Source: Mobula hypostoma (Eukaryota). Taken from it: DNA of 64,000 nt. This document shows positions 1 through 64,000 of this stretch, one piece after another. The DNA is taken from the NCBI RefSeq assembly GCF_963921235.1, contig NC_086097.1, forward strand, positions 59,212,001 to 59,276,000. Reading direction: 5' to 3'. A model generated the notes under the pieces. The model was not told the DNA's origin. It searched no databases and worked only from the letters and a program-made list of their open reading frames with translations. A program made the position numbers and the translations under genes. Each line of letters begins with the position of its first letter. Within the stretch, counting starts at the first letter, position 1.

Positions 1-1890
1 CAAAGCAGCAACTCTCAGACACCTCCTCTTACTTACCCCTTGAAAAGGAACTCACTCAGGACCATCAGGCCACTGTCCCCTGCATTATCACCAACCTCGT
101 CAACTTTGGGGAGCTCCCATCCTCTGTCACCAACCTCATAATTCCCTTATCTCATAATGCTCGTTTTTACCTTCTACCCAAGATCCTCAAACCTGACTGT
201 CCAGGTAGCTGGTCCTGCCTCAGTGAACTTATGTCCACATACCTTTACTCTACTTTATCTCCCTTGTTTCCGTTCTTTCCCACTTACGTCCGTGACAATT
301 CACATGCTCCCGCTGTGCAAAACCTTTTGAATCCTTGACCCTGATCAACTCATTTTCACCATGGATGCCCAATCCCTATATATTTCTATCCTTTACCAAG
401 AAGGCCTTAAAGATCTCTGGTTCCTTCATGACAACAGACCTGATTAGTTCCCCTCTATAACTACTGTCTAGCAGAACCAGTCCTTACACTCAACAATTTC
501 TCTTTCAATTCCTCCCATTTTCTCCAAACCCAAGGTGTAGCCATGGGTACCTGCATGGACCTCAGATATGTCTGCCTTTTCGTTGGCTATGTGGAACAGT
601 CCATATTCCAAGCCTTCCCTGGTAACACTCTCCAACTCTTTCCATGCTACATCAATGACTGTATGGGTGCTGCTTCATGCAGCAATGCTGAGCTCGTCAA
701 CTTCATCAACTTCACCTCTGACTTCCATCCTGCAGTTGAAATCACTTGGTCCATTTCTGACACCTCTCTCCCTTTTCTCAATCTTTCTGTCTCCATCCTA
801 GGGGACAAACTGTCTACCAAAATCTTTTGTAACCCTACTAACTATCACTGCTATCTTTACTGTGCTTCTTCCTATCCTGATACTTGTAAAAAATGACATT
901 CCCTTTTCTCATTTCCTTCATCTCCACTGATCTGTTCCCAAAATGTGACTTTCCTTTCTGGAACATCAGAGATGCCCTTGTTCAAAGAATTGGATTTCTC
1001 TTCCTCCACCATTGATGCTGTCCTCATCCGCATCTCATATCTCTCCCTGGCATTAGCCCTGTAAGCAGAACATTTGCTACACTTGTCCACTCACCTCCTC
1101 CCTCACCTCCATTCAGGGCCCCAAACAATCCTTCCAGATGATGCCACATTTCATCTGTGAAACTGTTGGGGTTCTCTATTATATCCAATGTTCCCGACGC
1201 AGCCTCTTCTCCATTGGTGAGGCTCAAAGTAGATTGGGGGACTGCATTGTCGAGTACCTTTGCTCCATCCACAAAAGCAAGATTTCTTGGTGGTCAGCCA
1301 TTTTAATTCCAATCCCTACTCCCTTTCTGACATGTCAATTGATGGCCTCCTCTACTACCACAATGAGACCACTCTCATATGGAGGAGCAACACCTCATAT
1401 TCCATCTGGGTAGCCTCCAATCTAATGACATGAACATCAAATTCTCTAACTTCCAGGAATTTGTCCCATCCCCCTTCCCTCTTCTTTAGTTCTCTGCTCT
1501 GGCTGTTAGCTCATCTCTTCTCCTCATCTGCCTAACCTCTTCCTCTGATATCCCTCCTCCTTCCCTTTTTCCTGTGGTCAGCTCTCCTCTTCTATCAGAT
1601 TCCTTCCTCTTTAGCCCTTTACCTTTTCCCACGTATTACCTCACAGTTTCTCACTCCATCCCTCTCTACCATCTACCTTGCTTCACTTATCACCTTCTAA
1701 TGTATTTCTTCCTTTCCCTCATCTCCTTATTCTGGCTTCTTCTCCTTTTCCTTTAAGTTCTGATGAAGGATCTCAGCCCGAAATGTCGACCGTTTATTCT
1801 CCTCCAGAGATGCTGGCGGATTCGCTGAGTTCCTCCAGCATATTGTTTGTGCTACTCTGGATTTCCAGCATCTGCAGGATCTCTTGTGTT
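1..1890 (+). mobile_element. Penelope-like retroelement (PLE), decayed: RT, GIY-YIG endonuclease, C/T-rich 3' region and pLTR end
   Basis: FYLLPKILKP near 165; GVAMGT and CYINDC (YIDD-like) and LPFLNL in ORF 543-896; HFICETVGVLYYIQC..SIGEAQSRLGDCIVEY (GIY-YIG) in ORF 1138-1413; ends in the hammerhead-bearing segment and ...ccagcatctgcaggatctcttgtgt. Frameshifted. Confidence 0.88.
1756..1792 (+). ncRNA. Minimal type I hammerhead ribozyme motif (slightly degenerate) in PLE pLTR
   Basis: CTGATGA at 1760-1766, AGGATCTCAGCCC stem II region, GAAATGTC at 1780-1787, then GAC. Confidence 0.7.
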
Positions 1891-3964
1891 TATCTTTTCC
1901 TTCTAATGTACTTATTTCCCATCCTGTAAAATCTCTTCCAACAGTGCCCACTGCTAGAATCAGAAGCACACCAACCATCGCTTTAAGAGTCTCTTGTCTA
2001 CAGATTTCTTCTTGTTTAAGGGCAGCCAAGAGAAAAACTAAACCACCTATTTTAATGAGGATATCAGCTGGGCATTGTTAAAAGATGGTTGTAGGCCTCA
2101 TTGATATTTAAAATTTGAAGTCCACTAATATTCTCAACACGATTGGCTTGTGAAGATATATCACTTTCAACAGACTCACTACATGTTGACCTATACTTCC
2201 AGAAATTACATTGGTCCTGCTTTGATGAAAAAAGCCTTAGGGAAGTGAACAGCTGTCAAATATTTCTTCCTTAACATACAGATGGTACGTCTACTACACC
2301 AGAAATTTCTTTGCAAAAGACATGAATTTTGTATGTGTGGTCATTTTAATCATATTAGTGTCAGGAAACTGTCTGCTTTCAGTACTACAGCTTTAAATTA
2401 TATTTGAGGGATATTGCTTACACAGAGGAGATACATTTAATATATGGGTTCACTGTCAGGGAATATCTATGCTTGGGGCCTTTGTGAAATGCTGTCTTAG
2501 AACATTTAAGCTTCTGGAAAAATTCAAACTTGTTTTCAGGAAATGAAATAAAGATCTCCTGATACAGCTGCTAGGCTCTGAAATAAAATTGGTCTGAGTG
2601 TCTAAGTTCCCAGCAAAAAGTCTACATTGTGCTTTATTCAAGACTGACTTTGCAATCTCAGTCAGAAAAGCCAATGTTGTGAAACTGGAGGAGGTTCCTT
2701 ATGCAGTAATAAACATTATTCAGTATTTGAGCTAAAGGAAACCCAAAATTCAAAGAAGTTCATCTAAATATTACCAGAAAATATATGCTAATATTTCATC
2801 AGTTAAAAACATATCAGAAATGAAAATAACTGGCATAAAAGGTGGAACAAGAACAATTAATGAGTTTCAGAAATAATTCATTACCTCCTTATTAATTAAT
2901 AGGATTAAAACTAAACTATTCATGAATAAAATAATTTTTGAAAAGAAAGAACAGTAACTTAGAATTCTCACTGCCTGTAGGCTGTTGATTCTGTGCCAAT
3001 TAGAATTTTGACAATTAAAGACTGATAGTTTATTCTTAACTTGGACCTTTGAGGAATGTAGAACAAGACCTGACCAATGCATGACATCATGTTCTGCCCT
3101 AACCATAAGACTAATCATGCCCAGACTGAATGGTGAAATAGAGTTGAGGGGGCACCACTATATCTAGACACAATATTGTTGAGTAATGCTCTAAAACTGC
3201 AGAATATAAGTGAATTAAATGATAAGGTCCTCCATTGCTTGCAATTGTTAAAGTGAATTTTAGTTTAACTCCAGCTGTGGGAGATAGGAAAGGTTAGGAG
3301 GTTAGGATATTCTGAATTTCAAGGAAAACAAACAGAAGACACGCAGAGACCTCATTAACTTTAATAGTTGAAGTCAAATGATGAAGTCTGCAACAGGGCT
3401 GAATTTTAACAGTGAGTGGTGGCAGTTAGAACCATTGCATGATTCAAGCCGACAGGTTAAAGGCTGCAAATACCAAAATGTCAAGTGGAGTACTGAAGAT
3501 CCTCTCCTTTTAATGGAGAGTGAACCTGGAGGATTAAGGGGCTTGTGGGCCTCAGCAGGACACCTAGTCTTTTCTTAGTCCAGGTCAACGACCTGAATTT
3601 ATTTCCATTCACAGTCCCCTCTCTGCAGCTTAATTGTTCGCTCCGTCTCTTCCAATGTATCTGCTCTTTTCCTGTGTGCTCATTCCTACCTGTAGTGACC
3701 GTCAGAAGGGTAGCAGAAGTCATAGAGCCATACAGCATTTGACCCATTTAGTCTATGTCGATCATTTACACTAATCCATAGTGACCCTGATTCAAGGGAT
3801 TTCTGGAGCATCACTATGGGCTGGACTGTGACCAGTGCCCGGTGACCTTGATGCCTCTTCATGTATTGGCAAAGTGTTGGGGCCCTCTGGCAGCTAAAGA
3901 CTTAGTGGCTAAGACTATATGAGCAGCGCTGCTAATTGTTCATTGCTGAGAATGATTACTATAA

Positions 3965-4762
3965 ATTTCAATAGGTACATTTAATGTCAGAGAAGTGTAT
4001 ACAATATACATACTGAAATTCTTTTTCTTCGCAAACATCCATGAAAACAGAGGAGTGTCCCAAAGAATGGATGACAGTTAAAAGTTAGATCCCCAAAGAC
4101 AACCCCTCCAGCTTCCCCCTCTGATGCACAAGCAGCAGCAAGACAAAGAACCCCCACCCAACCAGCAAAGAAGCATCTGTGCTCCCCACCAAGCACCCAA
4201 GCATGCTGCAAAGCATCAATAGAGACACAGACTTGCAGTACCCCAAAGACTATTCGGTCACCCAGTAATTCAACATACCACAAGCTCTCTCTCTCTCTGA
4301 TTAGGGAAAAAGAGGTGTCCCTGTTTCACAGCAAGAGTGGAGATATAATAAACAACTCGCTGATTTACAATGTTAAAGGTCTGTTGCATCACTTTTTCCG
4401 AGCTCTGAGCCCAGAGAGTTCAGTTCTCTGGTCATACAGCCCACGGCAGCTAACCTGCTGCTCATGATGTTCCTTTTTCTCCCATGACACGTCAGTCACG
4501 GTCACCAGCCTCGAGTCAGCCCATCTCCAGAGCCACAAAAATCCAGCACCCTGAGGGTGCGCGTGTCTTCCAGGCCACGTCCTTGGGATATCAAAAAGCA
4601 GCCGGTCGTGAGGCCCTGAGAATGGGTCCCATTCCCAGAGTGTAACTCCAGGTCAGCATCTTCAAAAGAACCTTAAAAAGGGAAAAGAGAGATATCAAAG
4701 ACAGAAATAGAGCTATTTCTGAAGATACAAGCAAAGGAGTCACCGTTTAGCGGCATCATCAC
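3965..4762 (-). mobile_element. Non-autonomous LINE-derived retroposon with Rex1/L2-like 3' tail
   Basis: Left end resembles the reverse-complemented Rex1 tails elsewhere in the window (e.g. 63640); right end reads gatgatgccgc on the minus strand like a LINE 5' UTR start; no RT coding sequence. Confidence 0.5.
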
Positions 4763-5184
4763 TTTTCATGTAACTTTGAGCTTGATTTAGTTACAGGGAA
4801 TCAAATAAAATCAAAGATTTGCTCTTTTATTTGATGTAGACTAGATTTGTAGCTGTAGTTAGAAGTTGAATTAGAGCTCAAAAGTTAACCAAAATCACTA
4901 GAGTTACTAATTTATTTGATCTTTTAGATAAGAGTTAAATAAAGTCAAACTATCAAATCGGTCCCGCGAGCAGAATGAAAAGAATTCTGATCTCTGTTTT
5001 GACAGACACTTATCATATTCCTGGTCCAAACCTACTCTTGGCATTAAGGCAACATGTGATTGCACCTTCAAGGCACCCTTGTAAAACTGAACTCAGTGGG
5101 TATTATGCAGAAATCACCCCAATGTGTGGTGTCACATCTTTTAAGATTTAAGATGGTATGGTTATTATCGGTCAATTATTACAG

Positions 5185-6580
5185 CTTCAAGGCATCAGGT
5201 AGAATCCTAGACCCAACAACCTTCAAATGCCTCATCAATGTTCTTCCTTCTATTACAAGATCAAAAAGGAGGGACATTTACTCATAATTGCCCACTGTTG
5301 AACTCCATTTGCAACTTCTCAGCAAATAAATCAGTCCATGCGCACATACTTTGAGATCTAGATAACATTCAGGCATGGGATGCAAAGTGGCAACTGATAT
5401 TTGTTCCTACAGCTATCTTGACTAAAACCATCTCCCACCCTGTTTCCTGTACAAATGCCAATACCTTTTCCCAGCTCCATTGTCTCCACCACATCTGTTC
5501 CCAGGATGCAGCTTTCCTTTCCCGGACATCAGAGATGTCCTTCTTCTTAAAAGAACGGGGTTTCCCTTCCTCCGCTATTAATGCTGCCCTCACCCAGATT
5601 TCCTCCATTTTTCAAACATATGCGCTCATCCCATCTTCCCGCCACCTTAACAAGGATAGAGTTCCTCTTGTCCTTACCTACCACCTCATGAGCCTCTGCA
5701 TACCAACGCATTATTTTTCACAACTTGCACCATCTCCAAGTGGATCCTACCATGAAACACATCTTTACCAAACCCCCCACCCTTCACTTTTGGCAGGAGT
5801 CGCTCTCTGCCTGATTCCCTTGTCCATTCGTCCCTCCATACTAATCTCCCTCCTGGCACTTATTCATGCATGTAGTCGAAGTGCAACATCAGCCCATTCA
5901 TTTCCTCCCTCACCTCCATTCAATGCCCCAGACGGTCCTTCCAGGTGAGGCAATACTTCACCTGTGAATCTGCTGTGGTTATGTATTGTGTCGGGTGCTC
6001 TTGACACAGCCTTCTGTACATTAGTGGGACCCGTCGTAACTTGGGGGAATGCCTCGTCGAGAGCCTCCGCTCCATTTGCCAAAAGCGGAATTTCCTGGTG
6101 GCCAAACATTTTAATTCCGATTCCCATTCACCATTTCAGCATTTACGGGGCACAAGTCAGGATTCTCTCCACTTGCACAACTCCAGCTCTCAAATGAATT
6201 ATTATCTGGGACAAGGCAGCCCAATTTATTGGTTCTGAACTAACCACCTTTAATATTTATTCCCTTCTCCACTGTGGCTGTAGTGTGCATTGTCTAAAAA
6301 ATACACAGTCATTAATTGCCTCAGCTACTCTGAAAGGATCCTTGATCCTTGTCTTCCATCTTTAAGAAGGGCAAGGTCACCATGAAGGTAGGAAGGCCTT
6401 CATGGTGATATGTATGTTGCTCCTCCAAATCACATGATACCATGATTTGGAAATATATCACTGAGTCTAAATCTGAGAACTGCTTTTACAATAGCATTGT
6501 GGTCAGTAGAACAACACTGATCCAATTCATCATTATCTTTTCAAGAGTAACAAAGCACTGACAATAAACACTGGCCTGAA
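5185..6580 (+). mobile_element. Old CR1-like LINE RT/3' fragment, split by a PLE insertion at ~5420-6128
   Basis: SGRILDPTTFKCLINVLPSI (PQGSILGP..F.CFINDLPS-like); LINE-like sequence resumes after 6128. Confidence 0.55.
5420..6128 (+). mobile_element. PLE fragment (thumb/linker plus GIY-YIG endonuclease)
   Basis: FSQLHCLHHICSQDAAF..RTSEMSFFLKERGFPSSAI..RVPLVLTYH; LGECLVESLRSICQKRNFLVAKHFNS; homologous to 880-1320. Confidence 0.85.
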
Positions 6581-7009
6581 GATTAGATAGATGCAAAGAT
6601 GACGCTATAGAACAGAAGACAAATATTTAGAGTTCAGTTGGCATACAATTCTGGTCACCACAGTGCATGATACTTGTGAAAGCATGAGAGGATGAGGAGG
6701 ATTTAAAGAATTATAAAATTATGGAATTATTGTGGCACAGACGGTGCTGACACCTGATAGAACAATGTCATCAACTCAATTGCCAAGCTCTTTCTCCATT
6801 TCCTGCTAATTAATCCCTTTCAAGTAAGAGGTGTACAACAGCATTTCTTGTTTTGTTTAGATTCTCAATCAGGTGTTCTTTTAATTCCCCTTTGAAAACA
6901 CTGTTGATTATGTTTCCTCTCTTCTCCTTGGCAGTGAATTGCATTTATTTCTTAAACTCAGAGTAAAGATTTTCCTTATAACCCTCATGTCCTATTTCCA
7001 TTTGTGAGG

Positions 7010-7440
7010 AAGTGCTGATGAGATATATAGCAGTTACAAGGAGAGACTGGCTGGGCAAGGTTGTAAATTTTGAAATGAAGGAAACCTGAAGGGTTTAATT
7101 GTGTGAAATTATAATTTGAAAAGAAAGACTTATTTCCCTCTACAGAAATAGCAGTGATGCGGTGGGGGTTAGGTAGATCTAAATTACTTTTGGAAGAAGT
7201 ATAGAAGCTTGAGGAATAATGGATTCACGCAGGAAGTATAGTGGAGCCAAAAGCTTTCACTACGTTTAAAATGTACCTGATGAGCACTTGAAGAGCAGTA
7301 ATCTATACAGTCAAACATCAAATGCAGGACAGTGTGTCTTAATCACAATGTTCTCTTTTCCCTGGTGGAGAAATAATGGGCTGAATGTCCTTCTGGATAG
7401 AGTCATATGGAAGTCATATGATGTCATAGTTCTATGATTC
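7010..7440 (+). mobile_element. Highly decayed CR1 3' fragment
   Basis: agttacaaggagagactggctgggc (SYKERL..LG) and a CR1-like ttctatgattc tail. Confidence 0.4.
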
Positions 7441-8718
7441 AATGCAATTGTGTTTAAGGGTAAGTGCTTTATCTTTTGTTCACTTCTTTTTTAATAATTA
7501 TGTTATTTTTTAATTGACTGATAAATTTTTAATAGTTTTTGAATATTTTTGACTATTTTTGAAGGTCAAAGTCACTCAAAAATATGCTTTGTATGTGAGT
7601 ATTTGAGAGCTGGATTTAGGCAGCTGTCAGTGTTTCCCAGCTTCTTTTGGGATTGTATTCATTTTTTTACATTGTCCTTTTCCTGATTGTGCAATTCCTC
7701 ACATTTCAACATTAGGCTGGCATGTTAGATTTCTGCGAGTTCATAGAAACAAGCTGCATAGATCACCGAGAATTTCTTGCCACCGGTGATTTCTTTGTTT
7801 TGTATGTCCTACAGGAGACTGTGGAGAGCTCATGCTGACAGGAAATTCTAGGCCAAGGATAACGATTGCGAAATGCTAGGAGTGATTGCTTCCATGAGAA
7901 AAATGGAAATATATTTTATCTAGTTTTAGCTGGAAGTTATATCTCTTGCAACTTATTTACAGCAGATAAGTGAAAAACCTGCTTCATTTGGATTTGTATC
8001 ACAAATTTTACATTATACACTGTAGCAATTTATATTGGTTTCAGAACAACAGCTTGGAGAACAGCAAACCACTTAAATATAGGCAAATACGATTTGTTCA
8101 TCTATGATAATGACTAACATGCTTTCTGAAGTTAATTCAATCTGAACAACTCCTGCAACCATTATTGGAACAACTAGTGAGTATGAGATATTCAAATTAG
8201 AAAGTCAGCCTCAAACACTAAAGGAACTGCCCTGAAAAAAAGGTGAATTCCAGAAATTGGCAAGATCGCACCAACAAAAAAGTACACATAAAATTAAATG
8301 TTAACAGTGAATTTCTATTCTGCATTGGATCACTTTGTTCTGAGTTATTAGCTTAGTTTAATATCTACCAGAAACAGAACATATATTACAACATTTCAAT
8401 GGGTTTAGCCTGGTTCTTGGAGTCCTCGCATTGGCATAATTTGGAATGTCAGATACTTAGAAGTTCTGTTACAGGTATAGTGGGTTATAGACTTCTGGGA
8501 TTACCATTTGTGTCCAAATCTCTGTTCTAAGTTATACTGTTGCTTAAGGCAGACACTTGTATGTGAACTTGAAGGATTCACAGATAAAGCTGGTGCTAGG
8601 AACAAGGAAGGCAACGTGGTCCAAAATTTTCATACTGGCTGAAACAGAGCTATAGAAACTGATCCAGCTGTTATTCTTCAGCCTTGTAGGTGTTGGCACA
8701 TGAAATGTTCATCCGTAT

Positions 8719-9347
8719 ATAACCATATAACAATTACAGCACGGAAACAGGCTATCACAGCCCTTCTAGTCCGTGCCGAACTCTTACTCTCAGCTAGTCC
8801 CACCGACCAGCACATAGCCCATAACCCTCCATTCCTTTCCTGTCCATATAGTTGTCCAATTTAACTTTAAATGACAACATCGAACCTGCCTCAACCACTT
8901 CTGCTGGAAGCTCGTTTCACACAGCTACCACTCTCTGAGTAAAGAAGTTCCCCCTCATGTTACCCCTAAGCTTTTGCCCTTTAACTCTCAACTCATGTCC
9001 TCTTGTTTGAATCTCCCCCACTCTCAATGGAAAAAGCCTATCCATGTCAACTCTATCTATCCCCCTCATAATTTTAAATACCTCTATCAAGTCCCCCCTC
9101 AACCTTCTACGTTCTAAAGAATAAAGACCCAACTTGTTCAACCTTTCTCTGTAACTTAAGTGATGAAACCCAGGTAACATTCCAGTAAATCTTCTCTGTA
9201 CTCTCTCTATTTTGATGATACCTTTCCTATAATTCGGTGACCAAAACTGTACACAATACTCCAAATTTGGCCTTACCAATGCCTTGTACAATTTCAACAT
9301 TACATCCCAACTCCTATACTCAATGCTCTGATTTATAAAGGCCAGCA
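8719..9347 (-). mobile_element. CR1 LINE, 5'-truncated (ORF2 C-terminus plus 3' UTR)
   Basis: ORF 8917-9408: LYKALVRPNLEYCVQFWSP..LSYRERLNKLGLYSLERRRLRGDLIEVFKI..FFTQRVV; tail repeat ataaccatataac. Confidence 0.92.
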
Positions 9348-10869
9348 TATATTTCAATACATCCAGATATATTTCAAATACATTGTGAGTTTTTGCCCTA
9401 ACATTCATTCAAAGAATCCACATAGTTTGGAGAAATATTTTGCCTCAAATCTAACCCTTCAATCTATTGATTTAATCTTTTCCCGTTCTACTAAGAGAAT
9501 AGTATTTTCCTGGCCAATCTATCCTGAGTCATTGCAATTTTGTACATCTGGCCTAATATCTTTCTGAACCAATGTGTAATAGAAACACAAGATGTCTTGT
9601 ATCATTTAGGAATGAATAATAAGCCAAATTCAGTCAAAAGCTAACCAGTGGATGCAGATTTATGCAACTTCAATGACAGCGTTTACCTCCATTGCCACAT
9701 TTTCATTAGAGGAAAGAACGCCCATGTTTACATCCACTGCCCTTCCTTCAATAAGTCTGCCAATTCAGCCACCTTACCTCTAGTGAACGATCGCTTTATA
9801 AGATCCTGCAATGGATGCAAGTTTTTACAGATTAATTTCCTTTGAAATTATTCCTGAAACTCCTGAACTTATGCACAGCTTTTGTGTGCAACTACTTTTT
9901 AATCTAATTATTAATTAGAACAAAAATCAGCCCAATTTTTCAATTCGATACATTGATTTTTCTGTTGAGATCAGTATATAATTCACAAGGATGCACTGTC
10001 AAACATACTTCAATTAGAATCACATATCATCCAGTTTCAATACCACCCATGTTTATACTAACTGAGGCATTGCTCCATTCATTTTCTGACAGATGAAGAG
10101 GATTTCATCAGCCAGATGTACTGAGAGATTTCCAAAACCTCATTGTTGAAGGACATTTTCACAATATCTGGTCACTGATTATACTAATTTCAATGGAGAG
10201 GTACTCAGGAACGTATGTAATCACTGCTCTAAAGGCTCTGCAGCCATCTCACTTATGTCAGTAATTTATTACTTCAAGAGCATAAGCTAGAATTTACAAG
10301 CAGAGTCCAGAGACAGTATAAGAAAGTGCAGATTGTTTATGCAAATATTCAGTTCTACTCCTTTTGAAGTAATGCCAGGAGACTACTTGTTAATTATGAT
10401 GTGACTATGAAGTAAGCAGAATAGGTTTTCATTCTCAAATAAATCATATACTGACAGATTTATGGAGTGTGCACTTTCATGCAGTAAAATGTAAATTGAC
10501 AGATGTTCTCTAAGAAATCAATCTTTCTTGGCAATTGCTCCACATTTTCAGCTTCTGAACAATAACTGTTCCAAGGTGGAAAAGTCCTCCAAAGTTTGTG
10601 TGTGTGTGTATACAAGAGAAAGATCCTGGAGTGCCAACGATGAGCTCTCCTTTGAGGCTAGTACAAAGTGTTCTTGCCATGGTCCAAAATGTGCAATCCA
10701 TGAGGAATGACTTTAACCATGCATGAAAGAAAAAACGGCAAAAAAACATCAGATGCATAATGTAAGAACATGAAATAAAAGGAAATTAAGAAAATTATTG
10801 CAGTTCTTGGACTTCAACACTTTCACCTGAGATACTATTTGTCTCCCTAATTGCTTGCTCCAGCTGCAT

Positions 10870-12130
10870 GTTAAATTTGTGTTCAAGGACTCCCAGTTGC
10901 TCAAACCTCTCAGTCTCATTCTATTTAAAAAAATGCCCTTGTGTATCTATTTTATCTACCAATGTGGATGACTTCACATTTTCCCAGATTATATTCCATC
11001 TGCCATGTCTTTGCTCATTCAGTCAGCCTGTCTATATGCCCCGAAGCTTCTTTGCATCTCTTTCAAAGCCCACACTGCCACCCAGCATGGAAGTGAGCCA
11101 GGGTGAATCATGCCAGGAAATGACAAACAAATATTCAGAGTGACACAAAACAATCCAGAAATAGTCATTATCATATGCAACTCCGGGTAAAGCAAATTGC
11201 CAATTACATGACACCTCAAATAAAAAAACATTTTGCCTTTGAAATTCTGGGTCATTTATGTTTCATTGTGGGACATAGATAACAGGATTGTGAACAGAAA
11301 ATATATCATGTTTGCTTTATTTCACCCTATTTCTAATTCCACTGATTAGTTTAAAAGAAAATGTTGGCACTGATTGAATACATTATAGAGTAATACAACA
11401 TGAAAATATGGTATTTGGACCAACTCTTCCAAACCAACCAGGCTACCCACCAAACTGCTCCCATTTGCCTGCCCTTGTCCCTCTAACCCCCCTCCCATGA
11501 ATAATGTACCTACCTGAATATTTCTTAAATGTAGTGACTGTCCCTTTCTCAACCACTTTTTTTGGGAGCAATTCTATACTTGAACCACCTTTGGTTTCGC
11601 ACATCTCTTTTAAATCTTACACCTCTTTCCTTAAAACGATGTCCTCAGGTTTCAAGTTCTTTTTTGGGAAAAAGACCATGTGCATTCACTCTATCTATGC
11701 TTCTCATGATTTTATACGTACATCTCTACAAATTCATCCCTTCAATGTCCTATATGAAGTCCTGGCTTTCCAATATCTGCCCTTGAGTGCTGGTAGCATT
11801 GTTGTAAATGTTCACAGATTGATTTTTTGCAAGGTGCTTTGATACGTACATGGATAGGAAAGGTTTAGAGGGATATGGTCAAGTGTGGACAAGTGGGACT
11901 GGCTTGGATGGGGTCAGCATGGACCAGTTCGGCTGGAGGTCATTTTTCTATGCCATATAACTCCTTGACTCTATGTCTTTCCTATTACATGGTGACCAGA
12001 ACAGTACATAATACTCCAAGTGCAGAGTCACCAGTACCTTGTACAACTGATTCAATGTTCCAACTCCTGCACTCAGTGCTCTGACCGCCTTATCCATCTG
12101 TGCTGCCACTTCCAATGAACTATTAAAACA
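10870..12130. mobile_element. Cluster of decayed CR1 fragments in both orientations
   Basis: LVTLHLEYYVLFWSP (ORF 11948-12166, -); CR1 3' UTR pieces at ~11380-11720 (-) and ~11810-11975 (+); RT fragment ~10870-11090 (-). Confidence 0.7.
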
Positions 12131-12189
12131 ACATGAAAATAGGCCCTTTATCTTTATCTTCCCCACCTTCTCATCAACTTCCAGTCACA

Positions 12190-12350
12190 AAGGGTAATTT
12201 ACAGGGGTAAATGAACCTACTAATCTGCATGTCATTAGGATGTGATGGAAAAACTGAGCACCCACAGGAAACCCACTACTTCACAGGTAGAACATGCCAA
12301 CTTCACACAGACAACACCCATTCCTCTGGCACTCTGAGGGAGGAACTCTA
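12190..12350 (-). mobile_element. V-SINE/HE1-like SINE fragment
   Basis: Minus strand tctgtgtgaagttggcatgttctacctgtg..gtgggtttcctgtgggtgctcagttt resembles the V-SINE core. Confidence 0.7.
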
Positions 12351-12487
12351 CGCATACCACAAAAAAAAGTAGCTTGGAGAAAAGAATTAAGAGGTATTCT
12401 CCTTAATGGCAACTTCACAGTGTCACAATGTGACATAATGATCTGAAATTACCATTTCTAGTGAAAGTAGTACTGAGTAAAAGGTAA

Positions 12488-12583
12488 ACACGAGGAAATC
12501 TGCAGATGCTGGAACTTCAAGCAACACACATCAAAGTTGCTGCCTGGCCTGCTGCGTTCACCGACAACTTTGATGTGTGTTGC
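12488..12583 (-). mobile_element. Short PLE-pLTR-derived fold-back insertion
   Basis: 15-bp TSD ctgagtaaaaggtaa (12473-12487 / 12584-12598); perfect 19-bp inverted repeat 12521-12539 / 12565-12583; homologous to PLE 3' end. Confidence 0.88.
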
Positions 12584-15500
12584 CTGAGTAAAAGGTAACA
12601 GGTTTGGAGGGGCAGAACTAAACTACCACCAAGTTTCAGCATTTTACCTTAATCATGCTGATCGCTGTATCAACTCAATATAATACTGAAATCTGGTTGA
12701 TATATCAGTACTGTTGTCTTGTTAACTACACAATTTACCACCACTAAAGTGAATTAAAATTTACAATTATTATTGTTAAAAATGCTGTAAGGGAAGGGAA
12801 AATCTGGTCTGGCCTTTGAATTTGTTTGCTAATGGTTAAATTAAATTATTTAAAGAACCGTATCTGAGGCAGTAGACTAGATAAACTCACAATACCATAA
12901 CAGTATATTGCACATCTATGGAATGGAATTAGTTCTGCAATGTTAGCTGTTTCAACTTAGATCCTGAAAAAACAAAGTTAGGAAAGTTTCAAGACATGCA
13001 TTATTTACATGCATCGAATGCAATAACATAATGTGAAAGGAGAACAGGTCCATTAATGCTTATCATGTGCACAATTTTCTCCAAACTCCAGCAGTGCCAA
13101 TTCCTGGAGGAGTCACATAGTTCATCTTCATCAGATGTCTTACCCATAAAGGAGAACTTGGATATAAATAATGCTATAACCAATCTTTGTAAGGAAACGT
13201 GATAAATACTTGCATCTGCATTATTAATTTCAGCCAAAATAATTTCCTGGTGTCTGTATTGAACAAATTGCAAATATTCCTAATGATATGGTAATTTCAA
13301 GTTAATAAATGGATTCCATTTTATCCATCTGATCAGATCCCTTGCATGAATGGTTTTGCAGTTAATTGTGAATACACTTGCTCTGATTAGATTTCATTCT
13401 ACTCTAGTCAGAAATTGTTGAAACTTTTCACTTTTCTTATTCTGTTATTTAGGAGCAGCATATCACACCTTGATATTTAATGCCATTATATATGGCTAGT
13501 GAAATTCCTTCTAACAATCAGCTGTAAATACCCACTTGGTGCATATGTCATTCTGGCACTTTGCATTCTGGCATGATAAAGACAGCAGAATTAAAATATA
13601 CTCCGAACAAGAATTTCATGTAATTCCATTTGCCACAAATGCAGTGATTTGGTCCAGTCTTTCAAATAAGCAAATGCCAAATGAAGGCAAATTTTCTCCT
13701 TGAATAACTTGGCACAATTCCACTTGTTGTTTTCCTGCCAATTACTGGACGAAAATCTCCACCTTCCAGTACTGCAGTAATAATAAAAATTTAGCCTTAG
13801 TTTAAAGAACCACTGCATTTTCTGTATTTTTATTGTGATACTGAATTAGAAATACATTGGTCATTAAGTTGTACTTGCAAACCTTTTAAAAAATAGTTCT
13901 TCTTGGTGAAGATGATCTTTACTCAACTGTACATTTTCATGCAAAAATATACAAGTAATTTATGTTCTGTTCAACAACTGTATATAATGATTATTACCCA
14001 GTGTGAACAATTTGTTCTCTCATTACTCAATCACTTCATTCTGAAATAATACTGGGAATTCCAACAGAACATTATTGATGTCAAGATAAACATGGAAAAC
14101 GCTCCTAAAGTTAAATGAATGTCTGACAGTTGTAAAATCAGGCAAACACAAGAGGAAAATGAAAATTATACCAACGGACTGTGGAGCGAGAATGCCATTA
14201 AACAAGATATCAAAAATATATATATAATGGGCTCATTGACCCTTAAACAATAACACTTGCAAACATAACTAAATAAATGCAGTAAGGAAATCCATCATCA
14301 TATAGTTCCAGAAATGTGTAATATATGATTCAAAACCTTCAATTTCAAAAAAACAAGGTAAATGAAATTTGTTTTTTGAATAAATTGTACATTGAAGTAT
14401 TAGATATCACTGCTCTGTAAAAGAGACAAGCCAAAATGATATTGGGATTGTCTCATTTAATATCTGTGGAAGCCCCTGACTGTGTTTGACAGAGTTCCCA
14501 GTTTCAGTTGTGACTGATTCTTGTTATTGGGCCCTGAGAATGAAGCACAAGCTGTTCAGGTATTGATATCAGACTTGCGGCTGGAATGAGCCTAACTCGT
14601 GGCATTTCACTTGATTTTTACAGAATCACTGGATTTATTCCAGCTTTCTATAGCAAACAGTTCTCAGAAATCCACTCACCATCTGCCATTCCACATCTCG
14701 TACAGTCAACCTTTGTTGATCCAAGATGAGACAAAAAAATTACTCTCCCTCTGTAATTATATTTGGTGAATCATATCACTCTTCAATGCTGTATTCCATT
14801 CTTAATCATTCTAATTAAAAAAATTATATCAATCAATCGAACGTTCAGACAGTTCTGAGAATCAAAATATCAGCCAGTAAGGATGCACGCATTTGCAACC
14901 AGACATACCTTACATCAATTTTGAGGTATCCTTTACCCCCATCTGAAGTAGGAGTCAAGCACGATGAATACCCACATATGCGGACTAACATCTGTCTCAG
15001 GTCTAAGTTGTAACATTAAGTATGGTTATATGCAGCCTGCTCCTATATTCTAGTCCTAAGCCCAATCTTCTGATGCAAAATCAGTCGGTGTTCATCTCCC
15101 ACATATTCCAGTGAAGTGGATCACGTGGCCCTTCATTACATTTTTCTGTCCTCTCAGTACTGACTTGTATCTGCATCTAGTTCATAATTCCCATCCCAGT
15201 GTGAATGTGACTCCGACTTGCAGAAATGTGATTGATTCTTAATGGTCATGATAAACCTTGATAAACCTTTTCAGAGGTCACTTAAGTTTAGCAGAAGTTG
15301 TGGCCGGACTATAAAGCATGTCTTATCAGTGACACCCATAACCTGCAATAAGTAAAATAAAATCTTTCATCTAATTAATATCATCAAGGTAAAGTTCTTT
15401 AGTACTTTCCGTAGGAATAAAAGCTGGTTTTGGTAAAAGCGTGATCACTGAGTTTGAGTTATTTGTGACCAATTGATTTTTTCTTATACTGTAACCTTTA

Positions 15501-15744
15501 TATCCACAGTACCAGGCTATAATGTTCTGACAAAACAAGTTTGATAAATAACATCAGCTTATTTCCCCTTAACAAATATTCCGACTAAACTTCAGTACAA
15601 TTTGGTTGCCCAAATATTGTATGATGTATAACACACTATAATTCCTATAAGGAGATGATGTTAGATTTTCCTAGTACTAAAGATAAAAGTAACAAATAAT
15701 GCCTACGCCCAGTCCTCCATTCGAAATGCTGGTTGCTGATGGCT

Positions 15745-16150
15745 CAAAAGAACATAAAAATAGAAACAGGAATAGTTTTTAAAACCTTTCTTGTCTGCTC
15801 CACTGACTGGCCTTCTACCTCAGCAAGATATCCTTCTTTTAACATTCTGTATCTTGACCCCCTATTCATATCAATATCTGTCTTGAGTATACTCAGTAGC
15901 TGAGCCTCCAAAGCTAACTTGGGTAGATAACTCAATGGATTTATTACCCTCTGGATGAATAAACTTCTTGTCATCATGTATTAAAAAGCCAACTCCTTGA
16001 TTTGAGGCTGTGACCTTTCTTCCTGGGCACCACAGCTAGAGAAATAGTCAATTCTGCATCTACCCCGTCAAACCTGAAATATATTTGAAAGGTGTTTCAT
16101 CTTTAATTCTTTGAAACTCAAGAGAACGTGGACCCATTCTCTTCTCCTAC
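15745..16150 (-). mobile_element. Decayed CR1 3' fragment
   Basis: ORF 15744-15977 RSLFIQRVINPLSYLPKLALEA..LKTDID (FFTQRVV..W.LP..VEA..FK..ID-like). Confidence 0.65.
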
Positions 16151-16172
16151 AAGCGCACCATACCAGGACTCA

Positions 16173-16292
16173 GTACCAGCGAATGCTCACTGTGCTAATG
16201 ATACTTCAGATGGAAATTCAGCATGGTTCTGTGTACCAGCGAATGCTCGCTGTGCTAATGATACTTCAGATGGAATTTCAGCATGGTTCTGT
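16173..16292 (+). repeat. Tandem duplication, 2 x 60 bp
   Basis: gtaccagcgaatgctc..gcatggttctgt at 16173-16232 and 16233-16292, 2 mismatches. Confidence 0.95.
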
Positions 16293-16319
16293 ATAATTAA
16301 AGCCAGACTTTTTCATGTG

Positions 16320-16432
16320 GTTTCTGACAAAAAGTCAATGACTTGAAATGTCAACTCTTTTTCTCTCACGACATAATGCCTAACCAGCTGATGGCTTCCT
16401 ACTTTTATTTTGGATTTCCAGCATCCGCAATT
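16320..16432 (+). mobile_element. Degenerate PLE pLTR end (hammerhead remnant)
   Basis: ttctgaca..gaaatgtcaact..ggatttccagcatccgca, homologous to 1757-1880. Confidence 0.6.
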
Positions 16433-17530
16433 TATATTTTACTTATTTTGTTTAGAAATAAATGTCTTTAATAATTTAAAAAAAATTAAGCAGCTAATTT
16501 TAAGCATTATAATAGCTTTAAAAATTCTTAGAAACCTTCACTTTTAGTGTATCTGTTTCAGATATTTAAGTGTTAAAAATACTTCTCAGTTTGAAAGTTG
16601 AAGTTCCTTCATTACTCTGGCCTCCTGTTAAATCTATCTAGAGTAGGACAGTGTACTACTTGAGATACTGCTGAAGCCTCATAATCACTCATCTCCCTCT
16701 CAGGCAGCCTGTTTTATTCTCTGCACAAGATGGAGGTAAATATAAGCAGCTGAGTCTGTGTTTTGATGAGCTAAGTTCATTTCAACTTGGCCAGAAAATC
16801 AAACAAATCCAGCCCTAAAGGAAATCAGACATAAAATAGTTTCTAGGAACTTATGAGGGCTCCTTAGTAACTATCTGGTAAGCACTGCACAAAGGGAATG
16901 CACTTTGACTATTTGCTTCCTTCCCAAATGATTTCCCTGGATGAAGCATAGAACTGTATAAGCGTATTATCATCTCCTCCTTCTTTATACACTAGCATTT
17001 GTCTATTCAAAAAATCCCCTTAATATATAAAATAACATGAATGTCATTGTGTCTTGGATATAATTCTGGTGTTATAATTAAAAGGTGAAAGGATTTATGA
17101 GCATATTCTGAAGGAGATGCACACATTAATGGTCTGAAAACATCAGAAGACCTTTGAATTCAGCTATTGAAATTCATCTTGTTTCAAAGGAAAATTTGGA
17201 CCACAGTTAATCAGTATGGCAATTACTTTCAGAAACATTGCAAATTATGTATTATTCATGCCCCTCTTCAAACTGCATTGTTTGGAAACATTTTTTTGAC
17301 TGATATCAATATACGTGCTTCTTGTGAATAATAAGTTCAAAGCATTGTAAATACAAAGAAGTGTTAAGCAAAGTTCACTTTGAACAAAACAGTAGTCACA
17401 CAGTGTTACAGAAGGATTGTTTTCATTAAGTTCAAATCAATTTGTGACAGAATCTTTTGACCCAACACTAAAGAGAATAACATATGCAATTGAAAGCAAA
17501 TTACATCCTTTCCTGTATCAGTATGGTAAA

Positions 17531-17827
17531 CATAAAGGCATCCGTTAGTCTTGCGAGACCATGGATCTGCGCCTGGAAAGTCTTCACTCTCCAGGGCGCA
17601 GGCCTGGGCAAGGTTGTATGGAAGACCAGCAGTTGCCCATGCTGCAAGTCTCCCCTCTCCACAACACTGATGTTGTCCAAGGGAAGGACATTAAGACCCA
17701 TACAGCTTGGCACCAGTGTCGTCGCAGATTAAGTGCCTTGCTCAAGGAAACAACACGTTGCCTTGGCTGGGGCTCAAACTCACGACCTTCAGGTCGCTAG
17801 TCCAATGCCTTAACCACTTGGCCACGT
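17531..17827 (-). mobile_element. Full-length tRNA-derived SINE with LINE-derived tail
   Basis: 10-bp TSD gtatggtaaa (17521-17530 / 17828-17837); minus strand starts acgtggccaagtggttaagg (A box) .. gagtttgagccc (B-box-like), then tccttgagcaaggcacttaa central domain. Confidence 0.88.
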
Positions 17828-18099
17828 GTATGGTAAAGAAAACAGTCCAAACGATGCTTCAAAGAATCAGGAAGTTGCCTTGGTAACATTTAGTGCAATT
17901 GTAAGTACATACTTTTAAAATCAAGAATGACAAAGTATTTTAAGGTTGCTTTAAGAATCATTGTGTAAATTGTTTGAAGAATAAAACTCTTCCAATTACT
18001 AGAAAAATATCAAAATGTAGATAAGAAAAGGAGTTGTAGTAGGTCAAAAAGATTATAATCATAACTGATCTTCTTTAGCTCTATTTTTGTCATTTGAAA

Positions 18100-18515
18100 C
18101 TTATTTACTTACTGCCTGTTATGCTGCTGGTGTTTAAGGCAGCAATGAAGGTCCTCTTTCTCTGGCCATGTTCAGGACTTCCTTCATCACGTCAGCAGCC
18201 TCTTCTCAGTTTTCACTACTGTCAGTCATGCAAGTTCCCCGTGAGACTCAGGAATGCCATTGCACTCTCATGCAGAAGGATTCTTCATTGCTGTTTCCAT
18301 AACAATTTTGTTTTGCCAGTCAGGGTTGTTAGCCCTGAGCTGAACCCCTGCACCTGGACCACTCTTATTCTGGCTTCTATCCTTTGACCTGTTTGACATG
18401 GGAGACCCTACCAAGAGCCAAAGCATAAAGCCCTGATACCAACCAACATAGCTCTCCAGGTCACTAAGGGACCCAAGCCTTCAAACCATGACAAGGTTGT
18501 GATGTTCTTTGAGGA
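18100..18515 (-). mobile_element. RTE-clade-derived non-autonomous element (5' UTR plus 3' tail)
   Basis: ttacttact tail; cagggttgttagccc and cctttgacctgtttgacatgggagaccctacc resemble RTE 5' UTR motifs. Confidence 0.6.
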
Positions 18516-19133
18516 TTAATTAGGAAGTTTCATTCTTATGTCAGTGATGATCAAGGGTACCTCATAATTGTCTGAATATTCTTGTCCATTAATAAATAAC
18601 TATAGAATCTACAGATTTTTATGTGTTTCTATTGTTTGGAATGGGGAATAAATATTTTATTGAAGGTAATCATCTTCAAACTCTCTATGGTACAAATATG
18701 TTTCTAACATCAAACCACATGGATGCTTTTAGTAAGCGAACCTATACTACAAAAAGAAAACATGACTACTATAATTTTATCATAGGGTAAATAATGAGAA
18801 TTGTTGTGAATGATTTCTTACATTTCTTCGAATTGGAGTGTTTCTAAAAGAGTGTCTCCTGCAATAGTATTTAGTTTTTTTGTTTCAAGGGGAAAAATAA
18901 GTATTGTTGCTGAGACACCAGAAGAAAGAATTAGTAACATTTGTTTATAATAATGTTATTTAATGCACACTTGATTCTAAAACAAAACTTGTTAGTTATA
19001 CTTGTTTGATATTTATACTTGTTATTATGAATCTTTTCTAAGAGAAATTTTAAGAACATTTTTAAATAAAATTTTCTTTTGATTGTGTTCACTTGCAGCT
19101 TATTTTCCAGGTCATTGCCAATCCAGACCGATT

Positions 19134-19460
19134 CAGTACACACGATGTCTGATAACCTGGTGCTTGATAACCTGATTATTTGGAAGTCCTAAAGGTTTGG
19201 CATCTGGATCACAATATAATTCTTGCGCTCCTGTTAAACAGAATGGGACCTGATCACAGTGTTCCCTTTAAATAAACTAACATCTCATTTTCAACATGGT
19301 TTAAACTCACTTTTCAACACACGGGGGCTTTGTTGTACATGTTCCCTTTAAAGCTCACTAAGATCCTCTTTCCCACATTTCCTTGAAGCTCGACCTGTTC
19401 TGTTTTCTACACTCCCTTTAAACTCACCAGGGCTCTGTTTACCACACTCCCTTTAAACAT
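19134..19460 (+). repeat. Degenerate tandem array of (t)cccttta aactcac motifs, possibly inside an old Tigger/pogo-like MITE
   Basis: Motif recurs about 6 times at 19225-19460; upstream cagtaca..tctgataacctgg resembles a pogo-type TIR. Confidence 0.4.
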
Positions 19461-22400
19461 ACTTGGCTTACTGTTAAAATAGTATACCACCACGTAGGTT
19501 CTAAAAAGTATGAATATAAAGTATTTACGGATATCAATTGACAGAGTTTTACCCTATTACATAGGAATGGGTCACAGGTTAGCAGGCCTTCTTTTTTTCA
19601 GCTTTTGAGCTCCCTTTTTCAGCCACACTATGCCTTTATTAATTTCAATATTCCCTTGCAAACCCTTCAGTAGTTGCATAGACACCTGAAGAGCAGACTA
19701 TCTGTTGGATGGAAGTGACAACAACTCTGATAGAGGCAGATGCCGAGTTTTTAAGCTCACCAGTGGGAGGTGGTGCTTTAGCACTGCTGGTCCACCACCT
19801 CGCGGGAGTCTTGATCATAAGTGGGCCGAAACTCCTGAAGACAGGTGAAAGATCAACTGATGATCCCACTGGTGATAGCACAGGACAGTTAACATCTTAG
19901 TCCACGTGTATTTTTTAACTCTTTCAACTCCTTACTATATTCATGCAATTAACATCACATGGTGAAGCATGGATTGAAGACAAGATAAGTCTGGATACTG
20001 CCAGTGATGCATGTCTTCACTGGAGAATGCATTCCATAACTTGTGAAAGACTGCGTTGTTCTACAATGGGCATTCTAAGAACTCAGTTTCCTTGCACAAT
20101 GGTTTTCTGATCTATCCTGCATTTATTTCTAAGACTCTTCACCCAAGCGCTGTACAAGGCATTCTGTATCTGCTTGGTTCTGGAGAAGATCTGTATGAAT
20201 GCTCTGATTATTACATCTGTCCATCTAGAGATACTTTCCATTCGCATACAGCATCAGACAAAGCTTAAACATGTAAATTCAAGAAATAACTGATAGCACT
20301 TTATAATAGCTCTCTCATGGTTTTCATTTGCATTGGATTATCTTGAAGCTTCATCCAACTAATTTCAGTCAGTGTAAATACACAGAACACAATTGATGTT
20401 TCCTGTGGTAGACAGTCTGGTGATGTTTGTGAACATATTACGTTTCTAACAATCTTCATTTTCTCATTAATACAAGGTACTAAATCTCCATTTCTTACTT
20501 TTTCTTACAATCCTATTGTAGTAACAAAAGAAAAAGCTGCTTTTTCTACTTCACTTCCTGTTGTCATGGAAACTGCAACTGAATCCGCACTAAATGGAAT
20601 TATACTTCATTATTTAGGTAACCCACTATTATAACTCCCACATAAAATTCTACACCAATAATGAGGATTTCAAATTTAAGTGAGAAGTGTTTCTATGACA
20701 GTTTTGCAATTTTGTGATATATGAACAAAGAATATTTGGAGCTGAATTAGGTCAACTTCACCTTTATACTTTGTTCTCAATGAATACTTTGACAGTAGAG
20801 GGAATACTTGAATTATAAAGGTACGTATATTTCCACAGTTATTTAAAAGTTCCAAAACAATGTCTGAACAATTTCAACACTCTATAATTATTTAAAATTC
20901 TTTTTGGTAAATATTTGTATTCAGTAAGATTGGTAGTAAAGTTAATTCCCAGGGAATATTAAATATTGCTGAGATATAAGATTACATGTAGAATAAAATT
21001 CCTCATGCAGTGATTTGATAATGTATGCCCATTCTTTAAATATATCTTATTTGCATTAGAGAATAACTGATATGGAAAGGATCATGAAATTCTGAGCAAT
21101 TGTATCATTCTGATACCACTTAATGGCTTGTATATATCAAAGGATTCATACAGTAGGATTACAAGTGGTTGTGTTCATTTCAGCAAGGACATTCTGGAGA
21201 AGTTGAATACTTCTTCAACGTTCAGCAGTGCTTACCATTTTTACACATTGTTCGACGGTTACAAATTTTAAACATTAATTGGCGAATACAACACATCGTA
21301 GTCAAATGAAAACTAACTACTTATCTCATTCAGAAAAACAAGAATTGATATTTAATATGAAATAATATCTGCTTCGAGAAAATGCGGATTTGGGATATTA
21401 ACTCATTAATTCTGTATTTGGCAATTTTGTTTGCCATGATGTCTTCATCACTGTATTTTAAGACCATTTTAATGACAATATGGCTTCTTATACATAACAG
21501 TGTGGAGGAGGGACCACCATGGTTCACATATCTAAAAGGTGATTTCTCAGTTGCAAGGTGCTAAAGGAACAAGCACCCTGCATTGGGCAGATATTGAAAA
21601 TAGCATTGTTGTGGCTCTTGGTAACAATGTGAAAGACTCTTACAGACAGTTACAGCATTCCAATGATGATTCTGCAGTAGATTACCAGGACTGGTGAAAC
21701 ATTGGCCTGGCAGAGTTAGAGTGATGGCTTGGTGGACAAAATTTCTGTCTGCTTTCAGGATGATAACCTCACCATAGCCTGCCTGAAATTGCTCTAGCTG
21801 CTGTCTTTTAAAGACCCAGCTCAGTTCGCTGCCAGTCATGCTGAGAGGCTAAAGACCAACAAATCAGGGCTTCTGTGTTCAAAACTACTCAAGATTCCTA
21901 TGTAAGTACATCTGTTCACTTGCCATTGACTTAGCAGTACACCGGAGTACTGGAGCAGTCTCAGGCACTAGAATTGTAAAAGATGAATTATTTGGCAGGT
22001 TGCACATTTTGTCACATTTTACCCCAGGACTTTTCATTTGGCTGGCGTGTTCTGTGTTGGTTTTTACTTTGACAGTGTGGTCAAATGGTTGTTGAGATGA
22101 TGAGCTGAGGAAGGGTGAGAGGCATTCAGATTACATTACAGTTGATTGATGTTTCTGTAGATAGCAGTGTTCGAAACAAGCAGACTTGGTTGCTTCTTTC
22201 CTTTCTTTTCTTTCTTCAAACAGATCCTCATTACAGGGCCATTGACAAAGGCCCTGCTCTCATGCTGACAAAGTTGTTCATTACAGAGCAGACAACCACT
22301 AATCCTGAGCTTAGTCTGCCAAATAATCTCCCCTACAATAGCCCAAATAGGAATATAGTTGTTTAAATATGTTAGCAGTCTGCTTATTTTAACGGACGAT

Positions 22401-22901
22401 GAAAGTGTTGTCACTGCTGCCAAGAAATCAGCCGCTGATCCTCATGACAGATTTCGTAACTTTGATCTTGAGTGGTTGGAGCTCCTTCAGAATGAGGTTA
22501 TGTACGGTGCACACAGTGAAGTATGCACTCAAAGACATTTTGTGGAATGGGAATCCAGCAGTCCTCATGAAGCCATGCACTGTCCTCCCGTTTAGCACCA
22601 TTGACAAAAGGAGAAAATCTCATCTCTCACATCAAAGAGAATCAAAGAATTCCATTATTGTAATAATGGTTTGCAAACAGAGATGTTGGAAAAGTTTCCA
22701 GTTTCAGCTTGGATGGTGGCCAGTTTATGAAAGATTTATATGAAATAGAGGGGTTCTTTCCCTCCTTTGCAATTGCAGTTCTGCTCAGACAGGTGGAAGG
22801 ATATTGATAGATTGTTTTTCATATTAGTGGAAACTCAGGAATTTGTGGTTTGCACGGGAAACTGGTGCGGAGGTAAACAATCAACCATATTCTTATCACA
22901 A

Positions 22902-23030
22902 GCAAGAGAAAAGCTGCAGATGCTGGAAATCCGAGCAGCACACACAAAATGCTGAAGGAACTCAACAGGCCAGGCAGCATCTATGGAAACGAGTACAGTC
23001 AATGTTGCGGGCCGAACCCTTCGGCAGGAA
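22902..23030 (-). mobile_element. Short PLE pLTR-derived element with degenerate hammerhead
   Basis: Minus strand ttcctgccgaagggttcggcccgcaacattgactg..ttccagcatctgcagcttttctcttg. Confidence 0.8.
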
Positions 23031-23894
23031 GGTTTTATTCTTATTGATTGCCGGAGCAGGCACAAGAGATCAAAGGGCTAACATCTGCTTCTGCTTCTCT
23101 TACTCTGCAGTTTTGTTCTGTGTTTGCTTTGTGACTGATTTTCTCACATGCCGAGAAGCCCAGCCACAGACAGTGGCACCTGACATCCACCTTGACGTCA
23201 CATCCAGGATTTTCTTCCACACACATGTGGCCTATGAACGGTGCAGACCACTAGAGGCAGCAGTGAATTTCAGGATCTTGTGGAGACTGCCTGAGGACAT
23301 TCCAACTCATGCGGTCTGCTGCTGAAAATGCACCAGGTACATCTCATATAAATATTGTACTTACCAGGTTCATATGGCAATGGCCCCCCCGCCCCCCCCC
23401 CAATTCCTAGCCAACACCCTGACTACGGAACTGTAAGCCACCATTTACTGACCTATCTAAGAAAGTCTGACCCCTCTACCAGACCCCAGAACAACAACTC
23501 CATGTTCTAATTCCTGAACACTAAATCTCACCTCCAATCCTGTCCTCCAATTCCCCTTCATGATCCTAGCCTGATAGGCTGATCACCCAAGCATAGCTCA
23601 AAGTAACCTACTTCTGATCACAGTCCATCATCTTCCTCTGCTGATCCTACCTCATCCCCAACCCTAGATCTCCCTCGCCAATGAGGCCTGCACCCAATCA
23701 TGCAGTGCCCCACCCAAAATTACTAGTACATCATGTGGTATGCAGTGGTGGGATACTCAAAAGACAAAAAAAAGCCAGACACTAGGCGAGTGCAATAGAA
23801 CAACTTGGGGCTGGTACATCATTAAATTTTGCAGTGGCAGTCCTCAGACGGTTTAGTTGTTGCTCCACTGTGCATGGCTAAAGCACAGAAATTG

Positions 23895-24400
23895 TGCAAC
23901 ACACAGAAAATGTCAGAGGTACACAGCAGGTCAGGCAGCATCTATGGAGGGGAATGAACAGTCGACAATTCAGGCTGAAGCCCTTCATCAGGACTGGAAA
24001 GGAAGGCGGAAGAAGCCATAATAAGAAGGGGGAGGGAGGAGAGAAGGAGTACAAGCTAGCAGGTAATTTCTGAATCAAGGTCAAGGACAAAGTGGGTAGT
24101 GGCGGAGGGGAGTAAAGTAAGAAGCTGGGAGCTGATAGGTTGAATAAGTAAAGGACTGAAGAAGGACGAATCGAATAGGAAAAAATCGTGCACCATGAGA
24201 GAAAGGGAAGGAAGAGGGACATGAGAGAGTAGTGAGTAGAAGGGGTAAGAGGAGAGCTGGAATGGAAAAAGCAGAAATGAGGAGGGGGGAGAATTTACCA
24301 GAAGTTAGGGAGATCAATATTTATGCTATCATGTTAGAGGGTACCCAGACAGAATATGACGTGTTGCCCCTCCAAACTGAGAGTAGCCTCAGGCTGAGAC
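23895..24400 (-). mobile_element. PLE 3' fragment with hammerhead motif (CTGATGA at 23985-23991, minus strand)
   Basis: Minus strand ccagtc-ctgatga-agggcttcagcct-gaattgtc-gactg with 5-bp stem I cagtc/gactg; G/A-rich region is the reverse complement of the 1390-1750 type sequence. Confidence 0.82.
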
Positions 24401-25134
24401 CAATGTTCCCTCTAACTTGTAATGACCAGTGTCCGCAGAAATCTTGTGCTTTGCAATTTTTTACCCAGTGACAACAGCATGTGCCCACTGAATTTTATAT
24501 ATAGAGGTACGCATTTTAACAGCTCCCAAAACACTGTCAATAAGAACTTCGATCATTTTTGCTCTTGTTCACCTGCACTCTTACAAAACATATATAGCAG
24601 CCCTGTAGCAGGTAATGAAGGATTTTGTCACCGGAGGTTTTGAACACCGTCCACATGCGATTTGCTTGTTAAATGACGCTTTAAAAAGTCAAGTTTTCAA
24701 ACATCACTCCACTTCTTCCCACTTGCAAACTCTCCAGCATTGTAACAATACATGCAGATAACACCAGTTTCTGTATTGTACAGAAATATTCCTTGTAACT
24801 GCACATTTCTGACCTCACAAGCTTTCAGTGTAGCAGTTACTACTGTTTCATTAAGCCATTCCACTTTAAATGAACTAGCAGTTCTTTTTTGTTTCACACT
24901 ACTTGGTTCTTTGGAATTCTACATAGTGAATCAATAACTTCTTCAATAAAAACAGTATAAATAAGCTGGTTCTAAAATTTGCAGACTAATCATCGCAAAC
25001 TCCACGATGTCAACACCATCCGCATTGGAGACCGGAGAAGGAAACGTGATTGTGTACGATCGTGAAATACACTTAATGTGCCAATGAGGTGGAGGGCGGC
25101 ATCCTTTTGTGTGCACACCTTAGAGGGGCCGTTT
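24401..25134 (-). mobile_element. Non-autonomous (internally deleted) hAT transposon retaining the N-terminal zinc finger
   Basis: 8-bp TSD gctgagac (24393-24400 / 25135-25142); TIRs caatgttccctctaa / ttagaggggccgttt; ORF 24697-24897 FKVEWL..CMYC..FASG, then past a stop KLDFLKRHLTSKSH. Confidence 0.82.
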
Positions 25135-25399
25135 GCTGAGACGCTCAGCTGACGTTGTCAGATTTCAAACATTATTTGTCCAGATGCAGTTAAAGATGAT
25201 AGTTTCTTTCTACCTTTGGTGCTGTCATTACATTTTGAATCACCCTTCATAAGAAAAGTTATAGTTTTGGCATAAGTTACATTCGGTTACTCGAAGTATT
25301 TCCATATAAATAATCTTACTTGACTACATAGTAGTATAGTGATTGCTTATTGAAGATTGATCCAGTTTTTCTCCACTTTTACTGGATGGCATTCCCAAA

Positions 25400-26310
25400 T
25401 CAGTAAGCCCACTGCTCCACTCTCTCTACACCTATGATTGTGTTGTTAAGCACAGCTCAAACACAAACTTGCTGAAATATATAAACTGGTTAGCAGAATT
25501 TCAGATGGTGATGAGGAGGCGTACAGGAGCGGGATAGATCAGCCGGTTGAGTGGTGTCACAGAAACTTGCACTCAACGTCAGTGAGAACAAGGCACTGAT
25601 TGTGGTCTTCAGGAAGAGGAAAGTGAGAAAATACACACCAGTTCTCATCGAGGGATCAGAAGTGGAAAGGGTGAGCAATTTCATGTACCTGGGTGTCAAT
25701 ATCTCTGCGGATCCATCATGAGCCCAACATATTGATGCAATTACAAATAAGGCAATATTTGATATATCCTGAATTGGTATGTTACCAAAGACATTTACAA
25801 ATCTTTACAGATGTACCGTGGAGAGCATCCTAACTGGTCACATCACCATCTGGTGCAGAGGGGCCACTGCACAGGATCAAAAAAATCTTCAGAAAGTTGT
25901 GAACTCAGCCAGCTCCATCATGGACACTAGCCTCCCCAGCATCCAGGACTCCTTCAAAAGACGATTCTTCAAAAAGGCAGTATTCATCGTGAAGCACCCC
26001 CATCACCAAGAACAAGCCCTTTTCTCATTGCTACCATCAAGAAGGAGGTACAGGAGCTAGAGGTACAAACTCAATGTTCCAGAAACAGCATCTTCCCCTC
26101 CACCATCAGATTTCTGAAAGGACAATGAACCCAAGACAACTACCTCAGTATTTTATTCCTCTTTTTGGACCATTTATATATATTATTTAATGTAATTTAT
26201 AGTTTTTATTATTATGTATTATGGATTGTGATGTACTGCTGCTGCAGAACAACAAATTTCGTGACCTACAGTTTGGCAGTGATAATACACCTGATTCTGA
26301 TTCTGATTTT
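25400..26310 (+). mobile_element. Rex1/Babar-type LINE, RT 3' half plus tail
   Basis: LYTYDC; LYRCTVESILTGHITIW..LFSLLPSRRRYRS (ORF 25779-26060); tail ctgattctgattctgatt. Confidence 0.85.
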
Positions 26311-26589
26311 GATTTAGATACACACCAGTCCATAATGGGTAAAGCCCTCCCCGCTATTCAGCACATATAGTGAATGCCCGAGATGCATGTGTATACTTTA
26401 TTAATACGGCATGTTTGAGACGTGGTGGTGCTGACCCAATCATATTCCAATCTGATAAAGGATTCTAGTAATACTCAAATATAGATATAATTCACTTTTT
26501 AAAGATGTTGTTAAAATAAAATTTCCAGTGAACCCAGTAAGATTAATAGGAATTGGTATTGAAATTGTTTTAGTATTTTTACATAATAC

Positions 26590-26906
26590 ATGTTTCCTAT
26601 GGTGGGAATATCCAACACTAGAGTCTACAGCCTCAACATTGAGGGACAACCTTTTAGAATGGAGGTAAGGAAGAATTTTTTTAGCTTGAGAGTGGTGAAT
26701 CTGTGGAATGCTCTGCCACAGACTGCGGTGGAGGCCAAGTCTGTGGGTATATTGAAGGCAGAAGTTGATAGTTCACAGGTCGGCCAGGGCATCAAAGGAT
26801 ATGGTGAGACTGAGTGGGATCTGGGATCAACCATGATGGAATGGTGGAGCGGAGTCAATGCGATAAATGGCCTAATTCTGCTCCTATGGTTTATGGTCTT
26901 ATGGTC
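26590..26906 (+). mobile_element. CR1 3' end
   Basis: MFPMVG..RKNFFSLRVVNLWNALPQTAVEA; tail tatggtttatggtcttatggtct. Confidence 0.88.
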
Positions 26907-27843
26907 TAACTCCTCTCTCATGCCTATGCCATTCCCTTTACTCCACTGTAATGCCGATACATCTGACTTTAGCTTCTCCATCTCAAATGTGAGGGTGAAG
27001 TTGATCATATTATGATCATTTTACCCTAAGGGTACTTTCACCATATCCTCTCTAATCAATTCTGGTTCATTGCACAACATGCAATCCAGAATAGCAGATC
27101 CCCTGGAGGGCTCAGTCAAGAGTTGCTCCTGCTCTAGAGAGCCATCTCGTTGGCAGTCTAGAAAGTCCCCCTCTTGTGATCCAGCACCAACCTGATTTTC
27201 CCAATCTACCTGCATATTGAAGTCCTGAATGACTATTGTAATGTTGCCCCTTTGGCATGCAGTTTCTATCTCCTATTGTAATTTGTAGGCCAAGTCCTTA
27301 TTACTGCTTGGGGTCTGTATACAACTCTGATCAGAGTCTTTTTACACTTGCAGTTCCTTAGCTCTATCCACAATGATTCAACACGTTCCCACCCTATCTC
27401 ACTTCTTTCCAATGATTTGATTTCATTTTTTACCAACAGAGCAGCGCTGCTCCCTCTAACATCTTGCCTGGCCTTTAAATACAATGTGTATCCTTGGACG
27501 TTAATCTCCCAGCTATAATCTTCTTTCAGCCATGATTTAGTGATGCCTACAACACCATACCTGCCAATCTGCAACTGTGCTGCAAAGTCATCTGCCTTAT
27601 TCAGGAATACTGTGTGAATTCAAATATAACATCTTAGGTCAAGTGTTCACCTTTTGAGAATTTGTCTGTCCTTTATATTGCAACTCATCCTGTTGACTAC
27701 AGTTTTGACCTATCAACAGTCTCTCCTCACTACACATTGCCACAGTTTGTAAACCAGCTATCTCATCTTCAGGAATATTGTCAGCCTATTCTACGTTATA
27801 TTTTGCATTGGAAGATATTCAGCTTAACCTTTTGATTCCTTAC
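26907..27843 (-). mobile_element. CR1 endonuclease region; left part of a minus-strand CR1 that continues at 36465-36925
   Basis: ORFs 27266-27574 (VVGITKSWL..VVYRP) and 27021-27215 (EPSRGSAILD) are APE endonuclease; 5-bp duplication cttac at 27839-27843 / 36465-36469. Confidence 0.82.
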
Positions 27844-28123
27844 TTGTTGGAGCAAGAAGGCTGCGAGTGAACGGCTGATTTTCGGAACCAAGGCAGCTTT
27901 TACCTCTCGGGGTAAAAGAGAGGCAAGACTGCGCAGGTGAATGACATCAGCCAGTAAAGCAGGAACGGTTTAAAAAGAAGACCGCCATATCCAGCGGGCA
28001 GCGTTCGGAGCAGGCCGCGGAGTGAGAGGCAGCAGATTGATAGGGCTTTGGCTCAACGGGCTTAGACAGTAACGAGACAAGGCGAAGTAGGTTTACCGGT
28101 GTTATTTATGGAAAGGAGGAAGT

Positions 28124-29022
28124 ATGTGTGTGAGGCCAGTTTTCTGTGCTCGGTGTCAGATGTGGGAGGTCCTGGAGTCTCCCAGCCTCCCAGAAGGCCA
28201 TATCTGCACCAGGTGTGTCGAGCTGCAGCTCCTAAGGGAGCGAGTTTGGGAACTGGAGATGCAGCCTGATGACCTTTGCCTGGTCAGGGAGAGCGAGGAG
28301 GTGATAGAAAGGAGTTATAAGCAGGTGGTCACACTGGGGCTACGGGAGACAGACAAGTGGGACACAGTCAGGAGAGGGAAGGGGAAGAGTCAGGTACTAG
28401 AGAGCACCCCTGTGGCGGTACCCCTTGACAGTAAGTACTCCTGTTTGAGTACTGTCGGGGGGGAGAGGGACAGCCTACCTGGGGGAAGTGACAGTGGCTG
28501 TGCCTCTGGCACAGAGTCTGGCCTGTGGCTCAGAGGGTAGGGAAAGGAAGAGGAAGGTAGTAGTGATAGGGGTCTCTATAGTTAGGGGGTCAGACAGGTG
28601 ATTCTGTGGATGCAAGAAGGAAACTCGGATGGTAGTTTGCCTCCCAGGTGCCAGGGTCCAGGATGTTTCTGATCGCGTCCAAGATATCCTGCAGTGAGAG
28701 GGATAACAGCCAGAGGTCGTGGTACATAATGGTACCAATGACATAGGTAGGAAAAGGGAAGAGGTCCTGAAAAAAAGAGTACAGGGAGTTAAGAAGGAAG
28801 TTGAGAAGCAGGACCGCAAAGGTAGTAATCTCGGGATTACTGCCTGTGCCACGCGACAGTGAGAATAGGAATAGAATGAGGTGGAGGATAAATGCGTGGC
28901 TGAGGGATTGGAGCAGGGGGCAGGGATTCAGATTTCTGGATCATTGGGACCTCTTTTGGGGCAGGTGTGGCCTGTACAAAAAGGACAGGTTGCACTTGAA
29001 TCCCAGGGGGCAGGTTTGCTAA
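28124..29022 (+). pseudogene. CR1 ORF1 (zinc finger/leucine zipper plus SGNH esterase), disrupted
   Basis: CARC..HICTRC, LQLLRERVWELE, VIGVSIVRG (GDS block), LPGARVQDV, DRLHLN; stops and a frameshift. Confidence 0.85.
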
Positions 29023-29028
29023 GGCTAC

Positions 29029-31115
29029 TTGGGAGAGTTTAAACTAGAATTGTTGGGGAGCGCGAACCGAACTGAAGAGACTGGGGAAGAGGAGGTTGGC
29101 ACACAAATAGAGAAAGCTTGTAGACAGTGCGAGAAGGAGGATAGGCAGGTGATAGAGAAGGGATGCGCTCAGACCGACAGTTTGAGATGTGGCTATTTTA
29201 ACGCAAGGAGTATTGCGAACAAAGCGGTTGAGCTTAGAGCATGGATCAGTACTTGGAGCTATGATGTGGTGGCAATTACAGAGACTTGGATGGCTCAGGG
29301 ACAGGAATGGTTACTTCAAGTGCTAGGTTTTAGATGTTCCAGAAAGGACAGGGAGGGAGGCAAAAGAGGTGGGGGCATGGCACTGTTGATCAGAGATGGT
29401 GTTACGGCTGCAGAAAAGGTATACGCCATGGAGGGATTGTCTACAAAGTCTCTGTGGGTGGAGGTTAGGAACAGGAAGGGGTCAGTAACTTTACTGGGCG
29501 TTTTTTATAGGCTGCCCAATAGTAACAGGGATATTGAGGAGGCGATAGGAAAACAGATCCTGGAAAGGTGTGATAATAACAGAGTTGTCATTATGGGAGA
29601 TTTTAATTTCCCAAATATCGATTGGCATCTCCCTAGAGCAAGGGGTTTAGATTGGGTGGAGTTTGTAAGGTGTGTTCAGGAAGGTTTCTTGACACAATAT
29701 GTAGATAAGCCTACAAGAGGAGAGGCTGTACTTGATTTGGTATTGGGAAATGAACCTGGTCAGGAGTCAGATCTCTCAGTGGCAGAGCATTTTGGAGATA
29801 GTGATCATAAATCTCTACAATAGCATTGGAGAGAGATAGGAACAGACAAGTTAGAAAAGCGTTTAATTGGAGTAAGGGGAATTATGAGGCTATCAGGCAG
29901 GAAATTGGAAGCTTAAATTGGAAACAGATGTTCTCAGGGAAAAGTACGGAAGAAATGTGGCAAATGTTCAGGGGATATTTGTGTGGAGTTCTGCATAGGT
30001 ACGTTCCAATGAGACAGGGAAGTTATGGTAGGGTACAGGAACCATGGTGTACAAAGGCTGTAATAAATCTAGTCAAGATGAAAAGAAAAGCTTACAAAAG
30101 GTTCAGAGAGCTAGGTAATGTTAGAGATCTAGAAGATTATAAGGCTAATAGGAAGGTGCTTAAGAAAGAAATTAGTAGAGCCAGAAGGAGCCATGAGAAG
30201 GCTTTGGTGGGCAGGATTAAGGAAAAGCCCAAGGCAGTCTACTAGTATGTGCTGAGCCTCTGGCAATGATCTTTGCATCATCAATGGGGAAGGGAGAGGT
30301 TTCGAAGGATTGGAGGGTTGCGGATGTAGTTCTTTTATTCAAGAAAGGGAGTAACGATAGCCCAGGAAATTATAGACCAGTGAGTCTGAGAGGCAGGATT
30401 TATGAACATTTGGAGAGGTATAATATGATTAGGAACAGTCAGCATGGCTTTGTCAAGGGCAGGTCGTGCCTTACGAGCCTGAATAAATTTTTTGAGAATG
30501 TAACTAAACACATTGATGAAGGAAGAGCAGTAGATGTAGTGTATATGGATTTCAGCAAGGTACCCCATGCAAGGCTTATTAAGAAAGTAAGGAAGCATGA
30601 GATCCAAGGGGACATTGCTTTGTGGATCCAGAACTGGTTTGCCGACAGAAGGCAAAGAGTGGTTGTAGACGGGTCATATTCTGCATGGAAGTTGGTGCCT
30701 CAGGGAACTGTTCTGGGACCCTTACGCTTCGTGATTTTTATCAATGACCTTGATGAGGAAGTGGAGGGATGGGTTAGTCAGTTTGCTGATGACACAAAGG
30801 TTGGGGGTGTTGTGTGTCGAGGGCTGTCAGAGGTTACAGCGGGACATTGATAGGATGCAAAACTGGGCTGAGAAGTGGCAGATGGAGTTCAACCCAGATA
30901 AGTGTGAAGTGGTTCATTTTGGTAGGTCAAATATGATGGCAGTATATAGTATTAATGGTAAGACTCCTGGCAGTGTGGAGGAGCTGATCTTGGGGTCTGA
31001 GTCCATAGGATGCTCAAAGCAACTGCGTAGGTTGACTCTGTGGTTAAGAAGGCATACGGTGTATTGCCTTTCATCAATCGTGGAATTGAATTTAGGAGCT
31101 GAGAGGTAATGTTGC
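29029..31115 (+). pseudogene. CR1 ORF2 (APE endonuclease plus reverse transcriptase), disrupted; C-terminus at 35891-36371
   Basis: FNARSI, ITETW, GDFN, SDH; NYRPVSL, QHGF, YMDFSK, VPQGTVLGP, FADD. Confidence 0.9.
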
Positions 31116-31681
31116 TGTCATGGTCTGGTCCGTTAAGTCCGCTTTCCGGTTCACGGTCCGGTCTGTGGACTCAGGACTCCGGGTCTTCCAGCTGTCCCTT
31201 GTTTCGGTTGGGTTAATCATAGGCACCTGATTCCCATCTTGTGGCTTGGAATATAAGTAGCCTTGGATTCCAGTGTGGGTGGCTGGTTTCTCTTGTCAAG
31301 GTCCCCTGGGAGCAACCTGATGGTGGAAGGCTAGAGTGGCCACTTGCCGTGTTAGGCCGTGTTGGGGAAACATCCCCTGATGGAGCATGCTGTTGGTAGT
31401 CAGAGCTGTCTTTGCGGTATGGATTTGGCCGTTTCCCGGGCCAGCTGAGTGGCCGTTCTGCCGTAGCCCTGTGGGGGGCCTGTCTTGTCTTTTTCTTATC
31501 TTTGCCTCTGTTGGGTAAGTCCGGCTGTTCTGCCATTACCTGATGGATGGCTCTGTCCCACCTTGGTGTGGAGAAGAAGTTGAGACCCGACTTGTCTAAG
31601 GATAAGTTCTGGCTCTATGTTGATGTACAGTTCCCAGTCTGCCTCCGAGCTCCAGCCTCTGAGTTATCAGCCTCAGCATTC

Positions 31682-31996
31682 CAAGAGCCAAGACCCCCAG
31701 CCTGTCCCCGGGCCTCAGGAGCCAAGACCAAGACCCCCAGCCTGTCCCCGGGCCTCAGGAGCCAAGACCCCCAGCCTGTCCCCGGGCCTCAGGAGCCAAG
31801 ACCAAGACCCCCAGCCTGTCCCCGGGCCTCAGGAGCCGAGACCCCCAGCCTGTCCCCGGGCCTCAGGAGCCAAGACCCCCAGCCTGTCCCCGGGCCTCAG
31901 GAGCCAAGACCCCCAGCCTGTCCCCGGGCCTCAGGAGCCAAGACACCCAGCCTGTCTCCAAGCCTCAAGAGCCAAGACCCCAGCCTGTCTAAGCTT
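31682..31996 (+). repeat. Minisatellite, 34-bp unit ccaagacccccagcctgtccccgggcctcaggag (40-bp variants), about 9 copies
   Basis: Directly visible; last unit is split by the hAT and resumes at 35536. Confidence 0.95.
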
Positions 31997-32332
31997 CAGG
32001 GGCGGCGCTAAGGTGGTGCTAGCTGGGGCTGTAGCCCCAGCAGAAATTGCAATAGCCCCACCATAGCAGCACCAAGAAATTAACTGTAGCTGCTTTGTGT
32101 TCTCTGTATAGTTTTGAATACAGCTTGTTTCTCCAGCTGATCTAGTGAAACAGCGCCCCCAATTACGCAGCAATAAAGTTATAAACTCTGTCAGATCTAC
32201 TCTACACTTCTGCTTATTCGTTCGTTGTCAATGTCTTGCCTTTGCTGTCTTCAGAACAGTTAAGCTGATCTAAGATCACTGAAGGTGGTGATGTCACTCA
32301 CTCTCACTCGCGCAAGAGATTGATAGTATATA

Positions 32333-32373
32333 TCCAGGCGCAGATCCATGGTCTCGCGAGACTAACGGATGCC
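32333..32373 (+). mobile_element. 41-bp retroposon 3' tail inside the hAT
   Basis: 40/41 identical to the reverse complement of 17537-17577 (tail of the SINE at 17531-17827). Confidence 0.85.
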
Positions 32374-32443
32374 AGACGTGCACATTGTGCTTTTCCAAGC
32401 TAGCGTCAACCTGGCACATGCATTATTTTGGCCGGCGTGAAAA

Positions 32444-34818
32444 ATGGATCGATTTTTAGTGAGGAAACAACCTCATCCAGAGGGATCAGTGGTGTCTCAG
32501 CCTGAGCCTGTCTTAATTGAAAGTGACATGTAGAAAGAAGTAAGTGGGGATGAGGACGACAGCAGTTCATCGAAGGAGTGTGAGGGCGAAGTAGAGTAAC
32601 AAGAAATGGAGCGGGATTCAGAAGAGAATGTGGATGAAGCTGCTCTTAGAGCTAGTGGGAATACTGTTAGCGATGTTAGCCAGCAGCCTGAGGAAGGACC
32701 CCGTCGGCCAGCATTGAAAAAGTATACTCGCTGTTCACAACAGTTTGGCAATCAGCAAAGGAGTTTTATTTGTGGCTGGTTTGACTGACTGGAATATTCG
32801 ATCACGAAAGATACTACGTTCTGCTTCGCATGCAGGCATTTCCTGTGTGGAGGACATGGGTTCCATTCTGAGTCTACCTTCACTGTCACCGGTTACTGCA
32901 ACTGGCGGAGAGCTACAACAGCTTTCAAACCCACCATGTAAGTGCAGCTCATAAGTTTGTGATGGAGGCATGGGCCGAATTCAGATTGAGAAAACAAGAT
33001 GGTTCAAGATTGGGAAATATGCTTGACAAAAGGACATGCAAAGATTGTCCAAGAAAATCGTGAGTATATGAGAACAGTGGTTGAGTCTCTATGCTATACT
33101 GCGTGCCAAGGCATTGCCCAGCGAGGACACCGGGAGAATGATGGATCTGGCAACAGGGGAAACTTTGTTAAGTTGCTCAGTGTAATTGGACAGTTTGATA
33201 AGACTGTAGCTAAAAAAAGAGGACAATCCTGGAAATGCAAAAAACACCCATCACGATATCCAAAATGAAATTATGGGTATTATGGCAGATATGGTCAGAC
33301 GTCAAATAAGTGCAGAAATCAAGGAGGTTGGATATTTTGCCATCATGATGGATGAAAGTAAAGACTTGAGTGAAAAGGAGCAAATATCAGTGGTGGTGCG
33401 GTATCTGAATAATGAAACAGTGCTTGAAGAATTCTTGCACTTCACTCCAGCAGAAGGGTTGGACGCAGAGTCGCTTCTTAAAAGCATTGAACAGACACTC
33501 GCCCAGTGCGTTATTGATAAGAACGCGTGTATAGGTCAGTGTTATGACGGGGTGGCAGCGATGTCCGGGTGCAATAATGGGGTACAAGAGAGGTTCAGGA
33601 AAGAGGTCCCGCAGGCATTATATATACACTGTCATGCTCACAGACTTAACCTTGTTTTAGTGGATGTTGTGAGCAATGTACTACAAGCGGGTGAGTTTGT
33701 TGAAACTGTGCAGCTGCTTTGCAACTTCGTTTCAAACTCTGTTACCCACGATCTTTTCATGAAGAAATAGAGAGAATTGGAATCAACTGCACAGCCCGTG
33801 GAGTTGAAGAAATTGTCAGATACACGCTGGGCATGGCAGTATACAGTTTTGTGGGCTATGAGGAAATCACTCCCTGCCATTCCAGCTACACTACAGGATA
33901 TTATGGGTCAACCAAATGCACGGAGGAAAACGGAGGCCAGAGCAGTAAATGGACTGATTGAAGAGCAGTTTGCTTTACTTCTCACTGTTTGAGGATTTAT
34001 TCCGAGTTACCAAGTTCATGTCAGACCAGCTACAATCCCCCAGTTTGGAGCTTTCATCTGCCGTGGACTTGGCTCAGTCTATTATCAATGCACTCTCAGC
34101 AAAACGAGGAGAGGAATCATGGAGTGAAATTCAGACAAGAGCTAGGGATCTGCGCATCAAGGCCGGTATACAGAGCAGACCACATGAAAGGAGACAGGCC
34201 CAGCCACCCCGCCGCCTACATGATTTTGTTGTTGAGGCCCAAACTGAACGCGCACCTGTCACATCCTCTGATGACCTTCGCAAGCACTGTTTCTATCCGG
34301 TTATAGACAGACTGTTGACTGAAATGAAAAGATGGTTCTCAGTTGAGACTGGGAGTGTTCTGACTGGAGTCTCAGCATTGAGTCCCAAACACAAGTTCTT
34401 CCTAGACAAGAATTGTCTTTGGCCAATGGCCCAATACTATGGAGTGACTGAAGTGAACCTGACTGCAGAGCTACATCAGGTTCGGCGTCTGCTGGAAACA
34501 AAACAAAAGCAAGGACAGACAGTGAATGACACAGTGGAATTTCTAGCTCTAATGAGACCCTACTGCGATGCATTTATAGATTGATACAAACTAATCTGCA
34601 TAACACTGACTCTGCCTGTGACATCTGCCTCATGCGAACGGAGTTTCTTTTGCCTCAGACGCCTCAAAAACTACCTAAGGAATAGCAACGGCGACGCTCG
34701 GAACAGCAACTTGACCCTGTTGGCCATAAACAGCCGAAGGACCAAAGTACTTGACAACCAGAAAATCATTGATGCTTTCACCACCAATCACAACAACAGA
34801 CGGATTGTGCTTCTCTGA
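32444..34818 (+). pseudogene. hAT transposase, disrupted by stops and frameshifts
   Basis: TTF-type finger (FCFACRHF); IAQRGHRE..NRGNF; FAIMMDESKD..EQISVVVRY; GQCYDG; IHCHAHRLNL; DTRW; LPVTSASCERSFFCLRRLKNYLR dimerisation motif. Confidence 0.9.
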
Positions 34819-36464
34819 AAACATCAATGGTGAGTGCAGTTGATTTTTTAAAAATTTGGGCCAAGACTAATGCTGATTACAATTATTATTTTGTGACGGA
34901 TATCCCATAGTCCTTATGTTTCCTGCAAATCCTAAAATATTACATTTATTGCTATTAAGCCTATTGGTTTTGCTTAGACTTCCAAGCGGTGATTCTGTTG
35001 ATTTTGGTTTAAATTCAATAGCCGAATTAATTGAGGTATTTCATGGTCAGAGTACAATTTGTCCAACTCCTGGCAAAGCCTTGCATCTGTTGTTTGCCTT
35101 ATTTGACTTTAATAACGGTGTATCTTTTGGCATTTTCTCTCTATGTAATGCGAATAGCAGTGGGTTTGTTTTGTGTTTTTCAGTTGAAAAGCACGCATTT
35201 GACGCTGATTGCAGGATTGGTGTGTGATTCACGTTGTCTGCTGTTGCTCGGATGCTCTGTTTGCTTTTTTGGTTTATGCTCCATGTAGCCCAGGTTGTCT
35301 CCGATGCCGTTGACACTGTAACAGTTCACTTCTATATTAGATCTATCAATTGCTGTTACTTGTGAATCAACAGAGGCATTTATAGTAGGCACATAATGCT
35401 TGAAACTGATTTTTTAGCGCCTCACGTCTGGCCTTGTGAATACAAATTACCATACAGGGCATCCCTCAACACCATCACTGAATGATTCAGCCCCTCCGTA
35501 GCACCAGCAAGAAAAAATCTCTGGTGCCGCCACTGCCAAGCCTCAAGAGCCAAGACCTCAGCCTGCAGCCCCTAGCCTCTAGACCCCAGCCACGTCCTGT
35601 GCTGTAGTCATGTCATGTCCTTGCCTGGTTCTGGGGCCCAAGCCCGAGGCAAGACCCAGGTTCTGGGTCCTTGTCCAGTCTCTGGCTCGAAGCCCAAGCC
35701 CAGGCTCCTAGTTCATAGTTCCTTGTCTGAGTTCATAGTTTCTTGTCCATGTCCTAGCCCAAATCTGCGTTCTTGTCCCTGCTCCTTGTCTGTATCCTGT
35801 CATGTCCCTACTCTAATCAAGTCCTGTTCCTTGTACTTCAGTGTCTGTGTCTTGCATTTGGGTCCATTCCCAATGCCCCCCAATGTGACACTTGCAGCTA
35901 TATAGGACCCTGGTCGGGCCCCACTTGGAGTACTGTGCTCATTTCTGGTCGCCTCACTACAAGGAGGATGTGGAAACCATAGAAAGGGTGCAGAGGAGAT
36001 TTACAAGGATGTTGCCTGGACTGGGGAGCATGCCTTATGAGAATAGGTTGAGTGAACGCAGCCTTTTCTCCTTGGAGCGACGGAGGATGAGAGGCGACCT
36101 GATAGAGGTGTATAAGATGATGAGAGGCATTGATCATGTGGATAGTCAGAGGCTTTTTCCCAGGGCTGAAATGGTTGCCACAAGAGGACACAGGTTTAAG
36201 GTGCTGGGGAGTAGGTACAGAGGAGATGTCAGAGGTAAGTTTTTTACTCAGAGAATGGTGAATGTGTGGAATGGGCTGCCGGCAACGGTGGTGGAGGCGG
36301 ATATGGTAGAGTCTTTTAAGAGACATTTGGATAGGTACATGGAGCTTAGAAAAATAGACAGCTCTTGGTAAGCCTAGTAATTTCTATAGTAAGGACATGT
36401 TTGGCACAATTTTGTGGGCCAAAGGGCCTCTATTGTGCTGTAGGTTTTCCATGTTTCTATGTTT

Positions 36465-36925
36465 CTTACCAACAACTGCCTCCAAAACCTCTGTACCTAC
36501 TGTTCTGGTACTCTGGTTCCCACCCATTTGCAACTCTAGTTTTAATCCCACTGTGCAGCATTACCAAGTCTTCCCACTAGGATATTAATCCTCCTCCAGT
36601 TCAGGTGGAAATCATCCCATCTTTACTCATCCCACCTTCCCTGGAAAACAGCCCAATGCTCCAAATACCTTATGCCCTCCCTCCTACAAAAACTTCGTAG
36701 CTACATATTAAAACATATAATCTTCCTGGTTCTGGCCTCACTGTCATTTGGCATGGGTAGCAATCGTGATATCACAGCTCTGGAGGTTCTGTCCTTTAAA
36801 TTGGCACCTAACTCCTTGAACTCCCTATGTAGAAACTCATCACTCATCCTACCCATGTCATTGGTACCCACATGGACCATGACTTCTGGCTTTTCACCTA
36901 CCTGCTTAAGAATGCTGAGGACTCT
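36465..36925 (-). mobile_element. CR1 ORF1 esterase 3' part; right part of the minus-strand CR1 at 26907-27843
   Basis: Minus strand VHVGTNDMG..VISRLLPMP..DDFHLNWRRINILVGRL. Confidence 0.8.
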
Positions 36926-37172
36926 TATATTCTAGTCATCTTGAAATGAATGTGAATAGTGCATTTGCTTTTCTTACCACTGACTCACCCTACAAGTTAA
37001 ACTTTTGGGAATTCTACATAAGGATTCTCAAGTCCCCGTGAACCTTCTATATTTTCTCACCATTCAGAAAATAGTCTAAGCCTTTATTCCTTCTGCCAAA
37101 GTACATGAGTATACACTTTGCTACACTATATTCCATCTGCCATGTCTTTGCCCATTCTCCCAGTCTGTCTAA
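36926..37172 (-). mobile_element. CR1 ORF2 fragment
   Basis: Minus strand RLGEWAKTWQMEYSVAK and SVVRKANALF-like blocks. Confidence 0.7.
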
Positions 37173-38220
37173 GTTCACATGTACCAAAGTGCAGTGAAAA
37201 GTTTGCTTGCCTACTTTTCATACAAATCGTATCATTAAAAATTGCTTTGAGTTAGAACAAGGTAAGAAAAAACTAAAAATATAGAACAACATGTAACTGC
37301 TACAGAGAAAGTGCAGTACAGCTAAACAATAAAGTGCAAAATCATAACAAGGTAGATTGTGAGGTCATGGGTCCATCTTAATATACCGAGGAACCATTCA
37401 ATAATCTTATAACAGCAGGGTAGAAGCTATTATTGAGCCTAATGGTATGTACTTTAAGACTTTTGTATCTTCTGCCCAACAAAAGTGAGGAAATCAGAGA
37501 ATGTCTGGGGTGGGTTTCTTGATTATGTTGGCTGCTTTACTGAGACAGTTAGAAGTGTAGACGAAGTCCATGGTGGGAGGTTGGTTTCCATGATGTGCTG
37601 AGCTGTGTCCTCAACTCTGTTGTTTGCTGCAGTCATAGGCAGCACCGTTACCATGCCAAAAAATTATGTATCCAGATACAATGCTTTCTACAGTGCATTG
37701 GTATAAATTAGTGAGGGTTGACAGGGACATTCCAAATTTTTCTAGGCTTTCGAGGAGGTAGAAGCATTGGCGTGCTTTCTTGGCATGGCATCTTTGTGAT
37801 TAGATCAGGACAGGCTATTGGTGATGTTCACACCTAGGACCTTGAAGATCTCAGCAGTATCAACTTCGACACCGTTAACATGGACAGAAGCACATGCGTC
37901 TCCCCTAACCACTCATCCACCTATTCTTCAAGTCAATGACCAATTCTTTTGGCTGGCGGCATGATACTGTGTTACTAAGCTCTCTGTCACCTTCCTGTTC
38001 TCCAATTCATCGTTATTTGAAATATGACCCACTATGGCAGCATAATTTGCAAACTTGTACAGGGAGTCAGAGCAGGATCTGGCTACACAGTCATGAGCAT
38101 AAAGGGAATACAGCAAGGTGGCTAATTCTGCAAATCTGTGGATCAGCAGTGTTTAGGATAATCAAGGTGGAGGTGTTGCTGCTGGTGCTTATTGATTGTG
38201 GTCTGTTGATCAGAGTCCTG
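37173..38220 (-). mobile_element. Rex1/Babar LINE 3' portion
   Basis: ORF 37928-38116 LYSLYAHDCVARSCSDSLYKFANYA (LYTHDC..KFADD). Confidence 0.8.
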
Positions 38221-38849
38221 ATAACTGGTCAGATAGCACAGGAACTGGGACCCCAAGAAGTGGACAGCCTGCATGGCAAGCATCATTTGGCAAGCCAGAT
38301 GTTGAACCATCCAGATGTCCTAATAGTTTTACATCATGGAAAAAACTTTTCCTGACACCTAAATATGTTGATAAGCTCTCTTGATTGACCCTACACTTAG
38401 AGTTTTGATTAGTTCATATTGGTATCAACGGGTCAAAGAAGCATTCAGCTCTGAGCATTGGCTTCCAACCATTATAGCTTGTTGCAATCAGTAGGTGAAA
38501 GGAAAACATACTGAACTTGCAAACCTATGGATTTCATTTGCTTGGTTACCAACAAATTGTGGATTGGTGGATCTGAAGTGTTCTGGAAATAGGAATCAGG
38601 ACAGCATTTCCTGTCTACATTAGAGAATATTTCACTTGAACCTCTCCCAGCTTCACCTTAATGGCTATGAGTTGTCTGCAGATGGGCCACTTCCTCAGCC
38701 CACGTGGACATACCATAAACCTTGATGAAAATTCCAGAAAAATGAAAAACTGGAGACCCAGTGAAGTGGATCACTAATTCCATTGATTAGGTATAAACTA
38801 AAGGGAATAAATAATCTGTGCTAGATAATCTCAATTTTACAATTACTTC

Positions 38850-39244
38850 ACACAAACCAATCTTCCGTCCTTGGACTCACTTTACACCGCACGCTGTTGG
38901 AGCAGTGCTGCCAGGATAATCAAGGACACGACCCACCCAGCCAACACACTTTTCATCCCTTTTCCCTCCGGGAGAAGGCTCAGGAGCTTGAAGACTCGTA
39001 CGGCCAGATTTGGAAACAGCTTCTTTCCAACTGTGGCAAGACTGCTGAACGGATCCTGACCTGGATCTGGGCCGTACCCTCCAAAAATCCGGACCTGCCT
39101 CTCGGTTTTTTTGCACTACCTTACTTTCCATTTTTCTATTTTCTATTTATGATTTATATGAGGAGCGGGACCGCAGAATCAAATATCGCTGTGATGATTT
39201 ACGTTCTAGTATCAATTGTTTGGTGATAGTAAAGTATAAAGTAC
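38850..39244 (+). mobile_element. Rex1/Babar LINE 3' end
   Basis: IIKDTTHPANTLF.PFPSGRRLRSLKTRTARFGNSFFPT; tail agtaaagtataaagta. Confidence 0.88.
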
Positions 39245-40845
39245 TTCTAAAATATACATTTGGGGGACATGCCGATTGTATAACAGGTATCTGATGCCAC
39301 TAATTATGAACAAATTTGTTAGGTGATAGAGGGTAGCAGTATGTAACTGCAGGCAACAATATGATGTAAACATTGGATTGATTTGACATTTTATTTTAGT
39401 ACTTTTAACTTTACTTAATATAGTCTGAGAACTTCAATTGTTTGGTCGTAATACAACTTCCATATCTAATTAAATACATGATGTTATTTGGAATGTCAAC
39501 TAGGATTTTGATAAATTAGGTTTCCTTTCTTCTTGTCCAAAAAAAATATACATTGTAAATACGTCCACCAAAAGTATGTTACCCTGTTAATCCTTTGCCA
39601 AAAAAACTGAAACAAGAATGATATTGACCAAAGTAACAGCCATGTTCTCTGTCATGATAATTCTCTAGTAAAATTACTCTATTGCTATATAGTAGATACC
39701 CTTGCACAGGGATCAATAACAATTGCAATATTTTGAACATGTATTTCTTGTCTGGCTTTCTGATCATCAGCAGCCATTACCCTTCTATTGCTACTTAACC
39801 AAACAAATTGAAATAATCTACCTGTCAATCAAGTTATTTCTGCTTTAATTACTGTGTAAAAAGGTAATGCATAATTGCTCAAATAAAGGCATTCATTACA
39901 TGCTGAACTGATTTTAGATAGTTTACTTTTAATTGTTATAATGGGATAATAATCTGAAATTTCAGTAAAGTTCTAATTGATTTATTCAGTGTGTGTGATG
40001 TGTATCATCAGTTATTATCATTTAGGGATTCTTCATGTTGAATATTTAATATAGAAGTGAGAAAATTAAGGACAATATTTCAATGCAAGGTGTAACTTCA
40101 ACTGAGGCCTGGTACTACTCAGAGCATTGTTATATTAAAACATTTATGATGCTGCTAACTACGACGAATATAAAGCAGATATCAGCTGACATTTAAATAA
40201 CAAAGGCTTCTTCAAATGCATTTCAGATGTGTCAATGACACAACTAGTTATAGAATACAGCTTCATATCATATTATCTTAAATGCATTTCATGTTTAATG
40301 TATTGGATTTTCAATCAAACTGTTAAATGTCAGCAGAAAACAAATTTAAATTGAAAACAATATTTCTCTTTAATATTCATATAAGTTATGGTTAAAGGTT
40401 TTGGGCAGAGGTGAAAAATATACAATACAAATGGTAGTGTTTCACCATTTGCCTTTCCCTTTTGTATGAGAAAGTTTCCTAACTATCCCATTTCCAGGGT
40501 TCCACAAATATATTTCATTATTTCTGGCCAGAGAGAAACAGGCAGAGCAAGCATATGCCTTTGTGAAGGTTCCCTAAGAGGCAACTTGTGCTTTAGTCTG
40601 TTTCTAGGAGTCTTTTGTGAATAGGAGGCCTGCATTAGACCACAAGTGTGAGGTGGTGCAGCTGCTTGAGACGGGGAGTGGTCAGTGAGAGACCCTGGTG
40701 TGAATGATTATTGACAGTCTCATGGGTTTGAAGAGATGTGACACCATATTCCTGGGTGGAGTGTTCTGCCAGATACTTGCTTCACTAGTTTTAAAGTATA
40801 TTACATTGAAAAGCGCACCAAGATTTATTTCCCCCAGTATTGTAC

Positions 40846-41300
40846 CAAAGTAAACTTGTTATCAAAGTACATGTATGTCGCCATCTATAACCCTGACATT
40901 CATTTCCTTCTGGGTATATTCAATAAGTACATAGAATAATAACCAAACACAAGGAATTCTGCAGATACTGGAAATTCAAGCAACACACATCAAAGTTGTT
41001 GGTGAACACAGCAGGCCAGGCAGCATCTCTAGGAAGAGGGACAGTCGACGTTTCAGGCCAAGACCCTTCGTCTGTCCTGACGAAGGGTCGGCCTGAAACA
41101 TCGACTGTACCTCTTCCTAGCGATGCTGCCTGGCCTGTTGCGTTCACCAGCAACTTTGATGTGTGTTGCTTGAATAATAACCATAACAGATTCAATTAAA
41201 GACCACAGCAACTTGGGCATTCAACCATTCTGCAGAAGACAACAAACTGTGCAAATACATAAAGAATGAAATAATAATGATAAATAATCAATAAAGATTT
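40846..41300 (-). mobile_element. Rex1-type 3' tail hosting a PLE fold-back insertion
   Basis: caaagtaaacttgttatcaaagtacatg..accctgacattc, homologous to 54580 and 63640 tails. Confidence 0.7.
40946..41171. mobile_element. PLE-pLTR fold-back insertion with two opposed hammerhead motifs
   Basis: 12-bp TSD gaataataacca (40934-40945 / 41172-41183); ~100-bp inverted arms; + strand CTGACGA 41077-41083 ..GAAACATC GACTG; - strand GACGA AGGGTCTTGGCCT GAAACGTC GACTG. Confidence 0.9.
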
Positions 41301-41719
41301 AAGAAGTATACTTAGAAGTACAATTGCCTGCAGCCCACAGAACATCACTGTGGTTCACTGGCGCCATTGTAATAAGTACCGTTTGTATTGTAAAACATTC
41401 GGCAGAATATAAGCAGAAGATAAAAATTGACGTTGAGCAAAAGCACAAATACTCTGTTCAATGTAACATGTAATATATACTGTATACTATCAGTTGTTAA
41501 TGATCACTGCCATTGATTGTACTGTTTTAAGGACTGTGCCATATACTTAATTGCTCCCTGTGCTGTTGCACGACTTCAGACATAGAAGGTCTCAGTGCCT
41601 GTCTCTTTGTGTGGAACAAGTCACAACAGGAAAGGTTGTGTGATACTGCAAGGTTTTTTTCTACATTTTCTAAAGTATTGTACCTTGATCAAAGGGCCTG
41701 TGCCTATCATGAGCAATGC

Positions 41720-43300
41720 GATTCAATCTGAAGAGTATAAGATGGAATAAACAAAGGCATCTGACCAAATTGATCTACAGGCAAGTAAACTTGGAGACAA
41801 TGGAGGGAAGAGTTCATACAGTATATTGGGCAGACTGAAGTTATTATTATATCTCAGGGGTTATGAAGATTGGAACCATATCATAATGTCCTCAAATGAG
41901 ACACTAGAAAATACATTTGATGCTTTATGTGCCCATTACAACTTCCTGAAAAATCAAAGGGTTGCCAATTACCAGTTCTTTCCTCACAACCAGGAGCAAA
42001 ATGAAGCCTATGAAACTGCTGAAATGAACCAAGATTTTTTGCCGATTACTGCAATTTTGCAGAATCAAAAGGCTCACTGAGTAAAGAGCAAATTAGTTGT
42101 GTAATTCAGAAGTTCAGCCAGAGAAACAGCTAATGCAAGGAAGATAGTTCACAGGAGAAAGATGCTTCCAATGTGCCAAGATGTAGGGTTATCCGAAGCC
42201 AGCACTGGATGGAACAACAGGAAGTATAGGGTGTGATGAACATGATGAAAAGCAGGAAACAGAAAGCTCAGCCTAGGTTGGTTAAATATTTCAAGTTCTG
42301 TGTGAATGGTTGAAAAAGAAATGCCCTGCTTACAGAGAAGGTTGTATGATTTGAACAGGAAAGTCATTTTTACAATTGGTGCGTAAGGGAATGGGCATTA
42401 CAAGACCACAGTGGGAATGACAGGTCCTGCAGGATCAGAGACTAGGATTGATTCAGATTCCTAAGAAAGATTAATTCTATGAAAGGAACTCCCACTAGAT
42501 ATACAGTATCTACTCACTATACTGGTGTACGAGCAACCAGTGACATTTCTGCTTGGCTCAGTAGCAACATGTCACGTCCCCTGAACAAAGTCATCAGCCT
42601 CAAGGCAGAATAGTTAAAACGAACAAATCATCTGCTGTTAACAATTCTGCACTAAAGGTTCTCTCTGGTGAACCCTAAGTATGAGGAAAGCCATAGAGAT
42701 GCCACAGCTATACATAGAAGTAGTGCTGCTCTGCAGATAGGTTTGATAAAGCTACAACCTGGCAGGATTGCAAGGATGGTTACAAAGCAAGCAATCACTT
42801 GAGCTGTGCAATATACTGATGAATATGCAGATGTGTTTCATGGGAGAGTAAACCAGAAGCATAAAGAATTGATTGGAAGTCAAGCAGTGGTGGCTCCAAT
42901 CAGTCAGGCACACAACTACAGCAACGATGCTAAAAATCTGCCTTGGCCATAAAATTCAAAATGCAGTAAGGATGAATCCCACACCAGACAAAACTACAGA
43001 TAATGAAAATGGCAGTGCTGCATTCGATCACAGCCCAGGTCAACCAAGAAGATGGAACATGAGGACAATCGCACCTGGAGGAGCAGGAGTATTTCCAGTC
43101 AGATTACCAAAAAGATTTGATTGACAGTAGCAAGTTTGAATATAGCAGAGGATGTACAACAGACTGTGCAGAGTAGAAATATAACAGCCCAGAAGGAAGT
43201 CCCTGGAGAACTGCAACTGATTAGGTCCAGTTGACCATTCATCAGCCTAAACATTAGGAAGACTTTATGCCAAAGTGAAAAGTTATTTTGGACATTTGAA
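41720..43300 (+). mobile_element. Highly decayed Gypsy LTR retrotransposon internal region (gag-protease remnants)
   Basis: ENTFDALCAHYNFLKNQRVANYQFFPHNQEQNE (gag-like); VTFLLGSVATC near 42540 (F.LDSGATC-like); EYADVF. Confidence 0.6.
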
Positions 43301-43494
43301 TTTTTCCTTTCCATTATTAAAAAGCTGTAGCATCTATTGTTAACAATTATTGCTGTTTAAAGGTTCCACTTTAGGATTGCTTCATGTGACTAGCTGTTCT
43401 ATGTTTTGCACTATATTTGATGTGTAAAGTTATTGATCAGTCTACCTCTGTGAAGAATATCATATTAGGAATATAATGTCTTGTCTCCCTTTCT

Positions 43495-44402
43495 CTTCAC
43501 CATTTACACCTCGGACTTCAACTACTGCACAGAGTCTTGTCATCTTCAGAAGATTTCAGGTGACTCTGCCATAGTTGGATGCATCAGCAAGGGAGATGAG
43601 GCTGAGTACAGGGCTACGGTAGGAAACTTTGTCACGTGGTGTGAGCAGAATTATCTGTAGCTTAATGTGAGAAAGACTAAGGAGCTGGTGGTAGACCTGA
43701 GGAGAGCTAAGGTACCGGTGACCCCTGTTTCCATCCAGGGGGTCAGTGTGGACATGGTGGAGGATTACAAATACCTGGGGATATGAATTGACAATAAACT
43801 GGACTGGTCAAAGAACACTGAGGCTGTCTACAAGAAGGGTCAGAGCCGTCTCTATTTCCTGAGGAGACTGAGGTCCTTTAACATCTGCCAGACGATGCTG
43901 AGGATGTTCTATGAGTCTGCGGTGGCCAGTGCTATCATGTTTGCTGTTGTGTGCTGGGGCAGCAGGCTGAGGGTAACAGACACCAACAGAATCAACAAAC
44001 TCATTCGTAAGGCCAGTGATGTTGTGGGGATGGAACTGGACTCTCTCACGGTGGTGTCTGAAAAGAGGATGCTGTCTAAGTTGCATGCCATCTTGGTCAA
44101 TGTCTCCCATCCACTACATAATGTACTGGTTGGGCACAGGAGTACATTCAGCCAGAGACTCATTCCAGCGAGATGTAGCACAGAGCGGCATAGGAAGTCA
44201 TTCCTGCCTGTGGCCATCAAACTATACAACTCCTCCCTTGGAGGGTCAGACACCCTGAGCCAATAGGCTGGTCCTGGACTTATTTCATAATTTACATATT
44301 ACTATCTAACTATTTATGGTTCTATTACTATTTATTATTTATGGTGCAACTGTAATGAAAACCAATTTCCCCCGGGATCAATAAAGTATGACTATGACTA
44401 TG
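43495..44402 (+). mobile_element. Rex1/Babar LINE, RT 3' half, relatively young
   Basis: LFTIYTSDF, YKYLG, RLYFLRRLRSF, ORF 43895-44266 (SFLPVAIKLYN); tail aataaagtatgactatgactatg. Confidence 0.9.
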
Positions 44403-45400
44403 GGATATATGGGTGTTACTCTGATTGGCAATCATGATATACATTAATGATATGGAAGAGGGGACTGAGTGTAGTGTATCTAGGTTTGCTGATGATATTA
44501 AATTGAGTGGAAAAGCAAATTTTGCAGAAGATACGGAGAATCTGAAAAGAGATATAGATAGGTTAAGTGAGTGGGCATGGGTCTGGCAGATGGAGTGTAA
44601 TGTTGGTAAATGCGAGGTCATCTATCTTGGAAGGAAAATGAAAGAGCAGATTATTACTTAAATGGTAAATAAATTGCAGCATGCTGCTATGCAGAGGGAC
44701 TTGGGTGTGCTTCTGCATGAATCACAGAAGGTTAGTTTGCAGGTGCAGCAGGCTATCAAGAAGGCAAATGGAATGTTGATCTTCATTGCTAGAGGGATTG
44801 AATTTAAGAGCAGGGAGGTTATGCTGCTACTGTACAGGGTACTGGTGGGGTCGCACCTGGAGTACTGTGTGCGGTTCTGTTCTGATATACTGGCTTTGGA
44901 AGTGGTGCAGTGGAGATTCACCAGGTTGATTCCAGAGACGAGGGGGTTAGACTATGAGGAGAGATTGAGTTGCCTGGGACTGTACTCGCTGGAATTCAGA
45001 AAAATGAGAGAAGATCTTATAGAAACATATAAAATTATGAAAGGGATAGATAAGATAGAAGCAGGAATGTTGTTTCCACTGGTAGGTGAGACTAGAACTA
45101 GGGGACATAGCCTCAAGGTTCATGGGAGTAGATTTAGGGTGGAGCTGAGGAAGAACTGCTTTTCCCAGATGTTGGTGAATCTGTGGAATTCTCCGCCCAA
45201 TAAAGCCGTGGAGGCTATCTCAGCAAATACATTTAAGACAAGGTTGGATAGATTTTTGCATAGTAGAAACTTAAAGATTATGGGGAAAAGGCAGTAGGCG
45301 GAGATGAGTCCATGGTCAGATCAGCCATTATCTTATTGAATGACGGAGCAGGCTCGACGCGCCAGATGGACTACTCCTGCTCCTGTTTCTTATGTTCTTC
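44403..45400 (+). mobile_element. CR1 LINE RT C-terminus plus 3' UTR
   Basis: YINDMEEG..FADD; ORF 44662-45297 (HLEYCVRF..YEERLSCLGLYSLE); tail tcctgtttcttatgttctt. Confidence 0.9.
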
Positions 45401-46177
45401 TGGAACAGGTGTGCTGACATTATATGTTTTATTTAATAACTTTTCCCTCTAGATAGAATTGCCTTGAATGGGAAGATACTGACGTATTTTAAGTCTCAGT
45501 GACTCTTGTTTATCCAATCCTAATATCAATTTCACAGGTTTTGAAAAGAAATCTCACAAAAAAATGTTTCAATCATAGAGATGGCCCCTAATGAATGGTT
45601 TAGCTTGTATCCCACGGCAAATCAGTTTAACTGTTGTGAACACATGAACAAAGGTGACCAGCAACCCAGAAATTAAACAATGGAACTGTCAATGTGATAT
45701 CTATCTGCAAAATACCAGATTTGAAATGGATGATGAAATATGCAGAGTGCCTCAAGGACAGTAATGCTGCATCTCGCTCATACAGCTATTTTTGTTTCTC
45801 AGTCTCAGTTCTCATGCAAAGAATAGATCATCATGTGACTGCATTGTTTCAACGCTGTAACCTGCTCTTTTGATTGATGACTGCTGTTCATTTGCAAAAG
45901 CATTTAAGTGTGTCATTTTACAGAAATAAAAAAAAATGAGTTTTGGGAATTCATAGTATCTTAATACAACATAACATTGAAAGTATGTCTGTGTGCTTAA
46001 ATAAATGGTAGGTTCGAGATGTGAGGTTTCAGCCCTTTTAAGGGCACTGCACTGCTTTGGGTGTATCATACTTCAATTTAGCATGTCTTAAATTAAAAAG
46101 ATAAAAAAACAGAAATTTTCCTGTATTGCACCTAAAATCTATCACATAAGACTCAGGATTCCTGTCTAAGTTAGACT

Positions 46178-49100
46178 GTAAGCCCATAGGACATAGGAGC
46201 AGAATTAGGCCATTTGGCCCACTGAGACTCCTCTGCCATTCAATCATGGCTGATCCTTTCTTCACCTCCTCAGTCCCACTCCCCAGCCTTCTCCTGTAAC
46301 CATTAATGCCATATCCATCAAGAACCTATCAATCTCTGCTTTAAATACATCAAACAACCTGGCTTCCACAGCTGCCTGTGGTAACAAATGCCACAAATTC
46401 ACCACCCTTTGGCGAAAGAAATTTCTCCTCATCTCTGTTTTAAATGGACGCTCCTCTATCCTGAGGCGGTGCTCTCTTGTCCTAGACTCTCCCACCATGG
46501 GAAACATTCTTTCCACATATATTCTGTCTAGGCCTTTCAACATTCAAAAGTTTTCAATGAGATCCCCACCTCATCCTTCTGAATTCCAGCAAGTGCAGAC
46601 CCAGAGCCATCAAACGTTCCTCGCATGATAACCCTTTCGTTCCTGGAGTCATCCTTGTGAACCTCCTTTGGACCCTCTCCACTGCCGACGCATCTTTTCT
46701 TAGATGAGGAACCCAAAACTGTTTACAATACTCAAGATGAGGCCTCATCAGTGTCTTATAAAGCCTCAGCATCACAACCTGCTTTCGTATTCTAGATCTC
46801 TTGAAATGAATGCTTACATTGCATTTGCCTTCCTCACCACTGAATGTACCTGCAAGTTAACCCTTAGGGTGTTCTGCGCAAGGACTCCCAAGACCCTTTG
46901 CATCTCAGATTTTTGGATTTTCTCCTCTTTTAGAAAATAGTTTTCACACTTATTTCTGCTACTAAAGTGCACGGCCATGCATTTTCCAACATTGAATTTC
47001 AAGCAACACACATAAAAGTTGCTGGTGAACACAGCAGGCCAGGCAGTATCATTGATGCTGCCTGATGCTGCCTGGCCTGCTGCGTTCATCAGCAAGTTTT
47101 ATGTGTGTTGCTTGAAATTCCAGCATCTGCAGATTTCCTCGTGATTGTATTTCATTTACCACTTTTTGCCCATTCTCCTAATCTGCCTAAGTCCTTCTGC
47201 AGCCTGTCTGTTTCCTCACCACTACCTGCCCCTCCACCAATCTTCGCATCATCTGCTAACTTGGAAACAAAGCCGTCTATTCCATCATCTAAGTCGTTGA
47301 TATACAAGATAAAAAGAAGTGATCCCAACACCGCCCCTGTGGAACACTACTAGCCATTAGCAGACAACCAGAAAAGGATCCTTTTATTCACATTCACTGT
47401 CTCCTACCAATCAGCCAATGCTCTAACTATGCTAGTAACTCTCTTGTAATACCATGGCTCCTAACTTTGTAAGCAGCCCCATCTGTCGCACCTTGTCAAA
47501 AGCCATTTGGAAGTCCAAATATACAAATTCCACTGTATCCCCTTTATCTATCCTACTTGTAATCTCCTCAAAGAATTCCAACAGGTTCATCAGGCAAGAT
47601 TTTCCTTTAAGGAAACCATGCTGACTTTGTCCTATCTTGACCTGTCTCACCAAGTACTCCATAACCTCATCCTTAATATCTTCCCAACCCCTGAGTTCAG
47701 GCTAACTGGTCTATAATTTCCTTTCTGCAGCCTTCCTCCTTTCTTAAAGAATGGTGTGACATTTTCAATTTTCTGGCTCTCTGACTACATGCCAGAGTCC
47801 AATGATTTCTGAAAGATCATTACCAATGCTTGCACAATCTCTACCGCTACCTCATTCAGAACGCTAGGGGCAGTTCAAATGGTCCATGTGACTTATGTAC
47901 CCGTAGGTCTTTCAGCTTTTTTAGTACCTTCTCCCTTGTAATAGGAACTGTACTCACTTCTCTTCCCTTACACATTTCAACATCTGCCGCACTGCTAGTG
48001 TCTTCCACTGTGAAGACTGATGCAAAATACTCATTTTTAAATGCTTGAAAAAGCTTTTTCTATCTACCTTGATACTGTTTGCCAACTTGATTTCATGTTT
48101 TGTCTTTTCCCTCCTAATAGTTCTTTTAGTAGGCTTTTAAAAGCTTCCCAGTCCTCTATCTTCCTACTAATTTTTGTTTTGTTGTATACCCTCTCTTTTG
48201 CTTTTACGTTAGCTTTGACTTTCCTTGTCAGCCACAATTGTACTGTTTTGCCATTTGAGTATTTCTTCATTTTTGGAATACATCCATTCTGTACCTTCTT
48301 TATTTATCCCAGAAACTCACGCCATTGCTGCTCTGCTGTCATCCCTGCCAGCTTCTCCTTCCAATTTGCTTTGGCCAACTCCTCGCTCATATCACTGTAA
48401 TTTGCTTTTCTCCACTGCAATACTGCTATGTCAGGCATTACCTTCTTCCTATCAAATTTAGGTTGAACTTATTCGTATTGTGATCACTGTCTCTGAAGGG
48501 ATCTTTCACCTTATGCTCCCTAATCACCTCCAGTTCTTTGCATAACTCTCAATTCAATATAGCTGATCTTCTAGTAGGCTGAATGACATACTGCTCTAAA
48601 AAGCCATCTTGTAGGCATTCAACACTCCCTTGAGATCCATTTCCAACCTGATCTTTCCAATCAGCATGCATGTTCAAATCTCTCATGACGATCATAACAT
48701 TGCCTTTTTGACACATCTTTTTTATATCCCATTTTAATCTGTGGTCCACATCCAAGATACTGTTGTGAGCCCTGTATATAACTGCCACCAGAGTCCTTTT
48801 ACCCTTGCAGTTTCTTAACTCAACACACTAGGATTCAACATCTCCTCATCCTATGTCACATCTTTCTACTGATTTGATGCCATTCTTTACCAGCAGAGCC
48901 ACACCACATCCTCTGCTGAACTTCCTCTGCCTCCTATACAACATGTAACCTTGGACAATCAGCTCCCAACTACAACCATCCTTCAGCCATGATTCAGTGA
49001 TATCCATAACATCATACTTGACAATCTGTAATAGTGCAACAAGATCATCCACCTTGTTTCTTATACTCCCCCGTGCATTGAGATATAACACTTTGAGTGC

Positions 49101-49437
49101 TGTATTTGCTACCTCTTTTGATTCTGCATCCCTAATGCACTGATACTCACCCTGATGGCTGCAATTTTGTCCTATCATCTGCCTGCCTTTCCTGGCAGTC
49201 TGCCTGCATGCAATCTTTACTGTTTAACTATCTGTTCTATCCTGAGGCCCTTCATTCTGGTTTCGTTCCCACTGCCAAAGTAGATTAAACCTCCCCAAAA
49301 GCTCTAAAAATCCTGCCCACGAGAATATTGGTCCCCCTAGGGTTCAGGAGCAACCCGTCCCTTTTGTACATGTCATACCTCCCCCAAACGAGATCCCAAT
49401 GATCCAAGTACCTGAAGCCCTGCTTCCTGAATCAGCT
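46178..49437 (-). mobile_element. Long CR1 LINE (ORF1 end, EN, RT, 3' UTR) with internal deletions
   Basis: LYLNARG..ITESWL (48846-49178), QHGFLKGKSCL..YLDFQMAFD (47432-47662), LMRPHLEYC (46554-46775), FFRQRVVNLW (46262-46543). Confidence 0.9.
46995..47143 (+). mobile_element. PLE-pLTR fold-back insertion inside CR1
   Basis: attg duplicated at 46991-46994 / 47144-47147; ~52-bp inverted arms 46994-47046 / 47069-47120; full 3' end ccagcatctgcagatttcctcgtg. Confidence 0.87.
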
Positions 49438-50707
49438 TCTGGTAATCCCCAATATGAAATGCTGATTATATAGATCTATTGGCATATTTTTGGGAACTGG
49501 TATAATCTGATCAAATAGTATGAATGGCTGATCTAGGAGGTAAGCGACTAGCAATAACAACGACCAGTTATGATAAACTGTGCCAGTGGGGGATGTGGTT
49601 GCAATTTCTGACAGTGAAGAAATATACATAAAGATAAGCACCATAATTGTAAATATAATGCAATGGCAAAGCACATAATATTAATAGATTATATTTGCAT
49701 TCCAATTGCTAGACAAATAAAGCAGACAACTTGCACTCAGCAAGGGCCTGACAAAGAGGAAATGAATGATTTCTTATTGTTGTAGTGTGAATATTGAACA
49801 GGATATTTAGCTCCCCTGTGAATAATATCATAAAACCACAAATATAGTAACCTTTTATATCACTGAATTAAATCAATTGTGAATGTGCCTACTCTATGCC
49901 AGAGTAATGAAAAACTAATTCCACTGCCCTGCAATCCCCTCCCTAAGTTGTATCCACTTCTGTTGAAATATTTAAGAAATTTCTCATTAAAAGATGCAAG
50001 AAGCTCAGTGGCAAAAACATTCTATGTTGAAAAATTCCATGTGCAAAGGAATATCTTGCTGCCTCTCTCCTCAACACGGAGTTGTCAGATGCAGACAGCT
50101 GTAGTCAGTTATTCCTCAGTCAGCAGAAAGCATCTTTCTCTATAAAACTTATAATTTTCAAAAGAGCCAAAAGCCCCTTCTTAATCTTCTTTTCTCCGTA
50201 TGATAGTCCTTTCTTCAGAATTATATCTTATAGTTTCTGGTACCATCTTGGTGTATTCTAATACACTTAATAGTTCTAATGCCCACTCAATAACAGAGTA
50301 CTCTTTCAGTAGTTTATTTTGTCTTTCTATTACGTGTAGTTTATTGCTTCTTTATTATATTTGGTGTGTTTGTTCAATCCTAATTCTGTTAGATTAGTTT
50401 ATGTATTTAATTGCATTGTATTTCAATCAGTAGGTGTCTCTGTTAATCCTTTAGTATCTTTCCAATGGAGATGTATGCCCATCTGTTTACCTTTTCAATT
50501 GTGAAAATATTTGAGAAACAATGGAGAAGGCTACCTCATTATTTTAGTAAAATTATTATTGACTAGGTAGAGATGAGGGTCCATTTGGCTGAGATTTGGA
50601 GGGCAGTAGACAACATGACTGAAATGCTTAACAGCAACTCTGCATGGCTGCTGAAAACTTTCAATGCAGCACATCCACTTGAACCAATAAGAACAACACC
50701 CATATAG

Positions 50708-51295
50708 CATCAGAATCAGGTTTATTATCACTGGCATATGTGTCATGAAATTTCTTAACTTAGCAGCAGCAGTTCAATGCAACAGATAAAAATAATAACA
50801 AAATAATAACAATAATCAATCAATCAATTACAGTATATGTAAATTGAATAGATTAAAAATCGTGCAAAAACAGAAATAATATATATTAAGAAAGTTCATG
50901 GGTTCAATGTCCATTTAGGATTCGGATGGCAGAGGGAAGAAGCTGTTCTGGAATCGCTGAGTGTGTGCCTTCAGGCTTCTGTATCTCCTAACTGATGGTA
51001 ACAGTGAGAAAAGGGCATGTCCTGTGTGTTGGAGATCCTTAATAATGGATGCTGCCTTTCTGAGTCACCGCTCCCTAAAGATGTCCTGGCTACTTTGTAG
51101 GCTACTAACCAAGATGGAGCTGACTAAATTTATAACCCTCTGCAGCTTCTTTTGGTCCTGCACAGTAGACTCCCATCCCAGACAGTGATGCAGCCTGTCA
51201 GAATGCTATCTACGGTACATTTAAAGAAGTTCTTGAGTGTATTTGTTGACATACCAAATCTCTTCAAACTCCTAATGAAGTATAGTTGCTGTTTA
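50708..51295 (-). mobile_element. Rex1/Babar LINE 3' end
   Basis: catcagaatcaggtttatt tail; minus strand AASIIKDLQHTGHALFSLLPSVRRYRSLKAHTQRFQNSF. Confidence 0.87.
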
Positions 51296-52752
51296 ACTTA
51301 AATGACTGGGTCATCTAACCATCAGTAACTGTGCTGTTGATTGATTTATCAACAATTCTTTCATTGAAGCATATGGAATAATATAATTTACATTAAAAAT
51401 AAAGCAAAACAAGTTCTGTAGCAAGATGACGACACTAGGAGACAGTACTACAGATAATACGACCAAAATGCAATGATAAGACTGTGAAGGACATGAACCA
51501 TTTTCCCCCAAATTTTAAGAGCTACCTCTCAGCAAAGGTAGATGTCAAAGATAAAAGTCATCAATGTGGCCAGAGTATCACCTCAGCCTTTTCCTGACAG
51601 AGCCTTAGATCTGAAATATAGCCCCCTATTGAGTGGCAGATCTCTGCCATTCTTTGTGCTTTAGAAATATGGAGAACCTACAGAAGAATCCTACAGCACT
51701 GGAAAAGTACCTTCAAAGTCAATCCTCCAATATCCTCCAAGTCCAATGGCTGGACAGGCCATTGTTGGTGACCCCTGACAGTCCAACACCACTGCTCTTT
51801 GTAATCAACCCACCTCAGTCGATGGGTCAAACTCCAAAAACAAGCACTTTTCTCCAAGTTCTATCCCAGTTTTTTCAGGAGAACAGAGAAAACACACCAG
51901 AGACATTCTTAAAGTCTCCCTGAAACAATGTAAACCCATTAAACCTAATGAAAGCTCCTGGCCTGAGACCAGTCCAGATGGAGAAGGAGAATTCAGGAAG
52001 GCACCGAGCACCTTGAGCCTTTTTGTTGGGACACATTTGAGTCCAAGTACCAGATGAAGGAGCAGACAACATCTCAGGTTTCCCAGTCAGTTACCACTCC
52101 AACAGAACTTCATGATCAAGAAAATCTGTGGGTCTCGCATAGGATTGTTCAGCCAGCTCAGAACTGACAGAATAGGAATGGAAACAAGACATCCTAAATC
52201 CTTCGGAATTGGCCAAGAAGAAAGAATGGATTCAAAGGCATTATGTTTGCAACAAAATGAGAGAAATCTGACTTTTGCATCTCATTCTATGTGAGATATG
52301 TCAGTGGAAATATGGGAGCTAAGAATTTTTAAATAATTTAAGTCTCTTCCAGAATTTCTGATTTCACATGATTCCATTATGACATTTAAAATAAGCCATT
52401 ATAGAAATAGCCCTCTTTCTGACAAGACCTGCATAAATCAATTACTATTGTTCTAACCTACCTCATTCAAAATTTTATTCTAGTACTTATAAGCAACCAA
52501 TTAAGATTCCATACAAGAGAATACAGACATCAATATAATCTGCATTTCTACAGAAATAATGTTCATCTCCATGAAATATTAATAAAATGCAAAATTGTTT
52601 TCATTTGTTGTGTAAAATGAACAGTGCTATTGAGAAGTTGCAGAAAATGTTTCAATAAATTTTACCTTTTGAATCACTTTACTTTCATAAAATAAAGACA
52701 TTGTCATATTGCCTCAGTTCCTGCATTGACATAGAAGTGTATATTTACTACT

Positions 52753-53032
52753 TGGGCATTATGGTAGCATAGCTCGTTAGCACAGTGCTCTTTCAGCTCA
52801 GGCCAGAGTTCAGTTCCGGTGTCCTCTATAAGAAAGTATGTACGATCTTCCCGGTATGTACATGGGTTTCCTTCAGGCACTCCAGTGTCCTTCCACAGTC
52901 CAAAGGTCCATCAGTTCATAGGTTAACTGGTGAATTGTCCTGTGATTAGGCAAGGGTTAAATCAGTGGGTTGCTGGGCAGCGTGGCTCAGTGGGGCAGAC
53001 GGGCCTGTTCTGTGTTATATCTCTAAATAAAT
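52753..53032 (+). mobile_element. V-SINE/HE1-like SINE
   Basis: tRNA-like head tggtagcatagctcgttagcac..gagttcagttcc; core atgggtttccttcaggcactccagtgtccttccacagtccaaa; CR1-like tail gggcctgttctgtgttatatctctaaataaa. Confidence 0.78.
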
Positions 53033-53169
53033 CATAAAAATATAGATTAATAATGTTGACAGAAGTGCCATCAACAACAGTCAAAAGTTAGTATGGTCAT
53101 TCCTTTGGAATAAATGGTGTTATGACTCATATTATATGTAACATGGAATAACATGAGTGTACAAGCCAT

Positions 53170-53830
53170 TAAACTTCTGGTACTTTGTAGTATACTAGTC
53201 ACATTTCTAAGACTTCTACTCAAAAGTGGCTCAACCCCCTGGTAAGGTGTTAAAGAACACTTATGGCACTTTTGCCTTTATGAACTGAGGCATTGTGTTC
53301 AAAATTCAGGATGTTATGTTTCAGTTAGGCTGCATCTGGAAAATTGCATTCAGTTCTGGAATGCAATAAGAAGGATGGGGAGGTTTTAGAGATTTCCCAG
53401 GACGCCATCCAAATTAGAGTGCATGTGCTACAGGTGGAGGTTGAACAAGCTAGGGTGGTTGTCTTTGGAGAGGCAGAGTCTGAGGGGAGACCTGATACGA
53501 GTTTATAAGATTATGAGAGACATCAATAGAACAGACAGACAGAATGTTTAATCCAGGGTTGAAATATCTAAGGTAAGGTGGGGGGAGGGGTGGGTGTAAG
53601 GTTCTTTACAAACAGTGCCTGGAATGTGTTGCCAGGGAGGTTAGTAGAGTCAAATACAACGGAGCTGTTTAAAAGTCTCTTACTTAGACACGTGAATGTG
53701 CACAGAATGAAGGAATATGAACAAAGTGTAGGCAGAAGGGATTAGTCAATTGTAATGTTTAATTACTGGCTTAATTAGTAAGGCACCATATCATGGCAAA
53801 AGGGTCTGGTTTTGTTTTGTACTGTTCTTC
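53170..53830 (+). mobile_element. Decayed CR1 3' fragment
   Basis: HLENCIQFW; LERQSLRGDLIRVYKIMRDINR. Confidence 0.75.
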
Positions 53831-54240
53831 TTATAAAATCAGAACTTAACATATGGACTTAAATAACAGAGTGGAATTGTACAAATGATGGAAGAAAATC
53901 ATAGGAGATTAAATTAGAAAAAGTAATGTTAAAATTGGTACCTAATGATAAGTGGAGGAACCTGAAGTTAATGCCATGTGTGCTTATTTTTAGTGGTTTG
54001 GACTATGATAGAGTTAGTAAAGTCTTAGTTGGAATGCAATTCAATGGAAGAAGAGAGATTAATTTCTTACCAATATAACTGATAACTTTAGTCAACTTCT
54101 CTTGCCCCATCACTGAAAAGTTCCCTCAACCATCTCATGTTCTGTATATTTATTGCTTAATTATTTATTATTATTATTTCTTTTTTTTTGTATTTGCACT
54201 GTCTGTTGTTTTTTCACAGTGGTTGAATGCCCAGGTTGGT

Positions 54241-54428
54241 TTCGGATCTCCCCCTCCCTCTCCCACTTTCAAATCTCTTACTAGCTCTTCTTTCAGTTAG
54301 TCCTGATGAAGGGTCTCGGTCCGAAACGTCGACTGTACCTCTTCCTAGAGATGCTGCCTGGCCTGCTGTGTTCACCAGCAACTTTTATGTGTGTTGCTTG
54401 AAATTCCAGCATCTGCAGGTTTCCTCGT
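54241..54428 (+). mobile_element. Short PLE pLTR-derived element, best-preserved copy
   Basis: 6-bp TSD gttggt (54235-54240 / 54429-54434); complete 3' end. Confidence 0.9.
54299..54335 (+). ncRNA. Minimal type I hammerhead ribozyme, intact core
   Basis: agtc / CTGATGA (54303-54309) / A / gggt-ctcg-gtcc stem II / GAAACGTC (54323-54330) / gact; predicted cleavage after C54330. Confidence 0.85.
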
Positions 54429-55051
54429 GTTGGTGCAGTCTTTCATTGATTCTATTATGGTTATCATTCTATTATGGATTTAGTGCGTAGTACTGTAAGA
54501 AAGTGAATCTCAGAGTTGTATACAGTGGCATATATGTATTTTGGTAATAAATTTATCTTTAACTTTGAACTTTGATAAATCAAGAGTTCATAGTTCAAAG
54601 TACACATAAGTATGTTACTATATACTACCTTGAGATTCACTTTCGTGCACACAATTGCAGGAAAAAGTACAACAGAATTTTATGGAAAATTATACATAAT
54701 CAAAGACTGACAAACAACCAATGTGCAAAAGAAGAGAAGCTGTGCAAATAAAAATTATTACCAATGACATGAGTTATAATAAGTACTTGAATATAGAATC
54801 ATTTCAGAGCTGTGGTGTGTGAGTTATCCTCACCGGTTCAGGAGCCTGATGCTGGCACAGTAATAACTGCTGCTGAATCTGGTGGTGTAGGACCTAAGGC
54901 TTCTATACCCAGGGGTGTAGTGCTAGTGGGAGCGTGTCCGACACCTCTTTAGGAAAATAGACGAAATAAACAAGCTAATTAATTAGGTGCCACCCAGGGT
55001 GATTTGAGTACCTCAGAAACTGCTGTTCTCCTTTTTACGCACAACAGACTC

Positions 55052-55182
55052 TGGAGTTTACAAAGAATGGTGCCAAAAACAAAAAAAATCTAGTGAGTGG
55101 ACTTAACAAGATGTTTTCACTCATGGAACAGCCACTCGCTGGATTTTATTTTTGTTTTTGGCACCATTCTTTGTAAACTCCA
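55052..55182. repeat. Inverted repeat (~50-bp arms, 31-bp spacer) of a Tc1-like transposase fragment
   Basis: tggagtttacaaagaatggtgccaaaaac..gtgagtgg (55052-55100) versus ccactcgctgg..aaactcca (55132-55182); translates SGVYKEWCQKQKK. Confidence 0.8.
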
Positions 55183-55993
55183 CAATGTACACAATGATGG
55201 CTGTTATGTTTTGTAATTCCAAACTTATGACCTGGTGGTATGATGATGAGCACCATTTACATATTTTTGCATGTAACCCATAATGAATTATTTAAATGAA
55301 CACAAATGCTTAATCAAGCAACATACTTACAATATTACTCGTGTTATTGAAATATTAAATACACAACACTCCTTCTTGCTTATCTTATAAACTTTAACTC
55401 AATATAGAATGCATCTCAAATTTAATAATATGTCTTACTCTGGTCTTCATGACAAGTGGGATCACTCTACTTGGCAGTTGAGACTTATGGTTGTGAAACA
55501 ATCCAAGTTCTGGGGCCTCCTCTGTGGTGGTTGTAGGAGCTGACTCTGGGACTGCAGGAAGTGGTTCTGATGGCTATCTTCTCTAACAATTGACTCTGCT
55601 CTCCTCAACTGACCACTTAGTTGTCTCCAAATTATATCAGATACAATCTCCACTTTGTAGGAGAGTGGTTCAGTTTTGTCCTTAATCTTTTCAAGTACCC
55701 TCCCTTCGTCATCACTGTAGTCGCTAATCAGGACTGCTTGTCCAGGTGTAAAACATCAAACCTCCTTGTTTGAAGAGCCTTCAATTTGTCTCAGCTGCTT
55801 GCCCTCCTTCTGAGATCGGGTTTGAAGAGATTGAAGTGTGAACACAAGGAAGAACCTAGGAACAGCATAACTGGAGAGTAGTTGGTTGTGAAAAGTACTG
55901 CATTGTGATATACAAGGAGGAAATTGGCGAGCTTCTGATTCGGTGTCAATGTAGAGTGTTCTGTTGACATTGCTCACAGTGCATCCTCTAGAC

Positions 55994-58184
55994 CAGCCTT
56001 TCTCAACCTTTTTGTCCTGGAGGAACCCTTGAAATAATTTTTAGGTCTCAGGGATCCTCTGCATAAAAAATGTTTTATCGGCAGCTCACAGTACGTTAGC
56101 ATGATCAGTAACTTGTAAATATAATAATAAATTAAAAATAATTGTCAATGCTCTTTTGAGCAGAGAATAAATCTTTAGTCAACCTTTCTTGTAAAAAACA
56201 GGTAGTTAAGCTTAGCTTACCTTTCTTGAAATTACCTTTCTTGAAGAGATTTAACTCAATTCTTTTACTATCTCTTCTTTCAGTTAGTCTTGATGAATGG
56301 TCTCGGCCCAAAACGTCAACTGTGCTTCTTCCTATAGATGCTGCCTGGTCTGCTGCATTCCACCAGCGTCTTGTATGTGTTGCTTTCTTGAAATTAATCT
56401 CTTTCTTTCCCTTTCATAAATTTTAAAAACTCATAAGGCAAACATAATAAAATCCTGTTAAATAACTGGCTTAAGCCAAAAATGGGATTTAATTTCCTAA
56501 AGGCAGGCTCGGTAGATTTAATTTAAATAAAGCTTGTAAATTGATTTTAATTAATGCTATTTACAATATGAACATTTATTGACAATGTTGAGTAGTAAAG
56601 TTACTAAAAACCATAAGCTGGTCTAGTTGTTGTTTAGTAAAATCAACCATTTTTGTAGCATCATTGAGAACTTTTTCTTTCTTTTCTTTCATCTTTAAAA
56701 GTTGTTCACATCAGCACCTCTCTGTGAAGAAAGCAATATCTTGTGACAAAATCAGAATTTTCTTTTTTTTACAAGAGAAACGAAACCTCCTACAGAGCCA
56801 ACCATTGATAGGGCACCATCAGTACAGATGCCAACACAGTTCCTCTAAGACAGACTTTTAATTTCCAGACATAAAGACAAAACACTAAAAATATCCTGGC
56901 CTTTGTTTGTTTCGGGCAACTTTTTGCAACAGAAAAGAGTTTTCTTGAATTTCACTACCTTTTACATATCTTACAAATGCTATAACATGACATTTATTAG
57001 TGAAATATGTTGACTCATCAACTTGGATAGAAAAGCTGTTGTTTTTCAGTTTATCACTCAAATCCTCTTCGGCATCATGTGACATGTCATCAATATGTTG
57101 ACTTATCGTACTGTTTGAGCGTGAATCCTTTTCAATTTCTCAACTGTATCTTGTCCTAGCATTTTACCCACGATAATTTTACATGCTGCCATAATAAGGT
57201 TATGACCAAGTATGTGACTTTTCCTTTTTTGAATAATAAGTTCTGCTACTAAATGACTTGCTTCCTGGGCCCTTTTACTGAGTGTGACGTTACTAACAAA
57301 GACTTTACTCTGTTTTGAGGTTCCAATGGCCATTTAAAATAATCAACACTTTTATGTGTCATATGTCTGTGATTTGTGGCTAAGTGTCTTTTCAATTTTG
57401 CTGCAGCCATTGCTGCCTTTGTAAGACTAGTAACAATAAAATAGGATAACTTGGATCACCAATCCATATAAGACATATTGAAAAGTTGCACTCATTGTAA
57501 AGACGGACTTTTTTTATATTCGTTGTTGAACTAGTGCAGTGAAATGACTCAGAAGATTATAATAAAATATAAAAAAGAACGGCATAATAAATAACTAAAT
57601 GAGAAAATCGCAAAAAATATGAATACTTCACAATACAATTCACTTCTACCCTACACAATCCATCTTTTGCAACATTTACACAACAGCAATATGGCCGGCC
57701 AGCAGCTGAGTCACACCGTGTAAAAATTCCTTCTTTAGAATGAAAATTTCGCTCCAATTTTTTACTACACCGGTAGAGTTTGCTTGCTCTCATAAGTCAG
57801 TTGGCGGCGTGTAAGGAGAATTTGGAGGAGACAACTTGGGAGGGAGAGGCTGGCGTCATAGCCCAAGTAGGATGCGTTCATTTAATGCTTGGAAAATACA
57901 TTTCACGCTCCTTATTAGCCTACCATTCTCCCCTACGTACAATACAGCATTCAACGGCCTCCCCTATCTTGTGTCAAAAACTGAAAATGGACTCAAACAA
58001 ATAGACATGGTCCTACTGCGTGCTGCCATTCTGAGCTGAGAGACCTCTCATGGGATTGCTATCTGGGCTGCTCAGGCACTACCCACCAATGTGAATGCTA
58101 GCATTATGCGTCACTCGAAGTTCAGAAAACAATGACTATTTTTTAAATCACAATTTCTTGCGGAACACCAGTTGAGAAACCTTG
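55994..58184 (-). mobile_element. hAT Charlie-type transposon, internally deleted, inserted in the Gypsy integrase
   Basis: TIRs cagcctttctcaac / gttgagaaaccttg; TSD ctctagac / ctttacac (6/8, central TA); AQEASHLVAELI..SHILGHNLI and FSIQVDEST..IAFVRYV (ZBED5/SCAND3-like). Confidence 0.87.
56235..56382 (+). mobile_element. Short PLE pLTR-derived element with degenerate hammerhead, inside the Charlie element
   Basis: 14-bp duplication ctttcttgaaatta (56221-56234 / 56383-56396); agtc-ttgatga-atggtctcggccc-aaaacgtc-aactg. Confidence 0.82.
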
Positions 58185-59590
58185 CTTTACACTCTGGACA
58201 AAACTTTCCACCAGGCCATTTGTAGCTGGTAGGTATGGTGCAGATGTAGTACGTCTTATTCCATCAGCTTTCAGGAATGACTGAAACTACTCTGCAACCA
58301 ACAGTGGCCTGTTATCACTGACTAAGTGTTCTGAAATACCAGTCCTCAGGAAAAGGCTTCTCAGTACATCAGCAGTATGCAAGGCTGTCGTGGAGAATTT
58401 TGTGAAAACTTCTGGCCACTTTTTAGCTGCATCCACTACTACCAAGAAACTTGTGCCCATAAATGGTCCTGCAAAATCCACATGAATCCTCTGCCAGGGG
58501 ATTGCAGGCTAATCCCAGGGATGGAGAGGCACTACTCTTGGAATCTTCTGGATGTGTTGGCATCCCGAATAGTGCATGGCAAGCTGCTCAATCTGCTGAT
58601 TTATCACAATGTTTATTGTGGGAAACACTTTGGACTCTTCTGCCATCTCCATCTATAAGTAGACCCCAGTTAAGTCTATTTTGCTGAAGAGTTTCCCTCG
58701 AGAAAGGTTTGCAAAGACATCCTCTATCCTGAGCAGTGGGTATTGATCTATTTTCGGTACTGTGTTGATAGTGGCTTTAAATTCACCACAGAACCTTACA
58801 GACCCATTCTTCCTGGCTATTGCGACCACTGGCATCGCCCATGGGCTCCACTCAAACTTGGAAGTAATTCCTTCAGCCTCGATATGATCTAGCACACTGG
58901 CTATTTTATCACAGATGGTGCATATAAGAATCTGGACGTCTTTTATTAAACTTGAGTGTGGCATTTTCATTTAACACTATTTTAGTCTTTGTGATAGCAT
59001 TAGTTTTTGTAATGGGCGGGAGATGTGTTAATAGTGTACAAGCCTAACAATGTAACTTAAGTCTAAATTATTATTTTCATAAAGTAGCAAGCTCAAATAA
59101 GCCATACAAAATACTACGTAACAAGTCAAAATGATTTCCACAAAGATTTCAGGGCTCATGATTCAGAGTCACTGCGTGATTGTCTGTTGTCCGGGGGGAC
59201 ACCAAATTTCACCTTGTTTGTGAAACCATCCCTGGGTCCTTGGCACCAGTTATGATTTCTGGTCTGGGTGAAGTCTGAAAAAACAGAGAAAAGTATTCCA
59301 ATAAATATGTGTTTCACAAGTGTAGAGAGACACAGAAAAAAAGAAAAACTCATTAATTATTTGTACTCTTGCCATTAAGTCAGCCTGGTTTCTTTCATTC
59401 ATATAAGACATGTTCATTAACACAGTATTCAGCATACCCTTATAACTCAATTAGACACTTTAATGGTAACTGCTTATCTATTAGTCCACCAATATTTTGG
59501 ACCTACCATTCCTCAGACTTACAACAGAACACTATTATTACTTAAGAGTGCTAAGTCTGAATCAAAAAAAAAAGAATTCATCAAGCCAAC

Positions 59591-60238
59591 TTTTTTTTTA
59601 GATTATGAGGACATGAAGTCCTCTTTTACTGTCATTTAGTAATGCATGCATTAAGAAATCATACAATGCTTTTCCAGAATGATATCACAGAAACACATGA
59701 CAAACCGACTTAAAAACTGACAAAAACCACATAATTGTAACATATAGTTACAACAATGCAAAGCAATACCGTAATTTGATAAGAACAGACAATGGGCATG
59801 GTAAAAGTCTCAAAGTCTCTCAAAAGTCCCATCATCTCACACAGATGGTGAACCTCCAGCGCCACAAACTTGCCAATGCAGCATCCTGGAAGCATCCGAC
59901 CACAGTCCAACTCCGAGTCCGTCTGAAAACTCCGAGCCTCTGACCAGCTCTCCGACACTGAGTACCGAGCACCATCTCTGCCGAGCGCTTCAACCTCAGC
60001 CCTGGCAACAGGCAATGGGCAAAGCCGAGGATCTGTGGCCTTCCCCTCCGGAGAATCTCGATCGCACAGTAGCATTGGCAGCGAAGCGGGCATTTCAGAA
60101 GTTTCCCCAGGTGTTCCTCTGTGCTTCTCACGGCTGTCTCCATCAAATCAGGATTGTGCACAGCCCCTAGTTAACACATATCGATATCATTTGGAACGGC
60201 CGCGCGCACTGCATTGCGCCACCATCTTCTCCTCCCTC
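59591..60238 (-). mobile_element. Non-autonomous LINE-derived retroposon (GC-rich 5' UTR-like head plus AT-rich tail and A-run)
   Basis: Minus strand begins gagggaggagaagatggtggcg (YY1-like motif typical of LINE 5' ends) and ends in an A-run at 59591-59599; no RT. Confidence 0.6.
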
Positions 60239-60296
60239 AACAGAAACTAAGAAAGAATATGGCAGACTTGCTCTCAAATTGTCCAACAGACATTAA

Positions 60297-61349
60297 GGTT
60301 ACGTCCACACTACGGCGGATAATTTTCAAAACGCCGGTTTCGAGTAAAAACGACAGGTGTCCACACTAAGCATTTTTCAAAATATCTCTGTCCACATTAG
60401 ATGTATATTTGGGTGAATCTCCTCCTACTGGGCATGTGCAAGACACACAGAAAACAAGCGAAGAGGAAACAATATACTTGGTTCACGTTTGTCCAACTAC
60501 GAGTAGAAAAAGTTAAAAGGAATTGCTCTTGGCTCTCGTGCAGGAGAACTTAAAACTAAAAAAAACAAATACTGGAGCGTATGGAGGCAACCGACAGGGA
60601 GTTCACGGACAGTATGACCCGGCTGACGACGAACATTGAAAAACTGACTAACTCTGTTGCATTAAGAATATACCTTGTTAAATGTATAAAAACATGTCTG
60701 CATCAGTGTTATCTTGTATTTCCATACAATGTTACATTAGGCTGTTACACATCTATTGTCAGGGAAGTACTTGCATAAATAGGTAAACCACCTTGGTTCT
60801 TGATCCTCCAAAACATTCCACATGGAATTTAAACTGGAGGTGGTGAAGGGTGTTTTCTGTCCTTACCTTCATACAAGCAAGGACAGAAAACAGGGCAAAG
60901 TGAGTATACTTATTTATTCAGTAAGCTATGGGTCAAAATATTTGGTGAGTACATTTCTAACTCTTCTGGCTTCAGTCTCGTTGCCGTCGGTTCTGAAATT
61001 GTTAGTTTCTGCGAAGCAAAGAATCAAATATCGCTGTGATGATTTTATGCTCTAGTATCAATTGTTTGGCGACAATAAAGTAATAATAATCATAATAATA
61101 ATAAAACAATGAAATGCTGTGCTGCTGCCATCTGTTGTGACGCGTCATGACAGCGGTTTTAAAAAGCTGTGGTTACCCTGTACACACTGCAATGGATATT
61201 AGGCGTTATCAGATTTATTCACTCTGGAGACCGTTTCTGAAAATCTCCATTTTTGGGGGCTGAAAATGCCATTTCAGTGTGGACGGAAGGTCAAAACGAA
61301 GAGAAAAAGCTTCATTTTCAAAATTATCTGGCGTAGTGTGGACGTAGCC
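60297..61349. mobile_element. PIF/Harbinger-type non-autonomous DNA transposon
   Basis: TIRs ggttacgtccacactacggcggataatttt / aaaattatctggcgtagtgtggacgtagcc; subterminal tccacact repeats; preceded by taa (right TSD not matching). Confidence 0.8.
61018..61105 (+). mobile_element. Rex1 3' tail fragment inside the Harbinger element
   Basis: agaatcaaatatcgctgtgatgattt..ctagtatcaattgtttgg matches 39175-39235; (taa)n tail. Confidence 0.8.
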
Positions 61350-62246
61350 TTGGTCATTAACGGACATTATCATGTTAATGGTGCCTGAGACTAAGAACAA
61401 ATCCAGCTGCCATTAGCAAACATTTGACAGTAATGGTGTTTAATCTGTATAGACACTTCACTAATATTACAGATATAGAGACCCCACATGCTAAGGTTTC
61501 AGAAAGAGTTAGACTGTCATTTTGAAGTATTCAGACATTCATTCAATGTTTTACAAAATTTAATATAACTCAGTTTTCCAATGCCCTCCTTGAACATTAA
61601 TGTGGCATCATCTAGTAACTTTCTTAATTCATTTTCAGTTGACACTCTGTTGAAGGGGATGTGGCATGCAAATTGTGGATGGATTGCCAGTCAAGTTGTA
61701 ATTGTCTCAGCCAGTCAGGTTTTTACCACATATAAGCCCAACGTGGTTTGTTCGTTGTTGTATTTCACTGTTAGTATTTTTCCAGAATAAGTTTTTAGTT
61801 GAATATCTGCAGACTTCAGTTCAGTACCTTTGAAATAACATTCAAATTCATTTTGTGGAATAACTGAAACAGCTGAGCCAGTGCTCAAATCCATTTTAAT
61901 TAATTTGCCATTCACTTCTGGTGTAAACCATATTGCTTGTCTCTTGTTGGTTTTCACATTGTAAACCTCAAGGCTACCCACTTCTGGGTCACTCCCTTCA
62001 TTATCAGTTTTTTCATCCACAGTACTTAGCTTAGTGCTCTGTTGGAAACTGCAACTTGACTTTTTATTGTTTTCTCTTCCGCATGTAGCCCATTTATGTT
62101 TGTCCGCCTGTCATGCTCTTTGTATGTGACCAACTTTGCTGCATTCTCTGCACAGTCCTTCTTTAAATCTCCATTGGTCTGGTGTATGTGAGCCCCTGCC
62201 ACAATGGCGACGCAATTTGTTCAGCTAAGCTGGTTTCTGTTTTGAC

Positions 62247-62320
62247 CAGGGCTTCACAATCTGGGTCCATGGATCCCTCTGTTAATGGTAAAGCTCCATG
62301 ATAGAGGTTGGGAACTCCTG
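62247..62320. mobile_element. 74-bp hAT-Charlie-like MITE in the Gypsy gag region
   Basis: TIRs cagggcttcacaatct / aggttgggaactcctg; degenerate TSD gttttgac / ctttagat. Confidence 0.6.
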
Positions 62321-63123
62321 CTTTAGATATTGCAATTTTGCTCACGCTCACTTTCATTATCGTGCTTCAGTTAGGAGCCATTTTTGAATGCTTTCCTGTG
62401 AGATTCCACAAACTAAACAATCTCTCAGTGCATCATGAAACCCATTATCGAACTGACAATGCTCAATCTCCTCAATTCAGCCGTGTATGCTGAAATGGAC
62501 TCCCCTTCATTTTAATTCCAATTATGAAACATAAAACATTCTGCAATCAATAATGGTTGCGGTTCTAAATGTTACTGAATTGCCTTCATGGTATCAGCAA
62601 AGTTCATAGCTCTTTTGTTTGCAGCTGTTAAACTTCAAAGCAAACTGCATGCCTTTAAATCCAATGCACATAGCAAAATTGACACTCACTTTTCATTGGC
62701 CATTTCATTTGCTTCAAAATGCTCCTCAATTCACACAGTATACAATATCCAGATCTCTTGTGCTCCTTTTTAAAATTTGTGATTATTATTACCTGGTACA
62801 CATTGCTTACGAACCCATGAATCTGTCTGTTTTTGTGCCTTTTTTTATACACAAATGTCTCATTCCTTCTGACAAAAACATGTTGCAAATTTTTTTAAAC
62901 TCAAGTATCTCATTGTGCTCTTTTAACTCGAATGCTTCGCCGCACTTTTTACAACTGGAAAGTCTCGCTGTGTTTCAACAGGTAGGTAGCCATCTCTCAT
63001 TCATTTAAAACTTCCTCCTCATCACAGTTATGCTTTGTAACTCCAAAATATAGAAACTAATTGAAATAAGAAGACAGAGCCGGGAATGCGTGTACGTTAG
63101 TTTCGTTTTTACTTTAACGAGAC

Positions 63124-63444
63124 ATGTCCAGAACGAGGGGTCACAGTTTGAGGATAGAGGGGAAGCCTCTTAGGACCGAGATTAGGAAAAACTTCTTCAC
63201 ACAGAGAGTGGTGAATCTGTGGAATTCTCTGCCACAGCAAACTGTTGAGGCCAGTTCATTGGCTATGTTTAAGAGGGAGTTAGATATGGCCCTTGTGGCT
63301 ACGGGGGTCAGGGGGTATGGAGGGAAGGCTGGGGCGGGGTTCTGAGTTGGATGATCAGCCATGATCACAATAAATGGCGGTGCAGGCTCGAAGGGCCGAA
63401 TGGCCTACTCCTGCACCTATTTTCTATGTGTCTATGTTTCTATG
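63124..63444 (+). mobile_element. Young CR1 3' end inserted in the Gypsy 5' LTR
   Basis: SRTRGHSLRI..RKNFFTQRVVNLWNSLPQ; tail tttctatgtgtctatgtttctatg. Confidence 0.92.
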
Positions 63445-63637
63445 TACATATGATGTGTTGGAATAATGGCCGATGCTATTCACATACTTTTACATATAAC
63501 CCACAATTAATTATTTAAACAAATAAGAATGCTTAAAGAAACCAAATATTTTCAATATTACTCAAATATTACTGAAATATTAAATACACTACAGTGGGGA
63601 GGGCTTTGCCTGTAATATCTTGAGTAATTCTGAGTAG

Positions 63638-64000
63638 TCAAAGTTCAAAGTAAATTTTATTATCAGAGTGCATACGTGTCACCACATTCAACCCTGAGAT
63701 TCATTTTCCTGCGGGCATACTCAGCAAATCTATAGAATAGTAACTATAACAGGATCAATGAAAGATCAACCGGAGTGCAGAAAACACCAAACTGTGCAAA
63801 TACAAGTATAAATAAATAGCAATAAATAATGAGAACATGGAATAACAAGATAATGAGTCCTTAAAGTGGGATCAGTGTTTGTGGGAACAACTCAATGGAT
63901 GGGTAAGTGAGTGCAGTTATCCCTTGTTGTTCAAGGGCCTGATGGTTGTGGGATAGGAACTGTCCTTGAACCTGGTGGTGGTAGTCGCAAGGCTCTTGTC
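63638..64000 (-). mobile_element. Rex1-type LINE 3' end (runs off the window)
   Basis: caaagttcaaagtaaattttattatc tail; gttcaagggcctgatggttg..ctgtccttgaacctggtgg. Confidence 0.8.

Follow-up and report, generated by a model that had tools for sequence, protein, structure and literature searches.

Organization of the insert and its flanking repeats

The window, which is the whole 64,000-nt stretch of Mobula hypostoma DNA that was analysed, contained a repeated insert at positions 54240–54431 of the forward strand. From genome matches, contig depth and collinearity, the insert was assigned to the 3′ tail (part of the pseudo-LTR) of an autonomous Penelope-like element (PLE), truncated on its 5′ side. 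When the interval 54230–54440 was searched against the genome of the same animal (200 contigs, 3.48 Gb), the tail gave at least 2819 first-look candidates. Forty of these were scored; the window itself was recovered at 100% identity and the other 39 at 94–97%, and the matches were confined to window positions 54240–54431 (query positions 11 to about 202). Contigs from four of 18 public runs were also examined, at 90% likeness, and provided cover, variants and joints. Very high depth in these contigs was limited to 54240–54431.

The insert was bounded by two direct repeats, GTTGGT, at 54235–54240 and at 54429–54434, and the distance between them was 188 bases. The upstream repeat was recognized from its letters and from contig joints and represented either a target-site duplication (TSD) of 5–6 bp or, in part, microhomology. 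The downstream repeat overlapped the variable 3′ end of the element, GTGTT(T/G)G. Several contigs joined across the insert, for example from 54233 to 54429 and from 54240 to 54438. In contigs and loose ends, copies of the host repeat passed from ...GAATGCCCA(A/G) directly into GTTGGTGCAG with no insert between them, and loose ends situated before 54429 carried ...CACTGGTTGAATGCCCAA, the sequence that flanks the insert upstream in the window. The uninterrupted host-repeat copies in the joints and in the loose ends at 54429 contained a single GTTGGT. Since the joint sides were short (20–29 letters) and the likeness was set at 90%, the joints stem from paralogues of the host repeat and do not show the empty site at the orthologous locus. 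In the copy alignment the element itself ended in ...CCTCGTGTT(T/G)G; because this end resembles the repeat, up to five of the six repeated letters could be element sequence or priming microhomology. The first-pass annotation had described a 188-bp insert with a 6-bp TSD. The insert and its repeats were real, but the duplication was 5–6 bp long, with edges uncertain by at least 1 base.

The flanks of the insert (54072–54143, 54192–54239, 54432–54479, and 54600–54647) were also repeated, with contig depths from hundreds to tens of thousands in the four runs, which indicates that the PLE tail was inserted within another repeat. It is barely credible that the window copy has been co-opted by the host, for instance in a transcript or a regulatory element. 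The copy sits within that other repeat, its differences (CpG-type and others) occur at the neutral rate of its family, none of the runs recorded as RNA contained the stretch, and no point in favour of co-option was found.

Several other PLE fragments of various ages were present in the window. Short truncated PLE tails formed head-to-head inverted pairs at 12480–12587, 40944–41175, and 46994–47147; the members of the 40944–41175 pair overlapped in the hammerhead region (41065–41086), and a decayed motif was located at 41050–41074. Older fragments, 70–83% identical to the young element, were located at 1–1454, 1745–1891, 5409–6135, 22899–23029, 23896–24391, and 56256–56395. Three of the older fragments carried decayed hammerheads, at 1760, 23967, and 56290.

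Sequence features of the hammerhead motif

A minimal type I hammerhead motif (min-HHR) was located at 54298–54335 of the forward strand by its letters, by a relaxed descriptor and by comparison with shuffled sequences; its features were those listed in PMC4209133. The 5′ strand of stem I (AGTC, 54299–54302) pairs with the 3′ strand (GACTG, 54331–54335), and T54298 possibly extends the stem through a wobble with G54335. Helix I was composed of four Watson–Crick pairs and one U–G pair, and the topology was of type I. The strands of stem I enclose the core CTGATGA (CUGAUGA; 54303–54309), an extra unpaired A after A9 (54310), stem II (GGGT-CTCG-GTCC; 54311–54322), the GAA of G12–A14 (54323–54325), the palindrome ACGT (ACGU; 54326–54329), and C17 (54330). 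In stem II, residues 54311–54314 pair with residues 54319–54322 around the loop CUCG by two G–C and two G–U pairs, which makes this helix weaker than the majority form of the family.

All core letters, C3, U4, G5, A6, N7, G8, and A9 together with G12, A13, and A14, were present at 54303–54309 and 54323–54325. A15.1 corresponded to A54326 and U16.1 to T54329, and position 17 was occupied by C54330, a residue other than G. The traits of a min-HHR were found in the window copy as the unpaired A54310, the G10.1–C11.1 pair formed by G54311 and C54322, and the palindromic 15.2–16.2 positions, C54327 and G54328. The A15.1–U16.1 pair and helix III as a whole are formable solely between two copies of the motif. 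By hammerhead numbering, self-cleavage is predicted to occur after C17, between 54330 and 54331. The first-pass annotation had stated that a monomer cannot close helix III, and the sequence and the literature (PMC4209133, PMC6765202) agree in suggesting the same; any cleavage would then need a second copy.

The relaxed min-HHR descriptor gave a single match when both strands of the 64-kb window were scanned. The chance expectation was a mean of 0.02 matches per window in 300 dinucleotide-preserving shuffles; six of the 300 shuffles contained a match, and none contained a match with a 4-nt palindromic helix III. Comparison with Rfam gave only snoRNA and miRNA matches at chance level; hammerheads were absent from the results for the 64-kb window at gathering score, for the region 54100–54500 at E ≤ 10, and for a full-length relative. 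The Rfam models likely miss the motif because the helix III hairpin is lacking. The letters that the first-pass annotation had assigned to stem I, the core, the extra A, stem II, GAA, and ACGU were therefore borne out by the window sequence and by the motif descriptor, with all the sequence traits of a minimal type I hammerhead in place, whereas a search with Rfam hammerhead models, which it had proposed as a check, recovered nothing near the site.

3′ ends, hairpin and optional tail

A hairpin with the arms AGCAAC and GUUGCU and an AC-rich 5′ side was located at 54377–54398 of the forward strand, in the minimum-energy fold of residues 54336–54431 (z −1.84). The 3′ ends of short-form copies were on or just past the 3′ arm of this hairpin. 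An optional extension of about 33 nt follows at 54399–54431 and ends at a second cluster of 3′ ends; it was present in the window copy, which is of the long form. Among 66 unselected copies the 3′ ends were bimodal: 25 were located at tail coordinates 165–179 (window 54394–54408) and 25 at coordinates 200–214 (window 54429–54443), about 33 nt further. Both clusters were located at GTGTT(G/T) motifs.

In PAc, a Poseidon-type PLE of Anolis carolinensis, an optional tail of 30–40 bp is described between two start sites of reverse transcription, and an AC-rich stem-loop close to the start (PMC11167929). By analogy, the bimodal 3′ ends of the Mobula copies would match the optional PAc tail, a PLE signature, and the hairpin region is likely the first start of reverse transcription.

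The parent element

Thirty-one copies were aligned together with their flanks. Twenty-nine of the 30 other copies extended 5′ beyond the start of the window copy and shared sequence there. Across the copies compared, such extensions were 40 to more than 1900 bases long and reached into GIY-YIG and reverse-transcriptase coding sequence. The shared sequence began at widely different points, between locus position 1511 and positions below 43 (a spread of more than 1400 bases), and in some cases ran off the loci. A stretch of 1972 bp was common to two copies and contained reverse-transcriptase motifs of the FYLLPKIHKP type and, behind a cysteine-rich linker, a GIY...YIG nuclease motif. A genome search with the reverse-transcriptase protein yielded at least 91,915 first-look candidates, and open frames of more than 1000 aa were present in some copies.

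Two loci, L046 and L047, each contained an open frame of 1043 aa with the tail on both sides. Their layout was a partial tandem, consisting of the end of a GIY-YIG frame with a tail, then the full frame, then a second tail, which places a hammerhead-bearing tail about 150 nt before the ATG and another about 300 nt behind the stop codon. This layout is the pseudo-LTR arrangement of Penelope-like elements. In the 1043-aa frame, Pfam matched RVT_1 to residues 534–696 (E 5.4e-5, 23.4 bits against a curated cut-off of 29.6) and GIY-YIG to residues 946–1020 (E 1.1e-3, 19.7 bits against a curated cut-off of 22.6). Both matches were below the cut-off; the order, RVT_1 followed by a C-terminal GIY-YIG in one frame, was that of endonuclease-positive PLEs. 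The decayed frames of the window copy's own subfamily gave no Pfam match. A search of a large protein collection gave 466 homologues at E ≤ 1e-5. Among the 120 homologues listed of these 466, most carried precomputed PF00078 and 22 also carried PF01541; the best named homologue among the matches listed was from the shark Chiloscyllium punctatum (an uncharacterized protein, 72% identical). Inverted head-to-head pairs of truncated tails, a hallmark of PLEs, were also present.

In the youngest PLE lineage, frames of 1043 aa were open and copies of the frame's start were 97–99% alike. Long copies formed an inverted pair at locus L115 (G000:C5:87538273-87541623) and its neighbours, where the reverse-transcriptase matches at C5:87537617–87538735 (minus strand) and 87540645–87541763 (plus strand) were about 2 kb apart.

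Taken with the features of the motif, residues 54240–54431 are very probably the 5′-truncated 3′ tail of an autonomous PLE that carries the family's minimal type I hammerhead, and the solo copy is likely a non-functional relic. The Penelope-like derivation proposed in the first-pass annotation was upheld in this sense, since an autonomous PLE has a 3′ untranslated tail with which the 192 bases were collinear. Its further claim, that the insert is a short mobile element, SINE-like and non-autonomous, was contradicted by the other copies, which run 5′ into coding sequence and are truncated at scattered points.

A short SINE-like or retrozyme-like element with a hammerhead, mobilised in trans by PLEs, would account for a copy that is short (188–194 bp), non-coding and flanked by a repeat of 5–6 bp. 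Animal non-LTR retrozymes are likewise non-coding and carry a type I hammerhead, and they are reportedly related to PLE terminal repeats (PMC7229834; bioRxiv 10.64898/2026.07.22.740005). According to these sources, however, retrozymes consist of short, tandemly arrayed units from which circular RNAs arise, whereas the window copy is solo and forms the end of a coding element. No tandem array was found within 53000–57000, no tRNA-like head was present, and the short copies had no common, distinct 5′ end. The absence of an array and of a tRNA-like head, together with collinearity with the coding element, identifies a front-truncated retrocopy and makes a SINE-like or retrozyme-like element very improbable.

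Variation of the hammerhead within and between families

The copies of the young family mostly read CTGACGA and GGGTCTCGGCCC. At position 54307, C instead of T accounted for 59–81% of the depth in the four runs and was present in 20 of the other 29 copies of the young family. At position 54320, C accounted for 98–99% of the depth in the four runs, and the T of the window was a minority of 1–2%. T54307 is consistent with decay of a CpG at position 7, which tolerates variation, and since most relatives carry CUGACGA, the textbook CUGAUGA of the window is a derived state. T54320 is a subfamily variant by which the G10.3–C11.3 pair of stem II becomes G–U. The core had been called intact in the first-pass annotation; CUGAUGA was indeed present, but as a derived form beside a stem II weakened by T54320.

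The motif contains five CpGs and decays fast. By a strict descriptor it was intact in 18 of 30 young copies, whereas two older sets retained it in only five of 30 and two of 30 copies. For the young family, non-CpG divergence was 1.92% in the hammerhead and 1.87% in the rest of the tail; the corresponding values were 9.2% and 14.7% in set B, and 12.7% and 13.1% in set C. Covariation of the stems was absent among 88 copies, in which paired cells amounted to 86.7%, compared with 87.3% in shuffles, and double-change cells to six, compared with 15.6 in shuffles, with no compensatory excess; this test is weak because the copies descend, with neutral decay, from nearly one sequence, and the families of the genome have almost one hammerhead sequence in common. 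The excess conservation and stem covariation across copies that the first-pass annotation had looked to were therefore not found in the young family and in the 88 copies, respectively. This lack of excess conservation is as expected for dead copies.

The majority strings of two families, young and older, were compared with each other. Identity amounted to 33 of 36 positions in the hammerhead, whereas the upstream part matched at 35 of 51 and the downstream part at 59 of 69. Stem I was the exact point at which similarity to the older families set in, and among the loose ends many contigs matched 54299–54336 only. Sets B and C were nearly identical at majority level, so that this between-family comparison is one of two families only. 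As judged from these alignments, the conserved block common to PLE families coincides with the hammerhead, and selection is seen between families instead of among copies.

These results bear on a further explanation, in which the block is kept at family level mainly as structured RNA, as a rod hairpin or as a docking or folding site for the reverse transcriptase, while self-cleavage is weak, conditional or dispensable; the likeness to a hammerhead would then overstate its role. Such a block is compatible with the lack of covariation, but it would not readily explain why its edges are exactly the edges of the hammerhead, or why the core letters, the extra base, the 10.1–11.1 pair, and the palindrome are all kept between families.

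In the youngest lineage (L046 at 2700–3000 and 6200–6500 of the minus strand, L047 likewise, and other loci), G10.1–U11.1 was observed in 25 of 25 otherwise intact motifs, and position 7 was C in 24 of the 25.

Prospects for self-cleavage

Nearest-neighbour energies were calculated for the double-hammerhead fold, which was far from the optimum in both forms examined. The window copy gave −6.7 kcal/mol, compared with −23.0 kcal/mol for the dimer optimum, and the majority form gave −17.9 kcal/mol, compared with −35.3 kcal/mol. As a monomer, the majority form folded at minimum energy into a rod through pairing of the core GACG with CGUC. Among 29 near-identical copies holding the frame's start, the 5′ boundaries were scattered and none of the 29 was at the predicted cut (coordinate 102); two were at 108 and 109, 6–7 nt downstream of it. 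Apparent starts clustered at coordinate 70, which is mostly the onset of between-family similarity, besides a small number of genuine truncations and of inverted junctions.

The rod fold of the monomer, a cut site that is unmarked by 5′ ends and the G10.1–U11.1 pair of the youngest lineage speak in favour of a structured RNA. In vitro cleavage of min-HHRs is reported to be low, even for dimers or trimers (PMC4209133), and the hammerhead of PAc is reported to cleave only with the element's protein; mutations of its core abolished cleavage and left in vitro insertion unaffected, and no RNA-seq reads ended at the cut (PMC11167929). On the other hand, the C3G and G8C mutants of PAc lose cleavage and the double mutant partly regains it (PMC11167929), and hammerheads are described in PLE terminal repeats across eukaryotes, with full activity in fungi (PMC4209133). 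With the exact edges and the letters kept between families, a block retained mainly as structured RNA is fairly unlikely, and a hammerhead carried in the tail of a coding PLE is the preferred reading.

For the window copy itself, the closest relic resembling a hammerhead on that strand was at 56290, about 2 kb away, and had two core changes. Because no partner motif is nearby and stem II is weakened, self-cleavage of the window copy is unlikely, and the copy is likely an inert relic.

The PLE literature suggests how such copies may arise. New copies would be made by target-primed reverse transcription starting in the tail, downstream of the hammerhead, and reverse transcription would often stop early, leaving short tail-only copies like that of the window. 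In multi-unit transcripts of active elements, two hammerheads may pair with each other by their ACGU palindromes and be cut after GUC; this cleavage would probably be slow and helped by the element's protein.

With C at position 7, the core can pair into the rod (GACG with CGUC). It is conceivable, though quite unlikely, that in the youngest and apparently still coding lineage the hammerhead with G10.1–U11.1 and C7 acts as a protein-dependent conformational switch or a docking structure instead of an autonomous ribozyme. If true, this enormous young family would be a natural test case for the purpose of PLE hammerheads.

Comparison with known hammerhead systems

Double hammerheads were reportedly described by Forster et al. 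in 1988 for newt satellite 2 and avocado sunblotch viroid, in which helix III is said to be too short within one molecule. The two motifs reportedly share an extended helix III, and the helix III of each motif by itself is said to have 2–3 bp and a small loop. The helix III of the window motif differs in being loopless.

Minimal hammerheads in PLE terminal repeats are already known and have been in print since 2014 (PMC4209133). In that work, Cervera and de la Pena defined the min-HHRs of PLEs by the unpaired base 9/10.1, the G10.1–C11.1 pair, and the palindromic 15.2–16.2 positions, and most genomic motifs were single and came from truncated PLEs (PMC4209133). A dimer model for min-HHRs is given in a review that cites Lunse et al. 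(PMC6765202). The window motif resembles the metazoan PLE min-HHRs of PMC4209133 in its type I topology, a helix I of 4–5 bp, a palindromic helix III, its position in a PLE terminal repeat, the unpaired base 9/10.1, the G10.1–C11.1 pair, and its occurrence as a single motif in a truncated PLE. Min-HHRs are listed there for fishes, coelacanth, Xenopus, and reptiles (PMC4209133); the Mobula family is not among the PLE families named in the available text of that paper. Stem II of the window motif has 4 bp, whereas the Schistosoma and Drosophila examples have 6–8 bp (PMC4209133). The Mobula motifs further differ from those min-HHRs in the C7 of the family majority and in the G–U pair at 10.1–11.1 of the youngest lineage (PMC4209133).

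The Mobula element is also like PAc, as far as PAc is described in PMC11167929, in having a frame with reverse transcriptase and GIY-YIG, a tandem or partial-tandem layout, a hammerhead close to where the terminal repeat meets the frame, two start sites, and an AC-rich stem-loop. The two elements differ in the position of the frame: that of PAc begins inside the hammerhead, at stem II (PMC11167929), whereas the Mobula hammerhead precedes the ATG by about 150 nt.

The window copy serves as a correction, in that a short, duplication-flanked insert bearing a ribozyme motif is not necessarily a SINE or a retrozyme and is here a front-truncated copy of a coding element. As a resource, the very large and very young PLE family to which it leads could serve experiments on the role of the PLE hammerhead.
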